Shown: one piece after another, positions 1 through 64,000 of the stretch | Position numbering within the stretch: position 1 is the stretch's first letter | Layout: each line of letters begins with the position of its first letter | Source of the DNA: Octopus vulgaris | Taxonomy: Eukaryota | DNA: 64,000 nt | Direction: 5' to 3' | Assembly (NCBI GenBank): GCA_951406725.2 | Contig: OX597832.1 | Span: 19,716,001-19,780,000, forward strand | Position numbers and translations under genes: made by a program | Notes under the pieces: model-generated | What the model was told of the DNA's origin: nothing | What the model saw: only the letters and a program-made list of their open reading frames with translations | The model's database searches: none

Positions 1-280
1 ACAAAACAGCGGCAGCAGCATCAGCAACAGCAGCAACATCAACAGCAATAGTAAGCACGTCGATATCGTCAATAAAAGTAAGAACAGGAACAACAGGTAT
101 AGCAACAAAGACAGCAAGATTACTACCTGCGCAAGAATACAGGAAACCAACAGAAAAGGGGAAACGGGGAGGGGAGCAAGTAAAAACAAAACAAAACAAA
201 AACAACAAAAAAAACAATTACCAGCAAAAGAAGCAGATGCACCAAAAATCAGTCAAAGCAACTGCAACAATACCAATGGT

Positions 281-327
281 ATGTTGATGATGATCATGAT
301 CATGATCATGACGATGACGAAGGTGAC

Positions 328-386
<59 letters not shown>

Positions 387-394
387 CAATGACG

Positions 395-425
<31 letters not shown>

Positions 426-511
426 CAACGATGATGATGATGACGGTGATGATAACGATGATGATGATGATGATAATAATAATAATAGTAATATTGATAA
501 TAATAATATTG

Positions 512-547
<36 letters not shown>

Positions 548-553
548 TTAATG

Positions 554-604
<51 letters not shown>

Positions 605-621
605 GTAATAATAATAATAAT
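281..621. repeat. (GAT)n/(AAT)n microsatellite
   Basis: Directly visible. Confidence 0.97.
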
Positions 622-624
622 TTA

Positions 625-857
625 GGCGTAGGAGAGGCTCTGTGGTAAGTAGCTTGCTTACGAACCACATGGGTCCGGGTCCAGTCCACCCAGAAGGCTT
701 TGTTAGACGGAGACTGCAAGATACCCGTCGTATAGAGACCGATAGAATAAGTACTAGGCTTATAAAAAATAAGTCCTGGGGTCGATTTGCTCGACTAAAG
801 GCGGTGCTCCAGCATGGCCACAGTCAAATGACTGAAACAAGTAAAAGAGCAAAAGAG
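625..857 (+). mobile_element. tRNA-derived SINE family A, internally deleted
   Basis: Head ggcgtaggagaggctctgtggtaag, tail ggcggtgctccagcatggccacagtcaaatgactgaaac; homolog of 56683-57090. Confidence 0.85.
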
Positions 858-859
858 TT

Positions 860-864
860 ATAAC

Positions 865-907
<43 letters not shown>

Positions 908-1170
908 GTAGTAAAAAAGAAGACGAAGAAGAAGAAGAAGAAGAAGAAGAAGAAGAAGAAGAAGAAGAAGAAGAAGAAGAAGAAGAAGAAGAAGAAGAAG
1001 AAGAAGAAGACGTAGAAGAAGAAGAAGAAGAAGAAGAAGAAGAAGAAGAAGAAGAAGAAGAAGAAGAAGAAGAAGAAGAAGAAGAAGAAGAAGAAGAAGA
1101 AGAAGAAGAAGAAGAAGAAGAAGAAGAAGAAGAAGAAGAAGAAGAAGAAGAAGAAGAAGAAGAAGAAGAA
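860..1170. repeat. (AAT)n/(GAA)n microsatellite
   Basis: Directly visible. Confidence 0.97.
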
Positions 1171-1175
1171 AAAGA

Positions 1176-1270
1176 AGACCCCCGAAAGAATTAAAGTCAA
1201 AGTTGACTTCGACAGAATTTGAACTCAGGAAATGAAGACGGACGAAAATTCTGAGAAGCATTTTGCCCGA
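1176..1270 (-). mobile_element. SINE family D fragment
   Basis: ccccgaaag..aaagttgacttcgacagaatttgaactcag. Confidence 0.7.
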
Positions 1271-2357
1271 AGAATGATTTATTCTTTTATTAGCCACAAG
1301 GGCTCACATACAAAACATTAAATGACGTACAATAACATAAAAGGCAATAATAGGACGATGCAATGGGGTTTTGCGTGTACACAATGTAATAACAATTACG
1401 GATTAAACAGATTAAAACTCCCAATAGGAGAGGCGATTTAAGTTCCTCGTGGAAAAACTCACAAAACCACGGGTGCCTAAAACAACAGGGCAAGAGCCCT
1501 TCTTTGATTCCCTTTTTACTGTCTTTGGTTTTAAATAAATTTTGTGGTTGCCATTTAGTGTTAGATCGCTCGTATTACAAGCAACAAGAAAGACATTTCA
1601 CGCGAAGCAACATCCAGAATTATATTACTAAATTTACGGATTTGATTTGGGAAAATTTTGTTTGTTAATTTGACCAAGTTTAGCGACATATGAAGTGTAA
1701 TTACACTTACCAAACGTTGACATATTTCAAGATAAAGTAATTTGGGTTGAGACGAATGTTTGCAAACAATATAATATCATATGGTTTATATTATTCATCT
1801 ATAAAAATTTAGATTTCCGACAAACCTGAGATATTTAAATGAAAGTTTCCAAATTGTATAAACCTCTACGAAGCCTACTATATTTTCAATTTGGATTGAA
1901 GATTTATTACTGCATACCGTGGGTTTCACTCTATTTATATACATATTAAAGCATGTTGGTAACTATGATGAAATACTAATGGAAATGTTTGAGTTGAGAG
2001 AACACTAGACTTACGATCTAATTAACTGTTCGGAAAGTTTATGAAGCTTTATTTTGTCTGTGCAATTCTTACTCATGTGTAGGCGGACTTAGCTCAGCTG
2101 AGTGATAAAAGAGAGGTATACTCATCAACGCGTAATCCATATTAGAAAAAAAAAATTTGTGAATATGAGGACGTGTGTGAAGGCCTGATGCACACAGATT
2201 CACAGACACACACACACAAACGCATACACAATTACGCACACATACATACAGGCATAGCTTATCTGTCTGCATGTCTGCATGTCTGCATGTCTGCATGTCT
2301 ATCTGTCTATCTATATATCTATCTATATATCTATTTATTTATCTATCTATATATTTA

Positions 2358-2401
<44 letters not shown>

Positions 2402-2406
2402 GATAG

Positions 2407-2440
<34 letters not shown>

Positions 2441-2442
2441 AG

Positions 2443-2763
2443 CACGTGATCACGTGACCGACCAGGCTATCAGATGTTGATCCACATCGCTTGTTACAAT
2501 GCGCTTCACATTCATTTAACCTTCAAATGACGCCACCCCGCTGGCTGAGGAGCCAGGCCAACAGCGACCAGGCCAACATAAGAAGGAGTGAGAGAAAGTT
2601 GCGGCGAAAGAGTGAAGTAGGGAACGCCGCCACCCGCTGCCGGAGCCTCGTGGAGCTTTAGGGGTTTTCGCCCAATAAACGCTCACAAGGCCCGGTCTGG
2701 GAATCAAAACCGCGATCCTACAACCGCGAGTCTGCTGCCCTAACCACTCGGCCATTACGCCTC
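2443..2763 (-). mobile_element. tRNA-derived SINE family C
   Basis: Minus-strand head gaggcgtaatggccgagtggttagggcagcagactcgcgg; homolog at 14259-14465. Confidence 0.82.
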
Positions 2764-3129
2764 ACACACACACACACACACATATATAAACAGAGAGAAA
2801 GAGAGATACTTATACCGATAGATAGTTATATATAAGTGTGTGTATGCGTGTGTGTGTGTGTGTGTGTGTGTGAACATACTCTCTGTCATTGTACTGAGTT
2901 GTTCATTGGCGAGATAATGTAAAATAAATATAAATTGCGTTACTTGTATCGAATGATTTACTCTAGTTTATACGTGTGTGTATGCGTGTGTGTGTGTGTG
3001 TGTGTTGTGTATGTGTGTGTGTATTGCGTGTGTGTCTGTGTGTACCCGTGTTTGTGTGTATATAAGGGAAAGAGAGAAAGTGAGACTAAATGAAAGATAG
3101 CAGTGTACTTGAATAACTCCTCTTCCTCT

Positions 3130-3184
<55 letters not shown>

Positions 3185-3346
3185 CACTACTATTACCACT
3201 ACTATTACTGCCAATGCTACCGCAACGAAAGCAATAACAATAACAGCAGCAATAATAATAATAGTAACAGTACTAATAACAATAATAATAATAATAATAG
3301 TGACAACAGTAACAACAACCACAACAACAACAACAACAACAACAAC

Positions 3347-3413
<67 letters not shown>

Positions 3414-3997
3414 GATGTGCAAAATAAAAAAAAAAAGACTAAGTCTGCTACAAACACTCGACCGTGACATGGGTCTGACATGTTGCCAACTGATCGTTAA
3501 TTGACTACAAAAAAGTGAATACAACATCATCAGCTGTCACACCAACTTGACTTTAATTAGTTTTGGGCTACACACACACACACACATACACACACACACA
3601 CACACACACATACAGAGAGCTACACCTACACACACACATATACAGGCATATTCGGCAGATGCCGTTTGTTTTTCACCCAAGTTTCACGTTAACACGATCA
3701 TTCGGGCAGTTATGCATCCTTTAATGAACCATGTATCGTTCTCCAAAATTTGCCTTGCGACCCGTCTATTTCATTAAGCAAAATAGATCATGTGATTCAC
3801 TCTAAAGAGATGGTTTTTTTTCCCACATGATGATGTTTGTGATAGGTGTGTGGAGGGAATAATTGTTTCGTACAATACTTTTTATTAAATGAACCGTACA
3901 TGAACATCAACATGTACGTCTATTTCATTAAGCAACATAGGTCATGTGATTTACTCCAAAGGGAAGGTTTTTCCCACGTGATGTTGAAACATTCTTT

Positions 3998-4363
3998 AAC
4001 AAGAGCACTCAGAGAGTGCAAACTTCCGCCAAGGCAACACCAACATCCTCTCAACGATTAACCGGAGATGATTTTTAAAATGGGAATATCTGATGTAAAC
4101 TCGATTGCTCTCACAAACAAAAAATACTAATAATGAACCCGACTGCTCTAAAAATTAAGTAAAGTAAAACACCGGAAATATAATCCAGAATCCTTGTCCG
4201 GTTCCGAATCGATCCCAAAATCTAATCACTTCGTGCCAGCCACGAGGCCAAACAAGCCTGAAAGTTTCATTCGAATCTATCCGGCGGTTCCTGAAATATC
4301 TTGTCTACGGACAAACAAACACGACCGAAACCAATACCTTTACCTTCACTAAGGCGGGGGTAA
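3998..4363 (-). mobile_element. Helentron-associated (HINE/DINE-1-like) non-autonomous element
   Basis: Terminal hairpin GCACTC-aga-GAGTGC, subterminal inverted repeats cttccgcc / ggcggggg, ends in AA/TT context. Confidence 0.65.
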
Positions 4364-4937
4364 CTAGAATAATTATTTATGAATCGATAGCAATGATCTG
4401 ATCCCAAATTTAACCTTTGCTTCTTTTATATTCTAAAGAGCAATTTATAAACCTTTACTCGTGCAATTCTAGAAAGTCAGCCAAATTACAATGTTCTGAC
4501 ATTATCTTTCATACGGGTACTATTTTTTTTTTACCTTATAGAACATTTTACCATGTCGCTTGTTTGATTAATAAAGTTATCATGAAATTTGAAGTATTAA
4601 AAAAACTATATCAGGTGAAAACATTAGAAAAAAAGTATACTCTAGTGATTGCATTTATTATTAATTTTTGATTGATAGAATCAGTGAAAGTGATATATAG
4701 TTCAATATCGGGATTGCTTCCTGAAGTGAACATGGTAAGGACAATTAGATTAAGTCTTCAAAAGTAATAACAGAAAGAGGCAGCAAGTTTTGTTGTAAAA
4801 ACGACTTCAACAAGTATGTTATCGAACGGAACAAAACGACGTTTGTTAGACTCTCCTTTTCTTTTAAAATGTAATATGTACAAGGTTGAATGATGTCTGT
4901 TTCCATAGAGGAACGCGCGCACACACACACACACACG

Positions 4938-4974
<37 letters not shown>

Positions 4975-5109
4975 ACACAAATACACTCACACTTAAATGC
5001 ATACGTGTGTGTCTGTGTGTATTATAATTACGTTTAGGCGTAGGAATAGTAATGACAAAACGTCAGAACTTTATGTACGTACATACACATATATACAACC
5101 ACACACGCC

Positions 5110-5141
<32 letters not shown>

Positions 5142-5190
5142 GATAGATAGATAGATAGATACATACATATATACACACACACATTTATCC

Positions 5191-5221
<31 letters not shown>

Positions 5222-5249
5222 TATATATGTGTGTGTGTGTGTGTGTGTA

Positions 5250-5370
5250 AAGGCACACGACTTAGGGGTTAGGATGTTGTACATACGATTGTGAGATCGT
5301 GGGTTCGATACCCAGACTGGGGCGTTGCGTTGTTTTCTTCATCAAAGCACTTCATTGTACGTTGCTGTTC
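5250..5370 (+). mobile_element. SINE family B, degenerate head
   Basis: ggttcgatacc B box and aaagcacttcatt core. Confidence 0.65.
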
Positions 5371-6043
5371 AATAAAGGCAACAACGCAACGGAAAGTGCG
5401 ATCAATATTAATGCAGTATAAGGGTAAGCTGGTGTCAACCGTGGTTTCAGAAATTCCGATCCGGAAACTACAGCCAAGAAGACGAGCCTCACGCTGGAAG
5501 ATCTGTAGAGCTCAGCGTCGTGCAAACCCTGGTAGGAAAAATACCTAATCGTAACTGTCGAGGAACTAGCAGAGAAGCTTGCATTTGGTCATTCAACCAG
5601 TCATTCAAGTCAGCGCTTAAAGAAAAGCGACCATCTTTGTTTTCAAGACGAAAGGTGTTCTTCCTCGAGAATAATGCTTGACACCATACAACGAAGATGA
5701 AATTATAAGGGCTGGTGCAGTTTAAATGGAAAGTGATTTCCCATCCAACATATTTGCCGAACATTGCCCCATCTATTTATCATTTATTCCGCAGTCTCCA
5801 AAATCATTTAGACGGAAAAGATATGATTTCTCTAGACGAGGTCAGAACAGTATTGGAGGAGTATTTTTTCGTCACAGAGAAGTGAATTTTATAAGAGCGG
5901 TCTTGCAAGTCTACCAGATAGATGGAAGAGCATTGTAGAAAATGTCGGTGAGTATGATTTAGATGAAGAAAAATCTTTGTTTAGCTTAATTTTGAAAAAT
6001 AAATGAAGTATTAAAAAACCGCTTTATTTATGGGTTGATCCAC
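5371..6043 (+). pseudogene. Internally deleted mariner transposon relic
   Basis: Translates to WFQKFRSGNYSQEDEPHAGR, VEELAEKL, LKEKRPSL..VFFLENNA, HPTYLPNIAPS, YHLFRSLQNHLDGK, LPDRWKSIVENVGEY with stops and frameshifts; TIR-like end at ~6015-6043. Confidence 0.88.
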
Positions 6044-7277
6044 TACATCATTTTCCTTCCGTATCTTTTATTAAAAACAATGTGTACGTTTTTGTTTCTT
6101 AGTGTGTTTTGTGTGTATATGTGTGTGCATGAGTGTGTGAGTGTGTGTGTGCATGCATGTATCCGTGCGTGCTTTTTATGTGTGTATGTGTTTACGTACG
6201 TGTGTGTGTACGAATACTTCACAGTAAACACGTATGAATGGCAACAAAAACACGAAGAGCATAACGAAGCAACCTGTTAGTGAATGAAGGAAAGTAAAGG
6301 AAACTGAAACATGGAGCAACAGCTCTTAGACCGTCACGTAAACATTTCTATTCAGTCACTCACAAACGCGTGCTCACTCACGTACATAGAAGCTACGTAG
6401 TCAACACATGCTACCGTAGAGGCAACGTCTTCCGCCATTTTTTGAAACAAACTCGTGCACGTAGAGAAGCATATATTAATACGCAACATGCTTGTAAAAT
6501 AATTACGTATTCTACACATCTGAGGACTTACACGCAGTAGTAGATAAGCATTAAACATCTATGTTATTTTGAGATCAATGTCGGTGCAGAGAGGGTTCAT
6601 ATTGTTGCGTGTAATTAGTTTAACCCGTTTATGTTTGTGATAGGTGTGTGGAGGGAAAAATTGTTTCATACAATACTTTTTATTAAATGAACCGTACTTT
6701 TACATCAACAGATAGAACATATCTTTTGGTAAAAGTCCATTGAACCAGAAGTTTAAGGCCTTTGTGTTGTAGTTGGTGGTAGTGGTGCTGTGTCGGGGGT
6801 GGAGTAATTAACCACGTGCCCTAAAGCAACAACAGCAACAACAGCAGCAAAAAAAACAGCAACAGCACAAATACAAGGTGTTATTGGTAACGGAGACGAT
6901 GATAGAGTTGGGAGCAGAGGGCAGTGACCATCTGCAATGTCAAAAACTACCAAAACATATGGTTCGTTAATAGAATATATCATGTGCTTTCGTGACGAAC
7001 CTTTACTCAAAACTTACACACGAGACCCCTGCCTATATATGATAAGCATATTATGCATGAGTCTCTTTCTCTCTCTCTCCTTCTTTCTCTTCTCTTTATA
7101 TGTGTGCATGTAAGTGTATATATATATATACATATAAACATATATATAAATATATATATATATATGTATGTATGTATATATATCTATATATACAAATACA
7201 ATAATATATATATGCATATATATGTGCAATATAATATATCATATATCTATTTCTATGTATGTATATATATACATATA

Positions 7278-7368
<91 letters not shown>

Positions 7369-7370
<2 letters not shown>

Positions 7371-7740
7371 TTTTATTTGTTTGAGTTATTTACTGTGGTC
7401 ATGCTGGAGCAACGCCTCTAGTCGAACAAATCGACCCCAGGACTTATTTGTGTAAGCCTAGTACTTATTCTATCGGATTCTTTTGCCGAACCGCTAAGAC
7501 GTAAACACACCAGCATCGGTTGGCAAGCGATGGTGGTGGTGGTGGTGGGGACAAACACAGACACAGAAACATACACACACATATATGTATGTATAGAAAG
7601 CATACGGAGCTTCTTTCAACTTCCATCTACCAAATCCACTCACAAGGCTTTGGTTGGCCCGGGGATATCGTACTGGGACTGAACCTGGAACCAATGTGGT
7701 TGATAAGCAAGCTTCCTTCCACATAGCTACTCCTGCGTCT
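7369..7740 (-). mobile_element. tRNA-derived SINE family A
   Basis: Reverse-complement homolog of 56683-57090. Confidence 0.85.
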
Positions 7741-7747
7741 ATATATA

Positions 7748-7945
7748 TAGTTGGAATTTATAGAAAACTAAAAGACGAAGATAGGTGTATGAACAACAAG
7801 CAAGTGTATTAGTTTGAGGCTCGGGTAAAATGAAAAACTGTTTTACGTTTCGAGCCTACGCTCTTCAACCAAAATCGGATAAGAGAAAATAAAAAGAGAG
7901 AATGAAAAAAGAAACTTGTAGATTTCAGCAGCCCAGAATGGCGAA
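7748..7945 (-). mobile_element. Short PLE-terminus-like repeat, degenerate HHR (7841-7874)
   Basis: Reverse-complement homolog of 9115-9262. Confidence 0.7.
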
Positions 7946-8304
7946 TGACGATATAAAAGGCAGATATACTTTTTGTCGCGTAATCCATATTAGAGTAAGA
8001 CAGGTGTGTGAATGAGTGAATGTGTGTGAAGGCCTGATACACACAGATTCACAGGCAGATACACACTCACATATATATATACAGTCATAACCTAACTAGC
8101 TATCTCTCTGCCTGTATCTTTCTATCTATTATATCTATCGATATGTCTGTCCCTGTCTCTCTGTCTCTGTCTCTCTGTATTGCTCTCTCTCTCTCTTTCT
8201 CTTCCTATATGTATTCTTCCGTTTCTTTTATTCTTTTACTGGTTTCAGCCATTTGACTGCAGCTATGCTGGATCACCGCTCTTAGTAGCATCAAGAAGGA
8301 AAAA

Positions 8305-8492
8305 TTGGTTTCAAAATTTTGCACAAGGCCAGCAATTTTAGGTGAGACGGGAAGTCGATTACACCGACACCAGTACTCAACTAGTTCTTATTTTATCAAT
8401 CCCGAAAGGTCCAAAGTCGACTCTAATGAAACTTGACTTCAGAAAGTAAGGATAGACAAAATTCTGCTAAGCATTTTGCTCGCTGCCTTGCA
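8305..8492 (-). mobile_element. SINE family D
   Basis: Homology to other family D copies; a SINE tail also at 8225-8280. Confidence 0.7.
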
Positions 8493-8643
8493 GTAAGAAA
8501 ATATGGCGAACAAGAATTCCCCAAAGTTAAACGGTGCTCACCAATAATATTCATTCAAGATATATTGACAATAATTTTCTCTTTCACCTCACAAGGAAAT
8601 TAATTAATTGAAGATAATCTAAGCAACTATGACTAACACAAAG

Positions 8644-8734
<91 letters not shown>

Positions 8735-9114
8735 ACGAACGCACTCAGTCATATAAAAACTTTCTGTATGGTAGCTGTCATGAAAGTGTAATTTTCTTTA
8801 GAGAACAATATGTGAGAACAACATCAAGCTATACTATCAATGGCTTTATCAAATTGTAGGGTTCGTATTTATGCGTCCCTGTGCTTCATCAGTAACATAC
8901 ATCGAAGCTATAGTTCAAAACACAGAAAGAACTGACGTTTTATACATAAATAAGAAACAATAAGTTTGCAGGCGTGTGCAAAGCTATTGCAAGCTTAAGA
9001 CTAACGCTGTAGAAGCAAGTGCTCAGTTCCACGACGTCATTGTTATTCAAACTCCGTGTGTTTTCTAATGTTATCTGCAGAATTTTCTCTCGATGAATAT
9101 TATTGCAACAAAGA

Positions 9115-9262
9115 CCTTGTTTATTTCTGTGTTCCTTCCTGTTGAAGAGCGTAGGCTCGAAACGTAAAAGACTTTCGCACTTCCCGAGCGTTAAACTAAC
9201 ACATCTGTTTGTTGTTTACACACCCGCCCTCGTCCTTTGTTCTTCTTTTCGTAAATTCTCAC
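9115..9262 (+). mobile_element. Short PLE-terminus-like repeat with HHR-like motif (9135-9170)
   Basis: cttc-CTGTTGA-a-gag-cgtagg-ctc-GAAA-cg-TA-aaag; ends gtaaattctcac then (TA)n; homologous to the 7748, 27308 and 33411 units. Confidence 0.75.
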
Positions 9263-9285
9263 TATATATATAAACACGAATTCAA

Positions 9286-9326
9286 GATACCTGAAGAGAA
9301 GCATCCCGTTTGAAACTCGGTGTATC
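9286..9326 (+). ncRNA. Degenerate hammerhead motif (cleavage-site nucleotide missing)
   Basis: gatac-CTGAAGA-gaagc..gttt-GAAA-ctcggt-gtatc; stem I extends via aattca/tgaatt. Confidence 0.6.
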
Positions 9327-9374
9327 GATGAATTTGTACCAAACTGTTTTGATCCTTCAGAAATGTAACCACAA

Positions 9375-9555
9375 GTGAACTGTTGGCGATTTTTTCCCTA
9401 TTCTTCCTTCTTTCTCTTTAGACCTTCCTTTTTCCGACGAAGGGCTATACTAGAAACGTTAACAGCTCTCTCTCTCTTAGTATATTTTCGATGAATGTCT
9501 TCATTTTTTCTTTTTTCTCTCTATTTTTAAATGTTTTTTATTTGAATTGACTATA
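9375..9555 (+). mobile_element. PLE-terminus-like unit with degenerate HHR (9431-9463)
   Basis: CCGACGA...GAAACGTT; shares the gttggcgatttttt start and a similar end with the 60204-60410 unit. Confidence 0.55.
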
Positions 9556-9657
9556 TATATATGCGTGTGTGTGTGTATGTGTGTGTCTGTGTATGTGTGT
9601 AAGTATGCATCAAATATATACCTGTGTATGTGTATATATATATATATGTATATGTAC

Positions 9658-9689
<32 letters not shown>

Positions 9690-9690
<1 letters not shown>

Positions 9691-11378
9691 ATGAAAAAGA
9701 CTACATCACCAATTTTGAACCAAAACCCAGCAACTTCTACGGCTTACCAAAAATACACAAATCAAAAAACATTCAACAGGCAGTAAAAGAACAAGAAAGT
9801 GAGTACATAAAATTATTACATCCAAAAGACCTAAAACTTAGACCTATTATAGCTGGTCCAGCATGCCCTACACACCGTCTAAGCAATTTTATTGACATTG
9901 TTTTGAAACCACTATGTACTTACATACCAAGTTTCATCAGGGATGACATCGACTTCCTGTCCCATCTTCCCAAAACAACAGAAACAAATTCAGTTTTGCT
10001 AAGTTTTGATGTGGTAAGCCTCTACACCAATATTCCACACGATTTAGGAATAAAGGCGATTAAATACTGGTTAGAAAAACATAGAGAAGTGATTCCCAGC
10101 AGATTCACAGTGCCATTTATATTAGACACAGTCAAACTTATTCTAGAAAATAACACATTCTTCTTCAATGGAAAGAATTACATCCAAATTAGAGGCACGG
10201 CGATGGGAACGAGGTTTGCTCCCGTTTACGCCAACTCTGTAATGGGATACTTAGAAGAACAACTCTACCAAGAGGTGGAGGTAAACTATGGCACTGGATT
10301 TAGAAAGTATATTGAAAAGGCATGGAAGAGATACCTAGACGACTGTTTCATAATCTGGACAGAATCTCTAAATACTCTGGAAGAGTTCAATATCCTCCTG
10401 AACAACCTACACCCATCTCTCAAATTTACAAAGGAGATGAGTAGTACCAAATTACCATTCCTGGATATAATGGTAATTAAAAAAGACACCACCATCACCA
10501 CAGATATATACTATAAACACACAGACACACATCAATACCTAAATTTTAAGTCGTGCCATCCACCACATACAAAACGTAACATCCCATACTGCCTAGCCAG
10601 AAGAATTTGTACTATTGTAGAAGATGCAAATATCAGGAACAAACGCCTAATAGAACTAAGAGAATTTTTGCTCAAACAAAAATACCCATCTCTACTTATA
10701 GAAAATGGCATACAGCGGGCTATAAAAATACCTATACAACAACTTAGGACGACCCAAGGAAGAGGAAAACAAGAACAAGTCATACCATTCATAGTGACAC
10801 ACAACCCATGTCACCAGAATATCTTCAACATTGCCAAAGCAAACCTTCCAATCATTGCCCAAAGTAATGAATTAAAAGACATAATCAAGGATCGAGCTAT
10901 GGTGCTTAGTAAAAGACAGCCTAAAAACTTGAAAACATTACTAACAAAGGCAAAATTTGACCTCAGCAACAAAGACCAAACATTCACGGTATCTAAATGC
11001 AATGATAGCCGATGTGGCACATGCCAATTCATACATACCGGTCAATATATAAACACAAAAACCGGGAAAATATTCACAAACGCGAATATGAACTGCAAAA
11101 GCAGAAATTTAATTTACTGCATCAAATGCCCAAATTGTGAAGAAATATATGTAGGTCAGACGGGAAACGCACTATTAGAACGCTCACGTGTACACCGGCA
11201 ACAGATTAGAGACCCAGAGGTCCGTCAGATACCTTTGAGTAACCACCTAGCAACATGTGGTCGGAAAATATATATAATATTTCCATTCTACAAATTACAC
11301 AGCCCAAGTGAAATCGAGAGGAAAATCAGAGAAAAGAATTTTATTGATAAATTCGAACCCATGCTAAATAAGCAATAA
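9690..11378 (+). CDS. Penelope-like retroelement ORF (reverse transcriptase + C-terminal GIY-YIG endonuclease), Neptune-type, 5'-truncated
   Basis: Uninterrupted frame with FYGLPKIHK, LRPII, SFDVVSLYTNIP, GTAMG, RYLDD, LPFLD, Cys linker CNDSRCGTC, and GIY-YIG motifs LIYCIKCPNC..YVGQT, R..H, H..C, E, PMLN. The ORF-track start at 9624 lies in a (TA)n microsatellite; real sequence starts ~9690 with no initiator. Confidence 0.95.
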
Positions 11379-11695
11379 TAATAATACTTAGAGGTATTAC
11401 TTCCACTGCTACGACCATGACCACTAACAACAACAACAATACTAAAGGTGATCAAGACGAAGATAGCAGGAAAATTATCTTATTTAGGGTTAAAAGTTCT
11501 ATTGCCACCACCATCACCACTAGCAACAATAATTAAGGTGCTGACAATGATGATGATGACAATTGAAATATAAAAATATAAAAATCTCTGACAAAGGATA
11601 TTTACAACATTTCTAAAAATAACCCAACAATTGCTGCTTCGGCCAGGGTCAAGATACAGGACTCTTGACCTGTCCAACAAAGCGTGATGCCTAAA

Positions 11696-11840
11696 CCAAT
11701 CAGCTCAACCAACCAATCAGCTTAAGTAATTGAGTGATACTACACACTGATTGGTCAGAATACAGTTTGCAAAACCTAGCACTCTGGAGCCTACCCAGCT
11801 GTATTTATAGCACAGAATCACTCATCTTGCTACAGTCAAA
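11696..11840 (+). promoter_or_regulatory. Pol II promoter-like module of the PLE pseudo-LTR
   Basis: CCAAT at 11696 and 11713, ATTGG at 11750, TATTTATA at 11802-11809, Inr-like CAGTC at ~11833; AATAAA further downstream at 12007-12012. Confidence 0.55.
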
Positions 11841-11872
11841 AATTGTGAAGCATGACTGTCAACACTACTACA

Positions 11873-11917
11873 TGAACCCGAAGATTGCAGAATTCAATGC
11901 ATGAAAGTACTAGTTCA
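11873..11917 (+). ncRNA. Minimal type I hammerhead ribozyme in PLE pseudo-LTR (U4C core)
   Basis: tgaac-CCGAAGA-t-tgca-gaattcaa-tgca-t-GAAA-gtac-TA-gttca; stem I tgaac/gttca; palindromic stem III AGTACT. Confidence 0.8.
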
Positions 11918-12133
11918 ATCAGAATGAATATTTAACATTCTACTATTTCATTTTATTTTATTCAATTATAATATATTATCTTATAATATATCATTATAAG
12001 ATTGTAAATAAAACGTGAAAATCAGACAAGGTTGGAATTCTTTTTATTAATATATTCTTCTATACACAATCACACACACCCATATATATATATATATCTA
12101 TATATATATATATATATATATATACATACATAC

Positions 12134-12195
<62 letters not shown>

Positions 12196-12480
12196 ATATG
12201 CAAGCATACACTCACACGTGAACACAGATACATATGCATTCACATATATACACAAACACACTCACACAAGGTTTTCTCTTCAACAGAATTCTTAAAATAC
12301 AAATTGTATGCATAAAAAAAACCAAATCATTTTTTTCAAGAGTCGTTTTTCCAAAAGAAAGAAAAAAAATCATATATACACCCACTCCGGATTACGCATC
12401 GAGTATTTTGCCTTGAGACGATTCTCATATTTTTTTACCACTCTTTCTTTTTAACGGGGACATCCAACAAATTATAATGT

Positions 12481-12539
<59 letters not shown>

Positions 12540-12623
12540 CATGTGTATGTGTTCATGCATGTGAATGTGTGCGTTTTTGTAAATACGAATACGTCTACGC
12601 TTCACCTTTGTTGTTATAGGCAC

Positions 12624-12687
<64 letters not shown>

Positions 12688-14258
12688 TGAGAGAGAGAGA
12701 TAGATAGATAGATATATAGATAGATAGATAAATAGATATATGTATGTATATGTATGTATGTATATCTTTATACATATATATAGAACATAGACACAGTCAC
12801 ACACACATATATACACACATATAAACACACAGAATAAACACATGCATGCTAGATAAGTGTGAATGTATATATGTATTTGAGTATTTCATTCGTATTCTTT
12901 TCTTTTATCTCCATTTTTGCGAATATGCTTGAGCATTCTTGCGGTTACTCAAAAATACACACATTCATAAATTTAGAAGTACGCGTGTGTAGGCATACAC
13001 ACACACACGAACGTGTGAAAATGCATGCACGAACAGATACATACACATACGTATATACATGCACACGCAAACCCAGAGATATATACATATAAGCATACGT
13101 ACAAACATACATACATACATACATACATACATACATACATACATGCATACATACATATATAGATAGATATATACATATATGACTGCATGCATATATACAT
13201 ACATGCGATCACGCGCACCTACGCATTGACACGCAAGCACATATACACCCTATTGACGTCTTTGTCTGCTTGTGTATGTATGCCTGAATGTTGATATGTA
13301 TATATACCGGCATGTATATATGCTTGTATGTATGTAAGATATCAAGCGTATGTGTCTTCTGTGTGTCTGTAGTTTAGTCTGATAAATTCCATTAAAAAGA
13401 AAAAAAGAAAGTAGACAGCAACTATGTATAATATTGAGTGTGAATCCTTAAAAAAATCTCTGAAATGGCGAACGATTTAAATATAGAAGATGACGCAATA
13501 AATTCTTAGGTAATTAGATGATGGCGTTTACACAAGATCCATTTTGTATTTGTTATTTTAAAGCATTTGTGCTCGTCATTCTTCAGTTCTATTTTTTTTT
13601 TAAATACATTTTCTTTTACCTTTTGGTCACAAATATTTTCGATAAGGTTTTGCGTTGCGCGTATATGTATGTATGCATTCTTAGTTATAGCTATGCAGTT
13701 ACGCCTGTGAATGCATATAAATCTATGGCTTTATGACACTCATAGACACTGTGTGTGTGTGTGTGTGTGTATGGGACTGTGCTTATGTGTGCTTGTTTAT
13801 ATATTCTGTCCTTTGGCAGCTATCCGTCTATCTACCTACATGTCAATCTATGTATCTATGCATCAGACTATCTACCTATTTGTCAACGTATTTCTCAATA
13901 TACAGTGTTGGTCAGAAGTCACCTGGCAGTAAATCAAAATTCCATAAATACGTAATATTCCATTTTATTCATTCATTCCAATTAAGAATGTTTAATAATT
14001 GAATGCTGTGATTAAAATTCACCATTTTCTTTTATTTTTTCCCCCAACATTTGTCTTTTTATTAGTGAAGTCACATAAAATAATATTTTGTTTTAATCTT
14101 GGAATTACCTGCGCTTTGATTTACTGTCAGATTACTTTTGGCCAACGCTGTACACACACACACACACACACACAGACACACACATACACACATACACTCA
14201 CACAAACATGCACACACACACAAATATATGTATATATATATATTACGTCATATGTAGG

Positions 14259-14465
14259 TGGAGGCACATGGCCTAGTGGTCAGAGCAGCGGACTCGTGGT
14301 CGAGGGATCGCGGGTTCGAATCTCAGACCGGGCGATGTGTGTGTTTATGAGCGAAACACCTAAGCTCAACGCGGCTCCAAGCAGAATGTAATGTCGAACT
14401 TCTGCTGACTTTTTCACCACAACTTTCTCTCACTCTTTCCTCCTGCATCTTGCAGCTCACCTTTC
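14259..14465 (+). mobile_element. tRNA-derived SINE family C
   Basis: tggcctagtggtcagagc ... ggttcgaatctc; shared caactttctctcactc. Confidence 0.82.
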
Positions 14466-14727
14466 ATGTCGTACGCTCAGTCAATTGCGAAGACATCATC
14501 ATATAAAACCATTGGTTACCCAGTTAATCCACAAATCAAGTATATACACAGATATTTGAGTTTATGCATGTCCATGAGTGTGCAACTGAATCTAGATGTA
14601 TGTGCTTATAGGTGACCGTATGTATCATATGCAGTAATATTTCTCTGTAACTGATAATCGTAAGTGGAAAGAATTATTTGAAAGGAATCATAAATGAAAG
14701 GAATTTAGCACTTCTGCTCGATATGCA

Positions 14728-14794
<67 letters not shown>

Positions 14795-15440
14795 CGTGCG
14801 TGTGTGTGTATATGTATGTGTGTGTGAGAGAGATCAGGAGAGAGTATCATGGCCCATGACAATATCTTCTGCCTGGGACTTAACAGTCAGGAGAGGAAAG
14901 GATGACGTTTTTCTTTGACTGAAAAACCGACTGAAATAGTTTCCCGAGCAACGGTTTTCTTAAGGGTAAACACGAAACACATTGATAACACACGTGTATG
15001 AACACACACAAAACACAGCACGCACACATTCACACACACACGCACACACACACACATACTCACATACATACACTTACGTACATGCATGTATTTATCTTGT
15101 TCTCGAAGGTGTCTGTATTTTACGTATGCAAACACTTTCTATAAGTCTAGCATCTGTCACGATCGATTTAGAATTACGTAATATAATTTACTCTTTTTGT
15201 TCTCTTATTTATTATCGAGTGTTGCTTTTATTTTAAAATCGTTATTATAATTCAGTATAAACATTGCTGTTCTTTTTGATCAACTGCAAAATCTATTAAT
15301 GCCATCAAAGTAAATGCTGACACGATTTCTACGGTTGAATAGAAAGACGTATGTACAGACTTCAGCATTATTTTATAGTTTTCACAAAGCTGCTAGTATA
15401 TATTTATATTTTCGAGCATTAAGATAAGCATTCATATGTT

Positions 15441-15497
<57 letters not shown>

Positions 15498-15538
15498 GTA
15501 TATGTACGCATGTATGCACATATGTACATGTGCATATA

Positions 15539-15588
<50 letters not shown>

Positions 15589-15648
15589 CACGCATGCATA
15601 TATATTTATATATATGTATTCATTTATGTATGTATATGTATGTATATG

Positions 15649-15679
<31 letters not shown>

Positions 15680-15746
15680 TCATATATATATTTAGATATA
15701 TATATATATATGTATATCTATATCCATCTATTTTATATATACAATA

Positions 15747-15798
<52 letters not shown>

Positions 15799-15861
15799 GA
15801 TATTTATAATCTCTCACAGGCCGTCATGTTGATAGTTGAATATTCCAATAATGTAAGATGT

Positions 15862-16408
15862 TAAGAAGGAACTGTTAGCCCATTTACCTCCTTTTCTCCT
15901 ACTATTCTCTCCTACTACTCTGCCACACTCTCTCCCTTAATACTCCTCCCTTGCTCACGTGGCTCCTACCTGACCATGAGCCATCTTTCTTCTCCTAACT
16001 TGTGTTTCTTTCTCACCGTTGTAGCTGGAAGAGGGAAGATTTGTTCTTGTCTGTCTCCTGTCCAAGCCTGATTTACAAGTTCACCACCACAAACTCGTTT
16101 AGGCTTAGCAGCCATTCTTGATTATTTTTACTGTCCTGTTTGTGTTACGAATTTTGACCCTTTTCAAAATCACAAACTTTACTTAATTTACGTTGCGGGA
16201 GCAACTGTTTATGAAAAGCGTATACTGATGTTAAATGCTCGAAATACGAGACTAGAAAATCAGCCAACAACTGACGAAGGTTTGATCTTCACGTTCTTTG
16301 TTTTTTTTTCTAATTTGTGTCTCTCGTTGTTCGAAAGAATATTTCATGTTCCATGTACTCATGCTTCGTATTTTTTGTTGTACACGTTTCGTAATGTCCT
16401 CTGCCTAT
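15862..16408 (+). mobile_element. Probable decayed PLE pseudo-LTR
   Basis: Pyrimidine-rich unit ending in (TA)n with partial HHR halves (CTGATG..CTCGAAA; CTGACGAAGG). Confidence 0.35.
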
Positions 16409-16419
16409 ATATGTATATA

Positions 16420-16755
16420 TATATAAGAAAAAAGGTTTGAAAATGCAATTTAAACGATGTTTATTTACTTAACCGGTTTCACTCTTTGGTAAAAGATTGT
16501 CTAAAAAAACATTTTTGAATTCATAATATCCAATGTGACAATTATGTAAAAAACTTTTTTGAATGCATAATATTCAATGTGACAATTATGTAAAAAACTT
16601 TTTTGAACTCATATTATTCAATGATACTTTTAATGTTACTTTTGACAATCTTTTACCAAAGAGTGAAACCGGTTAAGTAAATAAACATCGTTTAAATTGC
16701 ATTTTCAAACCTTTTTTCTTATATAATCCCACTCGTGCGATACCCCACAACTCAA

Positions 16756-16760
<5 letters not shown>
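16420..16760 (+). mobile_element. PLE terminal unit with 5' inverted copy (82-bp arms 16420-16501 and 16644-16725)
   Basis: Perfect inverted arms around ~2.7 copies of a ~44-bp tandem repeat; short tail, then (TA)n. Confidence 0.75.
16636..16680 (+). ncRNA. Minimal hammerhead ribozyme with U3-A8 variant core
   Basis: ttactt-TTGACAA-t-ctttt-acca-aagag-t-GAAA-ccgg-TT-aagtaa; 6-bp stem I; palindromic AACCGGTT. Confidence 0.72.
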
Positions 16761-16829
<69 letters not shown>

Positions 16830-17555
16830 CGCATAGATGTAAGTATATACATAAACGTATGTATATATACATATATATATGTGTGTGTGTGTGTGTTTAT
16901 ATGTATGTAAGTATGTATATGTGTGTGTATGTATGTATGCATGTATGAATGTATGTATGTATGTCTGTATGATTGTATGTATGTATGCAACATGAGTAAA
17001 GATTTTCTACCAGTCATCATGTTAAATTTAACATTTATTTACATTATTTTCATATTGCATGATCATTGTTACACATCGTTCAAGTTCTCTTCTTTCTTTC
17101 TTTTTTGCCTTAATCTATTTATTTATTTTTCTTGCCGTAGAAAGCATCCCTGTATGTGCTGTATTATGTGTCGAAACTATCATGGTATCCGACGAGGCAG
17201 CTAATGATAAGATTTTCTATGTGTTAATAGTCTATGTTTTCGTTTAATATCTGACGGATCTCTTCGCTGTCAACGTCTCAATATATCCGTTGGTAGTTGA
17301 ATTTTCAATTCTAATATTATTGTTTATAGTATCTGAAATATATGTTAACTTTTGCACTTTAACATGTGAGTGACTGTGTGAGCGTGTGTAGATTAGTTTA
17401 TAGGCTATTTAAATAACATAGGCATATATGTACATATACATAGAAGCACATTTATTCGAATACATATATATTTCTTCGTGTATACATGCCGATGTATACG
17501 TTTATGTATATAGATACACAGACGTATTTATAGACGGATCGATAGAGAGATAGAA

Positions 17556-17642
<87 letters not shown>

Positions 17643-18250
17643 CAGATGAACAGAAAGACAGACAGACAGACAGACATATGGATAGATAGATAGACAGTGA
17701 GACAGATAGAAAGAAAGACAGACAGACATAGATGGATAGGTAGATAAATAGATAGATAAATAGATAGATAAGTAGAGATATAGATATGGATATATGCGTC
17801 TATTTATGTGTGTATATACATATATATATATGTATATATAGATACAGATAGATAGAGAGAGAGAGAAAGAGAAAGAGAGAGAGGGAGAGAGGGGGAGAAA
17901 GAGAAGGAGAAGTGAAGTGATAGAGAGAACAATAAACATAAAGTGAAGAGGAAGAAATAGGGGCGAAAAAATAGAAAGTATATTCCACTCAGAGCGAAAA
18001 ATACATCTATGGAAGATGTGTTGATATTTTGCTACTTTCCTACTCTCTATTTATATTTATGTTCTTCGCCTCAAGATATGATAATTATCGATGCACTCCA
18101 GGAAGTATTTTTATTGTTCCTAGTTTCACAAACACCCACTCTTAGCTATATAGTACACTCACACAAATATATATTTATCAACTGCCATACAAACATGCAT
18201 ATACATACATACACACACATATATATTTATATATATATATATATATACGT

Positions 18251-18296
<46 letters not shown>

Positions 18297-18297
18297 G

Positions 18298-18328
<31 letters not shown>

Positions 18329-18330
18329 GT

Positions 18331-18380
<50 letters not shown>

Positions 18381-18455
18381 GTATATACATATATATATGT
18401 ATGTATATATATATTCATATCTACTTAGAGATACAGCTGCGTACACGAACACAAG

Positions 18456-18504
<49 letters not shown>

Positions 18505-18713
18505 TACATGGTTTCGCACACAGACTTACACACGCACACACGCGAACTAACGCACATACATACACGCACAGACACACACTCAAACACACATACGTGCGCT
18601 AACATATAAACCCACATATACGGAACATCGGTTAAGTTATTTAAAAATTTGGAATATTCAGAATCGTATCCAAAGAACTTCCTTTCTTCTTGTTCTTCTT
18701 GTTCTTCTTCTCC

Positions 18714-18789
<76 letters not shown>

Positions 18790-19338
18790 GAGAGAGCAGT
18801 TCATGTCATCAAAGTGACACTGGGGTAAAATATACGAAGCTCAGTATATCCATCATGACTACCCGTCTGATAAGGGTAGACCAGGCACATGCATCACAAC
18901 CAAATTTGCGTGACATGGTTATCTCATCAAGATAAACAGCACATGATCTTGCAGGTGGGGCCCAGTTAGAATTTTCTTCTGGTCGAATTGCCCATCCCGC
19001 TCAAAAGGTCCCTGAATAAGGATTGTTTAAGGATGTTGAACGAACCAACTATGTTTCCAATTGTGAATTATCCAGACCCCAAAAGAATCCCTCTAAACAC
19101 ATGGCTATGATGCTTCCTCACTACTTCTCCTCGTAATCAGAGATGCACATATCATCAGCCAATAAGGGACATGCTCAACTGGTTAAGGTCAAACAACTGA
19201 CAAGCAAATCTGTGGTATTGAGCAGAATATTTGCTGTAGCCCATCTTTTATACCAAGACGAAACAATGCACATGATAAAACTTCCAATCAGTTAAGATCA
19301 GAAACAATGAGAGCCACTGCCTGGTACTGCATCAGGGC
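18790..19338 (-). mobile_element. ~550-bp non-coding interspersed element inserted in (TAA)n
   Basis: Sharp boundaries with (TTA)n on both sides; no ORF; ATTGG and TATAAAAG on the minus strand. Orientation is tentative. Confidence 0.6.
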
Positions 19339-19690
<352 letters not shown>

Positions 19691-19855
19691 ATAATTATTT
19701 ATATGGATATAATTGATGGTTGTTGTTGTTGTTGCTGTGCTTGTTATTTTTGTTGTTTCTCTTAATAGAGCTGGATATTTAAGAGATGAGTAATTACGTA
19801 CATTATTTACATTGTATACATTTGACGGATATTTGTCTTCATGCTGTATGTTGTT

Positions 19856-19901
19856 AACACAACCTTTCGGCTGATATACCCGCCAGCCTTCATCAGGTGT
19901 T
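19856..19901 (-). ncRNA. Minimal hammerhead ribozyme, same family as 20177-20222
   Basis: Minus strand: aacac-CTGATGA-a-ggctg..cagcc-GAAA-gg-TT-gtgtt. Confidence 0.75.
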
Positions 19902-20176
19902 TTGGGAAAATTTCCTAAGGTACTTTTCGATGATATAATGATAATAATAATAATAATAATAATAATAATATTAATAATAATGATAATAATAATAATAATA
20001 ATAATAATAATTATTATTATTATTACTATTATTATTATTGTTATCATTATTATTATTATTATTATTATAACAGTAACAAAAACAACAACAACAATACTAA
20101 TAATAATGATAATAATAATAATACTAACATCGAAACATATCTTAGCAATGAGAACCCAGGTTCGAAATTTCCCCAA

Positions 20177-20222
20177 GACACCTGATGAAGGCTGGAGGGT
20201 ATATCTGCCGAAATGTTGTGTC
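20177..20222 (+). ncRNA. Minimal hammerhead ribozyme
   Basis: gacac-CTGATGA-a-ggc...gcc-GAAA-tg-TT-gtgtc. Confidence 0.75.
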
Positions 20223-21347
20223 AACAACAAACAAGATGAGGACAAATGTATGTCAATGGTAAATAATGTAAATAATTATTTCTATTGTTTTGATTTTTGT
20301 TCTTGTTGTTATTGGTCTTCTTCTAATTGGCCTTAATTCTTCTTATTTCATCACTTACCTTTGATGGTGGTGTTGATTATTTTTCTATTGTTTTTTGTCT
20401 TCGTTTCGTTTATGTTTCATCACAGTTTTACTAATTTGTTCATTTTTACTCGCAAAATATTTCAAAATAGTAAAACATCAATTCCCATTTTTGCGGTTGC
20501 TTTTTTTTTCTTTTGACTGTAATTTATTTTAAACATTTTAAAGCACGTGTATATATCATGGCTCCTGAACCATTTGCTTTCGACATTCTTGATAGGAAAT
20601 ATTCAAATATATAATAGCGGATTTTGGTCATAGCATGAAAAATGCCTGTAGCTGGCCATCCGTGCATTGCGTCTGAAAATACAATTGGTCAATTAAGGAA
20701 AAACGTAAGGAAAATCGAAAAAATCCTATAGCTTCTAAAGTGCCATACTTATAAAACTCAGCAGCTCTAATTTGAGAAACAGAAAGGGAAAGGAAAATAG
20801 CGAGAATGCAAACTTAAATGGTAAAAACCAATGCATTTCCAATAGCTACGTACATTTTGCTAGCGTTGCAGGAGCCTCTGTACGGTGTGTGGAAGGATGT
20901 GTTCTTTACAAGTGTCAGGCCATATGGTAGCATGTGACTGGTTGTTTAATCATGAGAATGAAGCCGGAAAATAATCCTAGTCATTAACTCAATAAGGGCG
21001 AAGGACAATACAAATTTTTAATACTAAAGTTATTGGCACAGGCGTTAGCTGTTGGTTTGTTGTCACCTGTACGGTACGGTGCAGGCAACTCATGAGTGTG
21101 GGGTTCACACTTAATCACTTACGCTGGATCATGTTTGGCTGACAACCTTGTCCAGATGATCCATGAGGGAACTCGAAGTTTTCCAATGACTGCTCTCAAC
21201 TGTGAACAGAGAATACATCAATCAAAGACGTAGTGCAGACTGAAGAATCAAAGTCTTTGAGAAGTGGAAAAGCAAAATACACAATGACGGATTGTATCCG
21301 AAGCGAAGACCATAACTTCATCTTTAAATATAATATGTAATGTAATA

Positions 21348-21792
21348 TCGTAAATCCTCGCGTATAATCCGCATTTTTTTTCCCAAAATTTAATGGTCAA
21401 ATTCCCTAGAGCGTACAATATACGAGGTTAAAAATGAAAAATATTTTCTAAGCAATGTCCTAATCTCTATTTGCTGTCCAGCAATATTTATTCAGACGCA
21501 TTTTGTGATGTCGGGTGCGAAAATACCTTAAGCTAAGCCTGAAAGCAATGAAGTCATAAAAGAATCATCCACAACTTGTAGTAAGCAACGTTTATTAAAA
21601 TAAAAGTATTCAGAACACAGAATAACATGCAACAAAAACAATTTGCAAACATATTTACCTTCCCATATAACAGTTAAGAACATCACCATTATTGTATTAC
21701 GCATGCGCGGAATCATTTGTTCGACTAGGTGCTTAATTACGCAATCCCCTGCGTATTACACTCAAGGGTGGACTATATTCGAGGATTTACGG
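21348..21792. mobile_element. Tc2/pogo-like MITE
   Basis: TIR (C)CGTAAATCCTCG..TATA, TA flanks; homologous to 41215-41723. Confidence 0.82.
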
Positions 21793-21844
21793 TATATAAT
21801 ATATACTTTGCCTTTCTTGGTTTTGGGGTCAATAAAAAAAGTAC

Positions 21845-22200
21845 CCGCAACGATTCAAGATAATTTAATTGAAAAGAATTATTTCATTGGGTTATGTGAA
21901 GACAATTTCAAAACCGTTATGCGCGCCAATTACCTTCTTTCTAGCACATCGTCAAAAGTAATGTAACTAAGTTATCTAGTCACGCATCGAGTATGAAGAC
22001 CAACTCCGCATAAACTTACAGTCGAGTGGACCATCGAAGAGAAACCTGAGCCATACGTTAATGATTCTAGGAAATGTAACAAATGCGTAGCAGAACAAAC
22101 TCAAATTCTTCTTAGATCGAATTCCAGCACAATGCTTAATTGTAGATATGAAATTATTAGTAAGTGCAAACAGATGAACAGGTTTCTGTTGTGGAACGTA
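21845..22200 (+). pseudogene. Decayed GIY-YIG endonuclease of a Hydra-type PLE
   Basis: Across frameshifts: YFIGLCEDNFKT ... TKLSSH ... VEWTIEEKPEPYVNDSRKCNKCVAEQ ... MLNCRYEIISKCKQMNRFLL, matching the remembered CxxC / LNxRxE..KCRH pattern. The second part is not in the ORF track. Confidence 0.75.
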
Positions 22201-22414
22201 AGAATACCAGCCGCTCCAGAGGGAGTTGCTGTCACGCAGATTCTGACATATTTTCTGTTTTAGTGTTCTACACGAAACGCATTAATTTTGTTTTCTGCAA
22301 TAATCAGAAAGGACAGGGATCTTGGTATTCGGTGTTCCTGCTTACGTTTTTTTTTCTCGTTAGATTATTTGCAGTAACAATCTTCTCGTTTTTCTCATTG
22401 TCCTACGCATAGAC

Positions 22415-22505
22415 AGAGCCTGAATGCTTGCTTGGAGATACATAGCGTATTTTAAAACTATGCCTAGTTAAAGTATCACAAAAGCATGAAACTATCAGTA
22501 GCTCT
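22415..22505 (+). ncRNA. Degenerate hammerhead downstream of the Hydra-type PLE endonuclease
   Basis: agagc-CTGAATGC-t-tgct...agca-t-GAAA-ctatcag-TA-gctct; stem I 5 bp; stem III ACT/AGT. Confidence 0.62.
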
Positions 22506-22568
22506 TTCGGTATGTGTATTGAATTGATATATAATATATTTATATATATATAATATGTATATACATAC

Positions 22569-22615
<47 letters not shown>

Positions 22616-22618
<3 letters not shown>

Positions 22619-22870
22619 AGGCGTGTGGCTTAGTGGATAGGGTGTCAGCATCATGATCGTAAGATTGTTGTTTCGATTCCTGGACCGGGCGACACGTAGT
22701 GTTCTTGACCAAAACACTTCATTTCACGTTGCTCCAGTCCACTCAGCTGGCAAAATTGAGTAACGCTGAGATGGACTGGCGTCCCGTCCAGCTGGGGAAC
22801 ACATAACCTATAGAAACTGGGAAACTGGGCCCATGTGCCTGGCTAAGGTTTTAAGTGGGCGCATTGATTT
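22616..22870 (+). mobile_element. tRNA-derived SINE family B (CORE-like central domain)
   Basis: A box tggcttagtgg, B box gtttcgattcc, tgttcttga.caaaacactt core. Confidence 0.88.
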
Positions 22871-22874
22871 ATTT

Positions 22875-22979
<105 letters not shown>

Positions 22980-23535
22980 CACATACATATACACACACAG
23001 ACACACACGCATATATATAAACATGTAAACACACACACATATAAATTCATATAAAAATTCTTTATATGTGGACATGTTTTTGATAGCTTAATAGTGAAGA
23101 GCTCCTTAGAATGATGTCTGCTATGTAGCAGTTCAGTTTTTCTTTAATGTTACTTTTGTTCTTGGCCTTCTTTTTCATTTCTTTTTTTGGGGTGTGTGGT
23201 GGTTGTGGTGGTGGTGGTGGTGGTGGGGGGGTCGTGGAATTATAACGAAGAGAGGTGTTGACATGTTTTTAATGAAATATTTGGCCGGTGTTGTTTTTGC
23301 TTTTGTTGTCGTTGTTGTTGTTCGTGTTGCTATTTGTGATAATTCGCGTTATTTTGCTTTATTTCTCCATATTTCTGAGTTTTTGTTGTTGGTTTGGTTC
23401 CATGCCACAACAACGACGACGACAACAACAACAACAACAACAACAACAAAAGCAGCAGCAGAAACAAATGCAGATGCGTAGCATCAACACCACCACTACT
23501 ATCACCACAAACACCACTCCTCTCCTCTCCTCTTT

Positions 23536-23601
<66 letters not shown>

Positions 23602-23750
23602 TTACTACCACTACTACTATTTCTACTGATAATTATAAATACGATGCGATGATGATGCCGTGGGTGCAGAGAAGTTGTTGTTAGCTGAAAAGGTGGGAGA
23701 TAGAACATAAAAAAATATATATTTAAACACACACATGTATGTATGCCTGC

Positions 23751-23803
<53 letters not shown>

Positions 23804-24404
23804 CATAAGCATATATATATTTTGATACATATATATATATATATATATATACATTTATATATATATATATATACACACATATATTTACATACATATATAT
23901 GTACACATATATTTACATACATATATATATATATATATGTAAATATATATGTATATGTACTTATGTATTTATGTGTGTGTGTATGTGCATATAAATTTCC
24001 ATATGCACATATATGCATACATATACATATATTTACATGTAAGAATGTGTTTTTCTATTATAACTCATTCTTGCCTTTTGGCCATACAGAGAAATACATG
24101 GGAGCCGGCAGCTATGCTTGAATAGAACATGTGTTATGTATTACTCATATATATCTGTTTGTGGAGACAGGTTTGTTTCCTTGTGACGCTATATTTTAGC
24201 GTATGCAAGTGATGTTGTTTACGCCATTTCTCGTCCTTACGTTTATATATATATATATATATATATATTTGTGTGTGTGTATATATATATATGCATATAT
24301 ATATATTAGACATGTCATATACGTATATAGCTCTATATAGGTATTTATGTAAATATATATGTACATGTATATCTACACGTGTGCGTCTATATTTGTACAT
24401 CGTG

Positions 24405-24454
<50 letters not shown>

Positions 24455-24981
24455 GATATGTATGTGTGTGTGTGTGTGTATGTATATATATATGTATATA
24501 TGTGTATATGTGTGTGTGTGTAAGTGTGTGTGTGATTCTGTCTGAGTGTGTGTGTGGGTGGTGCGTGTGCGTGTGCTTAAATATTGTGAATTAAACTTTG
24601 TGAACCATATTTGTTTGCTACATATTTGTGTGTCTCTGTAAAATCTTTCCTTGGGTGGGACGATAGTCCATGTATGCTTGTGAAGAAAAACCAAACAAAA
24701 CTGCTCACGTACCTGTAAGTTTAAGAAAGTTCAAACCTAAGTACGTTCGATAGTCTGTCGTCGACAGTATGTTTGCGAATTTTACTGTTTCATTACTAGT
24801 ACTCAATATATAAAACAGAGCCTTATTATTTGCATAAGACCGTTGGACAACTCCATCACCACTCCATGATTTCTTGAGAATGCATTCAGATGAGGTTTCA
24901 CGTATAAATGTTCTGGATACTTTCAACAAACCTTGCGTATTCTTACGATCTTTTTATGTCTACATCATTAGGTGCATATTA

Positions 24982-25165
24982 GGCGGGGAGCTGGCTGAAT
25001 CATTACTGTGCCGGACAAAATGCTTAGCGGTATTTCATTCATCTTTACGCTCGCAGTTCAAATTCTGTCGCGATCGACTCCACCGTTCATCCTTTGAGCA
25101 CTGAGGTCGATATAATCGGTTTATTCCCTCCTTCGAAATTGTAGGTCTTCTGCCAAATTATGAAA
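24982..25165 (+). mobile_element. SINE family D (Meta-domain-like)
   Basis: ggcggggagctggctgaatc head, gttcaaattc B box, tcgact..ttcatccttt..ggtcgata central domain. Confidence 0.75.
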
Positions 25166-25865
25166 CTATTATTATGTGTATATATTTCATTCAAGCAGTT
25201 TTTGTCCTGATAGCTATATAAATGAATGTTTAGTTTAAAGTAACTCTCTCTATGGTTATAATTGTAGCATTTTTGGGGTTGCAAATTCTTTGAATTTCTG
25301 GTAGCTGAAAATTCCTCGGTAAACAGCGATAGAAATATCTGCAAAAATTTACCAATATGAATGTTCTTCATAATTGCAAAAGTTCTAATAAAAACTTATG
25401 TCCAAGATCCTGCGATCTGATGGATCAGTTAAGGTAAGATGATGCCTGGATATGATGAACGAAACGGTATTATAACCATTAACATTATCCCGCTTTAAAC
25501 TTCAGACATTTTTGGATATATTTGATAAGACGTGTTTCTCATTGTCTTGATGCGTATATATGTTGTGCGAATCTTTATGTGAAGGCACTGCTAGTAAGCT
25601 CTATATAGTTATTTCTTTCATTATCATCAGCAACTGAGACTCAAGCACGGAAAACTAAAATAAAGATTTACCAGGAAGAATGTATATTCGTGTTTGAAAG
25701 ATTCATCTTGTTCATACTAGTAATGTAAGCAACGAAATTTTTGTGTAACTATGGTCTTAAGAAAGGAATGTTCTTAAGAAATATTACTTTCTTCGTCGTA
25801 AGACCATACGGATCTACATCTAGCATATGGATGTCCACGTAGTGGTCACCCCTCTTATATGTATA

Positions 25866-25907
<42 letters not shown>

Positions 25908-25956
25908 AATAAATGAAAGAATGGAGTTGAACGACGATTTAACAAAATTCCTTTAT

Positions 25957-26037
25957 TCTCGACATATGTTTCGAAGACTGCATATTCCTAATTTCGATGG
26001 AATAAGGGGTGCATTATGCCGCCTTCTCATCAGGAAA
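25957..26037 (-). ncRNA. Type I hammerhead ribozyme, inverted copy of 26144-26224
   Basis: Reverse complement of the same motif with intact core. Confidence 0.82.
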
Positions 26038-26143
26038 GACAAGGAACTTATGTCAGCATCATTTTTATTTTAAAGAATGTACTCCGTGTGGGCAGTCAGC
26101 TAAAAGTTTTTGTTCATCATGATGCTGGCATAACTTCCTTGTC

Positions 26144-26224
26144 TTTCCTGATGAGAAGGCGGCATAATGCATCCCTTATTCCATCGAAATTAGGAATATG
26201 CAGTCTTCGAAACATATGTCGAGA
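26144..26224 (+). ncRNA. Type I hammerhead ribozyme, canonical core
   Basis: tttc-CTGATGA-(gaaggc..gcata....tatgc..gtcttc)-GAAA-catatg-TC-gaga; GUC cleavage predicted after 26220; palindromic ACATATGT. Confidence 0.85.
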
Positions 26225-26421
26225 ATAAAGGAATTTTGTTAAATCGTCGTTCAACTCCATTCTTTCATTTATTTGTATTAAGAAAAGCACACAAATTTCC
26301 ACACGAAAGCACGTGATCTCTGCCCTAGGCATTTAGCTTCAACCGTGTTTTTCTGACGTGAATTTGATACCCGGGTATCGAGTTAACCGAATTATCCATA
26401 CTAGGATAATTCATTCAACTA

Positions 26422-26507
<86 letters not shown>

Positions 26508-27085
26508 ATTATGTATACATATATATATATATATATATGTCTGTCTGTCTGTCTGTGTATATGTAAGTATGTAAATGCATATACACACATATTTATGCCT
26601 CTGTGTGTTTCTGTGTGTTTGTGTGTTTGTGCGTGTGTGTATGTTGTTAGATTTCCTGATCTGCCAGGACATCGGCTATTGACGTGCATCTGCTTAGTCC
26701 GACGATTTAGGAGATTATTGTAATATATTACATGATCTTATAGATAATGCACTCCTTGCATAACTGAACGTACATTGTTACGTAGCTATGAAATCTCTGA
26801 ATGAAATCTCTTACTCTAGCGATATCATATAATCTGTTCGTTTGCTTTATAGTATTACGTCACAACTATAGTTCTCGAATTTGGCTATTTTAGATTTGCG
26901 GAATACAGAATAGCAGTGAAATTCCTTTTATTGAAGAAATGTTCATTAATGAATGGAATGTTCAACTGTTGATTTCTGTTATACTGTCTAGCCATTAAGT
27001 GTTGCGAGTTTCCCATATATGTCCCTCGATATTTGAATTGATCCCTTTAAATCTCCCTTTCTCTCTCTCGCACTCTTTATATATG

Positions 27086-27143
<58 letters not shown>

Positions 27144-27170
27144 TAGATAAATGGTACAACAAGGTACCAA

Positions 27171-27223
<53 letters not shown>

Positions 27224-27307
27224 GTATGTGTGTGTATGTGTGTGTGTGTGTATGTATATGCATATATACATGTGTGGGTGTATGTGTAAATATATATCTA
27301 TATATAT

Positions 27308-27398
27308 AGTGAGAATTTACAAAAACACAAAAGATGAAGACGGGTCGGTAAACAACAAACATTTGTATTAGTTTAACGCTCGGGAAGTGAGAAAATCT
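27308..27398 (-). mobile_element. 3' tip of the same short repeat family, no HHR
   Basis: Matches 33411-33510; lies between (TA)n tracts. Confidence 0.7.
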
Positions 27399-27531
27399 TA
27401 TATATATATATATATATATTAATTAGAGAATAAAAATTCCAGCGTCACAGGGATTCAGATAAATTGAATTATTCTCGATAAGGAAATATATGTCATTTAG
27501 AGATAGAAGTCCCCATGCAATTCATCAAATC

Positions 27532-27580
<49 letters not shown>

Positions 27581-27584
<4 letters not shown>

Positions 27585-27725
27585 AAATCAAATAATGGAA
27601 CATTAAAGATAACAATAACAAAACAGGGCGACGAGGAATGTATTAATAAAGATGAAAAAATAGGTTTTCGACGTTCCGAACATCGGTCTTCGTCAGAAGG
27701 GAAAACAGAAACGGTCAGAGAAGAT
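27581..27725 (-). mobile_element. PLE-terminus-like unit with degenerate HHR (27664-27706)
   Basis: Minus strand: gttttc-cctt-CTGACGA-agaccgatgttc-GGAA-cGTC-gaaaac; abuts (TA)n. Confidence 0.6.
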
Positions 27726-27738
27726 ATATTTAGGTGCA

Positions 27739-27771
<33 letters not shown>

Positions 27772-29928
27772 GTGTGTTTTGTCTTGTTTGCATTAGTTCG
27801 ATGATATTTCATAATTAATGGCCTCTTTTATTACGTCTCTATGTATCCAGTGTTCAAAATTTGCCCCTAGCTGTTTGTTGCCGCTTCGTTGAACACGTTG
27901 TCCTATATTGCTGCATATCACATAATTGTCGGGAATAATCCGTGGATTACGGAAGATTATTTAGCTCACCTATAGTTTATTAGTCGTTGCCGTCCGCCAT
28001 TATCTTTTGAACCTACATCATTAATCTGCTCACGTAGTGGTCATGATTAATTAATCACGCCATGTAATTAATCACCAGGTTATGACAGACTGCCGTTCCG
28101 AATAATTTGCGCCAATGAATATTAAAGAAATAAAAGAAAATGAAAAGCAAAAAAAAAAAAAAAAGGTGGGGGGGAATAAAATGACTTTTCGGTAGCATCT
28201 TGTGTCATTTGATGTTGATGTTATAAGTATGGAGTCAACAGATAATCGCTAATTATATTGTTCTCACAACACGCTGCTAGATAAACCATTACACACCACA
28301 AAGAGCAAGAAGGAATACTAGATATTTATTTCTTTTTCGAGTACAGCAAATTCCGTTAAGCTATATTGCCTTGTATCTAATGTAATTCCTTCTAACCTTT
28401 TCCCGTTTTTAACTTACCCTGTTGCAGTTGTCTTAAAAATATGGCGCTGACAATATTAATATTTCGTTTCTATATTCTTTTTCTCTTTTTGCCTTTTCTT
28501 GCTCGTCCTTGACTTCATAAATTCTGCTGACCAAATGTTAAGGCATGGTTGACATATTATTCTGGTGTGTCACCCGATTCATCTGTGGGTGTAGTCAGAT
28601 CATATTTGTCGATTTAATTTCATACACATGAAGCCTTGCTCTTTAATAGGAAACACAGCGCCTCATAGAAAAGCTAGTGCTTGTCTACATCAGGAAAGCT
28701 TCAGTAGGAGGCAAAAATGACGTTCGATAGTGTGCTCCGAGGAAATGAAATTCCATCAAATATTTCAGGGAGGGCTATTCATCAAAGTTTGCACGAATCG
28801 TTAGATAATTTTTCTGTTCACGCACGCACACACAAAACCACACACACAACCACATACACATTCACTCATCACATCCATGAACAAATTTTTAGAAAAATAA
28901 TAAAAAAAAGTTTAAAAGATATTCTTTAAAATTTTCGTTTATTTTATAAAAATTTTAAATTTTGGTTTTACTCATGAAGATTTTTAATGAATATTGCATC
29001 AAGCTAAATATTAAGGAATGAAGAACAAGAACAAGAATAATTTTAAAAAATGACATAAAATGGATTTAAACACTTCGAGAAAAATTCCAAGCTGAAAACT
29101 GACGAATGTTGCTCGAAGGCTGCAACAATATTTAAATACGGTATGGTGATGGTCATAGCGAAGGTGGTGCTGTTGGCTGTGATAGTGGAGATAATGCTGT
29201 CATTGGTGGTGGTGGTGGTGATGTGTTTTTTTCTTTTCTTTTTTTTTTTGTATTTTGTCATGATAGGGGGAGGTGGGGGGAGGGGGTGTGTGACAGTGCG
29301 GGAGCTGTTGAAATTGTTGGTAATATTGATGTTAAATTCTGGGAAGTTACGTTGGGAATAGGTCGGTGGTGCATCATAACACGGAGATTGCGTGTGCGTG
29401 TGTTTGTGTGTGTGAGTCTATGTGTGTGTGTGTATGTGTGTGTGTGAACTTGGGGGTAGGATTGGTGACGTAACGACAAACATATCAATGGATGAAAATG
29501 GATGGCGGAGGTTAAAGAAAAAAGCGACGTATATGATGATGATGATGTTGAATATGATGGTGATAGATGGCGCTGATAGTAGTAGCTTAGATGGTGACAT
29601 CACCGGGAGTTCTACTGGTGGTGGCAATGACGCTGATGACGGCAGTGGTGTGTTCCAAAACGGTTCTGCAATTCTTGCTTATTTCTTTTTATAGATATTT
29701 CGTGATACTTCTGTTGCTGGTTACTGGTGTGAACACGTAGAAGAGACGCTCAAGTATAATAATCTAAAGGAGAATAGACAAGAAGGAATAAGAAATCAAG
29801 AAAGAGAAATGTTTATATATGTATATATATATATGTGTGTGTGTGTGTGTATGTGTGTGTGTGTGTGGGTGTGCGTGTATAAATAAATATATATATACAT
29901 ATGCACATATGTATATATGTATATAAAT

Positions 29929-29969
<41 letters not shown>

Positions 29970-30106
29970 CATATTTACATATATACACACTCACATACAC
30001 ACATATATATACATGAGTAGATATACATATACGCATCCATTAATGTATATACATATGTTTAGAGATATACAGATAGATATATTGATAGATAAACAGATAG
30101 ATAGAG

Positions 30107-30156
<50 letters not shown>

Positions 30157-30196
30157 GTAGATAGATAGATAGCCAGACACACAAAGACATATATAT

Positions 30197-30279
<83 letters not shown>

Positions 30280-30382
30280 TAAGTAGATAGATAAGTAGAT
30301 AGATAGGTAGATAGATAGGTAGATAGATAGATAGATATATAGATAGATATGTAGATAGATAGATAGATAGATAGATAGACAT

Positions 30383-30415
<33 letters not shown>

Positions 30416-30901
30416 CGGACAGATAGATATACACATACATACACGTACATACATGCATGCATACATACATACATACATAATACATACATACATACCTTCA
30501 TATATACATAAACAGAAGCAAATAACTATAGTCTCCGAGACGTTAGGTTATACAAGAATATCGACAGTAATGCTGTAGATAACAACAGTGAATATTAAAC
30601 GTGAACGAATGCGTGTGTGCAAATGGGGGATCTGATGAGCGAGCCTCTATGCTGTGTATATATTCGTACGTATATGATTAAATATGTGTGTTGGAATAGA
30701 TAAATAATTGGTAAAAGTCAAAATACTGTTGACATTTCCATCACTTTTTAGATGGTGAATAATTCATCGAGTTGTCAGTAAGACAGTGTTAAATGAAAAC
30801 TTTTTCTTTAATCGATGTCTCGCATGCTATAAAGTACTTTGCGTATAGCTGTACTTGTGTTCAAAAGTGTGCGCGTATAAGGTGTGGTGATGTATGTATG
30901 T

Positions 30902-30939
<38 letters not shown>

Positions 30940-31058
30940 ATGGATTTTGTGTGCGTTATGTGTATTATCTGTTGTAATTCCTTATCACAGCATATGTGTG
31001 TACGTGTTTTGTGTTCGTGAATAATGTATCTACTCATATATATGTCGATGTATCTCTT

Positions 31059-31098
<40 letters not shown>

Positions 31099-31201
31099 CA
31101 CACAGTACACGTATACCCATGCGCGCGCGCACACACACATTAGTCAGGTAATCTAAGTGTGTGTGTAGTTCTTACATGCAGACGTAGTACAACGTGACTT
31201 A

Positions 31202-31720
31202 TATTGGGTTGTTCGGAAAGTTCGTGCCGATTTATAGTAGCTTACCTTTCGGCTTATTGTAAAACATGGTTGAGTTTATAAAAGAGGATTTGACTACACC
31301 TCCGTTTAGAGCACAGTTTAAGCTATCTTTTCATGGAAGAAGGTTTATGTTCCTATAACCTGTGCTAATTTCGTAACCCTTTAAAATGGAAGATAAGAAA
31401 GTTCATTTTTGGCACTTGATGCTTTGGGAACCAAACAAAAATTGCTGCAGCTTGACTGGGATGTGTTACCCCACCCTCCATATTCACCAGATATTGCTCC
31501 TTCGGATTTCCACTTATTCAGGTCTCTACAGAATAGTCTTAATGGTAAAAAATTCATTTCCTTGGATAACGTAAAAAGATACCATGATGAATTCTTTGCC
31601 ATGAAACCACTTCAATTCTGGGAAGTGTGTATTTTGAAAAAGGAAAGATGGAGATGCATTGTTGCTGCGTTCATATTTGGTTGATTAAAATTGTAATGGC
31701 AAGTATTTATTGATCTTTTT
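31202..31720 (+). pseudogene. Internally deleted mariner element
   Basis: TA-TTGGGTTG left TIR; MEDKKVHF..HLML fused to LDWDVLPHPPYSPDIAPSDFHLFRSLQNSLNGK. Confidence 0.9.
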
Positions 31721-31737
31721 CTTTCGTATGCATATAT

Positions 31738-31893
31738 ATGACGGGCGTCTTTCAGTTTCCGTTATCAAATCCACTCACAAGGCTTTGGTCGGCTCGAGGC
31801 TATTATAGAACATACTTGCCCAAGGTGTCACGCAGTGGGACTGAACCTGGAACCATGTGGTTGTTAAGCAAGCTACTTACCACACAACCACTG
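31738..31893 (-). mobile_element. SINE family A, 5' half
   Basis: Homology to 56683-56840. Confidence 0.85.
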
Positions 31894-31894
31894 C

Positions 31895-32072
31895 TTGACA
31901 ACTGTCTCGACCAATATGATGAATGTTTCTTCGCCACTAGGGTTCAAGCACTGTAATACCGATGGAAGAATGTGTGGACTGCCAGGGGGACTATATTTTA
32001 AAAGAAACCTTATTGGTCACATTTCTTATGAATATCTCGGCCAGCCTATGAACTTTTCAGCTGACCCTCGTA
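31895..32072 (+). mobile_element. 3' end of a second mariner-type element
   Basis: RWK..CVDCQGDY-like coding tail and TIR-like end aacttttcagctgaccctcg-TA. Confidence 0.65.
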
Positions 32073-33347
32073 ATTAAGAATGTAAATGAAAGACGTTATT
32101 TGGAACTAAATTAGGAATGAATATAAATGTAACAATACAAATATCTCGAATTTATATAGAAAAAGAGAAACAGAGAGTTTTATAAATATATAATGAAATA
32201 AGAAATAGAGCTAGCTATTTTGTAATTTTTTTTATAGGCAATGGTACAACAACATATTTCTTGACTTTTCGACTCCGTTCTTTATACGTTGGTATAAACC
32301 GCTACAATTCACTGATGTGATAGATAAAGCACAATATTCTGTTTAAGCATCCTCTTTGCCATCCAATTACGAAGGCATAACAGCAGTTGTTTTGCTACTG
32401 CGAATTCTAGAAACATATGCTTGTGTCTGGTGATGTGTGACATGATTCCGTTTCCATGCTTAGAATTGGTTTTCAAAGGATCTCGATATTTTCGCTTCTT
32501 TTTATTACTTTTGGTGTCACCAGTCATGTTTCATCGGCTTTGGTTAATATGAAGCCTCTCGACTAACGATTAAGTCATTCTAGTTGCCATCCACTGATGA
32601 AGTCATCGCTTGCTTTTGTTCGCAGTAGATCTCCTCAATATTTCTATCCTTATTTAATTACCTGCTTCTCTTTGGTGTTCAATATAACAGGTATTGATTT
32701 ATCCATGTCGCTGTTTCCTTTGAATTAGTTTCTCTTAGTTTCTTTTTCTTTATATTCTGCAAGCTACTCTCCACAAAGAATGTGCAAACTCCTTGAGTAT
32801 ACGGTGTCTTGCGCATACCTGTTAGAAAGTGAGAAGGAAGAACGCTATCTACTACTGAAACACAACAGAGGGCAAAAAGAATCTGTACATACGAATGACA
32901 TATCAATTTGTGTTTTCTCCATCGATTTTTAAATTCAAGAGAAAATTTATTTATTTCTTCAAATTAGTTGAACTTCTATTTATTTCATCGTTGGCAGAAT
33001 TTTGCTTGGATATTTATTTTCTCTCAATGAATTAGGTGGGAAATTTAATAAATTAAAACTTTACCATATACATGCCATAAACACTCATGAACACATACTC
33101 GCGCACGAGCACACACATATAATTTTGTGTGGTTATGTAATTAGCAACTGGAGTGCATAACACAAGTTGGTGCTCTCTGAAATTCCTTCGAATAATATTT
33201 ATACATTAAAAATATATTTTACCTAAATACACATACACCAGAAACGTATCGTCGATATTATTTTCTCTTTTACTCTCTTAAGACCTTATTACATTCACAT
33301 TTGTTCACTTTTGTTTCTTGTATCTCTCTCTCCCTCAATCTCTCTTT

Positions 33348-33407
<60 letters not shown>

Positions 33408-33410
33408 ATA

Positions 33411-33612
33411 GTGAGAATTTACAAAAAAAAACAAAAAACAAAACAAAAGACGAAGACGGGTGTGTAAACAACAAACAGATGTATTAGTTTAACGCTCGGG
33501 AAGTAAGAATGTCTTTTACGTTTCGAGCCTATGATCTTCGACAGAAAGGAACACAGAAATAAGCAGAGAAAATAAAAATATAGGCTTAGTGGCTAGCGAT
33601 CAATCATGGCGA
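33411..33612 (-). mobile_element. Short PLE-terminus-like repeat with HHR-like motif (33513-33548)
   Basis: Minus strand: cttt-CTGTCGA-agatcataggctc-GAAA-cg-TA-aaag; flanked by (TA)n. Confidence 0.75.
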
Positions 33613-34331
33613 ATATATATATATATACGTATGTATGTATAAATGTGTATACATACAATGTTTGTGTATAACCGAGCAACAACCAAAGTTATAAATTTGG
33701 GGAAAATGTCAATATATACTAAATACGAAATACAAAATACATGGAAAAATAATGGAAACATTAACAATACCAACTACGAAGAACACAGAAAAGAAAATTA
33801 ACAAAATAAAAAGAAAATCAATCCGAAAACCACAATAACAAACAAAAAAAATTGAAACGTTTGTAATAAAACAACAAAATAAGAAAAAGAAAAAAAATTA
33901 AACGTCGTCTGCAAAGGTAAAAAATACGAAGAAGTTTACAGATATTGAGAGCAACTATTCAATGTGCATTGGAGTGAAACAAGATGGATTGAAGGTGGAC
34001 CGAACACAAGACAATATGCTAAGAAGAATAAAGAAAGGAGAAAGCAGTGCAGAAAGAGTAAAAAAAAAAAACAAACAAAAAACAACCAAATAGTTAATAG
34101 ATAAATAATATAAATATAACAAAAGTAAATAAAAAGATGAAGAAAAAAATGGAAGACGGTAAAAAGAAGATATTGGAAGGAAGTTGCTTAAGGACATAGT
34201 TTAGAATGTAATACACACACACACATCTATCTGTGTGTGTGTGTATGTAAACATGTTTGTATATGCATACATCCTACACACACTTATATGTGTGTGTATG
34301 TATATATATATATATGTATATATGTAAATAC

Positions 34332-34377
<46 letters not shown>

Positions 34378-34559
34378 GTATGTATATATACATATAAATG
34401 TGTGTGTATATATATATATAAATATAAATATAAATAATTATATATATATATAATATATATATATATATACATATAATTATACACATATATGTATGTGTAT
34501 ATACATATAAATGTGTGTGTATATATATATATAAATATAAATAAGTATATATATATATA

Positions 34560-34611
<52 letters not shown>

Positions 34612-34953
34612 CACAGACATACATGCATACGAATGTGTGCGTGTGTGTATTCCGACTAATGGAATTTACTGTGGGAGAAGAGAAGGAAGAAGGTTGAATC
34701 CGAGTTTGGACGTGTGAATTAGTGTCTGATGCATGTTACCAGTCACCAATTCTTGCATCCTCTCCCCGCTCCCCGTGGAAAATACAATAGATGAGAGGGA
34801 GGTCTAGTCTGGTAGAGAAACTGACGGATTAATATCGATTGAGAAGCTTCAATAAGGACATGGGCGCAGAAGTTCATACATGTGTAAATCCGCTTCTGAG
34901 TCCTCGAGTGTATGTGCTTGTTAGCATGTACGATACACACACACACACAAAGA

Positions 34954-34989
<36 letters not shown>

Positions 34990-35095
34990 GACACACACAC
35001 AAGACACACACACAGACACACACACATACACACACATGCATATAGACATGTCTGTGTGTATATCTATCTATCCATAATTTATCTATCTGTCTATC

Positions 35096-35156
<61 letters not shown>

Positions 35157-35454
35157 TCACACACATATGCATACATACATATACACATGTGTGTATGTGT
35201 GAGTGTACATTTGTTATGGTGGTATGTATGTGCAGATACACAACTACAGAGCCTTAGACATACACATGCAGACACACACGCATACACCCACACATATACA
35301 CATACACGCGCACACACAAAACCATTTCAATGTACCTGAGTTCTTGAGAGACTGTGGGAATGTCAATGCCGACTTCTACATGTGTATTTCGCGCGGCAAT
35401 AGTATATTTATTTTTTTAATCTGTATATATATGTATGTGCGTATAAATACATAC

Positions 35455-35512
<58 letters not shown>

Positions 35513-35816
35513 GTATGTATATATGTATGGTTGTACATATATTTGTGTGTATGTATGTATGTGTGTTATGTGTTGTGTACGGGTACGTGCATTGGTGAAT
35601 GGATGTTCCAGCACCAATGAAGGGATCTTGTAGTCGTAGCTGGAGGGCGGGGAGTTGATGTAAAACGGTGGTTTGGCGGTATCACTGAGCTTCAAAAGCA
35701 TCGGAAGATAAAAAGGTGTTTCATGTTTCCCTTGGCTTTGGTGGTGTGGCGGCGGCGGGGGTGATGGTGGTGGTAGTGGCTTTGGAGGTCGTCGTGGTGG
35801 TTGTGTTGGCGGCGAT

Positions 35817-35861
35817 TATGATGACGACAATGATGATGATATTGATGATGATGATGATGAA

Positions 35862-35935
<74 letters not shown>

Positions 35936-35963
35936 CGATGATGACGATGACGATGACGATGAC

Positions 35964-36047
<84 letters not shown>

Positions 36048-36130
36048 GATGATGATATTGTTGCTGATGGTTACGGTGGTGGAGATGACGGTGGTTGTGA
36101 TGAAGATGATAATGATGATGATGGTGATGA
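35817..36130. repeat. (GAT)n microsatellite
   Basis: Directly visible; dozens of further (TA)n, (CA)n, (GA)n, (TAGA)n and (TATG)n tracts occur across the window. Confidence 0.97.
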
Positions 36131-36593
36131 TACTGTTTGAATGATTTTGTTATTGGTTTATAGTGGGTTTAATGGTGTAGCATGAATACGTGTGGTTTTG
36201 CTTAGGCGTGTGTGTGTGCGCGTGCGTCAGTGGTTGCGTATGTATGTCTGTGCTTGTGTGTATGCTGGAGTGCGTGTGTGTTTATGTGTGTGTATGTATA
36301 TTTATGTTCATGAGTGATCAATGCGTGTGTGTGCGCGTGTGTGAGCATGTGCGTGCGTGTGCGTGTGTGTATGTGTAGGCGTATATGTGTGAGTGTGTGT
36401 GTGTCCTGTGCGGCAAACTACAAAAATTCTTCTCCCACACGTTCACCGAAAATAAAACAGAAGACAAAGAGAAGGCGGGGAGAGAGAAGAGAGAGTAAGA
36501 GAGAGAGAGAGGTATGAAGAACGATAAAAGAAAAAATACAGTCAATTAAAGAGACGAAAAGTATGTAAAAAAAAACAGGGTAAAAAGATTGAT

Positions 36594-36641
<48 letters not shown>

Positions 36642-36852
36642 TGGGAAATGAGAAAGAGAGAAAAAGAGGCCAAAAAGAGAAGAAAATATATGTATGTGTT
36701 TGGGAGTGTGTGTGTGCACGCGAGCATGGTTTGTGTATGTAAGTGTGTGTGTGTGTGTGTGTGTGTATGTATGCATGATATGAGTAGATATACATATATA
36801 TATATATCTATGTGTATATTTCTATATGTGTATGTTCGTATACACACAGCTG

Positions 36853-36918
<66 letters not shown>

Positions 36919-37680
36919 AATCTATCTATCTATATATATATATATTTATCTCTCTCTCTATATATGTGTGTGTGTGTATCTGTGTATACATACACACATG
37001 CATTTACACTCGCGCACACACATATATACACAAACACAGAATGAGACAGGCACAGTAGCAGAGGTTTAGAAAAAGTGAATGAGTCTGTGTGTGTGAACTA
37101 GAGAGAGAAAGAGAGAGAGAGAGAGAAGAAGGAGAAGAAGAAAGAGAGAAGAAGAAAGAGAGAGGGGGAGAGGGTGGAAGAAAATACGATAGAGAGGAAT
37201 GAAATGTAGCATAAAGAAAAGCCGAAGTTGAAAGAAGATGAAGATGTTGAAACGCAGGTGCTGGAATTGTTAGCTAATAGCTCGTAAATGCTGCGGGCTT
37301 GTACACGGGAATGTTGTAGAGAGGCTAACAGCAGCTGCTATAGCAACACCAACAGCCACTGCCGCACCATCTTCAATAACTCTAATGGTAGAAATAGTTG
37401 CACTAATGACTAAATAAATTGTAGAATTTCGCAAAATTTCCTTCTGCATCGTGAATATATAGATAATCGCGGGTTAATATACTGAAAGTAGAGAGCTATA
37501 AGAATTTTAATCGATTGGTATTATGCCGGAAATGAGAGAGAAAGAGAGAATCGTTGCGAGAATTACGATATTTTTCCAAATGTTAAAGGGAGAAAACTGG
37601 AACATTTAAACTGATCAAAAATGAAACGCAGTAAAGTAGCGGGGTGCAAGTCAGAAATTTGATAATTTCAGTGAGGTCTA

Positions 37681-38410
37681 TTAACATACTTTATTCTGAT
37701 TAGAATTACTAAGCGAGGCATATGAAAACCATAAACTTCAGACTACAAAAGCAATGCTGAGAGTTCGTTAAGGTGAGATGTATACATCACAACAAGTTTC
37801 TGATATCAAACAGGAAGACGCTACACCTTTCCCAATGTAACCCAATTGAAACATTTCTCCTTGCTAATATTTTCATTAGGTATAGAATTTTTCGAGATGC
37901 AAATGCTAAACTTTTATTACCCGTTTCAATTTTGTACATGTGGATCCCTTTATGGCCCCACATATGTGCTTAATGTTTAAAAGATCTGATTATAGTTTTA
38001 GAACTAAATATTATTAGAAGCTGCACTGAAAAACTGTTAAAATAATTTAACATACTTTATTCTGATTAGAATTTCTAAGCGAGGAATATGAAAACTATAA
38101 TCTTCAGACTACAAAAGCAATCCTGAGAGTTCATTAAGGTTAGATGTATGCATCACGACAAGTTTCTGATATCAAACGTGAAAACGCTACACCTTTCACA
38201 ATGTAACCCACTTTAAATAATTCTCCATGCTAAATCCTTAATTAGGTATAGGATTTTTTGAGATGCAATTGCTAAACCCTTATTACCCGTTTCAATTTTG
38301 TACATGGGGACCCCTTTATAGCCCCACATATGTGCTCACTATTTAAAAGATCTGATTATATTTTTCGAACTGAATATTATTAGAAACTGCGCCAAAATAC
38401 TGTTAAAATA
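37681..38410 (+). repeat. Tandem duplication, two 366-bp units
   Basis: ttaacatactttattctgattagaatt at 37681 and 38047; colinear and moderately diverged. Confidence 0.92.
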
Positions 38411-38585
38411 TTTTATGTACTGTAGAAATATATCAATTTATTTCAATTAGATTTTAACAATGAAATCTGAATTGGACCCGCAAAGGCCATGTGGATCCTT
38501 GTTGAGAGTCACTGATTTAAAGGATCGGAGAAGACAAAATTATAGATAGATAAATGACAGATAGAGACATATATATATATATACA

Positions 38586-38710
38586 GGACGGGTTTCCACG
38601 CAGTTTCCGTCCAACAAATTCGCTGATATAGTAGACACTTGCCCAAGGTGTTGCTGTAGTGTAATTGAACCTGAAACCATACGTTTGAAAGTAAGCTTCT
38701 TAATCATGCA
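38586..38710 (-). mobile_element. SINE family A, degenerate 5' half
   Basis: acacttgcccaaggtg core and B-box-like segment. Confidence 0.65.
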
Positions 38711-40119
38711 CTCAAGATATTTGTTTACATCAGCTTTTATATTTATGAGATTATCTCTCTTTGCTTTCGATTGTACGGTTTGATATATGTGTGTATATGT
38801 GTATCTGTTTGTCACTTTAAAATGTATGCCTGTGTGTGTCTGTGTGTTTACTGAAGCCGTTTCGTGACGAGGAATGTGTGAATTTATTGAAATAAAGCAA
38901 AAGAAAGGACTTTCACTTTAATGGGTTTGTGAAAATGAGTAACATCACGAATAAATAATCCAATTTATTGAATTAATATATGCTGATATAATTAGGGAAA
39001 AGATCATGAGATACTTGTGTAGCGGTGGTCAATGTGACATTAAAGAGAGCAGGAAAATATCATTTGGAATGTCAAGAGAAAATGCAACAGTATACAGGAT
39101 TGCATCTTCGCAGGCAAACGATAGGTGTGTTACTCAGAGTGTGTTACATTTACAGCTAATTAAATGGGCACAACTTGTCACATTCTATGTTACACTTAAT
39201 GTGACACACACACACACACACACACTCATATACATGTACGTACACAGATATATAAACTACAAAATAATCACCAAACATGATTATGCCTGAGGCACCGTTT
39301 CTTATGCTTAAAAGGAAACAATGTAGATATCCTGTAAAATGGTGGCAATGCAATGATTGAAAATGTCTGATTATTTACATGTCTCTGCCATTTGCAGCTC
39401 CACGTTAATATATACAACAGCTATGAGTGATGTTACCTCTAATGATGTGATTTTCAGCATGCCATTAACTTAATAAAATATACATTCGTAATATCCCCTC
39501 TTTTTCAAAATTTGGCATCAAATTTTAGTACGAAATCTTAATCGGTTTCCGTTTACAAATTTCTGAACTGTATCATATTAAAATTCCAAATTAAGAAACT
39601 AATAATTGAATTTTATACGTTATGAGTAAATTTGCACTTAGTCGATAATGGTGTTTGATTGTTCTTGTGCAAGTAAATTGGATTGTAACGCCTTGATCAT
39701 ATGGGACATACTGTGGACAACGAAATCTTTCATATGAGGAACTGCTTGTCCGCCTCGACCACACTGTATATCACTGATCTACACTAACTTAGTAGCACAA
39801 AATGCTGATTATTATTGTAGTTTTTGTTGTTGTAGTGGTTGTTATGATTGTTGTTGATATTTTCTTTGAGGTTCCGGTAGTGATGGTGATGCAACTTATT
39901 CATATGTCTACCATTAGTAGAGCCACTGTCAAAATATTTCCAGCCGTTTTCATTATATCGCGTTTAATCTTTATTGTCTTATATGTCGAATGCTTTTTTT
40001 TGTGTGTACTTCTAATTCCAATAAATTTATTCCTCTCTACTCCGCTGCACTACGCCTCCGTATGACTTACACGTACATACATATATAGATATGCTTACAT
40101 ATGTACATACATACATGCA

Positions 40120-40168
<49 letters not shown>

Positions 40169-40505
40169 ATATATATATATATATATATACATACAGAGAG
40201 AGATAGTGAGTGATAGTGAGAGATAGATTTATAGATGGATAGATAAACAGACAGACAGATAGAGACGGACAGAGAGATAGACAGAGAGACAAAGAGAGAG
40301 ACGGATGGATGGATAGATGGATGGATTGATATATATATATATATATATATATATATTGAGAGAGAGAGGAGAAGAGAGAGAGAGTGACAGATAGTGTCCA
40401 GAAAATAGGGAGGCATGTAGGTCTTTCTTTTTATATTCTTTATCTGATATAAATGTCTTTTTCAAGTGAAGCGAAACGTTTTGCTTTTTCACTTTTACTT
40501 TAATC

Positions 40506-40537
<32 letters not shown>

Positions 40538-40721
40538 TGTATGTATGTATGTATGTATGTATGTATGTATGTATGCATGTATGTATGTGTATGTGTGTAC
40601 GTGTGTAAATATGTATGTGTGTATATATGTGTGTATGTATATATATATGTATGTATGGATGGGTGTATATATGTGTGTATATGTATGTATATATGTATGT
40701 ATGGATGTATATATGTGTGTG

Positions 40722-40755
<34 letters not shown>

Positions 40756-41214
40756 TGTGTGTATGTGTGTATGTGTATATGTATTTACGTATGCATGTAT
40801 CAACACTGTGCTAAAGACAGCTTTCGATGCAGAAGCAACAGTATTCACCTTTGTTCTTTGTTGCAGGATAATCAATATGTTTTATTCCTTAGTGGCATGT
40901 CAGTAATGGCGAAACTTGATTCTTCAAATTGTCTCCACTACTTATTAGGAAGTCGACGCAATAACCAGCAGGCAATTGTTCTACCTTCACTGGGAAGGAA
41001 AGTCTTTTCAATGAATCAATAATTTATCACTTGTAGTGTAAAATATATTCAATTTTTGTCTTTCTTATTAATATGCATAACACTGGCCATGCTTTATTTA
41101 TTTTGCTTTTCTATGACTACTTTCCTTTTCATATATATGCTTGTGAGTGTCTATGTGTGCGTGTTTTGTTTGTGCCCATAAACACAAATATATATACAAA
41201 ACGATATAAATTTA

Positions 41215-41723
41215 CCGTGAACCCTCGAGTATAATCCGCATTTTTTCCCAAAATTTAAAGGTCAAAATCCCTGGTGCGTACTATATACGAGGTTAAAAAT
41301 GAAAATTATTTTCTTAGCAATGTCCGAGTCTCTATTTGCTGTCCGGCAATGTTTATTCAGACGCATTTTGTGATGCCGGGCGCGAAAATACCTTAAGCTA
41401 AGCCTGAAAGCAATGAAGTCATAAAAGAATCATCCATAACTGGCAGTAAGCAACATTTATTAAATGTTATTACTGTTATTTCTTTATTTTCTGCAACTAA
41501 AATGCACAAAAAAGTTACACGTTTGCGTTATGTTATATATACAATAATAGTAAACGACGTTACCGTATACATTTTTACAAACCAAGGACGTTATATAGAC
41601 CTCCTTGACTCAAGTTAGAGAAGGGGTACCTATACCCAAGGTTTAGGGTTTTCAGAGGTACACCCCACCTAAAAATCTCCTGCGTATTATACTCAAGGGC
41701 GGACTATACTCGAGGATTTACGG
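41215..41723. mobile_element. Tc2/pogo-like MITE
   Basis: CCGTGAACCCTCGAGTATA ... TATACTCGAGGATTTACGG, TA flanks. Confidence 0.85.
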
Positions 41724-42228
41724 TATATTAAAAATTAGCAACGGTGTTAGTTCTCTCGTATATATTTCACTTCATCCTGTAATGTTGCCTGGTGCATTTT
41801 CATTCCTTAGTACATCAATACGCTTTATTGCTGGTATCTAACTCTTTGACAATTCACATACTCGTCTCACAAGTTTGTTTTCTTCATTGTCTTTCGGTTG
41901 TGCAAGGATCTTGACCATCCCCTTGTGATCAAAACTGGACTGACGCATTTCAATAGAATAAAGAAACGGTTGACAACGAGCAGATGACGGCGTCGATAGT
42001 TCGTATTGAATCACTGTGTTAGTTTGATATCGTACCTATGTTTGACGTAGTACGGAGCACATTCTGTGTGAACATATTAATTCTCTGAAATTCTATTCTA
42101 GATAACCCTATCCAAATATTTATTTGGGTAATACTATTCCCACACCAGATCTGTACATCTTAACGTCGTCATAACATTACCGGCGATGAGATATTCAAAC
42201 CCGAAGACATAACACTTTTATTTTCCTA

Positions 42229-42612
42229 CTAGCAGTATCGCCCGGCGTTGCTCGGATTTGTTTCGACCCTTTAGAATTGGAATTTTCGAAAAGTAAAAAT
42301 TCTGCATTACGTAGTTTGTTATTCTCTTTAAGTGAACATTTTTCTGGTTGAAATACACCGAAAAATGGCGACACAGCAGTAAAAAAAATCGTAAAAAATA
42401 GGGATTTTCATACGAAAAAAGCACCTTTTTGATGTAAATAATTTTTGGTGTTAACATGGTCAGATTTGAATTTTATCTCCTACAGAATCAAGAGCAAGCC
42501 TTCTTCTATCAGACCTTCAATTTCGGTCAACTTGTGCCGCAGGGCCTCGGAGGAGGTAGTGTTAGTTAAAGGCTACCAAACCTGCCACATACAGATAATT
42601 TATATATAGAGA
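42229..42612 (-). mobile_element. Non-autonomous Helitron
   Basis: Reverse-complement homolog of 57147-57532 with TC...CTAG ends. Confidence 0.8.
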
Positions 42613-43268
42613 TTTATCGCCTCTGCCCAACTACAATGTACTATTTTCTTTCTGATGGTATTGCTTTTACTCTATATATATTTCCTATTCTATTCTGTAT
42701 TCATTATTCCCAGTCTATCATTTCTGTATATTCCCCCTGTTATAATCGAGGTTCCAATAATCCGAGCACGTGCCATCTGCGTTTATTCCATTTAATTCAT
42801 AAATTTATGAATAACTTCTCAAATGTGCAATATTCCAACACAATTTCTGCAGTCACTTTCTGGTTGTTCTTGTCAAACTTATGCATCTGAAGCTTGTCCG
42901 TGATTCTATTTCTTATAAAACATTGAATATAATTTTTACGTTCAAGATTAGAAGAAATTTTGGATATGTTCGGTTACATGAATAAATTTCTCGCCAAAAG
43001 TTTCGAATCGAGTTGAGATACAATGCTCAGTTGGACATTAATCTAAACGACAAACATTGCACTATGTGGCGATTAACAAGTATTTTTAAAATAAGGACCT
43101 TTATAATTCTGTTGTAGGGATTAAAAAAACCCCAATTCAAACGAATAGAAAAAAAAAAACATCCATACACACAAATAAGCATGGGCGGCCACGCACACAC
43201 TCAGATACACACAAACATATACACACGTATAATATGCATCTAGCTATCTATCTACTTATCTATCTCAG

Positions 43269-43300
<32 letters not shown>

Positions 43301-43450
43301 AATATGTGTGTATAATATATGCATGACTGTATATAAGTATATGTATATACATTTATATATATGTGTTTGTGTGTGTATGTATGTATCTATATATGTATGT
43401 ATTATGTATATATATATATATATACATATATGTATATATACATACATATA

Positions 43451-43500
<50 letters not shown>

Positions 43501-44113
43501 GAAACACACACACACACGTACAGGTATATATATGTATATATATACATTTAATCATTTTTTATATCCAGCTTGATTGTTCTAAATTTCTAAATACTCATTC
43601 ATGTGTATAAACAATCCGCCATAGGCATACCTATTAGGGCGTATCATTTGTCCCATTCTCTCATCCTCTCGTTATCCCTCTTTTTCTCTCCAACACCACA
43701 ATGTGTATTTTACGCGTATATTTGTGTGTATATATATATATATGTGTGTATATTAAGTTACGTATGTGCGTGCTTGTGGTTGTGAAGGTGTGTGGTTATT
43801 TTTTTCTTTTACATTTTTTCTTATATTTGCTTTGGCCGAGTTTTTTTTATTTAAGCTATTCTTTGTTGCTAATTTGTGCTCGACCTTCAGGTGTTTGCTA
43901 ATTAATTCCAGCGCTGTGAACGTTACCACGTGATCATTTTTTTTATATATTTCTTTTGAGGTGTATTTTGCTGACAATAAAATCGATAACTCTAGAGATA
44001 TCATATAACCTAAAATTGACCTTACACTTAGTATATCATAAAATGCATTAAGCGAAAAGTTGCCATGTCTATGAATATATGTGTGTGTGCGTATGTGTGT
44101 GTGTATAAATTGG

Positions 44114-44192
<79 letters not shown>

Positions 44193-44341
44193 TGACAAAA
44201 ATGTATGGAGGAGAATTTCGATTATCTCCAAGTAGTGAGTGGTAAGGCAAAATATATATATATAAAATAAAAGAAGGAAAATGCACACAGCTTACATAGT
44301 TTTAATATATGTTTTTGAAATAAGTGAAAGAGTATTGTGTT

Positions 44342-44374
44342 TGTCGACCGGTTTCGCTGTCGCTGATCATGACA
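44342..44374 (-). ncRNA. Degenerate hammerhead relic (CTG of core deleted)
   Basis: Minus strand: tgtc-ATGA-tcagcgacagc-GAAA-ccg-GTC-gaca; stem I tgtc/gaca. Confidence 0.5.
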
Positions 44375-44521
44375 TTGATATTATTGTAATTTCGTATATT
44401 CTTAAGATTTTAGACCATGTGTGTAGAGAAGTTTGTGAATGAATGATTTAACAAATAGAAAAATCTATGGGGAGGTAATTAATGATCGTTATTATTGGGG
44501 ATATGCGAGGGAATGCACACT

Positions 44522-44574
<53 letters not shown>

Positions 44575-44617
44575 TATATATATATACATATACAAATGCA
44601 TTCATATATTTACGAAT

Positions 44618-44677
<60 letters not shown>

Positions 44678-46564
44678 TATATATATATATTCCTACTCAT
44701 TTACTCATTCTTACTACATCATATCTTTTAAGTAAGTAATTAAAATAAGGTGCAATCAACGAAAGGTTCTAGAATCAAACGCTTGACTTTATTAATCACT
44801 GTCGTTGTTATTATCGTTGTTTTTGTTGTTGTTCTTGTTGCTATTTTTGTTAAAGAGAGGGACAGACTTGATTGCACAATCGTATGTTCAACTGTATACT
44901 AATTTCAAGAGGGGTAGTCGCGAATTTTTATGTTAGATAGGGCATTATCCAGTATGGAATTTTGTTATTTAAGACATGATGCGAAGATTTGCGGAAGTTT
45001 GACTGTCATTTCATGCTAGTTAAGCAGTGAACTTGGGGCTTTACCTCAATAGATGAAAAGTTCATATCAAGCCGTGCAAATGATGCAGGTACCTTCACGG
45101 TTTGTGTCACTGAGTTTCATTTATTCTACATATTTGCAATTTCTGGCCGGTCATAAAAAATGGTGGAAGCCAGTTGTTGCCTATAACACAATATACGTAG
45201 TTTTACGCATTTTGCAGGTGAATCATTAATTCTTAAAGTTAGATTACTTTTTTCATTATAATCGTCTATTCTTGCAACAGTTTGATTGCTTTCTCGAGAC
45301 CATCTTCCTACGCCAGAGTTAAAATTGTTTAACAGGCTCACAATTTCAAATTAAATAATAAAATAGATAAGCACATAATTAATTAATTAATTAAATAAAT
45401 GAATAACGCATATAGATGTTGATTTTCTTTTATATATAAATATGTGTGTGTGTGTAGTCTAGGTCAGTTTTGTGCAATTATCAGCCGTAGACATACAGCT
45501 TTTTATGCAAACGTAGAAAGCACGGGAATATACAATGCGGGCTTTCCTTTTCTTCTATGAAACAGTATGGTATAATTTGAGAGTGTCTTGGCTAAAATTT
45601 CTATCAGACTACGGGACTGTGAAGTAGCCCCTTTTTTGGGGGCAAGGGTTGAAAATAAACATTTATCTATTACTGCTTTTTTCTTATTAATATTGTTGTT
45701 ATTTAACCCCCAGTTGTGATAACATACCTGGTTTACTCACATAGAATATAGTATAGCTACTATTTCTAGCCTAATGATTTAAAAAAAAATTCTAAATAAG
45801 TCATTTGCGGAAAAGAAACACAAAAGCGGTATAAATTTTCTGAGAGTCAGCCTATTTGTAAAGAGATTCACCCTACTATTGAAATAATTCACATAAATAC
45901 GTTGATGTATTTCTTAAAAGTATTAGCCGTATTAGTTAAATGAAACTTAACTAATTTAACTAATGAAATAATCTGCGGATTGTGCAGACAAGTTTTAGCT
46001 GTTTCTATTGCTTCAGTTTCAGTGAAGCCAAGACGGTTTTATTGATTTATTTTCTGACAATGAAATATATTCATAGTTTAATTATCAATACGACCCTGAG
46101 AAAGAATAATACAAGCACAACCAATTCACCATTTGACATACAAGAGAGGGTTAGAGAGAGCGAGAGAGAAAAAGAGAGAGAGAGAGATACATAGACAGAG
46201 GTGGAGGGAGAGAGAGAAAGTGAAAACATGGGTAAACTTTTAGTTATAAAATGCTTCAATAAGCAAAACCTACAATGGTATATTTGCAAACTATTTCCCA
46301 CGAAAATTGAACACTTTAGGAGAAGTTAAATGATTTTTCATGACGTTTATGAGTTAGTTAAAAGAAAATTTAACTAAAATACAGCAAAATTGCATTTTTT
46401 ACTCCTCGTTTTACTCATAATTACGTCGTTAATATTATCGTTTCACAAATTATTTTATCCAGATTTGATCTCACTTCGTGGAACTATAGAGGTACGTATG
46501 TGTTCTGTACAGAGTCATTTGGGGAAGTAAACTAAATCCCTCACTCAGTAAACTAAATCCCTCA

Positions 46565-46815
46565 CTGCCTTGTTGATGACATTTGTAGAGCACTCTGCTG
46601 AAATAATAATTGCTAGTTCTCAGTCTGAAGGGAAGATGGTATCTTGATTTATCACAACCTTCTTACTTGTTCTCAAGATATTCTGTGGAGATGTTATGGA
46701 GATATGTTGCGGCTGATCATACTCCTCTGACTATCCGATACAAAAGTCAGCCATTTCTTACCGATGCATCCCTTTCATTATTATTTCATTCTGGTGTACC
46801 CTATAACAATTCCAT
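46565..46815 (-). mobile_element. Possible CR1/L2 LINE 3' relic
   Basis: Minus-strand translation with stops: LLYRIVRG ... FRLRTSNYYFSRV, loosely resembling the CR1 RT C-terminus. Confidence 0.3.
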
Positions 46816-48203
46816 TTTTAAAATATAAATTTATTGATACTTCATTCAAATTCCTATTTTGTCTTCTAACCATTGACTTGTGGCACTCGTCGAGAAAATG
46901 CGTTTCAATGGCTGGAAATAAGCTGAATTATGTTAAGGGTTAGAGAACAAAAACCTAGCTGATTCTAACGATATATACACCTAAGGCGAAGTTTTTTTTT
47001 CATTAAGCTGTTATGTCGTACGTTCGGATACCTTCTACTCAACTAGACTCTCTACTCCACTCTTCGACGTCTAGACTTCTCCCTTTATATCTACGTATTG
47101 GGCTAGCCTACTTCTTCGTCTGGGGGCGTCCATACAACATAAGCCCTAATGTATTACCATGGAGAACCAGTTTACAAACTCTTATTTGGACCTCCAAGAG
47201 TAATGTGGACCTCGGTTGAGAACCACTGTACTGGGTGGAAGATTTACCGCTCAGATACCTGGGCCAATATGCATTAATGTTTAAATATACTATTCAAGGA
47301 AACTTTTCTAAAACAATTATTTTTCACACAAGACGACAGCCATCTTTACGTAAACGATCTCCCGTTGGCCGGGAGCCTAAAAATTTACTTTCCATGGTAT
47401 TTTAGATAAATTGCACGAAGTAACATTAAATGATAAAACGGTAGATGTTTAAAGCAGATATTTAGAGTAAATTTGCTTTCTTTCAAAGTCAGACATTTTA
47501 ATGACTGTAATAAAATGATATAGCATATAGCAAATGTTCCAAACTGTTAAATACGTACATCTGACGCTTTTCTTCCCCTTTCTCTCCCTCTACCTCACCT
47601 TTTCTTTCTCCACCTCCTCCTTGCTCTCTCTATCTCTTATTACTTTTCAGAGTTGAAACAAATATGCGTGTATGTATATACGTATATATGTATTTATCTA
47701 TACATGCATGCGTACATATGTATAGAACAATCACACAGAAACAAGAATATATTATGTATATTCATATTACTACATGTTGGCTACAACAAACTCGTATACA
47801 CACGCATGCACGCACACATATACACATACACATATACACATACGCAAACACATTTCAATAGAGACTTGCTTTTCAGAAATAAGATAAAAAATTACAGGCC
47901 ATTACAATATGTGTATGAACACATTTCTCTATTGCTCCATCTATAATTCTTAGTATGTGTGTATGTGTGTATGTGGGTGTCTGCATGTGTGTCTGTGAGC
48001 GTGTGTGTGTTTGTGTGAGTGTATGTATATATATATATGTGAGTGTGGGTACGTATATATTTATAAATACGTATGTTGGTATGTAATATATATGTATACA
48101 CAAAAGCATACACATTCGCACATGCATGCATACATATGTATGTATATATGTGTGTGTGTGTGTGTGTGCGTTCTGTGTATCTATATGTATGTCTATATAA
48201 ATG

Positions 48204-48244
<41 letters not shown>

Positions 48245-48624
48245 ATATAAATATAAATATATATTTGTATGTATATATATATATATATATACATACATGA
48301 AACCGATTTGCATATTTCTTTAGTTTACCAGTGTTTCGTTGCCTTTCTCGCAACAGTGAATGAAAGAGCCAGCATGTGTGTGACGGCGGCAAAACACTGT
48401 AAGAGCAAAGCAGACTGGTAAAAACACTGATGCGTAACGAGGAACCACTCTTCTCACGCCAATGATTCACCGTTCGCTACTTAAACAGGATGTTAAAATT
48501 AGCCAACTTTCATTGCTACGCTTCGATGACTTCAATTTTTTTATTATTATTTTTTATTATTATTTTTATTATTATTTATATATTTATGTTTTTTTACTTC
48601 ACTTGATGATTTTTTAAAATTCTT

Positions 48625-48714
<90 letters not shown>

Positions 48715-48901
48715 ATATATATATATCATGTATGTATACATTTATATGCATTGGTTTTTATTATTTCATTTATTTATTTTTTTGTAACCTAAATCATTAT
48801 CTTCCATCCGTGGCATCCCATCTTCATTCGTTTGTTCTTTCTATCTCGTGTACATATGCAAGGGTGTATGTGTGTCTGTGGGTATATATATATATATATA
48901 T

Positions 48902-49006
<105 letters not shown>

Positions 49007-49187
49007 AAATATATATATGTATGTATGTATGCTTGCCTCTTCGCTCATATCATTTGTGTGTTTTCTTATTTTTAATTATCTTTTCTTTAATATTTTATTT
49101 CGTGCATTTTTTTTCTTTCATTTCGGTTTCTTTTACATTTTTTTTTACCTTTATTTCGCTATGCTAACTTTTCTCGTGGCTTCGCAT

Positions 49188-49247
<60 letters not shown>

Positions 49248-49333
49248 CTTATATAGATATGTTTATATCTATATGTATATATATATATCTATATTTATAT
49301 ATGCACATCTATATATATATGCATATATAAACG

Positions 49334-49393
<60 letters not shown>

Positions 49394-50066
49394 GATACAC
49401 ACATACACACATGCAGACATGCACAAACACACACACATATATAGATAGATACATATACACTTATAATACACTTCATGGTATAGCCATTTCAAGTTTGTCT
49501 TCTCTTTCTCTGTCTGTCTGTATCTCTCTCTCTCACTCTCTCTCTCTCGCTCTCTATCCCTCTCTTTCTATTTCCTTGTCTCTCTCTCTCCTCTTCGCTT
49601 TCCCTCTCACCCGCTTTCTCTCATGATGCTCTCTATCTTTGTTTGTCTATCTGCATATGATTGGTCCCCTCGCTATATATATATATATGGCCGTCTGTCC
49701 TTTTGTTCCCGTGATTGCTCATGTGAATACTGGTCTGTCTAAAACAGTTACATCGCAATTGTCATTATATATTTCATGTTTTTTTTTTATTCATATGTCT
49801 CGCATCTGTTTGTATTTATTAGTTAATTAGATGAAAATATTTCCCCACAAAATAATCATTGTTTTTTTTGTGTTTACTTTTCTTTTACTTCCAGTGCAAG
49901 TGTTTATTTACCTCTTTTGTTTTTCTTTTACATACTTTTTCTTCATTTTCAGGTCCAATAAATTCCATCTTGTGCACAATTCTTCAGATGTATACAAACG
50001 ATGTTTAAATACATACTATGGCCACGTTAAGCTCGTTTTCATTTCATATATGCAAATTACCTGAGT

Positions 50067-50117
<51 letters not shown>

Positions 50118-50130
50118 ACACATATATATT

Positions 50131-50265
50131 TCTTTACTACCCACAAGTGGCTAAACATAGAGGGGACAAACAAGGACAGACCCCAATGCGAAACTGGTAC
50201 TTTATTTATCGACCCCGATAGGAGGAAAGGCAAAGTCGGCCTCGGCGGAATTTGAACTCAGAACA
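50131..50265 (-). mobile_element. SINE family D fragment
   Basis: tttatcgaccccga..aaaggcaaagtcggcctcggcggaatttgaactcagaac. Confidence 0.75.
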
Positions 50266-52785
50266 TACCGCTAGCTTGCCGCCGTACACACACACATACA
50301 CACACATATACCCTCACACACACATATATATACACACACACGCACGTACACATATAGACACACACACACACAAACACACATATGTTCTACGCTTTTTTGT
50401 AGGTGTTTTAAGTGCTATACTTGCTGAAGGCAATTTCTGTGCTGATGACGCTTATTGCTACAGAAACATCAGGAACTCATGTCTACAGTTGTCATCGTGT
50501 TTTCAGACAGACAAACTGTCTTCTTCAAGCCTGTCAACTTTCAAGAATTCCTGAATCTCATGATTATCTATCATTCTCGCATGTTCTTAATTTCAATTGC
50601 CGCACATCTGTTTGTCTTCCCTTTCTGGGAGGGAAGGTATGTTCCTTAAATCAAATATCTGTCTTGCAAATTATTTAATATTAACTATCGGTTTGTCTTT
50701 TTTGTTAAAATACCTGCCACTGTTCACCGAATTCAGAGTGCAAATTTATTTTCTTGTATAAATACAGAAACAAATGCATACATACACATATAGTAGTATT
50801 CCTCAGTTCACCTCACATTTAGGATTTTTTGTCAGGTGCTCGCCTTGAGAGAACAATGAAGAGTACCAAACGTTTTGTCTTATTTTTCCGCTTTATTAAT
50901 TCTGAATACTGAAATTGTGAAACATCAACTTTAAACGATGAAGTAGATTCAACTGCATAAGTTGAAAACTTATTGTTTCCTTTGTACATCAAAACACATC
51001 AAGATTTATAATTGCACAATATGCACAGAGAAAATATTGTAAATTAAAAAGTGTCATTAAATTCTATAGCCAATTCTCATTCGTATATTTTATTATAGAT
51101 TTTAATTTTTTAAGCATGTAATTAAAAAATAGAAAAAGAAAATCAACTGATATTTCGATTGAAGCTACACTGCACACCATTAACATCTGCCAACACTTGT
51201 GGAGTGATATATTGTTTCTTAATTGTCATTACGGAATACGATTTGCATGAAAAAATTCCTTCTGAAGATGATATGAAAATTGCTAACAATCTTCAGAACA
51301 TTATTATCTTCATGCTACATCTCGCAGGCAATGTGAAGTGAAAACCACATTGGGTTTACAAAGAGGGTGGGAAAAAGGTGTCGTAGTATTATTCATTAGC
51401 GAACATATGCTGTTAAATCTTTATTTTGGTATGTGTTTTGCAGAGAGAAATTCGTTGATTTACAACCATTTGCAGTAAACGCTTGATGGAGGAGCATTCA
51501 TAAATTTAAAATCACCTGGTTCCTACAAATAACCTGCAGTTCTACTACACCAATCTTAAGGCACATGAACATTAAGATGAACATTGGGAAAAAAATCTAT
51601 TAATATAAAGCTAAGGAATGTGCAACTGCCAAGCGAAGGCTCATTAGCTCAACAGAGCTGGTTTTCATTTATCTTTCGTATACAAAAACTTACATATCTT
51701 TAATTTGATTTCGTATATCTGTGTAGAAATGGGAATTGAAGAATATTCTGGTACAAATTTGATGACATATATTGAATCAAAATTTGATAAAACACCATAC
51801 AAATTTTGAATTAGTGAATTTGTTGTTTTTTCTTATGCTGAGGTCTCCAATCAGGATATCACAGTGAAATTTCCACAAATATATTTAATTAGATGCTAAC
51901 TCTGAAAACGCATGAAAAATTGTGTGAGTTAGGGAAATGATAAATACCTTATTTTCGTGTTGTACTACATTATATTAAATTATATTATTCTGTATCGGTT
52001 TGAGATCGGGAATAGCTGAATAGATATGGTACAAAACATGTAGCTGAGAGATTAGGTGTTCAAACGTACCTTGGTTAGGATATACACAGTAGCAAAATAG
52101 AAATAACTCACTGCGTTTGCCAGGAGTAATCTTAGAAATTTAATGAATATTTCGTTAAATTTCACTTCTTTTTAACATTCTCGGCCTGGACCAATGCATG
52201 GGTGAAGGTGTATTCCAATACGCTTCTTTGTTACAAACATTATAAGCTGTAGTCAGGGTCGGCGCTAGGAAGTGAGGGACCCAATCAGAGAATTGTCAGT
52301 GGTGCCATCTGCTCTACAAAAGCTGAAAGTCGATGTTTTATGCATCGTGTTGTACACCAATCGCAGCCAAAAAGCGTTGTGGGCTTGACGTTCTACCATT
52401 AGCGACAATGACATACTACAAATTCATCATAGGTTTCTCCATTCGGGTGTGTGCTCGAAGCCCTCTCTTAGTTCGAGTCGAATTAGAATAAACCTATCTA
52501 ATTGACATGAAACAAGCCCTGGTTATACTTTCGTACCAAGTCTAGTCTGGAAGAAAATTAAAACGTGACAACTCATTGTTTTCATATTGGTAGTTTATCA
52601 AAGAAATATTATTAAAATATCCTATGTTTTATAAGTGCATGATTTTCATCGTGATGTGTTTCATATTTCAAGCGAGTCGAAACTCTCCCTCAATGAATCT
52701 ACAATGAAACATAATGTTGCCCTAGTATCTGCTTTGTTAAAATCTAGAAAGTGGTTATTGTATCTAATTTCTCGTTATAGTATTA

Positions 52786-53046
52786 AAATAATAACAAATG
52801 CGCCTTTTTAAAGCCTAACCAGGTTCATGGGCCCGGTTTCCCGGTTTCTATGGCGTATGTGTTCCCCAGCTGGGCAAGACGCCAATCCATCGCAGCGTTA
52901 CACATTTTTGCCAGCTGAGTGAACTGGAGCAACGTGAAATGAAGTGTTTTGCTCAAGAACACAACACGACATCCGGTCATGGAACGAAGCGACAATCTTA
53001 CGATCATGATGCTGACACCCTAACCACTAAGCCACGCGCCTCCATG
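52786..53046 (-). mobile_element. SINE family B with 12-bp TSD
   Basis: Homolog of 22616-22870; GTTATAGTATTA at 52774-52785 and 53047-53058. Confidence 0.9.
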
Positions 53047-53565
53047 GTTATAGTATTACTTGATTAAATTTATAATTCTCACCTGTATTGTTTCAAAAAC
53101 TAATTTATTAGATTTATTATAAAAGAAAGGTCAACGCCATGAAACTTTCCAGGTGTGTAAAATCAAGAATAAACGGAGCAGGCTATCCTCATATTTCAAA
53201 TATTGTATTAATGCATGCCACAGTGAGGATTCGGTCAATGACACTAAAGAATCAGATGCCGCATTAAAACGAACAATGGATTAAAACTACCACTTGAGCA
53301 CAGATACAGATCACTCCAATACTATGTCATACACATTTCATATACCAGTTTATACGCATAAGGCTTTGATTGAACTGAAATATGGTAAAAGGCATTCTGT
53401 AAAATCTGAGGCCGTGGCTCTGAAACCGAAAACGTATAGTTAGGAAACGAGCAGAGGCGAATATTTTTGTTTTTCAAATTGATGATTATTTTCCTTCAGG
53501 AATATATAAATCTAATGACAATTAGTTTTTCAAATCTGACAACAACAACAACGGCAACAGAACTA

Positions 53566-53671
53566 ATGGTTTTCAATTTTCGCACAAGTTACATCAAGCC
53601 CTGTACTAAACTGGTATTTAGTTTATCGACCCCGAAAGGATGAAATGCAAAGTCGACATCGGCGGAATTTA

Positions 53672-53672
<1 letters not shown>
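53566..53672 (-). mobile_element. SINE family D fragment
   Basis: tttatcgaccccgaaaggatgaaatgcaaagtcgac. Confidence 0.75.
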
Positions 53673-53709
<37 letters not shown>

Positions 53710-54075
53710 TAATAATTTGGAATTTTGACACAAAATCGGTGATGTTAGAACGGGGAAGCTAATCGTTTACATCGACTGTCTTTTTCAAGCTGAAGTAGTA
53801 CGATATACACAGAAATCGCCTGAATCCCTCAGGTTTCCTTTTTCCTTAATATTTATACTAGAGAAACAAGTTCAACACGTTAACTCGCCCGGTCCGAAAT
53901 GGCCACCATACATCACAGGCAAGTTTCTTAACCACTAAGTGAATCTCGTACCAACAAATAATATACTTTTCGTTAACCCTAAAGTAAGTAACAATATATA
54001 GTGCCCTAATATTAGGTACTTTCGTGTGTTTTAGTATAAATCAATTATGATATTTGCCTCGAGTATATGAAATGG

Positions 54076-54533
54076 GGATCTTTTCGGTTTGAACGGCAGT
54101 TTTTAACATAATTTCTATGTAACTAAATAATTTTAAACTTCGTATACTGGTAGAATGTGTTTATAAAACATATTTTTCTCTTGGCTTTATTGAGAAAATT
54201 CTATAGTTTGTAAGATATTTGTTGTTTTTTTTTCTTCAATTTCTGCAATTTCAACCAATCAATGACCGTCTGTTGAGGTGAAAACATTCTACGCCGTATG
54301 AATATGTCCTTCGTTTAAGAAAAAGATTGGGTTTATTTACATTTCTGAAGAAAGAAAGATACCCTTCCACCACCCCTAACCCTAACCCTAACTCTAACAC
54401 TGACTAACCCTAACTCTAACCCTAACCATAAAATAGATTGAAATGCAATAGGTCGATACTAGGGTCATAATTATGGGTGACAATTTCATATGACTCCGCT
54501 AGAAAAAAACTGCCGTTCAAACCGAAAAGATCC
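54076..54533. mobile_element. Merlin-like MITE with internal (CCCTAA)n
   Basis: 29-bp perfect TIR GGATCTTTTCGGTTTGAACGGCAGTTTTT; 8-bp TSD TGAAATGG (54068-54075, 54534-54541). Superfamily inferred from GG ends and 8-bp TSD. Confidence 0.85.
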
Positions 54534-55199
54534 TGAAATGGTACGTCAATGGTACGTCCCCTATCGTAGTAACTCTCTTTCAATCTCTCTTGCCATGCAA
54601 CGCCGTTCGTTTTGCTCTTTCGTTGTGTACAGTAATGAGATGCATTTATTCTAAATCGCTCGACAAAACAGAAACTGAAAGCGAATTATAACAGCGGGTT
54701 AAATACAACACCGAATACGCCATGTAAGAACAAAGGCCCATAAATGCGCACAAAAAAACACAGGTAAATATGTGTTGTATAATAGTGTATATATGTGTGT
54801 GTGTGTACATGTATATGTATGTATGTTTGCGTATATGCTTATGCGTGTGTGGTGGTGTACATACACATAGATACATGAATACCCACATTTATATGTGTGA
54901 GTGTGTGTGTACTGTATATATATATATATATATATATATAACGCGGAGTAGACGAAACAGGGACAACTGAAGAAGGGGAATATTCTTGTTGTATGTCTTG
55001 TACTCTGTTCTTTCGTTGTTTGAAAAAAAAGTTCGTTTCCATGTTTTTGCTTTTATGTTTTCGTTTCTCATCGTGTTCAACGTTTTTTTTTTTTTGGGGG
55101 GGGGGGGTCTTGTACCTTTATATGCATGTATATATACATATAGATGCAGGGATGTACATATATGTATGTATATATGCATATGTTTATATATTATTTATG

Positions 55200-55243
<44 letters not shown>

Positions 55244-55362
55244 GTGTATACATATACGTATATAAATAAGTAAATATGCATTGCTGTATATGTATGCATA
55301 CATACACATGGACACCGACGCTCACACAAAAATATATACAGTGAGTAAATGTGTGCGTGTGG

Positions 55363-55394
<32 letters not shown>

Positions 55395-55594
55395 GAGAGA
55401 GAGAATTTTATCGATAGATATTCATAGAAATCTGTACAGAGAAAGATAAAGAGTGCGCATGTGTAAGTGAACGAGAGAAAAAAAGGGGGGGAGTGATAAT
55501 GACTGAACTCACGTTGCCAGGTTCCGTACATAAATGCAAAAATCTAAGACTATTCTACCAGCTATTTTCACATACATACATACATACATACATG

Positions 55595-55626
<32 letters not shown>

Positions 55627-56419
55627 CGTACATACATATTTGTTTTATGGACACTGGCATAGCTCATGCTCTTCGAAACCCCACCAGTTCCAAAAATATG
55701 TGCGCACGCACGTGATATTTACAGCACAACTTTGAACAGCATTCCCAGGGAGTTTGAATAATAACACAAAAGCGGCAGCCATATTAATAATGTCACCTAA
55801 TTAACCGGTTCTATTAGAGGAAATTGAGAAGAAGAAAAAATTAATTAAATCACACAAATATTTCATATTCTCCCTGAGACAATCTCGAATTCTCTGTCAC
55901 GTAGGTTTCAGTAACGAAGTTAAGCTTCAGGGTTTTGACCTGTAAATTGTAAATGCTTATTTTTAATACATCGTTGTGAGCGAGCGATCAACATTGTACA
56001 AGATATTGTCAGTTATTCTCGAACTGACTATGTCTTCCAGTTTCAAACTTCCGTCGGTGTTGCTGTTGTTATTCTACTTTCCTTGTGTCTCAGTTCTTTC
56101 GGAAAAGATACGAATGCTGCAAGTTCTAATTGACCCACTCGGTGACATTGGGAGAAGTATTGCTTAAAGAGCAAACAAGGGAGAGAACTGCAGATGCAGT
56201 GATGGCGGTGTGGTTAAGAAGTTTATTTGCAATAACCACATGATTTCGGGTTCAGTCCCACTGTGCGGTACCTTAGCGAAGTATCTTCGACTAAAACCAC
56301 GGGCCGAATAATACCTTATGTGAGAACTTGGTAGACTTTAAATGCTTGGAAGCTCATCGTATATATAATTTTTAGACTCGGCCATGCGGGGGCACTGGTC
56401 TCTCGAGTCCAACGGATGC

Positions 56420-56457
<38 letters not shown>

Positions 56458-56473
56458 GCTGCTGCTGCTGTTG

Positions 56474-56527
<54 letters not shown>

Positions 56528-56682
56528 TTCCACCGGTGTAGACTTTACCTTTTATCTTTCGAGGCTGATAAGACAAGTATGTTGCCCCTTCCCCAAAACT
56601 GCTGGCCTCGTGCCAAAATTTGAAAGCAATATTATGCATTGAGAATAGAGCGACAAGCTCTTGGTATTGAGTGGTGTTCGTT

Positions 56683-57090
56683 GGCCGTGTGGTAAGTAGC
56701 TTGCTTACCAACCACATGGTTCCGGGTTCAGTCCCACTGCGTGGCACCTTGGGTAAAGTGTCTTCTACTATAGCCTCGGGCTGACCAAAGCCTTGTAAGT
56801 GGATTTGGTAGACGGAAACAGAAAGAAGCCCGTCGTATATGTGTACATATATATATATGAATATATGTATGTGTTTGTATATGTTTGTGTGTCTGTGTTT
56901 GTCTCCCCACCAACATCGCTTGACAACCGATGCTGGTGTGTTTGCGTCCCCGTAACTTAGCGGTTCGGCAAAAGAGACCGTTAAAATAAATACTAGTCTT
57001 ACAAAGAATAAGTCCTAGGGTCGGTTTGCTCGATTAAATGCGGTGATCCAGCATGGCCACAGTCAAATGACTGAAACAAGTAAAAGAGTA
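56683..57090 (+). mobile_element. SINE family A, near full length
   Basis: A box tggccgtgtggtaag, B box ggttcagtccc, central (TA)/(TG) tract, conserved tail; a partial head also at ~56197-56310. Confidence 0.9.
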
Positions 57091-57146
57091 CTAAATTCGA
57101 AGCCTTCCAATCTCTACAGTACATTTCCTCCTCTCACAGTCAGAAA

Positions 57147-57532
57147 TCTCTCTCTATATAAAGCTGAAGTTGTCTGCGTATGGCATGTTTGGTAGCATTC
57201 AACTAACACTATCTCCTCCGAGACTCTGCGGGGCAACTTGACCAAAATTGAGGGTATGGCTTGCTCTTCCTTCCGTCGAAGAAAAAATTCAAATCAGACC
57301 ATGTTAACACCAAAAAGTATTTAGATAAAAAAGGTGCTGTTTTTTCTATGAAAATCCCTTTTTTTTTTTACGGTTTTTTGTCTGCTGTGTCGCCATTTTT
57401 CGGTGTATTTCAAACAGAAAATTGTTCACTTAAAGAGAATAACAAGCTACATAATGCAAAATTTTTACTTTTCAAAAATTCCAATTCTAAAGGGTCGAAA
57501 TAAACCCGAGCAACGCTGGGTGATTCTGCTAG
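57147..57532 (+). mobile_element. Non-autonomous Helitron
   Basis: A|TC start, 3' hairpin acccgagcaacgctgggt, CTAG|T end; homolog at 42229-42612. Confidence 0.8.
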
Positions 57533-57819
57533 TATCATATAAAGTGGCAGTCAATTATGAAAGTATATTTAATCGCCAATCTTATTTAACACCAACAATT
57601 TAATAATATTGCGCTTAAGAAACACTTGTTAAATGAGTAAAAGCAACCAGTAGCGGCGTAGTAGTACCTATTGTGCGAAGGATTAAACACTGGGTTCTAT
57701 TTAGTTATGTTTGTTTTGGGTACAAATAACACCAAGGCGACACAGAATCGGTAGATCAACTTTGCCATTCATTTGTTCAAAGTTGATAAATAATGTGACA
57801 GTTCGGTGCTTGAATTGAC

Positions 57820-59305
57820 TTCTTGTCTTTCGTGTTTTCCTTTTCTTCTCTTTCTTCTCTAGATTTTTTCTATTTTTTTCTTCTATATCATTCCGAATTT
57901 TCACTTTTTCTTTCATGCTTGCTTAATTTCTTTCTCTCGCTTTTCTTCTCTTTCACATTTTTCAGTCTTTCTTTCATACACGTTGAATTTCGTTCATTCT
58001 CTTTTTCTTCTCACTTGTTTTCACTTTTTCTTTCATACTCACAGAGTATCTTTCATTCTGTTTTTCTTTTCTCTCGTTCTATTTTTTCACTTTTTCTTTC
58101 ATACTCGCTGAATTTCATTCATTCTCTTTTTCTCTCTTGTTCTTTTCTTTCATTTTTTTCTTTCATACTCGCTGAATTTCTTTCATTCTCTTTGCCTTCT
58201 CTCTTGTTCTTTTTTTCACTTTTCCTTTCATTTTGGCCGAATTTCTTTCATTCTCTTTTACTCTTTTGTTCTTTTCTTTCATTTTTTCCTTCATACCCGT
58301 TAAATTTCATTCATTCTCTTTGTCTTCTCTTTTGTTCTTTTTTTCACTTTTTCTTTCATTTTCGCCAAATTTCTTTCATTCTCTTTTGTTCACTTTTTCT
58401 TTCGTACCTGCTAATTTCTTTCTCTCTTTTCTCTTCTCTCTCGTTCTCTTTCTGCTTTTCTTTCATGCACGCTTAATTCTTTTCTCTCCTTTTTCTACTC
58501 TCTCGTTCTTTTTTTTTTCGCTTTTTCTATCTCACTTAATTTCTTTCTGTCTTTTTTCTTTTCTCTCATTTTTTTAAAAAATCGCTTTGTTTCCTACTCG
58601 CTGAATTTCTTACACTCTCTTTCTTCTCTCTCATTCTTTTTTTTCAGTTTTCCTTTCCTGCTTGCTTGATTTCTTTCCCTCTTTATTTTCTCTCTCTCAG
58701 TTTTCAATTTTTTTTCATACTCGCTGAATTTCTTTCATTTTATTTTTCTTCTCTCCCGTTCTTTTTTCACTGTTTCTTTCCTACTCGTTGAATTTCTTCC
58801 ATTCGCTTTTTCTCATTTGTTATTTTTTCATTTTTTTTTATTTCATACTCATTGAATTTCTTTCATTCTCTTTTTTCTTCTGTCACATTCTTTTTTCACT
58901 TTTTCTTTCCTACTCATTTAATTTCTTGCTCTCTTTTTTCTTATCTCTCGTTCTTTTTTTCAATTTTTATTTCCTGCTCGTTTAATGCCCGTCTTTCTTT
59001 TTCTTCTTCTCTACTTTTCTTCTCTCTTTCTGCTTTTTTTTTGGTTTTCCTTCTCCTTTTCTGGTTTTCTTATTTGTCTAACTTTTCTCTCTCTTTTCTC
59101 TTCTTTCTTTCCTTCTGTCTTTTTACTTACTCTCTCTCTCTCATTTCTCTCTCTTTCTTCTTTTCTCCCTTCTCTCTCCTTCATTATATTTCTCTGTTCA
59201 TTTTTTCTCTGCTTTTCTTCTCTCTCTCTCTGTTTCTTTTTTGCTTCTCTCTTTCTGCTTGTCTACTATATCATTCTTCCCTGTTCTCTTTCCCCTCTTT
59301 TTTTC
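57820..59305. repeat. Degenerate pyrimidine-rich minisatellite
   Basis: Recurring ttttcactttttctttcatactcgctgaatttctttcattctc unit decaying into a C/T tract. Confidence 0.85.
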
Positions 59306-59904
59306 TGGAAGAAATCAGCTGTAATCAAGCATAGACAATGATGGCCAAACGAAGTTTTAAAATGCCTAACATTCAACAAACATCACGATGAGGCGACTCT
59401 ATCAGGAACTGAGATCTCTAACATAAGACAAGGCCATCAAGCTCGATTTTGTCATTCACCCTCTCAATATAGGTACAAGAAGGAAAAGACATTTCTTCTT
59501 AATTGTTTGACCATAAAGAAAGTGTCGTGTCCTTGTTTTATGACAGGCCTCCAAGCCAAGTGAGATCGATATTATTCATGTTATTCGTGAAAGGCTGCAA
59601 GACGATGTTTTCAAGACAAGCAATCAATTGAATAGGTTTTCGTTCGGATAACAATGTGGTGAGGAAGGAGAGAGAGAGAGAAAATTCCTGCTATGTGATT
59701 AGGAGAATGAACATGATGTGGGTGAAGCTAAAAGGAGGGTGTACAGCAACGTGTGAGTTGGACGAGCTTAAGGGAAAATAGCATGAGGCCAGCTATTCAG
59801 AGGAAGAAGATGTCACTATAGTAACAAGATGGAAAAACTACACGTATTTGGGTAATAGGTTATATTATTTTTATCTCATTTTTGGAAGAATATTTACGGC
59901 ACCG

Positions 59905-60027
59905 GATGTAAAGCTTAGCGGCATTTCTTCCAGCTTTAAGACCTGAGTTCAAATACTGCCGAAGCCCATTTTACCTTTCATCGTTTCGGGGCCGATAAAA
60001 TAGGTACGACTAAAGAACTGGTGTCAA
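59905..60027 (+). mobile_element. SINE family D fragment
   Basis: gagttcaaatactgccga..cctttcatcgtttcggggccgataaaa. Confidence 0.7.
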
Positions 60028-60063
60028 TGATATACATGCATACATATATACATACATATATAC

Positions 60064-60099
<36 letters not shown>

Positions 60100-60124
60100 G
60101 TAGATATATATGCGCATACTTACT

Positions 60125-60203
<79 letters not shown>

Positions 60204-60208
<5 letters not shown>

Positions 60209-60410
60209 TAATCCAAACAAGAAAACACAAAAAACACACAACAACGCGAAGCCGTGGAACAAATATAGTATTATTGGACGCTCAGGAAAGAAGGGAAGAA
60301 GGAGGGTTTAACGTTTCGAGCGGAGCTCGACGTCGGAAACATAGAAGAAGGTAAGATCCTGAGAAGGGAAGACAGAGGAAAAAAAATCGCCAACGGTACA
60401 CACGAGGTCA
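60204..60410 (-). mobile_element. PLE-terminus-like unit with HHR-like motif (60306-60340)
   Basis: Minus strand: gttt-CCGACG-tc-gagc-tcc-gctc-GAAA-cg-TT-aaac; abuts (TA)n. Confidence 0.68.
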
Positions 60411-60947
60411 CTTGTTGCCAACTACGATTATTCGTTGTTTTTGAAGTGGTGATCAATGTTGACGGATCGACATCTTTCTCGGCTTTGAATATCATTACAT
60501 CTAAGAATGACTTGAAATAGAAAACTGATCTCGTTATTGTTGTTGTTATTTTTTTGTTTTATTTCGTTTCGTTTTTGTACAACCTCTCCTTCTTTTACAA
60601 TAAATATGGCCTCGTTAAATTGACAATATCATACGCATACGTATACTGATTTTAGTGAGGGTGTGTGTCTGTGCGTATATATATATTTGAGTTGGTGTGT
60701 ATATATGTATATCATCGACGCTAGTTCCCCTAAAATTGGTAGTCTTGTGTTAAAAAACCTGAAGCCACTACATCTACCACCTTTCAATTGTAAGATGTGT
60801 GATGATGTGCCTATATTATTGAAATGAAGGCCTTTTACAGGATGAATTACAATTTTTGTAGTAGTAGTATTAGTAGTAATAGTAGTAGTAGTAATATTAG
60901 TGTTGGTGGTTGTGGTGGAGGTGGTATTATAATTATTATTATTATTA

Positions 60948-60981
<34 letters not shown>

Positions 60982-61007
60982 CAGTAGTATTAGAAGTAGT
61001 AGTAGTT

Positions 61008-61055
<48 letters not shown>

Positions 61056-61199
61056 GTAGCAGTAGTAGTAGTAGTAAATTTCGTGTGTGTCCAGTATTTT
61101 CAGTTTTTGCAGCCATAATGCATCGAAGACTACATTATCAAATATGCTTCTTTTTCGAAAAAAAGTTTAGCTGTTAATTCAGTTTCATTCCTTTTTACT

Positions 61200-61390
61200 G
61201 TAAGCACGAAATCCTGAAGTTTTGTGAAGAAGGGGATAGTCGATTATATCAACCCCAGTGCTTGAATAGCACGGATTTTACCGACCCCGTAAAGATGAGA
61301 GGCAAAAATCCACCTCGGTGGAATTTGAGCTCAGAAGTTAAAGACGGTCAAAATGCCGCGAAACACTTTGTCCAGTGAGCTAACGATTAT
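61200..61390 (-). mobile_element. SINE family D
   Basis: ccgaccccgtaaagatgagaggcaaa..cctcggtggaatttgagctcag. Confidence 0.7.
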
Positions 61391-61519
61391 TTTCTATTCT
61401 GGGCACACGATCCGAAATTTTTGAGGAGAAAGCCAGTTCTTATTTCTTTATTGGCCCACAAAGGGGCTAAACACAGAAGTGATAAACCAGTACGCAACTG
61501 GTGCTTAATTTATCGACAC

Positions 61520-61664
61520 CGGGACTTATTCTTTGTAAGCCTAGTACTTATTCTATCGGTCTGTTTTGCCGAACCGCTAAGTTACGGGGACGTAAATACA
61601 TCAACATCGGTTGTCAAGTGATGTTGGGGGTATAAACACAGACAAAGAAACATATATACACACG

Positions 61665-61724
<60 letters not shown>

Positions 61725-61830
61725 CATATACGACGGGCTTCTTTCAGTTTCCGTATACCAAATCCACTCAGAAGGCTTTGGTCGGAACCATGTGGCTGGT
61801 AAGCAATCTACTTACCACACAGCCACTCCA
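61520..61830 (-). mobile_element. SINE family A
   Basis: Reverse-complement homolog with internal (CA)n/(TA)n. Confidence 0.85.
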
Positions 61831-62187
61831 AGGAAAGAAACACACTAATATGTATATTTTTCACATCCACAACTACTTAAATATATATACGCAGACACAC
61901 ACCCTCACTAAAACCAGTATACGTTTGCGTATGATATTGTCAATTTAACGAGGCCATGTTATTGTAATAGTAGGAGAGGTTGTACAAAAACAAAACGGAA
62001 CAAAACAAAACAAAAAATAACGACGACAACAATAACGAGATCAGTTTTCTAATTCAAGTCATTCTTAGATGTAATGACATTGAAAGCCGGGAAAGATGTC
62101 GATCCGTCAAAATTGATCACCACTTCAAAAACAACGAAAAACACTAGTTTGCAACACACACACACGGATATATATATATATATATAT

Positions 62188-62297
<110 letters not shown>

Positions 62298-62635
62298 TCA
62301 TATGTATGTATATATCTAAACATACGTGTGTATTTATGCTTATGGCCGAATGTGTGTGAGTGTTCATTTAATTAATTAACTAGGTGGGAAATTTAAAATA
62401 ACTGGAATCCCTGATGTAAGTATTAGGGGACGGTTGTAGTTGTTTATTTTAAAATTATCTAGAAAAAATACTAGCCATACCCACTTAGTTTGCAAAGAAA
62501 TCAACTCGAGTTTTCTCCTTTTATTAACAATAACAATAGTCTATAAATATATCCGTTTACTCAATTTTTCCTTCTATACAAAACTTCTTCGAAAGTTCAT
62601 CTCTTCGCATATTTGTTTAATTTGTCTTTCTCTGA

Positions 62636-62683
<48 letters not shown>

Positions 62684-62759
62684 TATTTTATATGCCATGC
62701 CTCTGTCTGCTATTTTGAATTAGTCCTTTTTTATCCAGTAGGGTGTGTCCTGGTGGATG

Positions 62760-62793
<34 letters not shown>

Positions 62794-62866
62794 GCATATA
62801 TATACATATGTATACAAACATATATATATATACACGTGTTTGTGTATGTATATTTATATATATATG

Positions 62867-62979
<113 letters not shown>

Positions 62980-63476
62980 ATATATGTATATATATATATA
63001 TAACCAGAATAACAGTGAAACTATGAAAACAAAGATGGCTGTTTTCTCTTGATCTTGCAGTAGAATACCAACTAAAAATGATTGCGTTTATTTTTAAAAG
63101 ACCTATTTTGGGTGTCTCTCATTTTCTGCTAGTTTCATCCAGGCGTGTAGAAAGCCTGTATTCACGCAATGGGATCCATAGATTTCAGTAACAGCAGCAC
63201 AGCGAAACAGTGGAAGCATCACCAGCGCTGTAGTAATAGGACGATGGTGATGACAACGATGATGACGACACCTTAACAATCAGATGTAATAGACTTAGCC
63301 CTTTCCATGAAAACTGCTGGTAATGCGCCAAAATGTGCCAAAATTTGAAATCATTGAAAGAAGGGCGGTGTGCCTTGACCACAAACATTGCAATTGAGAA
63401 GTAATAGTGACAACAAAACGTGTGTCTTGAAATTCAAAGACAAGCCCTGGACCTGTGATCTTTAATGCATTTAGAA

Positions 63477-63737
63477 TAGTGATTCTCAACCGTGATCCCT
63501 TGGAGATCCCTGAACCTTTGCTGTTCCATAGAAAATTACTTTTTATTAAAATTTATGTGCAATAAATTACTTAATGCTTTTTCAATACACCAGATACCTT
63601 AACAATTTTTTATATGTAATTCCAAAGAATTTTTAATTATAATGGGATTTCTTAAAACATCAGATGGCTATAAGGGATCACCCGAGTACATATGGGAATC
63701 CAAGGGGTCCATAGCTGAAAATGCTTGAGAACTACTG
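63477..63737. mobile_element. hAT (Charlie-like) MITE, degenerate
   Basis: tagtgattctcaac ... ttgagaactactg termini; no clear TSD. Related solo right ends at ~47228 and ~38515. Confidence 0.6.
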
Positions 63738-63789
63738 GTTCTCAAAAGATCCCTTATAACAAAGCCTTAGACTAGTCCCCTAATAATCC

Positions 63790-63960
63790 TTTCCTCTGTA
63801 GATACAGAGCCTAAAATTTTGGAGGGTGGCGGCTGGTCGACTACATCATTACTAGTGATCAAGTGGTACTTGTTTTATCAACCCCGAAAGGATAAAAAGA
63901 AATCGGCAGTATTTGAACTTAGAGGGTAAAGACGGGCAAAATAACGATGTTGCTTATTCG
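63790..63960 (-). mobile_element. SINE family D, degenerate
   Basis: ttttatcaaccccgaaaggataaaa..atttgaacttag. Confidence 0.6.
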
Positions 63961-64000
63961 CTGCCGTAGTTTTGTCGTGACAAATGGTTTCAAATTTTGT

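Follow-up and report, generated by a model that had tools for sequence, protein, structure and literature searches.

Among the Penelope-like elements (PLEs), the Hydra clade is characterized, in the available part of its description, by the motifs DKT and RWK, by CxxC and CxH in the nuclease and by the lack of CCHH, and it is further defined by a CxCX5C linker, (TA)n targets and hammerheads (Craig 2021, PMC8557442). The linker has been proposed to target (TA)n. In the work of Craig one member (Penelope-13_HM) is listed with a 5'-truncated inverted copy and with hammerheads on both strands, and the formation of inverted structures and tails, the role of the hammerhead and the drive behind microsatellite targeting were left as open questions. 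Opposite-strand PLE hammerhead pairs have been reported 100-700 bp apart (Cervera and de la Pena 2014, PMC4209133). Inverted 5'-truncated PLE copies with a tail on one end are published, as are Asn-rich inserts in the linker (Arkhipova 2013, PMC3846280) and two RT start sites (Frangieh 2024, PMC11167929). In the last of these studies, as far as its available text goes, the PLE protein cuts and extends both strands, the two start sites define the tail, neither a strand difference in start site nor homology between target and RNA was seen, and in vitro ribozyme mutants still insert. For the octopus, one repeat annotation mentions PLEs but, in the available portion of its main text, neither ribozymes nor Hydra. 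The literature searched, with limited coverage, contained no PLE twin priming, no counted rule for the ends of inverted copies (the A+B rule below) and no linker-less Hydra family, although the supplements of Craig and Frangieh may record them. The octopus family described here bears on the questions that Craig raised for PLEs, namely how inversions and tails form, what the hammerhead does and how microsatellites are targeted.

The inverted pair at the octopus locus

We analysed a window of 64,000 nucleotides from Octopus vulgaris, in which a preliminary description, made from the letters alone, had pointed to a near-perfect inverted pair of hammerheads. The pair is confirmed. Two arms of 160 nt, 98% complementary and separated by 56 nt, lie at 25903-26062 and 26119-26278, with three mismatches (right-arm positions 26128, 26134 and 26172) and a hammerhead motif in each. 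The insertion is flanked by the (TA)n tracts of its target site, at 25856-25905 on the left and 26424-26483 on the right. Its left part (25903-26062, - strand) is an inverted, 5'-truncated copy of the pseudo-LTR whose 3' end is what we call site A, where the inverted arms of other copies also stop. At the junction (26063-26076, + strand) 11 nt matching the 3' UTR of the element are followed, by comparison with other copies, by a 16-nt deletion that takes out an initiator-like TCATT motif. Then comes a direct portion of the pseudo-LTR (26077-26278, +) that reads through site A, position 26278 being the monomer junction, as seen from 39 scored copies and from a monomer running from A to A. The last part is a 145-nt tail (26279-26423, +), the 5' UTR of the next monomer, which ends at a second site, B; in full copies the ORF starts ca. 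53 nt beyond B. The 56-nt spacer between the arms is the element's own upstream sequence and not foreign DNA.

The intact CUGAUGA/GAAA core and long stem II claimed for both arms are indeed found on the + and the - strand. Each arm holds CUGAUGA, a 54-nt stem II domain, GAAA, ACAUAUGU and C17 (26220 on +, 25961 on -). By sequence and fold the right copy of the type I motif spans 26135-26233 (+), with a stem I of 4 bp + 6 bp, CUGAUGA at 26148-26154, stem II at 26155-26208 (54 nt), GAAA at 26209-26212, ACATATGT at 26212-26219, a 2-bp palindromic stem III and C17 at 26220. The left copy spans 25948-26046 (-), with CUGAUGA at 26033-26027, GAAA at 25972-25969 and a predicted cut after 25961. The whole insert folds at -323 kcal/mol (z = -35), a value that none of 100 shuffles equalled. 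In the predicted fold, 26084-26092, at the pseudo-LTR's 5' end, can pair with 26297-26304, where the tail begins, and would thereby enclose the hammerhead.

The tail also folds well (z = -4.9), and the hairpin at its end, just before B (26389-26412, +), is largely kept, with a loop that varies in diverged copies. Both tail palindromes noted earlier are present (26366-26379; 26389-26397 with 26404-26412), but the perfect 14-mer is a rare variant, found in 2/67 tails. A 15-copy consensus of the tail, with one of 18 pairs showing a double change and a fold unlike these palindromes, gave no covariation support.

The window holds other traces of mobile elements. A 591-aa open frame at 9603-11378 (+) belongs to a second type of PLE, with RT, a CX4CXXC-like linker and GIY-YIG, which by its motifs we take to be Neptune-like, and a degenerate hammerhead-like motif lies upstream of it at ca. 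9286-9327. A second, older inverted pair of another family (19802-19914 / 20164-20276, 113 nt, 85%) carries a short hammerhead-like motif per arm within (ATT)n repeats. Further CUGANGA motifs occur at 27696 (-) and 54967 (+), the former with a possible stem and then GAAA, so that it may be the remnant of another PLE. CCCTAA-like telomeric repeats form a short chromosome-internal tract (ca. 54370-54425), and a very high-copy short repeat (ca. 25000-25100), deep in all four sequencing runs, is probably a SINE fragment.

The parent element and its abundance

The genome containing the window (2.8 Gb) yielded 2,947 candidates when queried with the right arm plus tail, 40 of which were scored; the 39 other than the window copy had 94-96% identity to the query. 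An exact 23-mer just past the cut site had 1,011 matches and an exact 22-mer of the tail 500, against 0 for each reversed control. One copy (L032) is a whole monomer of ca. 3.5 kb running from A to A and made up of tail, ORF, 3' UTR and pseudo-LTR with hammerhead, from which it follows that monomers meet at site A and that the tail serves the following monomer as its 5' UTR. Its ORF is frameshifted, and the natural open frames of other copies reach 785-896 aa. They encode RT together with a GIY-YIG nuclease at the C terminus in one ORF (three frames span both domains and one stops within the nuclease). The family protein has 32% identity to P0001 over 619 aligned positions (E 4e-93); a Pfam search of five ORF fragments gave GIY-YIG below threshold (E 0.03-0.07) and no RT family. 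The locus had been read as a PLE insertion with an inverted partial pseudo-LTR, and the RT plus GIY-YIG parent is now located elsewhere in the genome, with the ribozyme core conserved in diverged copies. Beside L032 there is another GIY-YIG nuclease-like frame (L032 1731-3170, -), which suggests that PLE insertions are clustered.

Copies of the family show two fixed 3' ends, A (26278 in the window) and B (26423), 145 nt apart. The locus is a 5'-truncated, broken copy of a very abundant PLE inside a TA repeat, and its inverted pair is a real yet ordinary PLE integration product. It had been called young; however, the 3/147 differences between its arms are typical of the family (2.4% pooled), so that the copy is not unusually young. 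As one of many dead copies it carries little weight alone.

A Hydra-like family that has lost its linker

DKG is changed to DKT in all four family frames, and the two frames that reach the next motif have RWL, a variant of RWK. CxxC (3/3) and CxH (2/2) are found in every frame that reaches them, align with those of P0001-P0004 and flank the conserved E and N of the nuclease, from which CCHH is absent. The CxCX5C linker between RT and nuclease is absent from the four family frames; a tract of ca. 120-130 aa rich in Asn and Ser precedes a cysteine-free stretch where the linker would be expected. Both domains were present in 47 of 154 homologs, 44 of which have a CxCx4-8C motif and the other three, by eye, wider-spaced forms. 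An RT tree was built from 31 rows, none of them a named Hydra reference: 26 homologs from the longer hits, four family frames and, as a very long-branched outgroup, the second PLE frame at 9603-11378 of the window. In it the family nests among linker-bearing homologs that carry no clade names, with support of 97/96, 99/92 and 100/99. This strongly supported position indicates that the loss of the linker is derived. Since one defining feature, CxCX5C, fails, we have filed the family as Hydra-like.

RT and nuclease had a pairwise dN/dS of 0.06-0.22 and the Asn/Ser tract one of 0.38-0.68, from which we conclude that the linker-less ORF evolved under selection. A linker-bearing family may mobilise the linker-less one in trans. 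Three other Hydra-like proteins (P0006, P0037 and P0097) have long Asn-rich linkers and keep the cysteine motif, so the Asn-rich tract may have been gained ahead of the loss of the motif.

Architecture of the copies: one end at A, the other at B

The architecture was examined in 100 listed of the 1,011 23-mer matches, giving 83 loci on C1 and part of C2, a sample that demands an exact match of the 23-mer and under-samples B+B. They comprised 48 A+B loci, head to head, 2 A+A, 1 B+B, 28 with a single arm (17 B and 11 A) and 4 other. The inverted partial pseudo-LTR, put forward earlier as a PLE integration signature and described in print, is thus the commonest form of this family (48/83). A second sample, the first 30 of the 500 tail-pattern matches (18 of them common to the first set), gave 18 A+B, 0 B+B, 11 single and 1 unresolved. 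A+A is rare where the sampling favours it (2 vs 48) and B+B is absent where the sampling favours it (0 vs 18), and because each like-ended class is rare in the very sample that favours it, an independent choice of start site cannot explain the pattern. This A+B rule, read from genomic copies, likely points to coordinated twin priming.

In the 56 A+B loci the B arm is confined to the tail in 20 and the A arm reaches further upstream in 30, which argues that one arm was not copied from the other. The junctions vary from locus to locus: 28 have microhomology of at least 2 nt, 17 have an insert and 11 have 0-1 nt. At some loci both arms end at nearly the same position, e.g., -149/-150, -46/-46 or -201/-211 relative to A. 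Two complete ribozyme cores, as in the window, were present at 16 of the 56 (15 within the 83-locus set), which extrapolates to ca. 150 loci with two complete head-to-head hammerheads; if transcribed, these would be a source of long double-stranded RNA.

Arms of the same locus resemble each other more than they do those of other loci. Among 33 loci with an overlap of at least 50 nt they differ by 2.5% on average vs 5.4% between loci (Wilcoxon p 1.6e-9), and minor variants common to both arms number 110 where 34 are expected, with 123 discordant sites. Most of the shared variants are subfamily markers, and some are private to one locus, one of them in this window. The likeness fits a single template for both arms, and successive subfamilies and later conversion can contribute to it.

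Template ends and (TA)n targeting

The 154 arm 5' ends have a peak at -216 to -198 relative to A (36 ends), 22 lie further upstream and only two fall at -62 to -54, around the ribozyme cut site. The peak coincides with the TCATT motif, and there is another word ca. 28 nt upstream of it; we read these two, presumably, as initiator-like and TATA-like. Judging from the cDNA ends, we infer an internal promoter and templates that were not cleaved. An extra cap-derived G was looked for at the putative RNA start and not clearly seen. Four loci have the same core change on both arms (C3U in L158 and L166, A6G in L128 and L136), as would be expected if cleavage-defective RNA still transposes. The copy in the window probably derives from the 3' repeat of a longer RNA, given that its initiator is deleted and that it has 11 nt from further upstream.

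Precise ends adjoin a TA-rich repeat in 122 of 132 cases; for positions drawn at random from the window the figure is 6.6%. Both at A and at B the RNA resembles TA repeat, and the ends often run a few bases into the match, which suggests priming by TA microhomology at both sites; a target-site duplication is not readable within the TA tract. As the targeting of (TA)n is kept despite the loss of the linker, the nuclease core or the microhomology between RNA and target could steer it.

The hammerhead motif

The motif matches the type I core (C3-A9, G12-A14, A15.1-U16.1 and H17) with its three stems. No Rfam family reached its gathering score anywhere in the window (0 matches for the hammerhead model), and, taken by itself, the ribozyme region has a fold no more stable than that of shuffled sequence (z -0.6 and -1.2). 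In 14 diverged copies the core positions differ in 3/154 cells vs 222/1,682 elsewhere, with a p of 4e-6 that is overstated, the rows being related; of 130 distinct copies, 100 have the core pattern intact. Over 27 chosen copies 95.6% of stem II is paired and one pair is compensatory (AU 12, GC 8, GU 3), and covariation over the whole ribozyme structure was not above shuffles, 42-500 of 500 of which reached it. By computation, stem III, of 2 bp, has a probability of 0.01, the active fold lies 6 kcal/mol above the minimum and the stem III palindrome would form an intermolecular duplex of -8.4 kcal/mol. These values match dimer-dependent PLE hammerheads of low activity. Each strand carries a single sense ribozyme, which leaves the stem III palindrome nothing to pair with in cis. 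The preliminary description imagined a competition between the ribozyme fold and the long hairpin; when the full insert is folded, stem II has a computed probability of ca. 1e-58, so that the hairpin wins, and a read-through RNA at this locus is predicted to form a 160-bp double-stranded hairpin without an active ribozyme.

A possible mechanism and its alternatives

We believe, with a probability of roughly 0.7, that both cut (TA)n strands are primed on element RNA at two fixed sites and that the resulting short cDNAs are joined head to head, a reading that starts from the parent, from A and B as fixed ends, from the flanking (TA)n and from the rule of one A and one B seen across copies. The nuclease would cut both strands in (TA)n, after which one target end would prime at A and the other at B, aided by brief stretches of TA match to the RNA. 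Either cDNA would stop early or run off the 5' end of the RNA, which, from the cDNA ends, is probably at the initiator-like motif ca. 210 nt upstream of A, and microhomology or a small insert would then link the cDNA ends. As a passenger, the hammerhead would be duplicated in the process. In the parent lineage it is under selection; it probably works only as a dimer or with the help of protein, and the template does not seem to be set by its cleavage. The fuller proposal, to which we give even odds, is that of coordinated twin priming, one strand per fixed site, on one uncleaved and internally initiated RNA, carried out by a Hydra-derived, (TA)n-targeting lineage that lacks the linker and is steered by its nuclease core or by microhomology.

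Some points weigh against this reading: the use of one site by each strand and the TA microhomology proposed here differ from what Frangieh 2024 saw, the low divergence between arms is also expected from successive subfamilies or later conversion, and the nearly equal 5' ends of both arms at several loci are also predicted by fold-back. The latter idea, already proposed for PLEs (Arkhipova 2013, PMC3846280), has one cDNA, or an antisense template, turn back on itself at a palindrome and provide its own template for the inverted arm, and it would agree with the private variants common to both arms, with the many loci that have similar 5' ends on both and with the microhomology of at least 2 nt at 28/56 junctions. 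We nevertheless regard such self-priming as unlikely, since in 20/56 A+B loci the arms have no sequence in common, in 30/56 the A arm exceeds the length of the template it would have come from, the tail cannot come from an A-primed cDNA and fold-back does not explain why the copy should end at A and next to (TA)n. Slightly less likely again is that each end is primed on an RNA of its own, independently of the other, with the likeness of the arms due to subfamilies and gene conversion and the excess of A+B to sampling. The discordant sites (123) do outnumber the shared minor variants (110), most of which are subfamily markers, and the 23-mer under-samples B+B, but independent priming cannot make both like-ended classes rare (A+A 2 vs 48, B+B 0 vs 18).

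That the palindromic unit is instead a functional module, be it a ribozyme switch under regulation or a retrozyme or MITE that is non-autonomous and mobile as a whole, seems to us very improbable. Both cores are intact at the locus, the core is conserved in diverged copies (by the 3/154 vs 222/1,682 mismatches above) and some sequencing runs guessed to be RNA have contigs with family sequence, though no run listed as RNA was among its holders; against this, the junctions vary between loci, there is no tandem array of the unit at the locus, the hairpin excludes the ribozyme fold and the window copy has no initiator-like motif. In those runs the family sequence lies mostly at the pseudo-LTR and tail, mirroring the DNA pattern, and most of the unique flanks of the locus are uncovered, neither of which has a bearing on expression. 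In two further runs the flank is present at ca. 96% identity, with no contig that bridges the insertion site. Near-perfect inverted repeats between microsatellites are difficult to assemble, and the palindrome could be imagined as an assembly or library fold-back artefact, yet this is hardly credible in view of the three mismatches, the asymmetric spacer and tail, the dozens of loci with differing junctions and the opposite-strand joints in independent public contigs.

Comparison with known systems

In LINE-1 twin priming both target ends prime cDNA on the RNA, producing a 5' inversion joined by microhomology, and the second primer anneals at variable internal sites. The octopus family differs in using two fixed sites and in having arms that frequently hold duplicated sequence. 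With the Hydra-clade PLEs, e.g., Penelope-13_HM and Hydra-1_Obim, it shares RT plus C-terminal GIY-YIG, DKT, CxxC/CxH, (TA)n and a 3' hammerhead with palindromic stem III (Craig 2021, PMC8557442). Unlike them, as far as they are described in the available text, it has no CxCX5C, a long Asn/Ser tract and RWL for RWK; its unit is ca. 3.5 kb against 1.1-3.0 kb for the listed Hydra consensi and its stem II domain 54 nt against ca. 10-24 nt. By eye, the protein and ribozyme of Hydra-1_Obim differ from those of the octopus family.

A close parallel for the priming is PAc (Poseidon, Anolis; PMC11167929), where likewise two start sites bound the tail, both strands are extended, the targets are AT-rich and insertion has no need for ribozyme cleavage. 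Unlike in the available account of PAc, the tail, of 145 nt, is in the 5' UTR and not within the ORF, and the octopus strands would use one site each, with TA microhomology at the ends. A tail of this length compares with the usual 30-40. The hammerhead resembles those of metazoan PLEs (PMC4209133), type I in the pseudo-LTR with an enlarged helix II and a weak palindromic helix III, apart from a longer stem II in three segments; those ribozymes show low activity as monomers, as is predicted for the octopus motif. Penelope of Adineta vaga also has inverted pseudo-LTRs with a tail on one of them and TATA and initiator-like motifs at the pseudo-LTR, and Pen2a of the same species has an Asn-rich insert between RT and nuclease (Arkhipova 2013, PMC3846280); from what is given there, the octopus family departs from the self-priming explanation, the 31 bp tail and the low copy number. 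Non-LTR retrozymes are similar as short hammerhead-bearing derivatives of PLE pseudo-LTRs, but they are head-to-tail tandems whereas the octopus copy is head to head with variable junctions (bioRxiv 10.64898/2026.07.22.740005). We rejected a non-LTR retrozyme at this locus, where there is no head-to-tail hammerhead array. Set beside these systems, what the octopus family adds is the A+B rule, 5' ends away from the cut site and the loss of the linker with targeting kept, which is modest news.
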